Shown here one piece after another: positions 1 to 64,000 of a stretch of DNA of 64,000 nucleotides. Every line of letters starts with the position of its first letter. The first letter of the stretch is position 1. The notes beneath the pieces were generated by a model, which saw only the letters and a program-made list of their open reading frames with translations, searched no databases and was not told the DNA's origin. Location of the stretch: positions 1-64,000 of the forward strand of contig JBNGIO010006064.1 of the NCBI GenBank assembly GCA_049999805.1, read 5' to 3'. A program made the position numbers and the translations under genes. The stretch is from Folioceros fuciformis (Eukaryota).

Positions 1-160
1 CAAGAGAACCTTTGGAGACCTTCCAAGAATTATCTCCAAACCAACAGTGGTAGCTAGCGTCATCCAACTGCCCTACGCTAATCATGCTTTTTGTCAACTT
101 CGGAACATGCCTAACATCCTTCAATGTGAATGAAGATCCGTTGTGGAACTTCAGCCGGCA
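1..160 (-). mobile_element. Ty1/Copia pol fragment (protease to GAG-pre-integrase region), runs off the window edge
   Basis: Manual minus-strand translation gives LKFHNGSSFTLKDVRHVPKLTKSMISVGQLDDASYHCWFGDNSWKVSKGSL, a typical Copia pol segment. Similarity stops at about 155-160. Confidence 0.85.
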
Positions 161-185
161 AACTTTGTGATGTGAAGCAAAGGGA

Positions 186-299
186 GTGTGCCAGTCTACC
201 AGTGCACACCCACTATCTACCTAGATGATAAATTGCGCCGGTCAACCGGCGCACTTATAACGCAAGGAGGGTTGGAAGTGCGCCGATCGACCGGCGCCC
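186..299. repeat. Three copies of the 22-bp palindrome GTGCGCCGGT-NN-ACCGGCGCAC in the putative transposase intron
   Basis: Copies at 186-207, 233-254 and 278-299, read directly. Confidence 0.9.
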
Positions 300-345
300 T
301 TCCAATGCCTACATGAAGCCTGCTTAAAAAAACACGCTTACATAC

Positions 346-1563
346 CTTGTTTCTTCTTATCAGACTCGGCTCTTATGTTCCTTTTCAGGTAGTCGCAGGT
401 TGTACATAGCGAAAACCTATTGGTCTTTGGAATTCGCACTTTGTGGAAATGTGAAGCCCACAATTGACAGAAATAAGAGTAACACACACTGTTCTGTTCC
501 GCTTGCTGCATTTGCCCCTTGTACTACAAAAAAATTTCCTCTTTTGTGTACGAGTCTGGAAGATGGTACACTTCAATGTTTGGCACGCGTTTTGCTAGTA
601 GCAAAAATAATTGATCCATCCAAACACATGCGGCCATAGCGTGGTCTTGGGTGCGCTTCTCTGCATAGAGACAGCCCACCCACACAATGTTATCCAAAGC
701 TCTTTCTTTCGCAGCCTCGTTCCTGTTTTCGCACCGATACAGAAAACTCGTTTAAAGGCGTCCCGACAATAGCGTATCTTTGCAGATCCAATCAAAAAAA
801 GTCTCCGCTGTAGAGTGTCCATCAATAGCACGATTGACATCGAACAAGGTCTGCAAAAACATTTCTTGCTCTATCCTGCACATGTTTAAAAATCGGTACC
901 TCAAATCCCAAAAGCCTAGTTTACCTAAGGATCTAAGACACTGCTTTGCACAACATATCCTTCGATAATCTGCAGAAATACAGATCTCAGAGCACTTTGC
1001 CTCAGGTACAGTCGAGATTTTTTTCTTCCGACTGTGCCGATGATCTCCGAGAGCTTCAATCGGAGATTTGGATGATGGTTTCAGATTTCGCACTGTTGTG
1101 CCAATCGTCCTACCAGTTTCTTCGGACAACACATCTGCTCCTTCACATTCAGCATGGAAGCGCTCCCCGCTTGATCTTCTTAGTACCCAGCTTGCACTCG
1201 CATTTCCTTCCACATCCAGATTAACAAGGTTACCGTGCAAGATTGTGCCCTCCGCATTCTGCTTCATAGGTGTTGTTTTCCGGATCGTTGGCTTGAAAGG
1301 AGATTGTAAGCGCAATGGGCTTGTTGAAGTGTGGATGTCGTCAAGAAGACTAAGCCGTATAGGCGACGCTCGGAAGTCGATGTCGGTACCTTATGAATCA
1401 TCGACTACAAAGCATCATGACGCAAACAAAGAACTCTAACATAGACTTCCAACTAGAATACACGAATGCCCTTCGTGAACCGAATTCCTCGCCTACCTTG
1501 AGAGTTGAACTCCGCTATTGTCATCGCCACCATCTCGCGTGAGGAAGAAGCCTGCCAATCCAT
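346..1563 (-). pseudogene. Sola-like transposase, N-terminal half only (stops and frameshifts; catalytic part absent)
   Basis: Joined frames read RICCAKQCLRSLG...RFLNMCRIEQEMFL...YCRDAFKRVFCIG...CVWMDQLFLLLAKRVPNIEVYHLPDSYTKEEIFL*Y...SYFCQLWASHFHKVRIPKTNRFSLCTTCDYLK and end at an AAG|GTATGT donor at 346/345. The CCxxxC, CxxAF and F..lW..f..vrIP..rFs.CxxC pattern resembles Sola-type transposase N-termini as I recall them. The start position is approximate. Confidence 0.6.
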
Positions 1564-1921
1564 GCCAATGTCTTAAGGATTGCTCGCAAATGACCTTCCT
1601 TACAAGATGCAAGCTAACGTCACTCGGAGTTTGATTGAAGACACGTTTACACTGGCATAATTAAGACACCACTTGAATATGAACGTTTGATCACGATAAC
1701 AAATAGCGGTTATTGGTATGAAACGACGCCTACAATCGTTGTTGTGGCATAAATGCTAGAGACGTAGTTCAAACACCCTTGCTATTTCAGGAAACAAAAA
1801 TTCAACTTCACATTTGACTTCAAATCTCATCATTCAATGCTTAAGACATCCTTCTGTCCTTCTGGATCTGACTAGGTGTTTTGAAGTTCCATCATTCACA
1901 AGCTCTCCAGCACACTCGAAG

Positions 1922-4900
1922 ATGCCAGCTGGTCGGCGGAGCAACAAGCAACTGAATGCGGCCATTGACATGCAAGCATTGGAGGCACCACCAAGGTTGA
2001 AGAAACCACGACAGAGTGCGAAAGCTTCAGCTCGCACTGCCGCTAGCCCATTCGTGGAAAGAGAGCCATCGATGACCAGCGATCACAATAGGGGATGTTA
2101 CGCCACAGCCACCAGCTGTTACACTGAGGAAAGACAATTCCGCTGGGAGCGTCCGTGCCTCGAATAGCAACGCTAGCGAAGTTCATATTAACCATGTTGC
2201 TGTGACTGTGACTCAGGGTGACAGCACGGGTGGTAGCCAGAACCACAACATTCCAAATGCGTACAACTTTGTTGAGCGTTTGAAGCTTAAAAAGCTTGAA
2301 GACACGCTTGCCAAAAGGTTCAACACAGACAAAGAGTGGTTTTTCGTCATAGAAGAGCTTGAAGACTACAATTTGCCCTGGGTGCCGCTGGTGGCTCTGT
2401 GGGTTAACGGTTTCCAAGGCTTGCAGAACGATGAGGCAAGGAGGCCTGGATGGATTCTATGTGCATTTGTTGGCGGCGTGGAAGGGGAAACCTATGTCAA
2501 TTTCATATGCACGCGGCACCCACCAAGCCATATCACCGATGACTACGATAGCCACAGCCTTATTGTAGTCAATGTCGCGAAAGCAGTGCCACGGAGCTGT
2601 GAACCGATGTGGCTAAACACCGCTTTGAAAGATTGCTTGAATGTGGAAGATGTTAGTATTTATTTAGTGTAATGTCGGTTTATGTTTATAAACCCAGCAT
2701 TAAGTAACCCTAAAAATTTGCATTACGTGTTTCCTACAGGGAGGCGAACAGTTCTATCGGACTATCTTGCACACTCATTGCGTTTTGAAGAATCGTGCTC
2801 TAGCTTCGAGAATTGCAGGAGAGCGCCAGAGGGTATCCATCCAAGTAGAGTTTGGCCCCATCTCATCAAGGCCAACGGAGAGGGTTGAGAGACCGGTGGA
2901 GACGCCGCGCATGCAGCTAGAGCTTTCGGAAGACAAACTTCCTGACCCTAAACAACTAAGCGGTGAGGAGGAGAAAGAGATGGGAGATTATTGCTCCACG
3001 GAAGACAACCTGAATGAAGCGCTGGATGCGGCTTGAGGCTCAAGAGAGGAGGAAGACGGTAAAGAAGATTCACCAATAGAGATATCCCCACCCCGGAAGA
3101 AACAAAAGACGGTGCGCCGGGCTACCGGCGCCCCTGTGCAAGGGAAGAGGAAGACTGCAACCACCTCTCCGTCCAAGATGCGGAAGAGAAACACAGGTTG
3201 CTGACATAAACTCAACCGTTGTTCTTTCTGTTCTCGTCTGTGAAGAAACTGGTATCTTGGGAAGCCACTGACGTTGACATATTGCCTAACAACGAGAAAT
3301 GTTTCAGTGGCAGCTTCTTCATCGCAGAAGAGGAAGAACAGGATGGCAGGTCCTGTAAGCGAAGCAGCTGCTCAGCGTAAGCCTCAGCTGAAGGCGCAAG
3401 GTCCTACTTGCGAAGAGGAGCTGCCACGGACAGTGGAGACAAACACAGAAAGAATGGAGAGAGTTGCGCAAGATGAAGACTATTTCGCAAAAAAGCTCAT
3501 GCAAAACGGATTCGATCAACAACGTTTCATTTGCATGTGGACATTCTGCATCCGGCCAGTTACATTACAGCAGATGCACAGATACGGGAGGTAGACGAAG
3601 CGTGGATGAAGTGCCTGGTTAGGCAGATGCAGTCAGGGTCAATGAAGGAAGGCATTTTGCCTCTCCTTTGCATGATAGATCCCAAACAGGCTTCCAAGAA
3701 AGAAGATGTTTCGCTGGACAAGATCACAGCGCAACAGTACCGGATGGGTGTGCTTGGAGGAAACCACTGCTTCACAGCTATGCAGAAGCTGCACTAGATG
3801 TACCCAGTTGAGGACAAATATGAATGGATGGAGGGGCATGTTTATGCAGGAATGACAGATGAGGAAATGTAAGTCCTCGCAGTAGATCATAATGTGTATG
3901 CCGACAAATGAAAGAGAATGGGCTTCATTGAGCAAGTTCGGTATATCCACGACGAGCTGGATATCTTCTATAGGAAACATGGATTGGATGAGAAGCCCCC
4001 TGTGAAGTGGAAATTCAATCTCTACAGGTTACTAGGGATGACAGATAAGGCAGGTGACCCTTGGGACACTGACTGGGTGCAGAAGATGGTAGACAGGTAG
4101 ACATTACGATATCGGGTGGCCAGGTGTAGTGGGATCCTATGGGAGAACGTGGAAAGGATATTCAGGATGTGGGAAAGGAGTGAGCTGCCTGAACAGATAG
4201 CAGGAGGAAGCTTTGGCACAAAGAAGAGCGCAAAAGCAAAGAGGAAACCTGGGGAAGCTAGACTCGCTTCCAGTAGTATGCCAATGCCAGACGAGTCTTC
4301 GAAGAAGGTTGCAGCAATGCAGGTCAGGCCTTGGAGGGCTTTTCAAGGAGTCCCAGCAGGTGTTAAAGGCAAAGAGATGCTTATTGTAGTGACGTAGAAG
4401 GTTATCCAGGGGAAGCTGCACCTCAAGGACATGGACACAGAGGTGGGCCAGAGGAAAAGGATCCATCTCATCCAACATGCTTTCAGAATGGCTTTAAATT
4501 GCGCAACCTTTGAGGAAGCGGAAGTGTTGTATCTCAAGCATATGGAAGACGCACATCTCCTCAAATTCCAAACCGCATTTGCAAAAGTGGTAAGCTTTCT
4601 TTCAGATCTCTTAGTTTTTTTTCAGCATGCTAGTTGAAGTGCGCCGGTCTACCAGCGCACTCCAGCCATTTTTTTGCCTTTGTTATCCATTCTAGCTAGA
4701 GTGCGCCGGTCTACCGGCGCACTCTAGCCATTTCTTTGCCATTGTTACACATTGTGGTTGGAGTGCGCCGGTCTACCGGCGCACTTCAGCCACTTCCACA
4801 CAAAACGATGTAGATTCGGGTTTAGAGCAACGGTCTACCGACGCACTCCAGCCACGAGAAGAGTTTGTCTCTTTAGGGTTTAGGGTCAATGTAGTTCTCG

Positions 4901-6152
4901 ATTTATAATTGTGCTTGTAGTGTGGTTGTTCTGACCAAACTATTTGTTGGCAGAAACTTGCAAACGTAAATGACCTCGAATCATTGCCAAAGCCTTTCCA
5001 AGATTATGTGTATTTAGCAAGAAACTGGAAGCGCATGGAAGAGGAAAAATAGAAACTCGTTGACGTAGATATGGATGCAGGATTATCGAAGATTAGGGTC
5101 CCAAGCAGCAACCAGAAGACTAAGTATCAAGTAATCCAACGAAACGTTTTGGAGATGAACGCATTTCTAGTAAAACGACCATATACCCTGTTATTCACTG
5201 ATTTGCCTTGCGGACTGCAATGCCATGAATTTGACAGGCAGCTTACTAGCGAAGAACTTGAAGACATGATCAAAGGGTTTTCAGACTGCACGAGCAATAA
5301 TGTTTATAGGATGGTCCTCATGCATGGGGTGGACCTCATTACATAGGCTAGGGAAGCACTTCGGCCATGGTGCAAGAAGGCACCATACATACATTAGTAT
5401 GGGAGAAGACCAACATTCCTCCCAATGCAGGGGCAGTTGAGATTGTGGAGTATTTAACTGTTGAAAGTGTAATTCACTCAGAAGCTCAGACCAAAAAAGC
5501 TACTTTATTCGCGAATCAGGGATTTCTTTTGCCGAGAGTTATTAGGCATGGAGCCGTGGTTAAAAAACATCTGTTCCACTTGGCAGATTCTATGGTCGTC
5601 TCGCCGTATCAAAAACCTCTTGTTTTAATGGGTATGCAGGTCAATATGTTTTCAGATGAAGGAGACTGGGTAGTGGATGCGAGCGCAGGATCTAGGTCAT
5701 TCCTTCAGGCTGCGATTCAAAGAGGAAGGCATGTTGTTGCGATGGACATTGATATACGATGCACGACTTATATGATGCAGAGAGTGAATGGCATTGGCTC
5801 TTTGCCAGACGCTGATGAGGAGATCAGCACAGACCACTTCTCGCGTGGGCCCACAAAGTTTTGGGCCAAAGAAGTCTGCGTGGATCGTCGTATGCAGGTA
5901 TTTAGTTTGCTTGGGAAAAAGGGAGAGATATTTTGTCAATCGCACGACAGACCAACGGAAGATCTATACGCGGTGACGATTTGGGATGAGAATGGCACAC
6001 TTCCGCTTCAGATTGTGGACGACCCACATTTCTTTGTCTTGGACGTGGAGGGAGACAACTTCGGAGACACAGAGGGCCAACGCCTCAAAGATGTAGATAT
6101 AGTTGTCAATTCCAAGGCCAACCAAGACGTTCATGATTTGGTGTGGAGGTGA
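1922..6152 (+). pseudogene. Spliced ParB/Srx-like domain plus N4-cytosine/N6-adenine DNA methyltransferase (beta-class) fusion gene, about 1200 codons, inactivated
   Basis: Reconstructed exons are 1922-2651, 2740-3196, 3308-4589 and 4954-6152; all three GT-AG introns restore the frame. ParB part: QIREVDEAWMKCLVRQMQSG...GVLGGNHCFTAM...VYAGMTDEEM*VLAVDHN. MTase part: LLFTDLPCG...TLVWEK...SPYQKPLVL...MFSDEGDWVVDASAGSRSFLQAAIQRGRHVVAMDID. There are 8 in-frame stops and 3 frameshifts (about 2070, 3525 and 5378). Confidence 0.8.
4639..4846. repeat. Four palindrome copies at an exact 62-bp period inside intron 3 of the ParB-MTase gene
   Basis: Copies start at 4639, 4701, 4763 and 4825. Those at 4701-4722 and 4763-4784 are perfect GTGCGCCGGTCTACCGGCGCAC. 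Confidence 0.92.
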
Positions 6153-6522
6153 TTTGGAGAGTAGCTGAAGTCCGTAGTACATTATGCCTATATTTACATT
6201 TGGATGTTAAACCCTTTAAATTCATGGCATGTACATAGCCAACTTCCTGTCACCCAAACATACTGTAGAGTGCGCCGGTAGACCGGTGCACCCAAAGTAC
6301 GATTCGTTTTTTCTGGAAATTTTCATAGTTCAAATAACTTATGTACTAGTTGGTTGTGGGCTGAAAGCAAATTTGTGGAGATGGATGGCGTCCATGACAC
6401 GTCAAAACAAGTGGTTTTTTTTAAAAACGGCTTAAATGTGAATATGTGACAAGGATGGTGTAAATTCAAATGTGCACCAAACGGGCTTCATAGAATACGA
6501 CCGTTAGGCGCAGAACTTGTTC

Positions 6523-8342
6523 TAAGTCCACATACCACACAATCTCACCATTGTTGGATCCATTAGCAGACACAGAGTTAAGCATATGCTGCATGACAAA
6601 CAAGTTGTTCGAGTCATTCTGACTGTTGCTTGAGGCATAATTGTTTTGTTGCCTCCTGTTGCCTTGATTTCTCCGTGGATAGTCTCGTTCGAAGTGGTCT
6701 AACCTACCACAAGTCCAGCAACCACTATTGTCTGCATTTGCATCATTTTGTTGTTGATTTCCACGTCCTCTTTGACTCCCCTAGCCTCGAGAATTTCTCC
6801 TCTTCCACGTGTACTCTTAAACTGAGACTCCTAATTCTGTTGCTGATTTTGGTAGAAATTTCTACCTCTACCACCTCTTTGCCCTCTGCCACCTTGGGCT
6901 CTACCTCTGCCTCTGCTAGAGTAGAAGGCCTGCTCAGAGTTTTCCTTAGGCTTAGAGGATGATTCCTCGCCTAGGTTTTTCTCCTCTATAATCAACATAG
7001 AAATCAAGTATGAGAAATTGGGAATGTTTTCCCGAGTCTGTATGGAAGTCTTGAGCTGCTTATAGGCAGGTGTTAACCCGCGCAAGCAAACTTTGACCTT
7101 GTCGTCATCTTCCACACTGACACCAATGGACGCAAGGGATTCCACTATCCCTTTGATATTTAATGCGTACTCATTCATTGATAAGTTCTTCTTCATAATT
7201 GTGTTGAATTCATTCTTCAACTGTAGTTTCCTCGCCTTCATGTTAGTCTCATAGAGTTTGACCAACTCATCCCATGCTTCTTTGGGCAACTTTGCATCCT
7301 ATATGTGCCCAATCATGGTGTCATGAATGCTGATTGACAGCCAATACATGACCTTCCGAGATCCTTGACTCCAATCCTTCAGCGCCTTAATTTGTTCCGT
7401 TGTTGCACTCCATTCAAGTACTACAGGGGATTTTTCATGCTCCCCCTCAATGTAGTTTCAATAACCCTTTCCCATAAGAAAGTTTGTAAAACGAAACTTC
7501 CAGGCATGGAAGTTGTTTTTGTCTAGCTTCTCCTGCACGATCTGGTTAATACTGACACTGGCCGTTCCTGCCACCACTCAAGGTTGACACTCAATCCTTC
7601 TTGAGTACTCACACCTGATAAATATCTGCAAGAACCAGAGTGCTTTTGACTGGAGTTTTACTCACAAGACCTTAAGTCTCCGCTTCTTGAGAGCAATTTG
7701 GTGCAGAATCACGCTGCCTTGCGTGAACCAAATTGTCTCATGCTCCGTGTCCTTACAGACTCTTGACGGTCTGCTCATGAAGCTCCCGTGAGATTTCCTG
7801 TCAATTCCTTCCTTGCTACCAAGCTAGGGTTAGCACACTTTCTTGCAACTGTTGAGACTACTGCAGCTGTTGCCTCTACTTGTGAGCCCTTCCACAGAGC
7901 TCCGGGGACCAACAGCCCGTCTAGCAAGCCGACAGGGCCTTGTCGCCCTTCTCCTCACTTCCTGCACACACCGATATGAGAGTTAGCTGCCGGGAAGCTT
8001 GTTGCCGATCTCCTTCCAAGCTGCTCCAACTCCTCGTAGCTGCTCCAGCTCCTGGTGTGCACTCTTACTGCCTCTTGCAACACCTCCTACGCCGATCTTA
8101 CATCGCCTTTAGGTGTAGCCGCTTGGCTCTCCGGCTCTGGGCTACGCTTGGCAACCAGGCTCTCAAGCTCTGATAGCACGTCAATAGGATCAACTCCAGT
8201 CTATGTGCAAGTGTAGGAGAAGAGAGGAGAAGATGAGAGGGTGGTATTGGTGGTCACAACCAAAAACAATACACATCACCACTGTCTTACTATGGAGGTC
8301 CGAGGTCTCCATTTAAGTAGTGCATGTCCGAGCCTATTGACA
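6523..8342 (-). mobile_element. Ty1/Copia element 5' part: LTR (8179-8342), tRNA-Met PBS, leader, gag and start of protease
   Basis: LTR ends (c)GTCAATAGG...CCTATTGACA form a near-perfect 10-bp inverted repeat. The PBS reads TGCTATCAGAGC (8167-8178, minus), one change from TGGTATCAGAGC. Gag reads KLDKNNFHAWKFR...PKEAWDELVKLYETNMKARKLQLKNEF. The protease motif IVWYVD breaks off at about 6523. Confidence 0.9.
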
Positions 8343-9395
8343 CCATCTGTATTTAGTTTAGTTTTAAAGACCCACTTGCAGCTAATAGGCTTCCTTCCAT
8401 CTACCAGGTCTACCAACTCCCAAGTGTGGTTCTTAACAAGAGAGTTGTACTTGTCAGCAATAGAAACTCTTCACCTCTCACCATCAGGACCTGACAGAGC
8501 TGCAGCATAAGATTGAGGATCACATCACACTTCAAGTACTCTCAAGTGTATTACATGAGCATGAGGACACCTAAAAGCAATAGATTGATACGGGGGTTTT
8601 GACCATTGTTCTCTGGGTCGTGTATCACAAGTGGGATAGTGAATCGTGAGGCGCTGGATGTAGAATAGGAGCTATTGGTTGAGCAAGAAGGTCAGCTAGA
8701 TCTTCACCAGAAGCAGAACCCTCATCATCAGTCAAGTTATCATCCTACTCATCATCTAAAGAAACAACCGCATCCGGAACATTGTCATCAATGGTCATAT
8801 CAACATGTCTAGGCTCTGGAGGTGAAGGCAAATTAACATCTTGAACTGAATCTAGCACATCCTCAAGCTCAAACAACTCTACTATTGATTCACCATTTGA
8901 TCCAAGATATTCACTAGGAGGTGCACGTAGAGGCTCAGTCTCTTAAGAACTAACATTAGTGTCCTCTCCAACATGAGTAGTAACAACATCTGTATCTACC
9001 CCCACTGAACCAAGCTGGTATGAAACAAGACTTGTCCTTGGAGAAGTAGGCTCCTCAAAAACCACACCATGAGCCAGCACCACTCGTTGGGTTAGAGAAT
9101 CAAGCAACCTATAAGCTTTCAAAGTCTTAGAATAACCTAGGAAGAGAAAAGGTTTTGCTCTATCATCAAGCTTACAGCGTCATTGCTTAGGAACATAGGC
9201 ATAGGCCAAGGAGCCAAATGCTCTTACATGTAGAAGACTTGGTTTCTTCTTCCAGAAAACTTCATGGTGTTTTTCTTGGAACTTCTACCATAAGAACTTT
9301 GTTCAAGATGTAAGCAGTTGTGGAGATGGCTTTGGCCCAAAATCTCCTAGGTAACCTAGCCCAGCTAAGCGTGCTCTGAGTCATACCCATAACAA
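8343..9395 (-). mobile_element. Ty1/Copia pol fragment (integrase C-terminus to RT start), interrupted on both sides by other Copia insertions
   Basis: Minus strand reads ARLPRRFWAKAISTTAYILNKV near 9300-9385 and KNHTWELVDLVDGRKPISCKWVFKTKLNTDG near 8343-8435. Confidence 0.85.
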
Positions 9396-9399
9396 CGTC

Positions 9400-10343
9400 T
9401 GAAATAAATTGAGTCTGTCCTCAAACTGAAGGATCGCTTGAGGAGCCACATGGTGAAGGAGGAGAGGAGGAAGCAAGGAGGAGAGGAGAAAGAGAAGTCA
9501 CACTCTCACAATGTCTTAATATTGCAAGGGAGCTCAAGGGTGTATTTATACCCTCTAGAAGAGCTCCCAAGGAAGCTTCACAAGAAGCGCACAGGAAGCT
9601 GCGCAAGAAGCTTCCTACAGATTAGCTACTAATCTAAACAAATGATACTTAACTAGACACTAATATTAGACTAAACACATTAGTCTAACCCCATTGGGCT
9701 TTAATAACCCTACAACCTCCCACTTAAAGGCCAATTTATCTTCGTAGGAGAGTGGTCTACCTCATGCCCATGAGTGTGCAAGCTTGTGCGAATTGCTTTG
9801 AAGAGAGACCCTTGGTAAGAATATCTGCAAGGTTCTGACTGGTGTGAACTTTGATAAGCTGTACCCTCTTGTCTTCCAACACCTCTTGAATGAAGTGATA
9901 CTTCACTTTCACATGTTTGGTCTTTGCATGAAACACTAGATTCTTCGCCAATTGGATAACACTTTGGCTATCACAATGCAACACTAGCAGCTCAACCTTG
10001 ATCCCCAAATCTCCCACTAAACGAGCAAGCCACATGACTTCCTTGCAAGTCGTAGTCGCTGCAACATACTCGGCCTCTGTGGTAGATAGCATTATGCACG
10101 ATTGCAAACAAGATCGCCACGAGATTGCCCCTCCAGTGCACATGAAGACATAACCTGATGTGGACCTCCTTTTGTCTATATCCCTTGCATAATCAACACT
10201 TGTATATCCCACTATAGATGCATCTTCACAACCAAAACATAAGCACAAAGCTTTTGTACCATTCAAGTACCTCATAACTCCTTTCACTACCGCCTAATGC
10301 TTCGTGCCAGGGTTTGACATAAACCTGATAACCACTCCCACTA
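9400..10343 (-). mobile_element. Ty1/Copia 3' part: RT end/RNase H, PPT and 3' LTR (about 9400-9714)
   Basis: ORF 9757-10287 has RRSTSGYVF...LSTTEAEYVA...LHCDSQS...TKHVKVKYHFI...NLADILTKGL. A purine tract AAGTGGGAGG is followed by TGTAGGG at 9714 on the minus strand. Confidence 0.88.
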
Positions 10344-10468
10344 CTCCTTGAAAATGGTATTTACAACCCGTAGGAAAGTTGCTAGAGCATTGCAGAGCCC
10401 AAAAGGCAACTTGGTGTAAGTGCAAGTCCCCCAATCAGTGGTAAAAGTCGTCTTGTCATGGTCCCTCA
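10344..10468 (-). mobile_element. Ty3/Gypsy reverse transcriptase fragment
   Basis: Minus strand reads RDHDKTTFTTDWGTCTYTKLPFGLCNALATFLRVVNTIFKE, matching the KTAF and MPFGLxNAPATF motifs. Confidence 0.85.
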
Positions 10469-10784
10469 AACCTAAACCCTTGGAGGATTTCATGATGAAC
10501 ATGAGTGAAGCCCACGATCCAAAGCAACAACAACTTCACCAAGAGAATAACTCGCAACCACAATTACATCATTAACAACATGAAATTGATGAAGGACACA
10601 TAATGCATCAACAAAATTTGCATTTTCAATCTCAACCCAATTTGAAACATATTAGGAAAGAAAAAATACAATCTTTGTCTAATCCCAAGCGTTCAAAATT
10701 AACCAAGTAATTCTCATCACAGCATCTAAGTTAGAAAGAAACTCATGTGCTAACCATTTACGACATATAATCTTGCATTATAAT

Positions 10785-10788
<4 letters not shown>

Positions 10789-10830
<42 letters not shown>
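10789..10830. repeat. (TA)n microsatellite
   Basis: About 20 TA units, read directly. Confidence 0.97.
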
Positions 10831-10835
<5 letters not shown>

Positions 10836-12121
10836 AATGAATAAGTACATACGTCCTCACTATTAATGAAGAAAGTTGTAAAAGTTTTTATAATGAAAAG
10901 ACAGCTTAACTTATCACTAAAGGATGGGCATATTCTCTAGAGTCGTGATTCGTAACAAACGTACATGTCTTGTCAATAAGGAATTTTATCTACTCATAAT
11001 GTAATGTGAATATGACTAAATCCTAGACTCTATTCATATTCACCACGCACACTTTATTTCTTCACACAAGAAATAATGCCCTAGGGTTTTTTTAACTCCC
11101 CTTTATATAATAAGTATAGACACACGCACACCTACACACACATTTATATTAGGTATACCTACATTTGAATTGGACAATACCTAGCCTACATAAATCTCTC
11201 TCTCCATACTTATTGCGGATTACGTTGGACTTCTTCCCCTTTCTAAAGATAATCTTTTGGCTTGGCTTAAGGGTGTCTTTTCATTTGATCGTGTGCGTCT
11301 TGCCTTGAAAGAGGGCTTGGGCACCCTAGGCTCTGTATTGCGAAAAGAACGAGAGGAATATCTTTTGGTTCTCGCCACCATGATTCATGTGTGAAGAACG
11401 AAAGGAATGAGATGCAAGGCGAATGAAGAGAAAGGGGAGAGGCCTTGTGCCTCTCTTAAATGTGTTCTTTGACATTTTATAGATTTAGTCTCTTCTTATA
11501 ACCAAATAAGTCCACTTTTACATAGTACAAACATTTGTATGGTAAATACATCGAGTTGTATTGGAACTCCCTAGTTAAGCACACCAGTTATGGCAATAGA
11601 GCTCCCTAGTTAAGCATGCTAGCTATGGATTGGATGGGGAATATTGAAAGTCCCGCATATACTTTTTTTGTGGGTAGAACCTAGTGTGCTAAGTGCATAG
11701 GGTGACTAAGGAACATGTTTTCTATCTAAGCTAAACCACTAGAGGGATAGATTAAATAAGAGAACATTCCTTTTATGCACCTTATTCCTTGCAACATTCT
11801 TCGCATGGACAATGAAGGGAGAACATCATGCCAAAAGAGCCATAGTCCTACAGAGCTATGATGCCCAAGAAGTTGGAAATGCATAAGCGGCAGTGCTCTT
11901 TCCAATCAATGAAGAAAACTAAGCAACTCTTATTAAGATGGATCCCAGGTAGGTCCTTTATAACGGTACACCAAGAGGTGTCTCCTTTCAACTAACCTAC
12001 TAGTTAACTACTTGCTATCTATAGCTAGGTCTAGTTAGGCTAACCAATGTGATTAGAACCACATGGTCTGCTTATTTCTAACTCAAAAACCTTATCTCCG
12101 TTCGACAACTTGTGTGGGACA

Positions 12122-12131
12122 NNNNNNNNNN
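12122..12131. other. Assembly gap (10 N) with a duplicated ~45-bp sequence on both sides
   Basis: ttctaactcaaaaaccttatctc(c/t)gttcgacaacttgtgtgggaca occurs both before and after the N run. Confidence 0.9.
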
Positions 12132-12429
12132 CTCCTTTTGCTTTCTAACTCAAAAACCTTATCTCTGTTCGACAACTTGTGTGGGACAGCTCCTTTTGCC
12201 TCGAGTTTAGCTTGGAGACTGCTTGTTATATCAGTCTTGTAACCCTCATGTTATCATTGCTAGAGGTTGTTCTTGTCATGCCTTGTATGTATTCACAGGC
12301 AAGCGCGTGCTTCCGGTGGCTCCCTCCCAAGTGGTCTCTACTTATGAAGCCCATCCTCAAACGAGGACACACCAAAGTGATGCTCTCTTTTGGCATTGCC
12401 TTCTTGGACATCTCAATCATGTCTGACTA

Positions 12430-13270
12430 CTTGCCACATTTCAACAAGATTTGTATAAAGATAAGTTGCCACTAATTTCCTTGACAGAGGCTTTATGCGA
12501 AGTCTATGTGCTTGCAAAACAAGGAAGTTTTCCTTAACCTTCTCTTAATGTTAGTCGTTCTTGAGCGCCGCTTCGTTTGGTCCATGTGGATTTATGTGGC
12601 CCTCTACATGTTGCGTTTTTAGGCAGAGCTAACCACTTTATAATTGTCATTGATGACTTTAGTTGATATATGTTTGCGTTTTTCATTCGTCTTAAGAGTG
12701 ACTCATATAATGTGTTCTCACTGTTTGTTGCTATGGCCAAGTTACAGATTGGCTATAAACTTTGGTGTATTCGATTCAACAATGCGGGGAACTTAACAAC
12801 CATTGGTTTTGCAATTTCTATGAGGAGCACGACATCTTGCAGCAATTTACCGTCCCTTGCACCTTTAAGTAGAATGGCATGGTCGAGAAGGCTAACAACT
12901 ATTTGATGTTCATGGCTCATGCCATGCTGACCCAGTCTCAGCTACCCAAGTCTTTGCCCAAGTCTTTCGAGGCTGATGCTGTGTCTACTGAGGTATACAT
13001 TAAAGACAAAGTTCTTACCAAGTCGGTTTATGCCGTATGCCCTATGACTGTTGGCATGGTCGCAAGCCTTTAGTTTCACATCTTTGGGTTTTTGGTTGCC
13101 CTACCTATGATCTTGTCTCTCAGCAGCATCGTGACAAGCTTGATACTCGCGCTTGGAAGCTGGTGTTTGTGGGCTACAGTGACGATTGCAAAGCCTAAAA
13201 GCTCATGGACTTGGCTTCCCATACTCTTCTCTATGCTCGCACTATCACCTTTGATGAGGCTGGATAGTGC
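12430..13270 (+). mobile_element. Degenerate Ty1/Copia integrase
   Basis: Broken frames include PLRLVHVDLCGPL, VIDDFS, NGMVEKANNYLMFMAHAML and RDKLDTRAWKLVFVGYSD. Confidence 0.8.
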
Positions 13271-13361
13271 TTGTCTTCGACGTCCTTGGAGTCTTCCTTC
13301 AACGTCCTTTCTGGTGCTTCTTCTAACTCAAGCACTCCCAGCTCGAGCTCGTATTTGTGAA

Positions 13362-13593
13362 CACCATGGACCTCAAGAGCAAGGGGGATAAAAACATGAT
13401 TATCATGCATAGGAGCATATTCGTGGACGTTATGGCCTCGTGGACCTCAAGGGCAAGGGAATAAAAAGATGACTATCATGCATAAGAGCATATTTGTGGA
13501 CGTCATGGCCCTATGGGCCTCAAGAGCAAGGGGATAAAAACATGACTATCCTCTGTAGGAGCATACTTATGGACCTTGCTCCTATGCATGATA
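13362..13593. repeat. Tandem repeat, about three 73-74 bp units followed by a short inverted fragment
   Basis: Units start at about 13366, 13440 and 13513 (ggacctcaagagcaagggg...atcatgcataggagcata). tgctcctatgcatgataa follows in inverted orientation. Confidence 0.85.
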
Positions 13594-14554
13594 AACACCT
13601 AGCCTAGAGGTTTGATGATAAAAGTGCTCAGTGATACAAGACATTAGTGGGATCTAGTCCATTCTTGCTTGTGTTATATCCTTCCTCCACTTGACTAAAG
13701 ACACACTTGGTTTAAGAGAATGTAGTACCTTTGAGGCCAGCGTAGAAAACATTTGCTTTGAGCACCTTCGCTCTCTTCGCACTTCATTTTTGTTTTTCCT
13801 AATAATAAACTCTAAATTGCATTTGGCAATATGAACATAGCTTTCATGGAATAGAATCATTGAGAAAAAAAACTTTGCCTCAAAGAGCAATAAAATGTTT
13901 ACGCAATTGATCTAGGTACATGAATGGTGTATTAGTCCCGCGCGTGTAATGTTGATTTTGAAGCTCTCCAGATTCAAGCATATGCTGGTCTTATAAATAG
14001 ATGGTGCGTGTTTCTTGCCATGTCCTCATCTAGGTTTGTTATGTTGGAAGTGTCTCCCAAGAAGTAAATTCATAGTGCCAAAATAAATACCAAGTGATTC
14101 TATCTCTATGGAGAGAGCTTGGAGTAAGATGAAGAAGCTGGATATTCAAGCTTAGACGCAAGGACGATTTTGTACAAGAAATGAAAAAAAGTTATTCTAA
14201 AAGAGAAACAAAAGTGGCGGTTTGTTGTAGTAGTATTTGTTATCCGAAGTGATGGATCGAATCTGTAGCTGGAGTGGATGTGATTTGAAAACTAATTAGT
14301 AATGTGTAACCTAAATAAACCTAAATAGGAAAAAAGAATGAAGGCAGGCGTTCTCGACCAAAAATCGTGAGTCGCATCAAGAAGAATTCATGGTCCCAAG
14401 GCACGAAACGGCCGATGGGTCCTATTTCAATTCATGGTTATCGAGTTCCAAGCTGCAGCGCGGCACCAAAGTGGCGGCTCAAACAGGAGCAGGAGCAGCT
14501 GCAGCAAGAGTATGAGACCAAGCGCGCGGTTCGGGAGCCCTCTTCGCTAGGTTT

Positions 14555-17500
14555 ATGGCAGGACCACAGCAGCAGCAACCGACTCCCTCCCAGCAGAGTG
14601 CTGGACGCGGGAGAGGGATGACGCTCCCAGCCTGGATGACAGGTGCCTCTCCGCCCTCCCCGTCCCCGCAGGCCTGAACTGAATTCGCAGCTCCAGCTCG
14701 CTGGAACAGCCTGCTGGTCATGGGAGGCAGTAGAATGTTGGCAAGTCTCTGGAATGCGCGAATGCGGTTGTCTGGGAGGTCCCTGCGTAATTTTTTTTTG
14801 TCTTCTCACTTTGTACTGCCTCCTTCTCATGCCTGACACCTCCTTCTGCTCAGGTGGTCCATCCACCGCAACTCCGGGGGCGCCTCCTTCAGGGGCCACA
14901 CCCCTGGTGAGTTGTGCCCGAATGCTGTGCCCTCAACTGCGGCGGTTCCACTGTCTTTTTTCTGCCCCTAATGTTGCGTCTTATGCTGAAGGGACAGTTT
15001 CGAGCTGGTGGTCCGCCTCAACCAGCGCAGCAATTTCTCCCTTCGGGTGGCCAGCAATTTAGGCCAGGTATTAGCACACAGGTGGGCATGCCGATAACTT
15101 TTCCCAGCCATGGGGCCTCTTTTGCGCCTTCTCAATACTCACAGCACATGTCGCCGTGCTGTCTGCCACCGCAGAGCCAGCCACCTGCAACCACTCCAGG
15201 ACCTCCCTCTTTTGTTCCACAGCAGCGGACCATTCCTACTGCGGCGACCCCTGTGGTGCAGCAGTCTCAACCTGTCACCATGCCACCTCTTCCTGGGCCT
15301 GCCTCAGTGCCAACCGCAGCGTCATATTCTGTATGCTTTTGATTCCTTGTGATCATTAGCTCCCGGACCTTGTCTGCCGCCTGATGGGATTGTCCTGCAC
15401 GTTAGGAGTCATCTGTTTTCTGCCAGTAATTTGATAGTCTCTCAACATGCTGAATCGTTATGGATTTCTTTGCAGTTTGCACCGCCACCTTCACAGTTTT
15501 CTCAGGCACCAATTGCTTTCGCATATCAAGGCCAGAGCCAGCCTCCGTCTGTTCCGCATCATGCTGCAGCCAGCCAGTCATGGCCTGTGATTGGAGGCCC
15601 GAACACTGTTGTTGGTGTATCGGGAGTTCATGTGGGTCTCCTCTTCCACAAATGAAGTTTGGCTGTGTCTTGCGCATCAGTTTGCGGCCCATGTGTGTCC
15701 TGATGCATGTCGTCTGACGCGTATCCAGTACTGATCTGTATGTTTTGACAGCCTCCCGCTCCAGGAGCTGTATCTTCCGCTTCAGACTGGCAGGAGCATG
15801 TTGCACCAGATCAAAGGAGGTGGGCTTGAATTAATGCGTGGGTTAATTTTATTAGATAGGGCTGTAGTGCTGCTGCCTAATGTCTTCTCTTTCTTTAGGT
15901 ATTACTACAACAAGAGAACCAAACAGTCGAGCTGGGAGAAACCTCAAGAACTGATGACAGCCACAGAGGTAGGGTTTTTACTCCATTCTGATTTACCTTA
16001 CAAAGTAATAAGCGTCTCAGTGTCTGAAAGCCTGAATGATGTGCGAGAGTAACCTGCTATGCTGCGGAAAATTTTGCAGCGAGCAGATGCGTCAACTGTC
16101 TGGAAGGAATTCACGAATACGGATGGAAGGAAGTATGTATACACTTCCTGTCAGGCTGTGAATCGTTGCAATTATGTAGTTTATCCTAACCTGCTTTGCT
16201 TCTCGCATCATTTTCCTTCGTGGGTCTTCATTCTCTTGTGTACCAGGTACTACTACAACAAGGTGACAAAGCAGTCTAAGTGGACGATGCCAGATGAGAT
16301 GAAGGTACGTCTTTTCAGTTGGTTGTTGCTGCTGCAGGAAATGATTCAAGAATCAAAGGTTTAGCCATATCACAGTCAGGACATTTAGCAGATTCAAGCC
16401 TTTGTGGATTGTCGCTATGACAGGCAGCTCGGGAGCAAGCTGAGAAAAGTTTAGGCGTAACGACTGTCACGGTAGATGGCTCGTTGGCCAGCGCTTCTGC
16501 TGAAAACGTGAAAGTCGCATCCCCTGTTTCTGTAGCCACAGCAAACAAGCCTTCTGCTGTTAGTTCTGGTCAAGCGACTACTTCACCACTGCGGACACAG
16601 TCAGTGACTGCAAAAGCTGTGTCTGTGAGCTCACCAAGCAGTGTGGGTTTGACGATCTCTGCCTCAGTGGCTGCAGCAGCTCTTCATGCTTCAAGTGCGT
16701 CCGCATTAAACAATGGTATTGCAGTGTCGTCTCCATCGGCTGCAGGAGCAAAGTTGTGAGTCCATGGCTCTGGCCTCTGCTCTACTTCTGACTGCATACA
16801 TGGCTGTCATCTTCAGACCGTACGAGGGACAGACGTACTACTGGAGTGTCTATTAATTGCTCGTCTGTCATTCTGCATGTCTTCTGCTAATCAATTGGTT
16901 CTGTTGCGTTTGCATCACGCGCATGTCAGGGATGAGGGTGCTGCCAAGGATATGAAGGTGATGCTCGAAGTTTCTGCACAAGAGATTGAGGTATCTTTGA
17001 GTCATGGACTCTTGTATGATCCTTGTGATGTTGTAATCTTCTGTGTGGCCCAAGTATGTTCTCGCCTTAGCAAGGTGACAAGATCCCCCGCTTCGGGTCC
17101 ATCTTACATTGTTCACATGTATCCGGCATGTTTCTATAGGAAGCAATGGAGGCTATGCCTAGTGTAGGAAAGATAAAAAGCACACCAGTTCCAGAGGAGA
17201 AGGCCGTGCCTGCTGCAGAAGAGCCTCCGACATTTGCCAATAAGATTGTGAGTGTGTTGGCATATTTGTGTTTGACTTTTGACTGGATTTTTTCAACGTT
17301 TCTACTGGTCTAGCTTGATTTGAGTTTGTCTCGCAATATTTAACGAGGTAGATGATCCTTCAGGAAGCCAAGAATGCCTTCAAGGAGCTCCTCGAGTCCG
17401 TCCATGTAGAAGCAGACTGGACCTGGGAGCAGGTGCGCGTCTTTACCCTCCCAGTTGCTTCAGTTCATGTCAAAGCTGCCATCCTGTATACTGTCTCTAA

Positions 17501-20500
17501 AGTCTGCAGGGTGTACAGTTGCATCTTTTGCTTTCTGTAGTATTCTTAGGACCCCTTCGCTGCTGGTGCTAATCTGGCCACGTGTTTCCTGTTGACGTGT
17601 GAGTGTTGTTAATACCTCTGATGCTTTTAAGAATAATTGATGGGGTTCAACGTTTAATGCTAGCTCTAGCATCATATAAACTATTTTTGATAGTGATTTC
17701 CAACACCGCGTTTCATAGGCTATGCGGGTGATAATCAATGACAAGAGATATGGGGTATTGAAGACTCTAGGAGAAAGAAAACAAGCATTCAATGAAGTAA
17801 GCCTTGTGCTGCTCTCAAATGGTCTGCTTCTACGGCTAGAGGTGCACTGTCTGTTCCCAATTTCATCTTCATGGAATGATCCAACAATGTTTTGTTTGCT
17901 TTCATAGTATCTGGCGCAAAGGAAGAAGCAAGAGACAGAGGAGAAACGGCTGAAACAAAAAAAAGCACGGGAGGATTTTCTTGTAATGTTGGAGGTACTC
18001 TGCTGTTGATGCTTCATTTGTTGTTATTTCACGGGATGCTATGCAGGACCTCTAATAGGGAATAAAAGTAGCCAATAGTTGTGAGCATAACCTGCTCTTT
18101 CTTTGATCAGGACTCGAAGGAGTTGACCTCTACTATGCGTTGGAGGTGGATGCCTTACATCCTTGAACAGTTATTTGCCGATGGCCTATCCTTTGTTTGT
18201 CGTAGCTTGTTCTAATCAATGCTTAAAAATGCAGTAAAGCACTCCTCTTGTTTGAGGAAGATCCAAGGTTCTTGGCTGTGGAGAAAGAGCGTGAAAGGGA
18301 GGAACTCTTTGAGGACTATCTGGTCGACCTGGAAAGAAAGGTGGGACGAGATCTGGCTTGTGCTCTGTATTTTGCACTCTATATGTTCTTGTAAGCCATG
18401 TGTAGGGATTTTCTTTGTGCAGGCCTGAGTGTTTGTCTTTACCATCTTTCTGTTTTCGTTTCTTGCGAAGGAACGAGAAAGGGCAAGGGAGGAGCGAAAG
18501 AAGAATTTGGCTGAATATCGGGCTTACTTGGAAACCTGTGACTTTGTGAAGGTAAGATTTTCAATCCACATGTCTTTGAATGGTTGCCTCTTGTTGGTTC
18601 TCTCTGACACTGAGAGGACTGCAGGCTACAAGCCAGTGGAGGAAAGTGCAGGATAAACTTGAGGATGATGAGCGCTGCACTCGGTTGGACAAAATAGATC
18701 GACTGGAGGTGTTTCAGGTGAGATCTACCTACTCTGTAGTTCATATAGCGTCTTCTTTTCAGCTGTTGAAGTACAGACACGTATTGTCACAAGTGCAGGA
18801 GTACATTCGCGATTTGGAGAAGCAAGAGGAGGAAGAGAAGAAATTACAGAAGGTTGAGGCAACTTGCATTTGCGCTGCACCTTGCTAAGATTTTGGCTCT
18901 TTGATCTGAGTGAATCCCTGAGTGTGTAAAGGTGATCTATGGTTCCAGGAACAAATGCGGAGAAAGGAACGCAAAAATCGGGATGAATTCAGAAAGGTTA
19001 TGGATGAAGATAAGTTTTCAGGGGTGTTGAATGCCAGGACTTCATGGCGAGAATACTTAGTCAAGGTTGTCATCTCAATTAAAACTCCTCTGTTTGTTGT
19101 GATGCATGATATCTGGTTGCTTACCCTTTTTCTGTTTTTGTAGGTTAAAGAGCATCCTGCTTATGTGGCAGTGGCAGGAAACACTTCTGGTTCAACCCCC
19201 AAAGAACTGTTTGAAGATGTTGCTGAAGAGCTAGAGAAGCAGGTGACTGGTGATCACGCCAATAAGATTTCTTCCGGTTATGAGTACTGATCATTTTTCT
19301 CTTGGTGGCCAAACATTTTATCAGTTCACAACATCTCAGTCTTTGTCTTGCTGGAACCCTGGCAGTATCATGAACATAAGTCAAAGATCAAGGAGGTGAT
19401 GAAGGCGTTCAAGGTGTGTATCTCTTATTTTTATGACCCACAGCAGGGCTGATTCCAGTGGATCACTGCTTGGATTGGATCGGAGTTCTGATGACTAGCT
19501 TATGTGTGAATGAAACCTGGGCAGATAACTGTCACTACGACCTGGACCTTCGACAAGTTTAAGACTGCAATTGCTGAAGCAGGTGACTTGGTGGCGATCG
19601 CTGAACCAAACCTTAAGGTTAGTGATATTCAACTTTGTTGTGAACCAGGAGGAGGCTTTGTAGCTGCCCCTGGCAACAACCTCTTAGTGTAGCTAGCAAA
19701 CAATGTCGTAAGAACCCTTGGGCAAAGCTGCATCGGGAGAGCAAGACTAATGTGCTGAGTCAGGCAGCAAGCTTTGACTCTGGAGGTAACTGGTGGTGAG
19801 TAACTTTCTGCTGCCCAGAAGAGGCGGCAGTGTATGTATTTATGACATCAGTGGACTGATCGGCGTGTAATATAGATGCACACTGTGTTAAGAGAAAGAA
19901 CAGACGGCTTGTGAATAACTCCCAAATCCTGGCTGGTTGGCTTGATGTATCCGTACATGTCACATGGTTTTCTATCTTACACTTCTGTCCTAGACGTCTC
20001 TGCTCATTGATTGTAGTCTGGGTGGCTTTTTCCTCGCATGCTAAACCCTGTACCTTGCATGCTGTCAATACATGAGCGTAGAGCTTATTTTGTGAGCCTG
20101 TGGTCTTTTTGGTGCAGCTGGTCTTTGAGGAACTGGTAGAGCGAGTGAGGGAAAAGGAGGAAAAGGAAGCCAAGAAGAAGCGAAGACTTGCGGAAGACTT
20201 CAGTGATCTTCTGCATTCCATCAAGGTACGCTTTTTGTGTGAACATCCTGCACATAAAACATTGCCGGTGTTTGAGGTTTGCTAGAAGATGCGATCCTTT
20301 AAGAATTTTTGTGTGGCCACTGGGAGTCTTACATGTAATTGACTTCCCAGGCAATCAGTGCATCGTCCAAGTGGGAAGACTGCCGGCCATTGCTTGAAGA
20401 TTCTCCAGAGTATAGGTAATGCCTCCCCTGAGCAAGGTGAATTGTTGCAGTTTGGTGCTTGTATCGTTGTGTTTAACATTTATGCAATGAATTGTGATGG

Positions 20501-21668
20501 TAAACTGCATGCAGGGCCATAGCTGATGAGGCAGTCCGAAGGAAAGTTTTTGATGACTATGTAGCTAACCTTCAGCAGAAGATAAAAGAGAAGGAGCGTA
20601 AGCGAGAGAAAGAAGATAAGGTATACATAATCCTGGATCTTCTGTCGTTGAGTCGTTGCCCTGTGACTGCTGTTTTTGTGGGTGTGTTGCCAAACCATGC
20701 GTGTGGTGTCCACAGAGTTGGTTGGCAAAGTTCAGTATGTAGGAGTTGTAAATATTGGAAAGCTATGTTTCTTAAGTAGAAGTCTGGGGGCTCTGTGACC
20801 ACGCTGGTGTGTTACTTGATCACAACAGTTTGTTCGCTCCTGGCATGATCAACTGACCATATACTGTATCCTGTATCATGCACTTGACTTCCTGTTATGA
20901 TCACTCTGAACAAGCCCACTGCCTGTTTGTCAATGACTTGACTCCCACATCCTAAACGGGGTTGCTCAGTGTCATGATGAACGTTAGATGCTTTGGAGAT
21001 GGTGGCAGCTTCTGGCAACTTTGTTAGATGCATAGAAGTGACACATCCTGCTGACCAAATATTTGGCTTGGCAGGCAAAGAAGGAGAAAGAGAAAGAGAG
21101 AGAACGGAGGAAGGAAAGGGAGAAAGAGCGTGAAAGAGAGAAAGAGAAGGCGAAGCGAGAGAAGGATGGAAGCCAGGACGCAGGTGAAGGCGGTACCTTG
21201 TTGCCGCAGAAGGAGGATAGGAAAAAGGACAACAAGGAGAAGGAAAGAGATGTGAAAGATAAGGAGAAGGACGGAGTCAAAGAAAAGGACCGGGATAGGA
21301 AACATAAAAAGAGGCATAGAAGTGTGAGCAGTGAGGAAGGAGGGTCAGAGAAAGAGGAGAAAGAGGATTCAAAAAAATTGCGGCGTCACCTAAATGAGCA
21401 CAGGAAGCCGTCAAGGAAGGTTGGTTTCCACTGGGTTGTTGGTTGCAGTTGAATGGACGGTACAATCTTTGGTTTCTTTGAGACTCAGGTTCGCAGTTGT
21501 CTTACAAGGGTTGTGCCATCATACACGGTGCAGCATGGCCATGATTCGGACACAGAGAGCGAATCAAAGCTAAAGCGCCACAGGCGGGAGCGAGAAGGAG
21601 CACGGAGGAATGGGGCAGCAGAGGAGCTGGAGGATGGAGAAGTCGGAGAGGATGGCGAAATCCGATAG
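14555..21668 (+). CDS. PRP40: Pre-mRNA-processing protein 40 (WW plus FF domains), multi-exon
   Basis: Pro/Gln-rich N-terminus. WW exons SDWQEH...[15 protein letters not shown] and [10 protein letters not shown]...[17 protein letters not shown] repeats [23 protein letters not shown] and [25 protein letters not shown]. Charged C-terminus ending [14 protein letters not shown]. The start at 14555 is inferred. Confidence 0.95.
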
Positions 21669-22949
21669 GCCTCTGTCCCTTCTTTGCCTTTGTTTGTTTG
21701 CTGTGACGGCTTGTGGTTTCATTTCTGACTCCATTGGGAGGTCGGAAAATCAAGAACACTCTGACTAGCTCAACAGATTACTTTTGTTTTCCTGAAGTGA
21801 TTAGGGTATTGCGGCAGACTGCCCCGTGTACATGTGCAGCCGTTGCACATCCTGTAGGATAGGCATGCTTGCATCCTGGAAGCTGCAGAGTCTGCCGCGT
21901 TTGGCCGGAATGTTGGCTAACGGATCAGTTTGTGAGAGTGCTCATGTTGATAGAAGTCCATGATTCTTGGGAAATGCTGATGCATGTAAGCACCACAGAG
22001 CTCAGTAGTGAATTTCAGGCTTTTGATGGATTTCTGCATCAATGAATGCGTGCATCCATGTACGGAGCTGACTGTGGTGCCCGACTTGATGATCATATAC
22101 GTTTCTTGTTTTTTCCAGTATTAATTTTCTGGAGACTCTGTAAACTGTTCTTCTGGGTTCATCTTTTCCACTGTCTTGTGCAAATGTTTGTGTTGTTTGT
22201 GTGGAAGTTATGTTTCTATGTCAGTGAAGTTTCCATAGGAAAGTTCGCTAAGATGATGATAAGGGTGGAATCAAGATTTGACATGCTTACAGAGGATGGA
22301 GCAAGACTTCAAATTGCGCTCGCGGGCAGAAGAGGCTTTAGCTCATAGTTTAACTTCTCACGCTGGGCACGAGGTAAGCAAGTAAGTTGCTTCATCGTGT
22401 AGGGTGAGCGCGAATATGTCTCGATAGTTCTGCTGTTAGGGGACTCGAGTATGTTGTTCTCGTGTTGGTGCAATAATGTGTGTTCCCCTGTAGCGCAAGT
22501 TGCTTCTGGCTCGTCCGTGAGGAAAGCGGAGGTTGGGGTCCCGAGATGGTGAAACGACCGACCTGTCCAATGCAGCGCTGTGCTCCTCCTTGGATGGTGG
22601 CGAGAAGGGGATGTTTCAGTGCTAGGATCTGTGTGCAGTTGTTAGTCGTCTGTTGCCCTAACAACTTTTGACGCTAGGTTAGGATGCAATGATGAATGTT
22701 CTTGAAGTGATATACTGTGCAACGTCTCAACCTGGCTCCGTCAACGTGTGTTTGCTGGCTGCCTACATGGATGAATCATGACCCTTAAGGCTGGCAGCTG
22801 ATAGAGGGATCACAAATCCCTCGCCTACTACTAGTCAAGGTGTGATTGGGTTGTTAATGTGCAAGCATATCTGGGACAATTCCTCGGATTTACTCATCCG
22901 CCCGATTTATGGCGGTGAAATGAGCCCAACAGCTGTTGAAGGTCAACTA

Positions 22950-25260
22950 ACTTACCTGCCGGAATGTCTGTTGGCCTGCCGTGTGAACTTCCTCCCTCGC
23001 CAAATTGGCCACCATCAGGGACGCTGGCCATTTCCACGACATCAACGTCTTTGTCGTCAACAACATCAAAGTCTTACGCGGCTCCGTCTTTCGTGACACG
23101 CCACATTCCGATCTGTACATCGGCAGCTGACGGATTCTTGAATACTCCGGCCAGATGATGGAGGAGATGGGTCGGCATCTGATCGAGTGTGGACAGTTCT
23201 GGCGAGATCCGATGTGGCGACGTAGCACACATGTGATATCCTTACGCCGAGCTGTGAGCAGATGGGCTCATAGCAACACGAGTACGACCTTGTTGGTTAA
23301 GATTCTGCGGTTTGAGCGACGCCCGATACATTGTGGGCCAGCCTCATGTGGGCGGGTGAATTGTGCGCCTTCCAGGGCTCAAGAAAGTGGATGTGGAGCT
23401 GTCTGCTGCAATACAGGCTTGCGCTCGTTTGGAGCAGTCCCTGGCACCGGCCTGCGACCCGGAGCTCTATGAAGCGTGTCGTGAGTTCCCTCCACCCAAG
23501 GGATGCCAGCGGATGTGTCTACGATCTGTATTTCTTGCTCCTGATCACGTCATGGTAGAAAGGTCTGGCTGACAACTTGATTGTCCCGACATCAACTTCC
23601 AGAAGATCAAGTGGCAGGTCTTCATGCTGCTGCAGATGCAATACTTGCAAACGAAGAAATGCTAGATCACATGGTAGATGTCGGTTGAAGGACAGCACTC
23701 TGTCGAGAAGTCTAGAAGCCCTACCTGTACCTGCCTGTTCTTCATTTCATTGAACCCGGGAACCCCTGGCAGGCGGAAAGAAGCCTTGCAGCCCTTGATT
23801 CTTCGTACGCTCGGTTTGGACCAAGAGGCGTTCAGATGTTCAAGGTGAGGACACCCCTGGCCATGCGCTGGTGGTCAAAGCCACCTGGTCTTCCACCAAC
23901 CGCATGTTTCATAATGCAGTACGCTCCACAACATGTAACATCCTTGAAGCCGGGGATAGAAGCTGTGGCTAGCAGAGTCACGCAGAAAGAATGGCAACCA
24001 CGCTGGCCTGGTGATCTAGGGGATCCTTTCGAACCGTACTCGGTCGGTATTGTGAATGACAACTTTCCTTCCTCTGAGCTTGTACACGGGAGTCTGGTTT
24101 TGGAGGGGGGCGGGGGGGGTGGGGAGGGGGTGTGCTTTCTTGGCTGATACGTCTTTGGTTCACGGGCCATGCGGGTCTCAGCAACTGATTGAACAACTAG
24201 TCCACAGTGCCATCCAGTACCATGCAAGGTTAGGAGGCTGCCTTACACCAGCTTACTGTGGACTAGGAATCAATGCAGCTAATAGAAAAGATGGGCCGGA
24301 TTCATTGTCCAGGTCCTTGCAACAGCTGAGCTCAGCCTATGCTGCTCTGAGGAAGGCGAATAAGGCAGCCAGGGAGGCTCAGTATGTCCGAACACTATCT
24401 GCCACCGCGGGGGTGACTGTGAAGGAGTACTACCGGCTGCTGGAAATGTTCAACAAGATAGACAATGAGAGGACAGGGTAATTACAATGCGTGGGTAAGC
24501 TGTGCAACGTTCCTTTCCAAACTCACACCGTAACCCCTGATGTCCCTGGTAATGTGGCAGAAGCATCAGCATGAAGCAACTGCTTGCAGCCATGAAAAGG
24601 GACAAAGATGTGAGAGCAAACTCCCGCTTTAAGTGGAAGCACTTGTGCAGCCTGCATCATGACAGCTAAAATCAAAGCTCGTGTAACACAGATTGCTGCC
24701 TTCATGCAACTATCGAGAGGCAAGCAGAGAGATGGTCAAAGGGAGTCCTTTCAGGGCGTGTTCAATAGAATTGATATTGAAGGTAAGCTCCCAGCGCCTT
24801 CCACTTGGCAACGTGGATATTGTTCATTCCCTCCTTGGATCATAACACCATCTGGCCTGCAGGAGTAGGCGCTGTGACATGGGAAAATTTTCTCCGATTC
24901 TTCTCCTGCGAGAGGTCGCTTACAACCACGGGGGTAATGCCACCCATGGTTTGTACACGACCTCAAATCTGTCCCACCCAGAAGGTTGTATGTAGGAGTA
25001 ACCAACTGCCCCCCGGATTCTACCCGCTGCCCTATAAACAAGGTTTGCATTTGTTCCCTCCCTCACCCACTGTCCCTATTCGGGAGCCATATCAAACGCT
25101 TTGACTGCCTTGATTGTTGGTGTGCATGTCACAGAGCGCGTGTCGGTAATTCACCCCCCGATGTCACCTCTTAATACTCGCCACTTTCGGGACTGAATCA
25201 TTCAAATCCAAGGGCAGAGGCCCTAACTCCAAGGAGGTTTGTGCTTCGTCTCTATGTAAG
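22950..25260 (+). CDS. Uncharacterised multi-exon gene with a C-terminal EF-hand pair; may be a pseudogene; boundaries approximate
   Basis: Splicing 24478-24560 gives MFNKIDNERTGSISMKQLLAAMKRDKD. Later exons give IAAFMQL...ESFQGVFNRIDIEGVGAVTWENFLRFFSCE. Upstream coding-like frames contain an apparent in-frame TGA (GQPHVGG*IVRLPGLKK, about 23357). Confidence 0.55.
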
Positions 25261-25947
25261 AACCTTACGATATGCATTGTGGGAAGTTGGGTGAAATCTA
25301 ATCGCCTCACATTCGCATTGTGTGGGAGCACATGAAAACAAAAATCAACTCACGAATTTGTATCATACACCAGGCCACAATTTAATGTTTTCTTATGTGC
25401 TCGAGACATATTTGATTGTTACAATCACGCAAAGCGCCATAAGCATTGTTACAGTTTGACTAGATAACACATGAGACCCCTTCAAAACAAAAATTCTTCC
25501 AAAAGTTACAAGCGACCAGAGCTTTCAACTCTAAAGGATAGAAGATTGAATTGGATGGCTGCGCTCTTCACCTTCCTCCAAAAAATGACTGCAACTCTCG
25601 TTGTGTCCAGCACACAACTACATCCGTACGCCTCGGTCAATGATGTAATAATACCTACCTCCTACCAATTGACCCGGCCCTTCAAGTCCAGTCCGAGGAG
25701 GCTCAATTTCTGTGACCTGTGTGACACGGCTTTCAGCGGGCTCGTCAGGCCAGACTAACATCTGGCCAGACAGAATGAATCAGAATTAGGATACTTGGGG
25801 CGGCAACACCCACCGCTGCCACGGCTAGAGGCTAGCCAGTGCAGGCTCTACAACATGGATCGCTGAGGTTGCCCAGTCATCTCCCCGTTGCAGCAAGTTG
25901 CACCGTCATAGATAGACAGCTGCCAAAAACAATAGTGTCCACCAATA

Positions 25948-28229
25948 TTACAGAAAATACGGCACACCGGCTCGGGGCACCATCATTGCATTGTTTTCGT
26001 CTGTTTCCGTGAAGAACTTCACAACCCTCTCCTGCAAAACAGCAAAAGAATTAACAGAGCTTCCGAAATGAGGCTGACCGCTTCAAAGGTGGTGTAGAGA
26101 CGGCTGCAGATTACCATTTTATCATCGAAGCTCAGTATTGAAGCAACGTTGCCACATCGGTAGCAATAGTTTGGGGCAGACCAGACCTGCAGCAAATCAT
26201 ATCGGCTCCTTTCCTTGAGATTTCCTGAGTACTTCGAAGTGCAATGAAAACATTATGCTCTGCACTGTGGCACTTACGGTAACAAGGCCCTTGTCAGGAA
26301 ACATGTACTTCAATCCTTCCTGTACAAGTTGGTGAGCACGACATACAAGCTCCAATCCATTGATCCGGTTGAACTGCACACAAAAATATGCAGTGGTGAA
26401 CCAATGTTCTCAAAATAGGACCCCAGAGTGGAACTAACCCAAGAGAAGGACACAACCAGCAGCAGTCCACATCAAAAAACCCAACATCATACAAATGGCT
26501 AACGTAACTTCCTCAAGCTTGTACCTCTGACGTAACACGTGCACCAAATAACCATCCGGCTCCCCTTGGACTCACAGCCCACGTATCTATATCATCAGGA
26601 TCACTCCACATGAGGTCACAAAAGGGACCTTCATGAGGGATCTCACACTGTCTCTCTATGACCCTTATCTGTAAAACGAAGAGGGTAAGCTTGCAGCAAC
26701 TGCACAAGATGTTTGTTAGGAGAGACCAAACCTATGTACACGTTCACAGAGTGTGTCTGCATTGAGTGACATACCTGGTCTACTGTCCGAATATCAGGAG
26801 ACAAGCCCCCGTGCACACATAAAACCTGACACAGACAGAACACCAAGTTCGCAGCACGTTTTCATGCGCCAGACGGATGAAAAGATCACTGACTGGCCAA
26901 CGGCATGCTCCAAGTGCAAGACATTTTGGACACGTTTGTCAAGGAGACTGTGAAATATCTTGCTCACCCGACCGTCAATTATTGCTGAAAGAGTCAAGTA
27001 ATCAAAGACATCTGTGCAATAGCGCCAAGCGTTTGAATTGCCATACTTCCTTAGGCATTCATCGTAGAAGCCGTAGACCTGGTACACAATTTGAAGAGAA
27101 ATTTCTGTGTGCAGAACGAAGAACGTGGTAATCCGAAAAGCACGATACACATCCACAACCGTAATGAAACCACCCAATATATGCTGTTCGATATGCGCTA
27201 GTACCTGTGTTATTTGCCGGCTTTCGTGATTACCCCTCAGTAGAGTCATATGAGCAGGATATCTGCATAAGAGAGCAAGATAAGGCAAGCAGCAGAAGAT
27301 GAGCCTTATCTCACACATGTATGAAAAGAGTGAAAATTCACCAGGAAATGAAGCAGAAGATTTAACATGAAAGAGCAGAATAGGACAATCAGCAGCAACG
27401 AATTGCATCCTCAAAAAACATCTTCGATAGACACCTGTAAACAAGATTCCATCCCAACCATTTGCAAGAAATCAAGTTCCACACAAAACACATTCATCTT
27501 CTAACCTACCCAGAAAGCTGCTGAAACTTCCCAGATGCAAACAACTAATGAGCAAAGTACAACGATCTTGAAGCAGACACGCTAGCGTAGGCGAAAAGTA
27601 AGACGACACTCAAGGAGGCTGCTTTGCAGAAGACAACCCTGTCTACATGGGCTTAGTTACAGCCAAAGGGCACGTGACCAGGAAAGCTGATTCACAACCA
27701 CCATTTCCCAAGAGTATACCATGAACAGTCTGGGTCACCTTGCTTTGAGCAGCAGCAGAATCGTGAAAACCTCAAGGCTATTGTACCCCCGATCCACAAA
27801 ATCGCCCTGAGTGAGGAAAGACAATGAGCATCGATGCCGCCCCCGCGGCAAGTGAAGTCCAATCGTCAAGGCACATGATGTAGAAGTCAAGGTTGACAGC
27901 GTGGAATACACCTACCATGAATATATAATTGGTGGCAGGGACATGGCCCCCGGTCTGGAAGAGCTTCATGAGATCATGAAACTGGCCATGAATGTCCCCA
28001 CAAACTGTGACCGGGCTATTCACAGGCTGGACATTAGACTCCTCCACTAGGATTTCTTTGACCTGAAGCAGCCGACGCTACGTAAGCTGGACATGAGGAG
28101 TGGCAGCAACCGCGGTGTGTGCGGAGACAGGGAACGGGTGAGACGTACATATTCACAGAGAAGTTTGAGCTCATCTTCTTGAAGATGTTGCCCGGCCTTG
28201 ACCTTCTCGATCCATTTGTCCAGGTCCAT
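25948..28229 (-). CDS. FYPP: Protein phosphatase 6 catalytic subunit (phytochrome-associated FyPP), multi-exon
   Basis: [68 protein letters not shown] and a C-terminus [10 protein letters not shown]. Confidence 0.96.
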
Positions 28230-28697
28230 GAGAGATTAGCTGCGATGAGTGAATTCAGCCGCACTCGGGTCGTAACGCTCAGCAGCCAGGCCAGGGTTCG
28301 TTTCCGCCTTTTGTCGTTGTAAAGGAGTTTTGCGCAACGCCCTCAGGTTCAGGGGACGATGCTCTTAAAGTCAATACTTCAATTTTAAACTACAGTACTC
28401 GCAGATTCAACTAGGGCTCCGCTCCACCTACTCTACAATGAGCTTACAGAAACCTAGTCGGCCATATCTATAACTAGCAACTACTTGCTAGTAACTATGT
28501 AGGGAAAAAAAAAAGATATTTGAATTTTTTTCTACCTCCTTGGGCGTAGTCCATGGAAATATGAAGTGACTCAACAGGGAAATCTGAACAAGGTGTGCCG
28601 AGACGGGAGCACTCTCTCTAGCCACTCATGTACCCATCTTCTAATCGCCCGATTGGCCATAGTTGTAGGAAGAATGGCCATAGAAGGATTCAAATAG

Positions 28698-28740
28698 ACC
28701 TCATGAGCAAGACACTGAGAAAGTGTCTTGCTCATGAGGT
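28698..28740. repeat. Perfect 19-bp inverted repeat with a 5-nt loop
   Basis: ACCTCATGAGCAAGACACT-gagaa-AGTGTCTTGCTCATGAGGT. Confidence 0.95.
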
Positions 28741-29686
28741 GGGGTACAATGAAGAGAGTCTACTGAGGTAGTGTCGAGCGAGGTGATCGTTGCTTATGCT
28801 ACAAGTGATCGGCTACAAGTGATCGGCTACAAGTGATCGTTGTCGTGCTAAAACAGTGATAGCTAAAAGCGTTCTTGACATTAGGCAACCAACATTGCAT
28901 GTAAACGAGAAACCTAACCTCTCACTCTCTGAGAAGATTGTTGTGAACATGACTGTAAGGCGGATGAGAAAATAAGCAGGGACGAACGGGATCCTGGAAT
29001 CCTGGTAAGTCCTTATCGAAACCACACACATGAACATGAGCAACACTGTCGCGCTGCAAGGAGCGCCAATGTGTCTCGTTCATTCAAAACCATCGTTTGG
29101 GCAAAATCGCACGCAGTGAACTGCCGTAGCACAATCCCAGTCTCCCCAACGCCCACGGGGGCAGCCCGGCCAGGTCAGCCAACTCACAACACCAGCAGAC
29201 CCACTAATCCGCTCCGGTCTCCAACAATTACGACCTGGAGCTCGCCGCTTGCCGGCACCACCACAAGAGCCCCGAGTCTGCAACTCCTCAGTGAAAGGTC
29301 GCGGCTCCTCAGTGAAAGGTCGCGGCCGCTTGCCCAGCTCGGACACTTAGCGTTAGACCCAGCTTACACTCACACCACATGGTCGTTCGCACCATACGAT
29401 CGCAGCCCCAGGTCTGCGAGTCTCCGCGATGACCCCGGTCCACAGCTCGCACCGCGTTAATTCCACACACAAGCTCCAGGCCTGGCTTCGTGATTTGCTC
29501 AGCGTCTCGTGTCGTGCAACCCCGCAGCTAGCAAACATCAGGTGAGGGTTCGCAAAGGAACCGCCACCTGCATCGCCACAAACAACGATCACCGTGTTGG
29601 GCTCGCGATCGGAGCCCCCTCCTCCCGGCTGCAATCCACCGACCCCGTCCTTGCAATCAGATACGCTTCGCCCTCAAAACACCGAC

Positions 29687-29922
29687 TTAGCAAATCAGAC
29701 TCTGTGAGTTGTAGTAAGCGCTTAAATTAGCAAATCAGACTCTGTGAGTTGTACTAAGCGATTAAATTAGCAAATCAGACTCTGTGAGTTGTACTAAGCG
29801 ATTAAATTAGCAAATCAGACTCTGTGAGTTGTACTAAGCGATTAAATTAGCAAATCAGACTCTGTGAGTTGTACTAAGCGATTAAATTAGCAAATCAGAC
29901 TGTGAGTTGTAGTAAGCGCTTA
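29687..29922. repeat. 40-bp minisatellite, about six units
   Basis: Unit ttagcaaatcagactctgtgagttgtactaagcgattaaa; the last unit has a 2-bp deletion. Confidence 0.97.
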
Positions 29923-30200
29923 ATTGGCGTTCCAACCCAAGCGCTCGGGTTGCCATCCCGCCCCAGTTCTTCTCGAAGAAACTGGCCCTAAACTACTCCC
30001 GCCTGTTTGCACACTTTATCATGAATTTATAAACTTTATACATATTTTGTAGGATATGTAATATAGATCCGTATACGAAGCTCATCTCAAACCTTAGATC
30101 CAAGACAACCCGAAGCCCACCAGGGATCACATCTAAGTGCGATTTTGTACATGTTGCTTCTCAAATACTAAATAGATAGCGAGTGATCCATGAGAGGAAC

Positions 30201-32644
30201 TCAGATGTCAGGACGTTTGGACGAAACGGTACAGCGTGGCACTCGAGGGTTAGCGAAAGCTCGATGACTAAATAACAAGAGTAGCAACAAAACAAACATG
30301 ATACCAACAACCTGGTGAAAATCTTTCCTCCCGGTCCCGGTCTTCTCCCCGTAGTACACTTTCAACCACCGCTTCACGTGCTTTATCTCTGTCTCCCGTT
30401 GCTGCACCAGCCAGGTGGGGTCATTTGCCGTTGATGGCCTCAGATCAAGGTGATGGGCTCCTGGACACGCATCAGATACGCTGTTAGGGCAGCTCTCATT
30501 GTAAACAAGAAAGATATGTAGTACTGTGGTAGAAATCGCAAGCGCACCCTCTGCCACGACGCTCGCGACAATGGTGTCGGATATATCCCGTAAAACGCTG
30601 AATCAAAGTAGACAACAAAAGGATGAGACGGCAGTAGATGAAACAAAGCAATAATTCCTGCGCCACAAAATGCTCTGACCTCCCGCCACTCCAAGGGTCC
30701 AGGAGGCCATTCGAGAATAAGATGTTGCTGCCAAAGTGCTTCAACACTCTCTCAATATCCTGCACCCACCCGAGTCGGTCGGGCCGTGAGGTGGCGAATA
30801 CCGCCTAATGGAGGGAACTGTAAAATAGAGGAGAAACGCGTTCTCACTTCACCACCATACTCGGAGATGATCCAGTTCGGCCTTGGCTTAACCCCGTAAC
30901 TCTGGATGCAGTCCTGTTCGTAGAGGTCATAATCCCATGGGTACGGTGGGAACATACTGTTGTTCGGATTGCTGCTCATGGGCATTACCATCTCAGTGCA
31001 GGCCTGAAGAAAACACAAGAGCGTCTATGTGTGAGCGACACCATCACTGGGTCGGTAAGCACTACAAGACATGTTGATGCCATGACGGAGGAGCTGTTTC
31101 CCACCTGCCAGTCCCATCCACTCATTCCATGAGGATCATCGCCAGGGTCGAAACAAGTCTCGGTGCCTGTGAAGTTGTAATATACACTGATACCAGCAAA
31201 AATCCGCGATAGGATTCCAGAGCCGTCGGGCAGACCATCTATTGCCTTGCAAAGCTGGTAACAACGCAGACCACGGTCTACGTTGCGGATCAACATGGTT
31301 ACGGGAACACAAAAGGAGTTTGTTGCACCTCATGCTTTATAGTTCAGTACCTCTCGTACAGGATGTGCAGGCAAGGGCATCAAGAAGTCCGCGGCATAGG
31401 GATAATTGACCATGGCCAGATATGCGTACGCAGAGTACAACCAGTCTTGCAGTTCCCAGGTGCCCTTGAAGTCTCTGATGATCATGCGACAGTAAGATTC
31501 CTCGCTGACTGCAGAGAAAGCAACACAGGAGCGCTGGCGGAGCCAGTACCTGCAAGCGTGAAAGATAACGCTGAGATTGTGCAAGCCGCCATTCAGGAGA
31601 CCTACAGCCTCAATCTCGTCCCAAGATCTGCGAATCACTTCAAAGCAACTCCCACTCTCTTGCTGCACTCAACGCAAAGCAGCGCCAAATGTCAAGTACT
31701 GACCCTCTCGCCCAAGCCATCTTAATCACAACCGTGGAAGGGGTAAAAAATAAACAAGAAGACCTTGAAATCTGACGATACAATTCGATTGAAAGTGTCG
31801 TAGGGGACAATGTCTCCGAATTGCAGAATAGGTGCTGACGACGCCACAGCTCCAATTGCAACATGCGGGTATTTGAGACGAAACCAGGCAGCCAGCACTG
31901 TAGTCGGGTAACCGCTCCAGCCTTAGCCTCTGCATCCCTCTCTTCCTCCCTCCCTTACAGATCCAAGTAGCGAATACCACAGAAATACTTACTGCCGCCG
32001 TAGGAGCCCCCGAAGAGAACCACAGGCGATCCCTCAGCAGACAAATTGTGCTTCAAATCCGAGACCAGAGTCACGTAATCTGCTAACGCTTGCTCCGACG
32101 TGAGGTGCGACAGGGAAGCCCTGTCCTTGTAGGCCAGCTCGCGGCTTCCAAACGGCATAGACTCCCCATAGTACCGGTGCTGGAGGGCAGCAGCAGATCA
32201 GGAGCTTGCCGCTACTCGCACAGGCATTGCATAGCATCGGCATGGCAATGCACTCACCTCAGGAAAGAGCAGCAAGGCCTGGAAGAGTGGCGCAATTTCC
32301 CAAAGAAAGCCGGAATTCTGCGCGAACCACTCTATGTCCCCCTCATTCCCACAGTAGAGGAAGATGGGGGCCTGCTTGTCGGCGCCTCCCCAAAATTGGT
32401 CGCTGATGAGATACCTCTCCTGAAACGTCCCGTTTCCCCATTGCGCGAAGCTGAAATGGTCTAGCGTCTGCGTGAAGTAGCGCACCTGGTAGGCCGCGGA
32501 GGTCGCCACTCCTGCCAGTCGAGGAGCTCGCCGCCGTGGCTGCCCTCGCAATTTGAACGGTCTCTGCTGCCGCTGATGCTCGCCGACTGCTTGCAGCAGC
32601 AAGGGCAGCATGCACAGGAGGAGGAGCCATGCCGAAAGAGCCAT
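30201..32644 (-). CDS. Lysosomal Pro-X carboxypeptidase (peptidase S28), multi-exon, with signal peptide
   Basis: Signal peptide, then [63 protein letters not shown] and GAHHLDLR. Confidence 0.95.
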
Positions 32645-32822
32645 CGCAACCCACTGAACTTGGACAATATGGGATAATTATACAAATGAGCAAGGAGGGC
32701 CCCTCGCCCATGACGCCGGGTGGAAGTGTGGATCAGAGGAAGTGAAGAGTGTAGATTATGGTGGTGTACACGAAGGCCTGCCATTGCGTACGTAGGAGAA
32801 GGATGGATCTGTGAGGAGAAGA

Positions 32823-33758
32823 TCAGGTGAGCTGCAGGGACTGCAACGCGACCTTGGCAGCAACAGAGGCCCGGCTGTGTAGCGCATACTGCATGGCGTG
32901 CGTTAGCCGCTGCAGAGTGTCGGTGCATTCCATGGCCGCCAGGCGCTGCTGCAGCAGTGCGTGCAGATCGGCAGGAGAGGCTCCCGACACAGGCTGCAGA
33001 GCCGCGAAAGACAGCCGCTCCTCGGGAGACACGAAGTGGAGCAAACCTGCGGCCTCCAGCTCCGGCACCGGCGCCTGCTGCGCCCACTGCATGGCGCGCT
33101 CCAGCGGCGTCTGCATTTGCTCGTTCAGCGAGCGCACCCGGAGCTTGAGCTGGAGATACTGCACCTGAGCAAGCGTCTTCTTGAGCTCCTCGGCGGCCAC
33201 TCCCGTCGCCAGGTCCGCGTCCCCATCCGAGGGCCGCTCGTCCACCAGCGGCTCCACTCTGGCCTGCAGGAAAGGCTGAGTCTTGGTCACCTCCACCAGA
33301 GACAGCCGCGCCACGCCCTGCACTGTCACCAGCGCGCCTCCCATCTCCAGGCGCTTCACACCCAGGACGCGGCACAGGCAGGCGTGGGAGGCCACCATGC
33401 TTTGCTGCTGATGCTGCTGGACCAAGATGTGCGACAGGAGGCGGTCTGGTCGCCGCAACACCGCGTCTAACAGCGCCAGGAACCGGGCTTCGTACAGATG
33501 CAGCGACTTGGTAGATCCGGGCACCATCACCTCCGCGGGGCTAAAGGGGAGGCAGGCTAGCTCCAAGTCCTGCTTCTTCTCCGCGCACAGAACCCTAACC
33601 TGAACCTTTCCCTGTCGACCATTGCGATGGTGCAATCCTAGCACTCTGGTGGATCTGCTCTCCCTTGCTACACCCTGTCCTTGCTGCTGCTTTGTCCTTG
33701 GTGTTGTTGCCGGCCATGGCGGACGCAGCAACGCTGCCACTCCCGCGCCTGTTCCCAT
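32823..33758 (-). CDS. LON peptidase N-terminal (substrate-binding) domain protein, likely plastid-targeted, single exon
   Basis: LELACLPFSPAEVMVPGSTKSLHLYEARFLALL...EERLSFAALQPV...AKVALQSL, preceded by a transit-peptide-like N-terminus. First ATG is at 33758. Confidence 0.85.
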   Translation of the reverse strand: MGTGAGVAALLRPPWPATTPRTKQQQGQGVARESRSTRVLGLHHRNGRQGKVQVRVLCAEKKQDLELACLPFSPAEVMVPGSTKSLHLYEARFLALLDAVLRRPDRLLSHILVQQHQQQSMVASHACLCRVLGVKRLEMGGALVTVQGVARLSLVEVTKTQPFLQARVEPLVDERPSDGDADLATGVAAEELKKTLAQVQYLQLKLRVRSLNEQMQTPLERAMQWAQQAPVPELEAAGLLHFVSPEERLSFAALQPVSGASPADLHALLQQRLAAMECTDTLQRLTHAMQYALHSRASVAAKVALQSLQLT

Positions 33759-35007
33759 TGCTGCCCCCTGCACTCTCACACCAGCCCAGTACCTCACCGG
33801 CCTGTCACAACGTAGGTGGTCAACCGAACCTGATCTTCACCTTGCTCCCTGGTTTGCCCTAACCTCATGGGCAGCAGCAGATTCGCCTTCTGCCCCTCGT
33901 TCACTTGTAATCTAGCTGCCTCACTGAAAAGCTGTGCTCCTCATCTGCCTCAACCAAAACATCCGGAAACGCCTCCAGCTCCTAAGCTTCAAGTCTGCGC
34001 CTTCTTCAGAACTCCCCAAATGCGAATCTGATATCGGCAATCGGTGGTGCCAATGTTATGACTTGGTTGCAAATGGAATGAACGAAAAGTCCAAAGAGCT
34101 CCGTCTAAAGAGCTCCCATCTCTTGTCTGTGTTGCGTAACCCCAAGATGAGTAATGGTGTTCCAAGGGACCGCGTAGTTTGTTTGTTCAACGTCAGGAGG
34201 ACACAAATTCCATACTGAGCTTGAAGATTGATTGAACTGCGGGGCTGCGGTCCATCCATATAGTCCATTGAACCGCGGAGCTGCAATCGATCTTGCATAG
34301 AGGTCTCCAACCCACAGACACAACCGAGCATTACGCACATCTTCCCAAGCGGCACAAGAGGAGAAGGCAGGTTAGGTTCTGCAGCTAGCGTTCCATCCCT
34401 GGCCACCCTGGTCCATGGACGCTGCTCTTAGCATTACCATGGATGTGCAACGGAAGATTCACAAGGGACGAGAATTGCAACATTCCGCATCGCCTACAAG
34501 CGATTGTCTTTCAGCCGATGCCGCAAGATGGCTGGCGCTGAAGTTGGGAAAATATTGATCTTAAGACGCGGATGCGGAGGAAGGGAGATGGACACGCGCG
34601 ATCGCAAGGGCTGAGCTGATGCGCTTGACCTAGTATGGCGTGCTTCACATCCCGAACAAGGCAACATCAGCGGTCGCGGCAGGAGGAGGATAATAACACT
34701 GGCGATGAATGGCTGCTGTTGGAGGGAGCGTGACGGTAAGCGGGCAGGCACGAGCCTGCGACCTTGCCTCCACGGGCCCTCCTCTTTCCACCCATTTTTA
34801 GTCCACTTGCCACCAGCGCACGACATGATGGGCAGGAAAATCGGCTAGGCAGTTGCCACTGGCATCTCACGGCCTCCATCCTGCTCGCCGCCTTTGGTAT
34901 CTGCTTTGCGCGTTTTGGGCCTTGGGCGATATCACCAGCAGCTGCTTCTGCTGCTGCCGGTGCAGCACCAGCACCGTCACCTCCCGTGCCTGTCATGTGA
35001 CTTGCTC

Positions 35008-38000
35008 ATGGATCTCAAGAATCTCGGCGGAAAATGGCTGCAAACAGTCAAATCAGCTGGGGCTATGAACATCCTCGGCTCTGCTGCCCCCGATCGGCCC
35101 GAGGTGAGCTCACTTTCCGATTTGCATGGTCTCTAGCTTCCGTACTAGAGATCTTGGATGCTGTACCTGGGCCGAAGCCAGCCAAATTTTAACCATGCTT
35201 GCACTTGCTTGTGCAGATTCCGGCACGAGCTGCTGCCGCAGCTGCGGCTGCCTTGCAGATTGCGGGCCCTCCCCAAGCTCCGAGGGTAAGTCGTCCCTCC
35301 AATTCTGCCGTGCCTTCAGCATTTGCCAAACCGACAAGGGAACCCCCAGAGGAACTGGAGGAGTGCTTTTTTGGGCAGGCAAGTCGTGCAATTAAACATT
35401 TTACTCTTGTGGGCACTTCATGTGCGTTGCTACAAGCAACTCATTTTGTTGCGGCTTAGCTTCAACAGGAATTTGATCCCGTCAGACACATGTTGGAACA
35501 TATTCCTACCGAATCTTTGGACCAAACTTTCTTTGATAACAAGGTACAATTCTGGGCATGTCACGGACCCACAGTTTTTGCACAAGGACATGGACTCCTT
35601 GAAGTCTCTCATAGCCAAATGTACTCAGGTTGCGGTAAGGATGGCGCAACTAGACTTGATTACGCAAAAGTTGTCAAAGCAAGTCATGGAACATCACGAA
35701 GAGATGGGTTGGTTATTATATCGATGTCTTGCGCTGCATTACATGTCTAGTGACTGAGCCAAAGTTTGTGCGTCAAAGTCCTCGTTTTTATTCCACGAGG
35801 AAGTTTTGTTTCCTGCATTTAAGGTTCCTCATAGATTTTGTCTTATCAAGTTGCGGTTTTAAGCACGCAAAGTCGGGATGTGAGAAGCGGTCAGCATATA
35901 CCAAGCCCTTTTTATCAGTCTGACAGTTTATGTATTTTTACTGTCTCTGATGTCAACAGTGAGAGGAATGGAACTGGTTACCGAGCTTGACAAAGATCTG
36001 CAGGTCTCAAGTATAATAAGCAAGGTGCCAGGAGAAATCTCACTCCCCTTATAACTTGACACGGACATGTCGCATGAATCTGAGTCTTCCTTCTGCAATG
36101 TCGCATGTCGCGAGCTAAGTCAAATTTGTCCGCTCACATTTGCTTCTGAATGTAACGTGTATAGCGTTAGTTTGGGCATGATCTTGAGAATTGCATTATG
36201 CTGTTCCTTTTTCCTATTCCCTGTTATGCTGCAACTGTTCCTGTCCGCAGAATGGCCGAAGGCACCTCTTTTTGGCTATGCACGAAGTATCACAGGATCT
36301 GGTTGTTTCAGCAAATGTTAGGAAAAAACAGGTTTTGCTGGTGGGTCCAAGTAGGTTCTTTCACTCCTCTAACTGAATGTCGCATGAAATTGTTCTCTTG
36401 AAGTAGAGTGGGCTCTTCTTACATGCCTCTGTACATACAGGACATGCTTCCTGTTGTGGAGAGGATACAGCACTCGATTGACCTGCAGTCGAGGCTTCAG
36501 AGTATGGTTGATGAAGGAGATTATGCAAGGGTGAGCTTCCCACGGGTTTGTTGGCAACTGATGCCTGTATGTCGTAAAGGAAGAGCTATACAATCACTGT
36601 CTTGCATGAATCACTTGATGACCTTTTAGATTTGCCCATGAGCAAGTCTCCCCTTGACGATCCATCTTGTGCAGGCACTGCAAACGTGTTCAGAATGTAT
36701 GATGCATCTCAATGAGTTCTCAGAACTTGCAGCTATCAAGGAAATGAATCACAGCATTGAGGTAAATCACAGTTAGTGGGCCTCCTGCCAACGATGGCCT
36801 TCGTTGCAAATATTCCTAATGCCTCGCTATTTGCTTCTCACCTTGTTGACAAATGAATGCACGGAATTTAAGAACTGTTTCTTTTTGTTTGCCTTATTTC
36901 AGCACGAACTGTGTATGTTTCAGGAGTGGCTTCAGGGAACCATTGAAAAAGTGGATGCAGTTCTGCAGAATGTCTGCCGTAAATTCCAACCCGAAGGCTA
37001 TCTCACTGTGAGTAGTTTCAGGTCGTCCAGGGCTTCATCGCCGTGGTACAGGCAGTCATTTCCTATTTGCGATCCTCTCATTTTGTCTCGCTGGCCAGGA
37101 GACCATCAATTGTCTTGCAGGACAAACTGCAATATCAAGTTCAGTCGTCTTTCTTTCTTGCAGGTGCTTGATGCGTATTCTGTGATGGATGATATTGTTG
37201 GCCTTGGAGAAAAGGTCCAAACGTTTTTTGCTCAGACTGCTGTCTCTGAGACACACAAGGTGATCAAGGACTTGGTAAATCAGGTGAGGTTTCACATGAT
37301 TCCGGCTGTGCTGGCTAAGGAACTTGTATCTGGTGCATGTAGCACCTGTGTGTTTTCATGATGAATCGCAGGCCTGCATGGAACAATTTCACCGTCAATT
37401 GGTAACCTGTTTCTTGTTTGTGGCAGGAGGAGGATGCTCAGGTTGCGCTGAGGAAGAGCAGGTAGGCAAAAGCTGCAGACTGTTGCTGAGTAGACCTTGG
37501 TCTTCTTCTCATACTGAAACGTGTGAGATACATTTGATGTAGGCTGCCATACAACGATTTATGTTTGCAGCTCCCAGAATCCAAGTTCAGGCCATGTTTA
37601 TCCAAAATTCTGGAAGTCTTATTTGACCTCCTGTGTTCATACTATCAGATGATGACTTTCCAGCAATTTCATAAGGTGAGCTCAATAATGTTTCATTCAA
37701 GGTTTGGATTTGGTATCTGAATATGGTGAGTGTGGTTTAGGGTTGTGTCTAGCAGAGTGTTGTACAGTTGTAGCTCATGCACCCAAATCTCAGAAATATG
37801 TGCTTTGCTTGAGTTGCATGTAGTAGGGTAAGGGTGCAGTAGCTAAGCCATTGTGGAGCCACTGCTAGCCAAACACAGCATGGTTAACAAGCTTCAAGGG
37901 TCGGCTATTGTCATTGTGGGCATGGTTTTGCTTGCTACCTCTTACCAATTGTGTAATAGGCCGTAGATGAAGATGCCCAGAGAGGCTCACAACTCCATCC

Positions 38001-41000
38001 TTTGTCTAATGGGAAGCGCCAGCTTTCATTGATTCATCCTTTGCCTCTGACTGATGCCACTAGCAATGTGGAATCTCAAGTCGTTAGACAAGACTCATCT
38101 CAGCAGGTCACTACCACTGTATCGGGATACCTATTGCAACAGGATGCTGCCAACAGGTTAGATGCAGGTGAAGCGACACTGTTATCTCAACCTCCACTAG
38201 GGGAACGTGCGGTCATCATGGGAAGTGAGGCGTTGTCCAATCGCGCTCGACAAGGTTCAGCAATCAGTGTTGGGGCCGCCCTGGAAAAGGGGAGGAAAAC
38301 TGTCTGGGAACTTGCTGCTCGTCGCGTTTCTGCTCTACTCTCATCTGATGCACTTTGTGCAAGCAGCCCACATCATTTTCTCAGGAGCCTTGATTGGGTA
38401 AACAAGTTTATATTAGCAGGAGAGGCTTTCTGTGGTGCTGAAGCAGTGTCTTTGAGATCAAAGCTTCTGAAGCAGAGTGAGAAGTACTTTGGCACTTTCC
38501 ACCGGCAAAATCTTGAGGTGATTACTGTTGCAGTGGTTCAAATAAACTATATGCAGGTTGTTGGTGCAGGACTGCCTTGGTCCATAACTGTTGGTTGCAC
38601 TGTCTGCAGTGCAACTCACCCAGATGTAGCGTTGCCTGATCTGTTAACAGGTAATGCGAATGATGCTGGAAAAGGAGTCATGGCAGCAACTTTCGGCAAC
38701 AGCGCTTCAGGCTGTGAACTTAGCTGGCCTCACTGGAGAAGGTGGTTCTGTTCTAGCCATCCAAGGTACCCAAGCACAAGTGGCAGGAGAACGTATGGAG
38801 AAAAGCAGTACCCAGACTGGGTTTTCAACATGGTTGCAGGGGGGGAACCCCTTTACTAACACACACACATTGCATGTTGAGGGAGACAAGCTGGAAAATT
38901 CAATGGGTGGAATCAATGGGACTTCAACTGAACCAGGGGGTTCTGGAGATGATGAAAGTGAGGATGAGGATCTACTTGCAGACTTTATCGATGAAGATAG
39001 TCAGCTGCCGAGTCGCTTGTCAATTAGTGCAAAGTTAATGCAGGGTACAGTCAAGCAGTCACAGGGCCAAGGAATCGAGGGCTTCACGCTTACAGGTTCA
39101 GCTGTAAGCATGCTGAGGTGTGCTCTTGATTGCCTTGATACTTCCACCGAATACTGTTTCTGTTTTTCGTGTTTGACAAGCTAGTCCTGTTGAAATTACC
39201 ACTAGCTAGCAGCAGCCATTTGATTGGTTTCATTTCTTCAGATACATGGATAAATATGCCAGGTTAATGCAAATGTTGCAACCAATCTCTGTAGATGTCA
39301 TGAAGGTATATTTTCAGTGTTGCGGTTTCTTTGCTATTACTTTTTAGTTCATAGGCTTCACAGCGGGTGCAAATCCCAAAGCAAGTGGTAACTGTCTGTT
39401 TATTCACAGGGGTTGTGTCAATTCTTCGAGCTGTACTTTTTCACTATATTCAAGGTATTTGGGCAGCGAGATGCTTTCAGTGTGGCGAGAAGCCAGGCAG
39501 ATGCTCCTGCACGTGAGTTGCCTTGGTAGTGTGGCGCCGGTTGTTTACCCTTACTGTATGTAATGCTGTTCTAATGGAGTAGGAATAACCACCGTGTAAT
39601 TGTCATTGCGATGCAACTGTTCGTGACGCTTTGTTGTGTTCATTATGTTATCAGTAATAACAGCACGTCTAAGAACGACCTTGGTCAGAATATCCCAAGG
39701 CCTAGAAGAACAGCGAATGAAATCTCAAGGACCTGATGGCACTATCCCTAGTTCTCCTGGTGCTCCTAGCCATGCACATGGATTCACAGAGGGATCTCCT
39801 ATGAGTCCGGGCCAAGCTGGCCCACCATATACTACTTCCATGAGCAAAATGTATGATATCAAGGTGAAATGTCGTGAAGTACTTACTCCTAAATATCATT
39901 CTGTATAGCATTATTGAAGATGCTCTCATTTGCAGTTGATACCATTTCTCTGCAGGAAAGGACTGTTGCTGCTGAGTCTTTGATGTGTATGGCCCAAATC
40001 CTGAGAAAGTCGCGGACTCATCTCCAAGTGATGCTCCCACAGGATAGTCTAACGTCGACAGAACAGTTCTATTCCAGAACGGTTAGCTTACTCTGATAGC
40101 ACTTGCATGGAGCAGTGACATTGTAGTTTGGTTATTTCACTCTTCAGCATTTGCTCAGGCATATTTCGTTCCCAAACAGTTTTCTTTGCTGCGTTATCAA
40201 ACAGGTAGATGCTGCTCCGGATCTGAGGGAGCATGTGTATAGAACGTTGGCACGAAGTCTCCTGAATGTTGGAGGGTAATGTCCCTGAACCAAGTAGTGT
40301 TCTTAAGGTTTAACTAGGCTGAAGTTGGCTACTGGTTGTTTGTTAGGATTCCTCTTTTGCCTCCTTCGGATTTAGATACGAATTATGATCACTGTTTATG
40401 TTGGCATGTCTCTTATGTCTTGCAGGTATGGTGATCGGATCTCGAATGTCCGTTGGGAATTGAAAGACTTAGGACTTGAACACAACGGGTAATTTGTTTC
40501 ATCCATTATCTTGAGGTGCCGATTGACCCACCCGTGCTACCGATGAAGCCTTTGAGCTAGAGGAACTGCCAGGCTCTGAATGACGAGGGTTTTGGATGAG
40601 AAATAGTTTGAGGCCTCTTAAACGATGTATCACGACTGTGGTGCCTCAGAAAATTGTCTGTTATCTGTTTCTGTTGAGCACCTTTGCTGGATCTGTCTTC
40701 CAGGCACATTGATTTGCTATTAGGGGAGTACAAACGGTTCCTGAAGACATTGAGCAACGAAGCCATCCCCAAAGAGGTCCGAACATCTCCTCTTTACTGG
40801 TTGTCATCTGATTCATAAGTTATTGATCGACCTCCAGCTTGGATCTCCTGTACGCCAGCTTTTTTCGCTCTGCCTTCAGCTGTGAAGGGATGGTAAAGGG
40901 TTCTGTGCATTATAACCTGCCCCTTTACCGTTCGACCGGTGCTAAGTACTGTCTCCAGCTAGAATGGTCAACATCCATTTGCTTTCGTGGTGTCCGCACT

Positions 41001-41684
41001 TGTACAATGCACAGAACTTTGCAAGTCAACAGGCTTTGTGTGCAGCAGGTATTGGAGCTTTTCTTGGAGTATGGGGTGGACACATTAGCCGAAACTCTGC
41101 TAGAGGGCTTGTCCCGCGTCAAAAGATGCAACAATGAAGGCCGTGCGTTGATGTCCTTGGACCTTCAGGTGAGGCAGCGTGGTTTGTTCCAAATTGGTTA
41201 TTTCACAACAATGGCGGAAACTTCTGCCAGTCTTGGCAATTCATGACACGGTTATCTGCAGGTCCTGATAAATGGCCTGCAGAAGCTAGCACCGCCGAAG
41301 CTGAGAACAAATTTGCAGATTGTGGAAACCTACATCAAGGTAGTGTCGTGTCATGGCTGCCTTGAAAGTTTTGCTGAGAACTTATTAACCCACTCATGTT
41401 CCACCAGGCGTTCTACCTACCGGAGGCAGAGTACTTGCATTGGATCCGCACACACCCTGTAAACCTACACCTGTCCCTGCCTGCATGTAGTGTGCTGCGT
41501 TCATTCCCGTTCACCATAACTCAAACTATGCTGAGAATGCCTCCGTTGGTTATGCCGTGTGATGTTGCAGGAGTATACGAAGACGCAAATTGTCGCCCTC
41601 GTTAATCTAGCGGCTGCTGCGAATAATTGGAAACGGAAAAGCAGGCTGGAGATACTGGAAAAAATTGATGCGGTTGATAGTTGA
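35008..41684 (+). CDS. VPS50: Syndetin / VPS50 (EARP subunit), multi-exon
   Basis: MDLKNLGGKWLQTVKSA...PDRPEIPARAAAAAA, EFDPVRHMLEHIP, GRKTVWELAARRVSALL, DESEDEDLLADFIDEDSQLPSR, LLEGLSRVKRCNNEGRALMSLDLQ and YIKAFYLPE. Confidence 0.92.
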
Positions 41685-42966
41685 CATGACGCTGCGTCCA
41701 CGAACATGTGACTGCCGCTGTCATGCACCGGATGGTTCACCGCCTTGGTCCTTTTGATTGTGGGATGGAAACCATCTGAAGGCTAGCTCATCTGGTTGCG
41801 GTGAATTCCCAGGGCAGTTGTCTCGGCAAGTTCTCTCACGACCTATCTTTCGGAACATGGCTTGCTCTATTAGACTCTTTGTAAGCTCCCTGCTTTCGTC
41901 CATCTCTACAGTCTTGCGATTGAAAGCGATGTCCTTCGGTTTCTCTAGTTCCAAAGTGCCTATGTGTATGATGTAATGTAATCTTATGATGATTAATTTG
42001 AGGACATGCGGAACTAAAATTGATCGATTGATAGTACTAGGTCGAGTATGAGATTTTTGAGTAAAGAGGAAAAAAGATCCTCTTTTTTTCTCTGCTTCAT
42101 GTTCAACGGCCTTGGTGCCATGGAAGAAAGAAGTGTACCAGGTCTGGTCTGGTCTGGTGGTTGACGTTGGAGACGTACAGGCGATGGAGGCCATCCTTCG
42201 AAAACGAGTGTTTGATGATGCTTTCTTATCGATGTTTTTGTCATGCTAGGAGGCTTTACTGAATAGGCTAGGTTGCTATGTACATTCCAGCAGACCAAGC
42301 CTGCGTATCTTCGATGTTCGAAGCTGGGACAGCTGGGAATCAGGTGGTGTGGCCAGTCTGGGCTGTCTTGTTATCTGACTTCCTCAGGAACTGGATTTCC
42401 TTGAGAGCATCCAGGTTACAAAGCAGCAGAACCTAGAGTGCATACTTGAGTGGCGTAGTCTGCACAAACAGCGCAATTTGGTTGATAGTGTAGGATTGCA
42501 CGCGCCTTGCAGCCATTGGATCCAGAGGTCATAGCTGGTAGATGGTGTGTACCTCCATTACAGTGGTTTAGGCACACGGGATGGCTTGCAGTTTGCACAG
42601 ATTCTGTTCATCAATGCAATATGGAAATGGAAACGAGCGAAGTCTACGGATACGTCCAAGCTGAAGCTGCGACATACGCATCCTGCTTCTCACGCCGTTG
42701 TGAGAAGCCAAGAGCTTGACTGGAGGCCGAGATGTACTATCACGTTGCCGGCTCCTAGACCTTGAGCATTGATAAGTGTGCAGAGGTGGGACCACCGTCT
42801 ATCACCCAGAAATGCGTGCAAGGCGGTTCCGCAAGGAAGAAGGAGAACAACGTTTAACAAGGAAAAATGAGAAAGGGGAAGGAAGATCGAGAACAATGCA
42901 CAACGACGAAGAAGGGAAACAAGGGAAGTCAGATGGATTTATGAACCGGGATCACTTCAGGGTAGA

Positions 42967-45900
42967 TTATCTCGCTTTTCCTGCAACCAGGAAACTAAGC
43001 ACGAGTCCGTCCAAGTCTGTCCACCAGGTCTGCCCTGGCTGCTTCCATGCCTTACATTCTACTCTCCTTGCCTGGATCTCCTCTGCTTGCTTCCACATCT
43101 GAACACTGGTGTATATGTTCGACATAATCACGTATGCCGTGGCATCCATCTCATCCAGGTGGAGTGCTTCGTTGAAGGCATGGATTCCCACCTCCACGTT
43201 GCTCCACTTTTGACAAGCACCCAACAGAGTGTGCCAAATGGAAGCATTCGCGGGTGCAGGCATTGCCCTTACCAAACTTAGTGCCTCATCCAGTCGGCCT
43301 GTCCGCCCCAAGAGATCAACCATGCATGTGTAGTGGTCCACAGTTGGGGGGATGCCGTCCTCCTCCATGCCCTTGAAGTACTCTCTCGCCTTGTTCACAA
43401 GACCCACGTGACTGCATACTGTGAGTACACTGAGGAGTGTGATGCCGCTTGGCTGTATCCCATCCTTTTTCATTCTCTGGACCAAGAGAAAGACCAGTTC
43501 ACTGTCTCCTTGGGACGCGTAGCCTGCAATTAGTGCACTCCAGGACGCAACGTCTCTTTTCGGCAAGGCATCAAACACCTGCTGTGCATCCACCATGCTT
43601 CCAGACTTTCCGTACATGTTTATCAAACTACAGGCCACAAACCCATCAGAAAGAAGCCCTTGGGCCTCAATCTGTGCATGCAGCTCCTTTCCCAGTTGCA
43701 AAGCAGCCAGATCTGCACATGCTTGCAGGAGGCACGCGAATGTCACAGCATTGGGTACAGCAATGCCGCCTAGTTGCATAGCACTGTAAAGATGAAGGGC
43801 TTCCTGGCCCATGCCCTGTTGGGAATAACCTGCAATTAGAGCAGTCCAAGTTACCACATCTTGTTGCACGAGTCCTTCAAACACAAGGCGCGCATCCTCT
43901 AGGCTGCCACATTTTGCGTACATGTTGACCAAGCTGTTGGATACAAACTCATCATCGTGAAGTCCCCGTTCTCTAATTTGAGCATGAAGCTTCTTCCCCA
44001 TCTCCAAAGCTGAGCTGCCCACACTCGCACATGCCTGCAAGAGGCACAGAAATGTCACGGAATTGGGTACAACGATACCTTCTTCTTGCATGCTATTGTA
44101 GAGACAAAGGGCCTCATGTCCCATGCCCTGCCGGGAATACGCACCAAGCATGGCGTTCCACGTTACGACATCTTTTTGAACGAGTCCGTCAAACAACCTT
44201 TCAGCGTCCTCCAAGCTGCCGCACTTGCCATACATGTTGACCAAACTGCTGATCACAAAGCCCTCGCCTTCGTGTCCTTGTTCACTAATTTGCGCATGAA
44301 GCTCCTTCCCTCTTGCCAAAGCTGGGGTGCCAACGCTTGCACATGCCTGCAGCAAACACACCAACGTCACAGAATCAGGTACCGCCATGCCATCTCCTTG
44401 CATAGCACTGTAAAGATGAAGGGCTTCCTGGCCCATGCCCAACTGGGAATATCCTGCAATTAGAGCTGTCCACGTTGCCACATCTTTCTCACAAAGGCCA
44501 TCAAAAACTCTCTGAGCAGCCTCTAGGCTACCACACTTTGAATACATGTTCACCAAACTGTTGACTACAAACAAATCTGCGTCATGTCCTCCTTCACTAA
44601 TTTGAGCGTGAAGCTGCTTCCCTTTCTCCAAAGCTGGGGCGCCAATACTAGCACAAGCCTGTAGGAGATGCACGAATGTAACACAATCTGGTACAGCTGT
44701 GCCTTCTTCTTGCATAGCACTGTAGAGATGTATAGCTTCGTGGCTCATGCCCTGCTGGGAATATCCTGCTATCATGGTATTCCACAACACAGTGTCTTTT
44801 TGAACAAGTCCAGCAAACACGATCTGGGCATCTTCCCAGCTGCCACATTTGACATACATGTTCACCAGACTACTGGATAAGAGCACATCACAAGCAAGCC
44901 CACGCTCTCTAATTTGAGCATGAAGCTGCTTCCCCTTCTCTACCGCTGATGAGCCGACGATTGCACATGCCTGGATCAGGCACACGAAAGTCATGCAATC
45001 AGGTACAGCCATTCCATCTTCTTGCATAGCACTGTATACAGCAAGAGCCTCCTGGCCCATGCCCTGCTGGCAATATCCTAGAATTAAAGCAGTCCATGTC
45101 ACCACATCTTTTTGACCAAGACCATCAAACACTCTCTGAGCATCCTCAAGACTGCCACACTTTGCATACATATTTACCAAGCTGCTAGCTACAAAGGCAT
45201 TGCTTCCCTGTCCTCGTTCTCTAATTTTTAGGTGAAGCTGCTTACCATTTTCCAAAGCTGGAGGGCCCCCACTAGCACATGCCTGTAGCAGGCACACAAA
45301 CGTCACAGAATTTGGTACAGAAGTGCCTTGTTCTTGCATAGCCCGGTAGACCAATAAACTCTCCTGCCACATGCCCTGCTGGGTGTACCCTGCTATTATG
45401 GCATTCCACGTCACGACGTCCTTTTCACCGAGTGCATCAAAGACCCTGCGAGCAGCATCCACACTGCCACACTTTGCATACATGTTCACCAAAGTGTTGG
45501 CAACAAACGCGTCAGCTTCATATCCTCGTCTTCTAATTTCGATGTGAAGCTGTCTCCCCTTCTCCAATGCTGGCATACCCATACTTGCACATGCCTGCAG
45601 AAGTAACAAAAATGTCACAGAATCGGGTGTAGCCAAGCTCTCCTTCAGCATGAAACTGTACAGACCGAGGGCTTCGTGGCCCATGCCCTTCTGGGAGTAT
45701 CCTGCTATCATGGCATTCCACGTCACAACATCTTTCCGATCAAGTCCATCAAACACGTTTTGAGCATCTTCCAAGCTCCCACACTTTGCATACATGTGCA
45801 CCAAGGCATTAGAGACAAACACATCCCTATCAACCCCACCAGCCAGCACGTCAGCATGTACCTGGTGCCCCGTCTCTAAGTCGGATCCCCTTGCACAGGC

Positions 45901-46398
45901 CTGAAGGGCAGCCACAAAAACATGGCCATCTGGCTGCACGGTTGACCTCCGCATCTGCTGATACAGAACTAGGGCCTGCTTCACTTGTCCATGATTAACA
46001 TGTGCAGAAATTACGGAGGACCACATGAAGGCGTCTGGGTTCCCAACCTCGATGAAAACATTCATGGCGTCTTGCAACCTGCCATGGGAAGAATACATGC
46101 GCAGAATGTGGTTGCACAGGAACACATCCGTGTCGTACCCAATTCTCACCATAAAAGCATGAATTTTGCGACCCAGAACAAGATCCCTCGTCACCATGCA
46201 CTTCTTCAGTACAATATACAAGAGATCTCTGGACATACAACAGTCTGTCTTCACCAGCACTCCCAAAGCCTCAACAGCCTCCGCTAGAAGGCCCTGACGA
46301 CACAACCTGCTCACGGTATCACCATTATCCGACAAGCCCCACTTCATGGAACGGCCCGCGAAGAAGCCCGCCAGTCCCACCATGGGCATCGTGATCAT
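42967..46398 (-). CDS. PLS-class pentatricopeptide repeat protein with E domain and no DYW, single exon
   Basis: 1143-aa ORF with repeated NMYAKCGSLEDA / DVVTWNAMI units, an E domain (HYTCMVDLLGRTG...WHTLLGAC...AYVIMSNIY) and an end at KQPGQTWWTD. Confidence 0.96.
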   Translation of the reverse strand: MITMPMVGLAGFFAGRSMKWGLSDNGDTVSRLCRQGLLAEAVEALGVLVKTDCCMSRDLLYIVLKKCMVTRDLVLGRKIHAFMVRIGYDTDVFLCNHILRMYSSHGRLQDAMNVFIEVGNPDAFMWSSVISAHVNHGQVKQALVLYQQMRRSTVQPDGHVFVAALQACARGSDLETGHQVHADVLAGGVDRDVFVSNALVHMYAKCGSLEDAQNVFDGLDRKDVVTWNAMIAGYSQKGMGHEALGLYSFMLKESLATPDSVTFLLLLQACASMGMPALEKGRQLHIEIRRRGYEADAFVANTLVNMYAKCGSVDAARRVFDALGEKDVVTWNAIIAGYTQQGMWQESLLVYRAMQEQGTSVPNSVTFVCLLQACASGGPPALENGKQLHLKIRERGQGSNAFVASSLVNMYAKCGSLEDAQRVFDGLGQKDVVTWTALILGYCQQGMGQEALAVYSAMQEDGMAVPDCMTFVCLIQACAIVGSSAVEKGKQLHAQIRERGLACDVLLSSSLVNMYVKCGSWEDAQIVFAGLVQKDTVLWNTMIAGYSQQGMSHEAIHLYSAMQEEGTAVPDCVTFVHLLQACASIGAPALEKGKQLHAQISEGGHDADLFVVNSLVNMYSKCGSLEAAQRVFDGLCEKDVATWTALIAGYSQLGMGQEALHLYSAMQGDGMAVPDSVTLVCLLQACASVGTPALARGKELHAQISEQGHEGEGFVISSLVNMYGKCGSLEDAERLFDGLVQKDVVTWNAMLGAYSRQGMGHEALCLYNSMQEEGIVVPNSVTFLCLLQACASVGSSALEMGKKLHAQIRERGLHDDEFVSNSLVNMYAKCGSLEDARLVFEGLVQQDVVTWTALIAGYSQQGMGQEALHLYSAMQLGGIAVPNAVTFACLLQACADLAALQLGKELHAQIEAQGLLSDGFVACSLINMYGKSGSMVDAQQVFDALPKRDVASWSALIAGYASQGDSELVFLLVQRMKKDGIQPSGITLLSVLTVCSHVGLVNKAREYFKGMEEDGIPPTVDHYTCMVDLLGRTGRLDEALSLVRAMPAPANASIWHTLLGACQKWSNVEVGIHAFNEALHLDEMDATAYVIMSNIYTSVQMWKQAEEIQARRVECKAWKQPGQTWWTDLDGLVLSFLVAGKAR

Positions 46399-46681
46399 CC
46401 ACCGACACGGCGTGAAGCTGCCCTCCCCGGATCCGGAAGTTGCCGATCTGCGTGCCCAGGACTATACACATTCTATCGCTTTTAGAATCGAAATACGATG
46501 GGAATATACACCTGTGATCCACAGAATTCCACTCCGATTTGCGAACGAGCCGTTGGAAAGATTTGTAAAGTCGTTGTTCCTCCTCTCGACAAGGTGAGGA
46601 TGGGAGATTGACGGCTAAAGCAGACGGAGCCCCAGCGTTGTTGTCAGTGTGGCATTCTTGATTTCTAATGTCTCTTTCTTT

Positions 46682-49600
46682 TCATGAACTCAAGATCCAT
46701 TGTACACATTCTTTGAGAAGCTCAAAACTGTAGTGGGTGGCGATGTCTTGGAACACCGTCATCCTTGAGCGGTATTCCGAAGGCGATTCCGTGCATCTGT
46801 AATCCCCTCCACAAGCACACTGGTCTGCTGCATGCGAGGCTTTCACCTGCCGCACCAGGGGGATAGCAACAACGGCTCATCAACAACAAGTAACAAAGCA
46901 GCACACTTAAGTTTAACAAGAAGACTGGTGTCGAAGGGACAAAAAGAGCACCTGCCGGCACTTCCGACAAACCAGGTCCTGGAGATGGTATGACCGTTCT
47001 CGTTGTCGAACGATTTGGACCAAAGCATTTTCAACCCACTCCAGGTCGTAACTTTGATCACAATCACTGGATCTACACTTCCAGTTCCCCTCAAGCAATG
47101 AGGAGTCACGACACAAATCCAGATCCCTACAGTCATTGCAGTAGCTGTCCTTGCCAGGCCAAATGAGAGAACCGTCAGTTCCGTATCACTTCTCAAAGCT
47201 TGCTCATTTCCCCCCGCCATCAAAATTCAAGTTGGATCTACCTGCATATGACGTTAGGGAGAGTGAAGGAGCGGCACGGGTCCTGGAAGGTGGCTTCTGC
47301 ACTGAACTCCCGAGTGTGGACCAGTCTCAACAGATTTTTCCGCAAGACCTGTTGCAGAAAAGAGTTCGCTTACAATAGGATCTCGCCTTCTTCAGAGAAA
47401 GGGGGACGCAAAGCACGACAAAAGTTTGGCTTTACCATGACTTCGTATTCCACTCCTTTGTCTATTGCCAGAACAGCACAGGTGTGTTTCACGAATTCCA
47501 GGACTGCTTCACTTGCTGCCTTTGGCCTGGATGCGTTAGAGAGGCCGGAAGTTTGATACAGCGAGTCCTCATCAAGTCTTAACCCTGACAGCTTCCGTTG
47601 CAGCTCCCGTATCATCCGCAATAGTCTGTCCGTGAAATATGATGATATCTGCGCCATCGTCCAATTAGTTGCTGGGAAGGATGCGGTGAAGCCTGCAAGT
47701 TTTGTCCAAATTGAAACGAAACAGTTCACCGTACTTCGAACTCACCTGTTGTCTCAGGAACACTAGCTCAATGGAATCGGTCTCATTGGCAGCGGTAACA
47801 GTCACAGACGGAGTGCAACCATCATCAATAGCTTGAGCAGCCAGACGTTGTTCCAGGTTTTGTCGTGCATGTTTCCAGGGAATGTAGATGTACTCCGAGA
47901 CTATGAGGATGAACAAGTTCTGCTCGGCATCCAACAAGCACCAAGCACATCAGGAAGACGGTGTGTACAAGGTGTTAAACCACACCTTCGGTATTGAGCA
48001 AAGCCTCATGTTATCAAGCTTACTTGAGCTTCCGTTGGTAAATAATCAGCTATATTCCAGCACGAAACAATGTCAGGTACATATGAATCAAGGGGTCGTA
48101 GGCCTTCAGCATGCTCTCTAGATGATGATTCTGGAGGTTCAACCTCAAGTCCTCCGTAGTTATACTGCAGAGGCATGCATGGACCGCTACTCAGGGCCAC
48201 GGCATTGTAGGAATTTGAGAACGTGTCATGAGCTTCGAAGCCGAACTAACCTGATCCATAAAAAGGAGAGAGTGCCACGACCGGTGTGGTACAAGCTCTA
48301 TCCATTCAAACAGCTCCCTAAGAGTGTTACACCAACCAAGAGACAAACAATCAAAACCATTACAGCTCACACTGAAAGGAGTCTCGGCTGGCATGAGTTC
48401 GGATAAAACCACTACCGAGTTTTCAAGGTCTTGAGCAGATAATCACGGTAAGCTTCCGCAGCAGACACAACACTCCTGCTCGTGTTGATTATTATTCTTG
48501 AGAAATCCGCAAAAATAACTGTTGCGCCGAGTTTCTCAATCTCTACGACGAGGTGGCTGTAGACCTTTTTCATAACCTGAAAGAGCAATGACACATCACA
48601 CACTGCGTTACATTTTGTAACTGATGGCGAAGATTGTCGACCGAACTGTAGAGAAGTGTTGAGAGAAGGGCCAGCCAGCCACAGATCCTAACTGTATGCA
48701 TAAAAACCTCAAATGTCTCTGCAAGGGAGACCCGTATCTCACCTTGTGCAGAACTCGATGAAGGGCAGGATCATGCAGCCTTGATTGGGGACTGCAATCA
48801 AGAAGCTCAGTGTTAGCACACAAATTGTTGCACAATTGCCCTTACATGCCCGATGTGCAAACTAACCTGCAAAGCCATCTGTATAAATGCTGGAGAAGAT
48901 AATCTGCAAAGGGATTGGCAGAAGACGTTGCATCAGCAAGCCATCCTTGAACCATTCCCTTCAGGATTTGAAATGCAGGTGCACACAAGTCGGCCTCATC
49001 CCATCCAGATTGTTCAAGCATTGGCTCTAGCTGTGCGCCTGCTGCTCCTGGTGCAGCTGTCAGTGAACTACCACCTTCCAGCTCATAGACTTGGTTGCAC
49101 TTCAGTAGTGCATTGACTGCTAGATGGTGCATCTGCCAAGGCAACGCCGCACATGACCAGCTCAGATAAGCCTCGACGCAACAAAGTGCAGCACAAAATG
49201 GTCACTTCGAACAAGGGCAACAGGTGCTCGAAGAAAACCTTAAGCTCGACGGAAATGCTTCTGTATGCACCAGCCTTTGTCCAAGCTGGTTGTTCTACCT
49301 AGAATTGCAAAAGATGGCGTCATAAGTCAAATGAAATCAGCATGGTGATCTGGAAAAAGCCTCACATTTCCTTCAACAAAAAGTTTCAGAAAAAGGGGAT
49401 ACACGTAGTCCTCGATGTTTGTTCAAGGAAGCAGCAAGGAGCAGGCCGTCAAACTGGTTGGACCATACAACCTAGCGTACAAACAGCAGAAACCACGCAC
49501 AGAATCATCAATAATTACTTGCCTCGTCTGCATAAGTGCTCTCGTCTTGAGAATTCCCTCCAAGGTCTGGCAACCCATTCCTGGAAACCCACAATACCTG

Positions 49601-52600
49601 CAAAGATGCCCCTGAAAGTAAGTTGGCATTGACAAATACACACATTCACAAAACCAAAGGAAAGGTAAAGCGCCAGTCAGTCAGACCTGCTGGTGATCAC
49701 GCAGGGCACGTGCAAAGAAGATATCGGCTGTAAAAATAACCCAGTCGCCCACAAAGTTGCCAATAGGCACCTGGAGGCGACATTCTCAGGAATCAAGAGG
49801 CATATGATACAGTGAGAACAAACATATAGACATTGAGAAACAAGACTTACATGGGCATACTGTGACAGCGCAACTCTATCATTGAACCATTCGCTGACCC
49901 CGGAACATCTATGCATTGCTGCCCTGGCCGCAATACCTTGCCAACCCAGAGTCTGCAATAAAGTCATGCACAGTGGAGCTTCCGATGTAAACTCAGATTC
50001 ATCGGATTCTGAACCAGAAGAGATTCCTAGAACTTTACAGTGGAGTACCTGATACTGATTATCCTTGGCATTGGACCCCATGTCAACACAGGGAAAGTCT
50101 GCGAGCGCTGGAAGCAAAGCCAACACGATATCTTTCTTGGAGCATTCAAGCAGTCCGACCGTTGGCTTCTGGATCTGGTCTCTGCAATACAAGATTATGA
50201 TGAGCATCCTCATCTACGAATATGCGGAATTCATTGGAAAAGCTTCACATTAAAACTTCACTTGTACCTGAGCTCACCCAATATCCTCTGCAAGTGCCGG
50301 CCAGCCTCTGCATCGTTGGCAGCATACTCAACCTGTCACCAAATGATATGTCAGGAAATAGTTGGTCCCAGAAGCGAGTCCAAGCTATCTTGGGAACTAA
50401 TTAAGGTACCCGAACAGTTGCATGGCGCTCAGAGCTCCCCTTCCTTTTCGAATGTTCACGAAAATGTCGCTCACATTGGGTAGAAGTCACTTCCTTGTTA
50501 TTGAAAGGAGTGACAATTACGACAAGAACAGCTTCTTTTCCAGGAAGATACAGAGCATAAAGAGCTCGCGTGTTTGAGAGACTGAGCACATTCACAAGCA
50601 AAAAAAAATTAGAGAAATGCCAGTACAACGAGTTCCTAGGTTAACTGACACGGAGAGGCAACCAACCTCTGGTATAAGTAAAACAGTCCAACCGAGTTTG
50701 GAAGATAGGGGAACTCAGTTGTTGTCTTCATACGCAAATCATCAAGAGTCCACCCATCCCTCAGTGTTTTACTTCGAGATTTTTTCTCAACAACGCACAC
50801 ACAACCCAATTGCAGAAGGGTATGAAAGTCGAGGGGCAATTTTGTTTCGTACACGCCCTGCGCACAGCAACAGCAGATCTACATCAAACATTCAAGGAGT
50901 CGCAACACATCGGGATCAAGCCACAAACTGAGCATGAAATGTGAAACCACAAAGTGGACCAGCAATGCACCTCAACGTCAGGATCGGCAAGATGTGCACG
51001 CAGCTCTCTGTTCATGTCCCTAAACTGTTCTTCATCAACAACAACCTGGTTCCCCAATATGACTGTCAGAAGGTGTAGAAAGCCAATGCAACGAAACTTC
51101 ATCTATGTCATGACTGGCAAGGACGACAGAAAATGGTCTCCTACCTCGAGCAGGTTAAAGGAGAGGCGCCCATGTGGGAGACTGCGCTTTACAAGGGGCC
51201 CAGGGTATGCAGCAGCATCTGCTGACCGAGTGTTGAGGAAAAACACTCGTGGGACCCTCAAGAGAACCTTGAACATGTTTCCCTCAGCAAGAACCCAAGC
51301 AGTAAAATTCCCTGGAATTCGTGTTGAAGAGAACTGCAGTACCTGGAGTCATAATATGCCGCCCAGTAGTCAGGGCTGCAAGAATGCTCAAGTCACAAGC
51401 AGCTCGAATCACCACATAACAATGCCTTCCTTACAGAAGACACCAATGAGATTTTACCTGCCAGTGAGAGTGGACAAGGGCAGCCCTTGTGTCTCTGAAG
51501 AAAGTTCCCACCCCAGATCCATTTTTCTCTTGAAGAGATTGAAATTTGGGAACCCTGCCTGTTGATTGCCTTTCCCTGACACTGTCCTCGATAGTTGTGG
51601 AATGCCTGTTCTATGCGGTGGGAAAAAGGCCAGGCCAATGCACTAACGATGTAAATGCAGCAGTAACCAAAACTGTTCCAACTCATAAACAAGCAAGGGT
51701 TTCTGGGACAGGACAAGATTTTGAGAAGGTATACCGTAGTCGTTTTCGCTTTTCACGATTATCCTTCCACTTCCGTTTTCTATGCTCCAGCCATAAACCA
51801 TAGTTGTCTGCCTTCTTGGGACTCAAGTCTCTTGCTGGGAGGGGTTGTTGCAACGCTTCATTATCTCGCTCCTGTGGACCTTCCACCCCTTGTTGGCCTA
51901 CAGCAGGAGGTCCTTGCTCCTGACCCTGATCTGGTCGAAGACGCTCCTCTACATCAGCTTGCCTGGTATATGTTCGTAATAGTGGCCTAAGAGGATTTCG
52001 GATTACAGTATTTATAGCACCAGGAGCATCCTCAATGTCCGGAACAAGACCATTGGGACTAGCCAATGTTTTTGCATGTTGTGCCCCAAACAGATCTTGA
52101 ATGCTTCTTTGACGCCACTTGTCATCCTTCTCTCGAGCCTTTTTCCACAGCCAATCTGGATGGGTTACCCGAGGCACAGGATTCCGCACCTTCAGAACAG
52201 AACATAATATTAGGCAGGCATGAACCCACACCTGGATAACACACAGAAGGCCAAAAAGCTTGTGAAAATCACAATATAGCAATTGAAAATCTAGTGGAAC
52301 CTTTTGCATAGCAGCGGGGATAGTAATAATCTTCTGAACAGCAGAACCAAGGCGCTGTCTGTAGTAAGCCCAGTCGATGATCGAGCGGATGGAAGCATCG
52401 GTTGCACCCTTGCACCACTTTTTCAAGTAGACCTTCCTTATTTCTGCAGTCAGAGGCTTATTTCTTACATCTCAACCATGTGCGTCCTCAACTGTTGAAA
52501 GACAAAGAACAGGTGCGATTCAGCATACCAGGTTCTGTCTCAAAAATTGCAACTGGTATTGCACGTTCACTTACGGGAGCACCCTGCAGCAGTGTAGACA

Positions 52601-55600
52601 CCGGCTTAAGTCTAACCATCCCAAAAAAGACAATGGATAGACCCACATCACTACTGGTTTAGTTTGCCATACAAAATGCTAGGGGGTGGCACCTGAGGGC
52701 TGCAAGCAACGATGTAACGACAGCTTAGACCTTTCTCTTTCACCATGGCATCTCCTAGGAAATCAGCAAGACGTCTGGCAGTAGTTGTTGCACAGGACTT
52801 CTTATCCCCATAATCTGCAAGTGACTTGCTCATGGTACTTGACTCAGAGATGTACTCCAGAAGTTCACTATCAGCAACATCTGCTCCCTGATTCTGCACA
52901 ACCGTGAATGCCCTTCGTCTTCTCAGCTAGGTGAACTTTCAACTTCAAAACTATACAGTAGGCAGCACCGATGGAAGGGAGCACACATAAGTACCTCAAG
53001 GAAGTCCAGCCACCGGTCTGCCACAGCTGCAACCGCTGCATAACATTCTTCCAGGGTCTTCCCATGGAGGAAGTTTTCAAACACTTCAGACTGGAACAGC
53101 AAAACAATCCGCTTTTCACATCACATATTTCTAGACTCTTGCAAATCCAATAGCTCTGTCTTCATGGTGGACATGAGATTTTTTACGTTGAAAAGTCTCA
53201 CCTGAAAGACTTTGATGAGCTTTAGCTCACCTCGCCGTTTGACTTCAAACCCTTTCAGCTCAGCAAGAGAGCCATCTAAATTAAACACAGCATAACGTTT
53301 CTTGATAAGAACTCCTTCCTCTTTGGATGCAGGTAAGATCATGGCCTGCAACAGATACCATGCGTCAACACATGCTATCAACAGATGCAAACAAACTAGT
53401 TGGAAAGGACTGGCAACGCACGCTACCTTGTATGGTCCATCCACCTCGAACTCAATAGAGCATTCACTGCTCGTAACATACGTCCGGCGAGAGCTGTCAA
53501 CCATGGTCTGCAGGGATGGAACTATTTAGATCAAGAAGAACGAAATGAAGTTTGCAACCGCTAGTCTGAGAGGTGTGTCCACATACCTGGTATTGATCAT
53601 TGGTGTTACTCAAGGCCACATCCACGTTCAGCATTACACACGGGTATGAAAATGCAAATTTCTTGGAAGTCCTAATGTGGGAGCGACAGTGACATTTAGT
53701 CATAAAAGAATTTCAACCGAGAGAATTACTGGAAGGTGCAAAACATGAAGAGGAAAACCAAGAGAAAACAAATGTACCTTAGGGTAAAAAAAAAGTTATC
53801 CGGGAAGGATCCAGGAAGGGCACACCATATGCCATCAGTGTCAAGCTCCAAAGGTCGCCCAATTTGTTCCACCAGAAGGCGAGCATTTTGAATTATTTTA
53901 GCGCCTGTATACGTCACAACACCAGCCATTTCCATGGAATACCATCTTGCTCCCCTGCTCGTTTTCCACTAAATGCACAGTTAGACCAGAGGACAATGCT
54001 GACAGAAATCCCTTCCACAGAACCAAAAAAGCACAAAGATGTGCCATACTTCCGCATCACATAGCCGTAGAATGAGTTCAGGATGCACTTGTGTGCTAGC
54101 TGCAAGGAGTCGTACAAAACCACCATGTCCTGTTTGGTACTAAACAAATTAGGCCCAGGTACATAAATGCACTCCCTTTCGCATTGAGAAACATGACCGA
54201 AACCACAATTTTCTGGTACACTCGTCACCTGAGCCTCCTGAATTGTTCTTGGATTTCCAGACGCTTTAGCTTCTGATAGTTTGGCTTTCCAGACCTTGTT
54301 CAGACCTTTATACTCATACCGTCGATCTCGAAAACTTCATACAACGAAAGACACCAAGCCAGTCCCAATGTACAGGTAAGTTTCCATCCAACAAGCGCAA
54401 CGTCCAAACCATTTCAGCTGACTCACCTCCGCACAGTGTCCACGTAAAAAGGGTTTTCCCTCATGCAGATGTTTGCTGAGCGAAGCTCGGTAATAGGCTT
54501 GTCCAGAACTCGCTTATAAACCTGATAGCCAAATTCAGAATCAGTCCTGCCTCTCTTTCATAGCTCATCAAAATTCGGAGTAGGATATGCACTCACACCT
54601 TTTGACAGTATTTTTTCAGTCGATCTTTCAGCTTGGCCTGCTGCTGATCTTTTGGAAGGTTGTGAAAATATTGTGTAGCTCCATCAGAAGATGGAAAAGA
54701 TTCTGATTCAATTTGATTCTTCAAGTGCATGTACTCACTGACATCAGCAACGATCAAGGAACAGCTTAGTTTGCATTTACCACCAATGTACACCTTATTT
54801 ACAATAGGATTAGCAGACATCTGCTGACCTTCGTTTTGCAGAGTAGGTCTCTCCTCTCCATACCCATTCCATCTTGCGTAGACACGTCTTATCTGGACGA
54901 TTGAAATCGCATGCTGCACAGACGTCATCTGTTACAACGGAGGGCGGCTGATTCAAAGAAAGAAGTATCAGAATCTTCCTGCTCTTGGAATTTCAGTTCG
55001 CAGAGGCATGTGCATGTCCCACACAAGTGATGTAGAAGTGACATGAGAATACAATGCGAAAGTTTTATCCACCTGAAGACGATTTGTGAGTATAATATTT
55101 GGATACATGGCTGCTACATCCAAGTGGTAAATCAGAGGCTCCTCTTCTCTAACGGGAGCATCTCGCAAGGCCTCCAGCTGCGCAGGCAGAAAAGTAGACA
55201 TAAGCAAAGTAAAATTCTATCATTTCAGATGTCCATAGCATAGGCAGATTTGGAGATTTGTTGACATCTTGCTTTACCTTGCCTTGAATCTGTTCTCTAA
55301 CTTCCTGGTAGTTCGTAACTGACTCCAAATCCACCTTGCCCTCTTGAAGAGCATATTGCAAGTCCCGGTCAAGATTATCAATTAATTTCTGGTGCAAGCA
55401 GAGCATAGCATGCACTAAGTTAGGTCCTTTACAGGAGCCCATAGGTTGATTCTACAGAGTGGAGCAATAGGCTGCTTCCTTGAAATGCACCTGATAGGCT
55501 TCAGGAACCAAACGGAATTTTGTGGGCAAATCAGATCGAAAGACACCACTCTCTAAGCATTCCACATGGCCTCCAATATAGGTCTCACTCTCCAAAAGAT

Positions 55601-58600
55601 GCCCGTTGTGAGACTTTTCTGACTCAGATTTATGCTTGTTTGGGCAAATAATGTTCCCCTTGAAGGCCTGAAAATTTGAAAACAGAAGGTGACTTAAACG
55701 TTGCAATGCGCTCCAACATAAGCCTCCATAAATTCAACAAGTCATCCAAGAGGGAACGTTGAGGAACTCATCGACAGCTGTGAGTCAAATTTAAGTACCT
55801 GGGCCATGAGAAGCGTCTCACAGAGCGTTCCCGAACCCTTTCGCAAAACCTCATCCGGAGGCATTGGTATTATTGTGGCTAATGAGAAAATGAATGGATG
55901 CACATAAGTCATGTACAGATAGTATGTCGATAGAGCATCAGAGACTGAGTATGACGCCATGGTCTTCACAAAACAGCAACAGTAACATACCTACAAGTGT
56001 TAGGCTCAAATTCCTCTAAGATACACTGACATACACAATCATTGGCGTAAGATTGTAACATTGTACCTGAGGTTGTTCCATCGCAAAGCGAACCATGTCT
56101 TCTGGATTAACCTCCAAAGGGTCATATCCAAGCTTCACTTTCGTCACTGCCTGCTTGGCACAGCACTGACTCGTTAACAAAGAATGGTCACTAGAACTGG
56201 TCCAAGTTAGTACAGGCTGGGAAGGCTCAACTCAAGTTCGGGACACACCTTCAGACCCTGGCTGCCCTGTGGCAAATAACTGTCACGCTTAACCCAAGCA
56301 AAGCAGTCCAAATGACAAGCAAACTTGCTAATACATTCGCCTTGGCTCTCATCACAATGGAATCCTATCTCCTGCACACATGTGGTATCATCGTTAAACA
56401 AAGTCGGACTCCCAAGGAACCAGATTAGGATCGAGAGCATCAACACACACTTTCTACCAACCACTCCAGAAACATGATGCACAAAGAGCAAGCCTTAGGA
56501 AGCAGAGTCAGAACTTTACATCATGCATGTTCATTCCATGGTGCTTGGCTCGCTCCTGAATGAAAGGCCAGTCAAAAAAGTCACCATTGTATGATACATA
56601 AATGCCAGGTTTCACATCTAGCATGTGGCTGAACCAACGTCGGAGAAGCTCCCTCTGGTACACAGACAACAAAAGGATGAGAGCTCTGACAACTTTCCCA
56701 CCAAGCAATCCGTGACAGACAGAGACGGTAAATACCTCATCTGACACGTTTGTCACTTTGAACAGTCCCTCGTATTCATGCTTCGGGCTATACTCAATGT
56801 CTTCTATTTCCTCACCCACACACTGAACAAAGGGACAGGAAGCATCAAGGTATCGCGATTGTATTACATCAGTAGGATCTTGATTCTCAACAGTCGATCA
56901 ATTCCAGAACCGAACATGACAACGCTGTTATGAAGATAATAAGGACAGGGGCTTAGAGCGAGAAGATTGTGTACCTCACGGTTGACAATAAGGAACCCCT
57001 CACCATCTATCATGTATGAGATCATCATAATCATGTCGTATGATGCATCAGGGAACTTTAAAGGAAGCTTGGTTGTCTCGATATCAAATGCACAGACTCG
57101 AACCTCTGCTCGCTGGAGCAAATCAGTCCTTCTTTCCAGTGTAACGCTCGAAGCCTCTACACTGACCTTGTACCACTGTCCACATCTGACATCTACAAAT
57201 TCCTCCCAGGGTTTCCGGATCAGCAACAGAATTAAATTGCGTGTGGTCCACTGTGTGCCAGCTATGGAAAAAGCTCAAGTTTGCTGCCCTTAGTGCCATG
57301 AAAAGACGCTTTGCAGGAAATCTCCGCAGAACTTACCATTATCTATGGCAAAACGGATATGATATGGAACATCGTACTCCCGCAATTCCATGAGCAAGTC
57401 AGCATAATCCTGCACTCTTGTTTCCCTCGATGCCTTCCCACTGCCAGTCGGGAAGGTCAGGATAAGCCAGCTCTCCTGTTTAGTGACAGAGCGGTTTGGT
57501 AAACATGACGTGACCAAGATGGCTATCGCTCACCTTAAGTCATGAAGGAGGGATTCATAAACCCCTGGCTTGGCCTGGTTTCGACTGACGACCGGTAGCA
57601 GGTCACTTTTCACCGCCATTAAGTCTTGGACAGTGTAGAAACTCAATTTCAAGTATATTTTGTGGAGACCAGACAGATGATTTTTCTGCAGCCGAGACGT
57701 ATGTCAGAGAGCAAAGGTCATAGATTGAAATTGCGGACCCCCTGTAACCCCTTGGACAGATTCTACTGACAAAAGGAGCTCCAACAGACCATGGAATACC
57801 AAGAAGAGAGGTATCCAATATGCTGTCAATAAGAATGCTGGTGATCCTCACCACCTCCAGGTCCTCCTTCTGAACCAATTCCAGAGTTGCAAGCTGTTCC
57901 CCATATCGCCGCCGCAAATATGCTTCAACTTCTCTTTCCTTACCCGCCTGCGAGCCGGAAAGTGACATGCATATCACGATTCCACTCCTGCCCACGGATT
58001 CTCACAGAGGAGCCAGGAAAAATTGCAAGATGGTTGAGACAGTCGGCATCTCCCACCTTCGTGCCGACGTAAAAGTAGGGACAGAATTTGACTTGGGACT
58101 TGAAGGTTGAGCCGTCCTACATTGCCAAGAGAACAGTTGATTGACATACCGTACCACCCAACGGTGACAAACGCTGGATAAGACCCCAGACTGACAATGT
58201 GATCAAACCTGGCACATAAAATAGAGGTTGACACAACTGCGAGTATGATTCTCGTTGTTCCGATCTTCCAGCGACGACTGCAGAGGGACAAGAGCGAGAA
58301 TGTGAGGGATTGGCAAGAGCAGAAGGAGGGAAATTCGAGCATCCAGTAGCACCCACCGTGCTCATGTTGAGCAGCCATCCGAGGCGAGGCTCCCCCTCTG
58401 CGAAAATGGCGTACCCAAACTTGGCCTCCAACTCGTCTGCAGAGGTGTTCCATACTCTGGACCTGCCCACTCGCCGCACCTGCTCATTTCCAGCTTTGGA
58501 TGGCTTCTCGTCGGGATCGTGTGTCTTTGCAGATCCGCGTCCCGCTCTTCCCCCTCCGCCTCTCGGCCTAGAGCCCCGGCGGAAGCCCCCAAAGTTGGGC

Positions 58601-58620
58601 CTGTTCCCGCGGCCTGCCAT
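46682..58620 (-). CDS. POL2A: DNA polymerase epsilon catalytic subunit A, many exons
   Basis: [93 protein letters not shown] and C-terminal zinc fingers ([15 protein letters not shown]). Stop at 46682-46684. Confidence 0.97.
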
Positions 58621-58723
58621 AGCCGGATCCTCCGGCTGCGCGAGAAGACGGCCTAGCCTGGCCCGGCTTTGGACTGTCACAAATTCACAGTGACCGGTTC
58701 CGGTGCTGAGTTGATGAGAAAGC

Positions 58724-58811
58724 GCGGGAAAGCAACGAACGACTCTGAGGTGAAGTCGAGTTAAGCTAACCCTCGGGCTGGTCAGCCTGACCAGGATGGC
58801 GGCATTCCCGC
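58724..58811. promoter_or_regulatory. Candidate E2F sites in the POL2A/CRR1 divergent promoter
   Basis: TTTCCCGC on the minus strand at 58724-58731 and ATTCCCGC on the plus strand at 58804-58811, about 100-190 bp upstream of the Pol epsilon ATG. Confidence 0.65.
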
Positions 58812-58913
58812 TGAGGGGACGATGCAAGGGGAAGGGAGTATTCAACGTCATCTCCATCGCCATTGCGATCTCTACAGTCACAGCCATAGCCAGAAACAGC
58901 TATTACAGAGACC

Positions 58914-59936
58914 ATGAGTGCAGCCTGCTGCTGGCGTCCGACGGCTTGTCGAGTGACCTCCCCTTCCTCCACCTCCTGCTGTGTCACAGCTACGGCGCAG
59001 AGGCCGCAACGCAGCAACATTAGAGTAGTGGTGAACGGGGCCGGGAATGGCGTGGGCAAGGCCGCCATAGCTGCCATCTCCAAAGCTCGGGGAATGGAAG
59101 TTGTTGGAGCTGTGGACAGCCGGGGAGTGGGGGAAGACGCAGGCACATTCGCAGGCATGGAGCAGGAACTGGAGATCCCCATCCTGAACGACCTGGTGAT
59201 GGTGCTCGGCTCCACAGCGCAGGCCCAGGCTAAGGGCAAAGGAGTGATGGTGGACGTGTCGTCCGATCCCTCCGGCGTCTACGAAAACGTGAGGCAGGCC
59301 ACCGCGTTCGGGTTATGCAGCGTGGTGGCAGTCCCGGGCCTGGATCTGGATGTGGTGGCTGCTCTCTCAACTTTCTGCGACAAGGCGACCACAGGTCAGC
59401 TGTGCGTGCCAGCCTCGCTCACCAGCCACAGCCGAGACCTCCTTAGCAGCATTGTCGGCTGACGAAGAGTTACGTTGCGTTGCATCGCTTGCCACGCATG
59501 TATGCCAGGCTGCATCGTAGCTCCGACGCTGTCTATCGGACTTCTGTTGCTCCAGCAGGCTGCTGCATCCGCCGCCTTCAGGTACAAGCATGTGGAGATG
59601 ATCGAGTCTGCAAACGAGCCGGCTCCATTTCCTTCTTCCCTGGCGACGCAGGTGGCCGAGAGCCTGTCCGGTCTGGGACAGATTTACAATGACGCAAGTG
59701 CGGGTGCGGATACTCCCGCCCGAGGCGCGGCAGTCGGAGACGGTGTACGGGTGCACAGCCTGGTTATGCCCGGCGTCCTCTCCAGCTTAGACGTGAGATT
59801 CTCCGGCCCTGGAGAAATGTTGTCCATCCGACACGATGTCACCGATGTGCAAGCCTTCATGCCTGGCCTTGTGCTGGCCATCCGCAAGGTGGTGCAGCTC
59901 AAGTCTCTGGTGTATGGCTTGGACAAGATCATGTGA
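58914..59936 (+). CDS. CRR1: Dihydrodipicolinate reductase-like protein CRR1 (chloroplast NDH assembly), one intron 59395-59508
   Basis: IRVVVNGAG...KAAIAAISKARGMEVVGAVD...EIPILNDLVMVLGS, VYENVRQATAFG, GCIVAPTLSIG, MPGLVLAIRKVVQLKSLVYGLDKIM*. Confidence 0.9.
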
Positions 59937-61137
59937 ACCTTCCCTTTCCGTTCCTCCGTTCGTCCTTGTTTCACGCATATCCTGGAGCAGAGGTATATTT
60001 TCTCACACAGCTGAACCTGGCTTGCATTCTTCCGTCCTTCCTGCCTTCCTTGTTTCATCTCGCCCTCAAGCAAGCAGTTCTCTGTCTCATGATTCCGCAG
60101 GTTAGTCACTCAGGCGCCACGGTGGCTTCCTTCCTGCGTTTGTGCTTCATCCTCTTCCTCGAGCAAGCAGTGTCTTTGTCTGATGGATCAATGTATTATT
60201 TTACTCCGTGGAGATTGGACAACAATTTTGTGAACTTGCTTTCGCCTCCTTTGGTTTGGTTTGGTTTGCTGCACTCTCGTTTCCAAGGAGGTTTTTCCTC
60301 TGTGTCGTTGTGTGTGTTGTGTGACTTCGGCCCTACGGCGTGGACAAAGATGTCAAACTCTTGGCCTCCCATTCTCGCTTGCCTGCTTTCTGGGTTGAAT
60401 TTTATTCCCCTTATCTTCAGTAAGCAGCAGGATAGCTTGTGTGGTTCAATCTTATTCCAGTCAACATCACTGAGCTGAGAGGATAATTCCTGTCAATTTA
60501 GCCTGTCATACGGTTTAAGGTGGACTGGCAGTTTACTCTAACTTTTTTGGGTCGCAAAGCTCGTGGAACTGGGAGGGCCTCCTGTGATGCACCTTGTCGT
60601 AGACCTTGTAAACATCAAGAAAACTTGTCCGCGTCACCCTTCCTGGACTTTCGTCGTGGTTGCTCTAGTAGGCTCTTTTGCATTTAGGGTAGAAGGTTCC
60701 GACTTCGGGTACACCTGGCTTCTGCGCATCGAGGGTAAGAGGTTCCCAGTGCGCACCCACCCGGCCCTCGTCTGTTTAGGGTGAAAAGTCATCCGGGTTT
60801 GGGTTCACCCAGCCTTATTTAGACATGAACGTGTGTGCCGGTGAGACGCGTGGACTATATTTTTTACTCACTGGTTCGGTTGTCTTGCTTTTGCTTCTCT
60901 TATTCTGCCCCATGTTGTGCGCCATGGGAGCGTGGTGTGTCGGGGTCGGGGTGAGCAGGGGGCTGAGGGACAGGACAAGGAACATGGTGTAGAGGAGGCA
61001 GAGCCAGGACCAGGGTTTAGCGCTACAGAAGAAGAAGCACGAGACCAGGAGGAGGAGACAGAGGAAGAGCAGGAAGAAAGGAGGAGGAGTAAGGGGAAGA
61101 GGAAAGGAAAAGCAGGAAAAAGGGCAGGGCAGGAGCC

Positions 61138-64000
61138 ATGGCAGCAGCCAGCATCACCATCAACGTGATGCTGGCTATCCACGCGAAGCGCACCACGAGT
61201 GTAGACATGTACAAGCCGCTGCGGCAGTACATCGTGGCGCACTACTCGGAGCGGGAGGCGCAGGATCTGGAGGAGGATCTGCAGCTGGTGCAGCAGATGC
61301 GCAGCGAGGTGGACAAGGCAGGGGACACGCTGGAAGCGAGGAGGGATCTGCTGCAACGCTACTTCCGTGCGCTCACGGTGATGGAGTCTCGCTTCCCCAT
61401 CTCCACCGAGAGGGAGCACGTGAACACGCTCGTCTTCACCTGGTACGACGCCTTCAAGCAGGGGAGGAAGGCTTCTCAGCACAACATACACTTTGAGAAG
61501 GCCGCCATCGCCTTCAACCTGGGTGCGGTGCATTCGCAGCTGGCACTGTCCGCCGACAGGACCTCGGCGGCCGGGCTGAAGCAGGCCTGCAATGCCTTCA
61601 TGTCGGCGGCGGGAGCCTTCGCCTTCCTGCGGGATCACGTGTCCATGAAGGCGTCGGGCCCGGCGTCGACGCTGGACATCACCGTCGAGTGCGCGGGGAT
61701 GCTGGAGCGCCTCATGCTGGCGCAGGCGCAGGAGTGCTTCTTCGAGAAGGTGCTGGCGGACAGCAAGCCGGCCTCGCTCTGCTCCAAGGTGGCCAAGCAT
61801 GTGGGGCTGTACTACGAGGAGGCGTACGCGGCGCTGGTGCTGCCGCCCTTGAACCAGCATTTCGACAGGACCTGGGTGGCTCATGTGCAGCTCAAGGCGG
61901 CGCAGTTCCAGGCCGAGGCCTGCTACCGCGCGGCTCTGGATCTGCACGAGAAGGAGGAGATAGCGGAGGAGATTGCTAGGCTCAGGGTCGCTAGCGGGTT
62001 GCTGGCGGAGGCACGGAAAGCGGCCAAGGGGGTTGTGAATCCGCTGCTGGATGCCGTGGCTAAGCTCGAGGGGAATGTGAATCGGAAGCTGGAGGTGGCC
62101 GTGAAGGAGAACGACAGGGTTTACCTGCAGCGGGTGCCTAATCCCGATTCGCTTCCGCCACTGCCTGCGGCGTCTCTGGTGAAATCCGCGTCCTTGGTCG
62201 ATGTTCTTGATGCCAGTAAGGAGAGGATGTTTGCCAGCTTGGTGCCGGATAGCAGCGCCAAGGCCTTGTCCAAGTACACGGAGATGGTGGATGATATCAT
62301 CAGGGCGCAGGCTGAGAAGCTGCAGCAGGAGAGCGATATCACTAGGGTGAAGCTGAGGGAGATGGATTTACCCGACTCGCTTCTTGCCCTAGAGGGCAGT
62401 GCGAGCCTGCCGGAGCAACTGAGGGAAGACGTGGAGGCCGTGCAAATTGATGGTTGCCCGGCGGGGTTGGAGACGGAGCTGAAGCAGTTGAAGGATCTGA
62501 GGCGGGTGAATGAAGAGCTCCTGGCTCAGACCGAGGAGCTCTTGGAGAAGGAGGCGAGAGAGGACGCTCAGATCCGGGCGCAGTTCGGTACTCGTTGGAA
62601 CAGACCGCAGTCCAGCATTCTGACGAAGAATTTGCGCGATCGTGCCAACGGCTTCGCTGGTAACCTGAAGCAGGCGGGGGACAGCGACGCCAAGATTGAG
62701 CGCAGCGTTAGGGACCATTATCCTGTCATGGGAATCCTGGATACTAGGCCGGTAACTCCTTGTCCTGTCGTCTCACTCGGCCACTTGCACTTGCTCAGGA
62801 GGTCTCCAAAGTGTTGGAATGAAGTGTTCTGAATGGTTGGTTGGGTCTCCTTGATGTGCAGATCGAGGCAGCTTTACCCAGCTTGGGCAGACCAATCATG
62901 TCCCTCAACAGCGACGAGGACTCTATAGTTGGTACTTTGCGTCAGCAACTGGTATGCAACTACTTCTTCTCTGCCTGAGCTGGGTCCACTTTCCTTCACC
63001 TTTTTCTCCCCTATATCTCGGCTGTTTCTCTTCTCCAGGGAGAACTGGAGATGCTTGGTTCCCAGCGAGCAGGGATCGAGGACATGCTAAAGGAGATGAA
63101 AAGAAAGGTCGGTACCAGCCCGTTTTGCCCTCGCCGTTGACGATCATGTAGTTTGGTTGCCTGCTCGCTACGGGTACAGTGAAGCTGACCAAGTTCTTGC
63201 CATTTCTGCAGGACAACATTCTTCCGAAGCTCATGACAACCTCTGGCTCGTACGAGGATCTGTTTAAGAAGGAACTGGCCAAGTACGACCCCATTTGTTT
63301 AGAAGTGAAGAGGAATGTGGAATCCCAGGACAGACTTCTTCAGCAGATTAAGGTGAGAGCAGGAGTTGTGTTTTAGGAGGTGCGCTTGGTCAGCTCGTCA
63401 TTCTCTTCGCAATCTGACCGTGATAGTGCCCGAACAGAGCACAAATCATGTGTTCGCATCGACTTTCAACTTGGATGACTATAACGGTAAGAAGCACCTT
63501 TTCTTGGCAGCCATCTCCCCTCCCCTCACCTATTACACGACTTGCATCGAGTTCTGATGATGCATCCTCTGTGTTGCCTGCCTCGTTTATAGCTGCCAAA
63601 GATCGGGTGCTGAAGCAGATCACAGTTGCGGTTGCCAAGTATCGGGAGATCCGGGACAACATCAATGAAGGCCTGAAATTCTACGTCGCTCTTCAAGTGA
63701 GTGTGCCTTCGCACTCATTAATGACCGAGACATTTCCAAGGCAGGCCAGCCATCATGATTCGTTTTAATCGGCCGCGCGCGTTTTGTGCTGCAGGATGCC
63801 ATCAACAAATTGAACCAACAGTGCAGTGACTTCGTAATGACACGCAGCATTCAGTCGCGGGAATTGATTGACGATCTGCAGCGACAAGTGGCTGGACTAT
63901 CCTTGGGCAGCAGTGGTGGCAACGGCATCAAGAACCCGGATCCCAGGGACAGCAGCAGTGCGTACCCAGCTGTTGGACAGCCTCCTCAGAGACCAGCTCC
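61138..64000 (+). CDS. ALIX: ALIX/BRO1 ESCRT accessory protein, 3'-partial
   Basis: BRO1 domain (LYKPLRQYI-like, FTWYDAF, FEKAAIAFNLGA, MLAQAQECFFEK, KENDRVY) followed by V-domain exons (DNILPKLMTT, NINEGLKFYVALQ). The first exon ends at 62751. Confidence 0.95.

Follow-up and report, generated by a model that had tools for sequence, protein, structure and literature searches.

The start of contig C6064 of the Folioceros fuciformis assembly, a stretch of 64,000 nucleotides hereafter called the window, carries nine dispersed copies of a 22-bp palindrome, one of them inside a coding exon. This arrangement raises the question of whether the palindrome is a functional word, to which genetic element it belongs and which molecule, if any, reads it. 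An earlier note, made from the letters of the window, had offered parS-like sites, transposase-binding sites and a methylation substrate as candidate answers. These are weighed here against the element in which the palindromes lie, its relatives across the 87-Mb assembly (to which all genome-wide counts refer) and the predicted structure of its accessory protein.

Palindromes and host element

All nine palindromes of the earlier note are present (Table 1). Scored against the 10-2-10 layout GTGCGCCGGT-NN-ACCGGCGCAC (word 1), they carry 4, 1, 2, 2, 1, 0, 0, 4 and 1 mismatches in order of position, with the exact word in only two of the nine. Seven window sites lie within three mismatches of word 1, compared with none in 100 shuffles. 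The statement that the palindrome occurs nowhere else in the window also holds, no further site being found within five mismatches across the 64 kb. The description of conserved arms around a variable centre is correct for the arms, which depart by zero to four mismatches, but not for the centre, which is not free: it reads CT or AG in 237 of 327 sites (those with at most four mismatches genome-wide) and is inherited site by site. The copy at 3112 does appear to be translated within exon 2 as claimed, to judge from kept splice sites and from the variation between codon positions, from which the exon model was inferred. Across ten copies the donor at 2652 is GT in all ten, the acceptor is AG in nine and the donor at 3197 is again GT in all ten, and the third codon positions of exon 2 are the most variable (0.72 versus 0.86 and 0.89). 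In the subfamily of the window copy, this exonic palindrome departs systematically from the consensus.

The palindromes lie in an incomplete copy of a DNA transposon, the reference element of which (8,948 bp, contig C2463) was defined from sister copies at 73–91% identity. Two genes were recognised in this element, neither of them ParA-like: a transposase on the minus strand and, divergent from it, a four-exon ParB-fold/methyltransferase gene. The catalytic DUF7869 exon of the transposase is absent from the window copy and present in sister copies; in the transposase of sister locus L043 the match to DUF7869 (PF25273), which we take to be the Sola1-type transposase domain, is 3.6e-49. Terminal inverted repeats (TIRs) of 29 bp were found at 15 left ends and 17 right ends, and a 4-bp target duplication is exact in four of five two-ended loci (CTTG, AAGT, ATAG and ATAA) and agrees at three of four bases in the fifth. 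The target preference of Sola1 is given as AWWT (PMC3845634). None of the four exact duplications reads AWWT, one of them being AWDT, and because of this misfit the element is called Sola-like rather than Sola1. The window copy is a pseudogene with stops and frameshifts; stops or frameshifts occur in every element copy read, and the copies observed are uniformly dead and in decay. A PPR gene bearing an E motif, together with homologues in Chara, Riccia and Adiantum, points to a plant host.

Table 1. Features of the element copy and its palindromes, in window coordinates.
Feature	Position	Strand	Remarks
Unrelated repeat	1..155	none	Cuts the element inside the transposase-intron array; 93.5% to L100, 87.7% to L090
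Window element copy	about 156 to 6521		Right TIR present, left 2.5 kb absent
Palindrome	186..207	none	In transposase intron 1; each of the 4 mismatches is C>T or G>A
Palindrome	233..254	none	Transposase intron 1; centre CA; 1 mismatch
Palindrome	278..299	none	Transposase intron 1; centre CG; 2 mismatches
Sola-like transposase 5' coding exon, Cys-rich region	346..1390	-	Broken in the window copy
ParB-fold/N6-N4-methyltransferase pseudogene	1922..6152	+	Exons ~1922-2651, 2740-3196, ~3349-4589, 4954-6152; second acceptor uncertain
Palindrome	3112..3133	none	In exon 2, encoding VRRATGAP (subfamily B: VRRSTSAP-like); little change at synonymous positions
Predicted ParB/Srx-fold domain	3525..3911	+	Model residues 1-129 of sister locus L043, coordinates transferred; GxRR replaced by GNH(C/S/T)
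Predicted helical domain after the ParB fold	3912..4184	+	Place of ParB's DNA-binding domain; best Z 4.9
Array of four palindromes (4639, 4701, 4763, 4825)	4639..4846	none	Intron 3; period 62 bp
Methyltransferase motif IV	5200-5211	+	DLPC in the window copy, DLPR in most copies
SAM-binding motif I	5676-5699	+	After motif IV
Single palindrome	6270..6291	none	Downstream of the methyltransferase gene, 230 bp from the right end
Right terminal inverted repeat	6493..6521	none	29 bp, ends GTT
Expected 4-bp target duplication	6522-6525		Adjoins the right TIR

Confinement, fixed places and constraint

A genome scan shows the motif to be limited to this transposon clade and its derivatives. The exact word 1 occurs at 64 sites, two in the window and 62 elsewhere, and 57 of the 62 lie inside, or no more than 355 bp from, a BLASTN match to the reference element. 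Four of the remaining five are tied to the ends of related elements when the flanks are compared with the motif masked; the last, in a short array at the start of contig C2347, probably belongs to the same transposon clade. With 63 of the 64 exact sites tied to the clade, a genome-wide repeat unrelated to the element is ruled out. An origin of the word as a phage or bacterial parS site was also rejected, word 1 having no match in viral contigs and 21 single matches in 596 Gb of prokaryote genomes. The palindrome is a real, element-specific cis motif.

Its position is likewise kept across element copies, and the two tests that could have refuted the earlier note thus both left it standing. Of the 12 sites in the reference element, the leftmost lies 340 bp inside the element, while the transposase intron contains six, the methyltransferase intron four and exon 2 a single one; the right-end palindrome has decayed in this copy and is present in sister copies. 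The five fixed places (near the left end, the transposase intron array, exon 2, the methyltransferase intron array and near the right end) are the same in subfamily B, at 50–75% protein identity, where they have other flanks and periods, and positions persist even between clades at 30–45% protein identity. The arrays vary in number and period (33–88 bp), deletions join motif to motif, and a derivative with a TIR variant of its own retains 88-bp palindrome arrays. The spacings, which are non-independent data, give a mean cosine of 0.3–0.4 at 10.4–10.6 bp, those of 33, 41–42, 62 and 73 being near whole helical turns and those of 45–47 and 80 not.

Among the 327 sites, almost every departure from word 1 is a C>T or G>A change located at CG or CCG, which is the pattern of host 5mC decay. 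Transversions amount to 1.3–2.7% in the motif compared with 10.6% in the flanks. In these dead copies, CG transitions stand at 13.1% in the motif versus 13.0% in exons and CCG transitions at 6.3% in the motif versus 9.4% in the comparison; no protection of the motif CpGs from decay was found in them, the rate being that of the background. The non-decay changes in clade 1 (see below) comprise 74 one-sided and no two-sided cases in their bin, with three more two-sided ones at pair 2:21 that were binned with word 2.

The exonic palindrome allows the DNA word to be separated from the peptide that it encodes. All seven of its third codon positions are four-fold degenerate, and the frequency of the top base at these positions is 0.92. 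At 29 four-fold sites elsewhere in this exon it is 0.63 (p 0.0025), and over a set of 188 sites it is 0.70, in a test that uses 9–10 related copies and is indicative. Since the synonymous positions are frozen while the peptide over the palindrome differs between subfamilies, it is the DNA word that is constrained and not the peptide.

Accessory protein and clade-specific words

The accessory gene had been read as encoding a fusion of ParB and a methyltransferase. A profile search collected 170 relatives, and the structure model built on 112 rows reached a pLDDT of 90, compared with 45 for a model built on 14 rows. The top Foldseek matches are ParB (E 5.5e-4) and Noc (E 5.9e-4), and residues 1–129 can be superimposed on PadC (Z 9.6, rmsd 2.6, 93 aligned) and KorB (Z 9.1, rmsd 2.4, 92 aligned), so that the predicted structure supports a ParB/Srx fold. 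Pfam and PDB searches by sequence found no ParB, with weak DndB and DUF6551 matches in three of 112 members each. The helical domain that follows (residues 130–220) gives weak matches only, the best at Z 4.9 and several winged-helix rows at Z 3.4–4.1. VirB is reported to need the arginines of its GxRR motif for CTP binding (PMC10770331). This motif is absent here: in a register assigned from the sequence pattern, Gly (103 of 109) is followed by Asn, by His (105 of 109) and then mostly by Ser or Thr.

The methyltransferase half matches the N6_N4_Mtase domain (PF01555; 3.2e-6), and its motif IV precedes motif I, presumably the order of beta-class methyltransferases. The catalytic motif of N6/N4 methyltransferases, of the (D/N/S)PP(Y/F) type, has an aromatic residue. 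Among 32 copies drawn from all three clades, motif IV has Tyr or Phe in none and Arg in 22 (DxPR); motif I is intact in the copies read, and DxPY is kept in ten of 12 homologues. The methyltransferase half of the protein is thus probably either non-catalytic or an atypical module in F. fuciformis.

A tree of 52 methyltransferase-exon rows divides into clades of 31, 13 and 8 (support 100/99–100), which differ in their palindromes. In a search from −1300 to +1500 bp around the methyltransferase exon start, word 1 was found in all 31 loci of clade 1, two of which also have a site nearer to word 2. Word 2 (GGGCGCCGGC-NN-GCCGGCGCCC) was found in seven of the 13 loci of clade 2, the other six being without it, and word 3 (TGGCGCGCAC-NN-GTGCGCGCCA) in six of the eight loci of clade 3, the other two being without it. 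Clade 2 also has word 1 in two loci, where it was traced to an inserted derivative, and word 3 in one. These counts are inflated: an exact site was the reason for choosing many of the clade-1 loci, the copies are related, and the loci on which words 2 and 3 were scored are also those that supplied the two words. None of the words has a match in 56 kb of background sequence. The sites of clades 2 and 3 cluster at −510 to −680 and at +740 to +920, corresponding to the place in the intron and that on the 3' side. Genome-wide, both word 2 and word 3 are rare (two exact sites and seven at no more than one mismatch). Two loci of clade 3 have a fourth form (word 3b), which differs at pair 9:14. Every word has the 10-2-10 layout with GCGC at positions 3–6, and all changes between clades are symmetric on both arms.

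A transposase tree (33 rows, FastTree) returns the same three clades and words: 20 of 21 rows have word 1, four of seven distinct rows have word 2 and two of four have the word 3 type. Co-variation thus does not show which of the two proteins reads the word. Six short stretches of transposase-only loci all fall in clades 2 and 3 of this tree, and therefore there is no ParB-free control among them.

Candidate functions and known systems

Because the confinement and the kept positions held and the ParB/Srx fold is supported by the predicted structure, a protein-binding site is the best reading of the palindrome. On balance, the palindromes probably act as operator sites for the element's own ParB-fold protein, in a self-recognition code of the VANC or VirB kind. 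The earlier description as the site of a dimeric protein stands to this extent, although the ParB protein and the transposase, both of which appear to co-vary with the motif, are not told apart by it. The term parS-like describes a likeness (a palindrome and a ParB/Srx fold) and goes no further, as GxRR is absent and neither recognised gene is ParA-like.

The alternative that survives best, which we nevertheless consider unlikely, is that the sites are internal or subterminal binding sites of the transposase, used in transpososome assembly or in activating the transcription of the element itself. The transposase clades track the words in the proportions given above, the outermost palindromes are some 340 bp and 230 bp away from the element ends, the subfamily-A TIR contains TGCGCC and the derivative with the variant TIR retains its arrays; furthermore, transposases are reported to activate cognate copies in a 2026 preprint (10.64898/2026.08.24.746577). 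However, most sites lie at least 2.3 kb from the left end and at least 1.6 kb from the right end, and one is in a coding exon. The 29-bp TIR and the 22-bp palindrome are different words, and the TIRs of subfamily B and of the derivative have lost the GCGCC stretch while the same internal word is retained. ParB genes are also accompanied by arrays under another transposase superfamily, in the Plavaka element discussed below (10.1101/2025.02.11.637652). It is on these grounds, namely the internal position of most sites, the different TIR and the arrays of the Plavaka ParB genes, that the ParB-fold protein is preferred over the transposase.

Selection for a hairpin or cruciform in RNA or single-stranded DNA, with the structure rather than the double-stranded word being kept, is improbable. 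Intron 3 does fold far better than its shuffles (z −8.7), and the changes between clades are two-sided. Flank positions 1–4 pair at 0.62, 0.46, 0.42 and 0.38 in 76 distinct contexts, compared with 0.53, 0.35, 0.29 and 0.26 after shuffling (13–57 of 2000 shuffles reach the observed values). This flank pairing is modest, however, and has faded by position 6, and structure alone needs no identical word at some twelve places in both genes, outside the genes and in a coding exon. Rfam holds no family near threshold; a known RNA family was rejected, as the two matches fall far below their thresholds (33.7 versus 76 bits and 25 versus 39 bits).

The methylation-substrate reading, in which the element's own N6/N4 methyltransferase would mark the element against host silencing, has been weakened and now appears less probable still. 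The PF01555 match, the intact motif I and the DxPY of the homologues favour it, as does the core GTNNAC, which resembles the bacterial m6A sites of AccI, HincII and Hpy8I. Against this, motif IV is without Tyr or Phe in every copy compared, the motif CpGs of the dead copies decay at the background rate and the central GTNNAC is absent in register from words 2 and 3. Least probable of all is a neutral repeat spread or homogenised by slippage, gene conversion or template switching, which would account for the variable arrays and for the deletions that join motif to motif, but not for the isolated single sites and exonic site that keep the word despite differing flanks, the rarity of two-sided changes in clade 1 or the site positions that persist across clades.

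If the palindromes are operators of the ParB-fold protein, a dimer of this protein would recognise the palindrome in double-stranded DNA, possibly contacting the word through its helical domain, and may coat the element from inside. Such a coat could keep both divergent genes usable or could give the element a mark of self, in the manner of VANC on VANDAL and VirB on virS. Words that differ between clades would confine the effect to the family concerned, and the arrays may grow through tandem duplication. A more specific version is offered tentatively: a bacterial ParB-parS module could have been turned into a private self-recognition and anti-silencing system of eukaryotic DNA transposons, with loading at internal 10-2-10 sites, spreading over the element, joint diversification of protein and site into at least three orthogonal codes within a single plant genome, and a non-catalytic methyltransferase half.

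The design is a variant of one described in algae in 2025, when two papers proposed that ParB-bearing transposon proteins bind and modify their own element, with no site named in the text available (PMC12477816, 10.1101/2025.02.11.637652). The pair of genes recurs in Sola1-1_Ec32 of Ectocarpus, a Sola transposon with a ParB-like and N4/N6-methyltransferase gene on the strand opposite to the transposase, for which the authors propose self-binding and self-modification; the main text contains no mention of 'palindrom' or 'binding site' (PMC12477816). Sola1-1_Ec32 is a 21.5-kb element of a brown alga, whereas the Folioceros element is an 8.9-kb element of a plant, in which a 22-bp word occupies fixed places and varies with the clade. 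The Plavaka (EnSpm) elements with PAG3 in the red alga Bostrychia also combine a ParB-domain accessory gene with inverted-repeat tandem arrays, which are proposed to be binding sites of the ParB-domain protein (10.1101/2025.02.11.637652). They differ in their transposase superfamily, in the fusion of ParB to a 2OG oxygenase, in having the methylase on a separate gene and in the adjacency of the arrays to the gene, and in the section of that preprint on the arrays neither a motif sequence nor an exonic site nor co-variation is given.

The VANC/VANDAL system of Arabidopsis likewise has motifs that are specific to each family and multiply as non-coding tandem repeats; those of its accessory protein are situated in introns and in intergenic or terminal non-coding DNA (PMC5735166). 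VANDAL is, however, a Mutator element with motifs of 8–9 bases, palindromes being unmentioned in the available text, and VANC is an unrelated protein of proven function that causes hypomethylation (PMC5735166). Both the VANC protein and a Mutator transposase are absent from the Folioceros element, which has the ParB fold and DUF7869 instead. ParB-parS, VirB-virS, KorB-OB and Noc-NBS have palindromic sites in common with it, and a helical domain that comes after a ParB/Srx fold; among them, VirB works as an antisilencer over distances of more than 1 kb (PMC10770331, PMC11790492). They differ in that parS is 16 bp long, compared with 22 bp here, and in that the GxRR arginines are absent here and the domain in the place of the HTH has weak matches only. 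The available text of PMC4738411, 10.1101/2021.02.12.428880, PMC12695648 and 10.64898/2026.05.21.726589 contains no description of such a system, and a search of the literature outside subscription journals yielded no account of the motif, nor of comparable sites in a Sola element from a plant.

The present analysis adds a site resolved to single bases, its constraint within a coding exon and three codes that differ between clades. Since every base of the candidate site is specified and its three or four natural variants match the protein clades, a direct test of cognate against non-cognate binding is possible. If true, operator function for the ParB-fold protein would make this a second self-recognition system after VANC, built independently out of parts of bacterial origin, and could supply orthogonal pairs of DNA-binding protein and 22-bp site. 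A word-index search with a methyltransferase exon found no homologue, and metagenome contigs held no loci from other organisms; homologous proteins do occur in Chara, Riccia and Adiantum, which suggests that the module is old in streptophytes.

Palindrome arrays and internal deletions

In subfamily B, comprising relatives of the element at 50–75% protein identity, the arrays contain up to 8–14 palindrome copies with a period of 41–45 bp; frequent palindrome spacings of 33, 41–42, 62 and 73 bp approximate whole helical turns. Three of the ten internal-deletion junctions examined, at loci selected partly for carrying palindrome sites, fuse the array of the transposase intron with that of the methyltransferase intron, and in five further junctions one end adjoins a methyltransferase-intron site. 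Such a pattern would suit arrays that act as hot spots of breakage or recombination, with the reservation that sites partly guided the choice of loci.

A derivative family carrying word 1, the 22-bp palindrome, has its own variant of the terminal inverted repeat and 88-bp tandem arrays of this word, and its insertions were found next to elements of clade 2 of the methyltransferase-exon tree. No coding part of this family was seen within the stretches read.

Methyltransferase motif IV and ParB-fold homologues

Motif IV of the methyltransferase reads mostly D-x-P-R across all clades in the F. fuciformis genome, whereas the Chara and fern homologues have D-x-P-Y. D-x-P-R marks a conserved active site that may be dead or re-purposed. 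Homologues of the ParB-fold region that lack annotation occur in Chara braunii (P0002 and P0013), Adiantum nelumboides (P0005 and P0012) and Riccia sorocarpa (P0018), several of which have N6_N4_Mtase fused to this region.

Neighbouring features

Pieces of a Copia-type retrotransposon lie to the right of the element, and the window also holds a long, unbroken PPR reading frame with an E motif. Tandemly repetitive long reading frames (1298 and 484 aa) lie to the left of the element copy on contig C3108 and are also matched at a second locus.

Coordinates of features in the window and in fetched loci (L) of the same genome
Feature	Location	Strand
Subfamily-B arrays	L066:4246-4883; L073:1404-2037; L052:6276-6592	
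Array-to-array deletion junctions	near L045:4090-4306, L082:3580-3830, L091:3414-3435	
Derivative family stretches	L095:930-1460; L103:470-975; L116:1200-1910; L081:1720-2030; L083:1-520	
Motif IV, window copy	window 5200-5211	
Copia-type pieces	window 6522-10293	
Copia-type gag	window 6834-7298	minus
RNase H-like frame of Copia-type pieces	window 9757-10293	
PPR reading frame (1164 aa)	window 42967-46461	minus
Repetitive reading frames, C3108	L022:1-5533	
Match to these frames	L036:5839-7001
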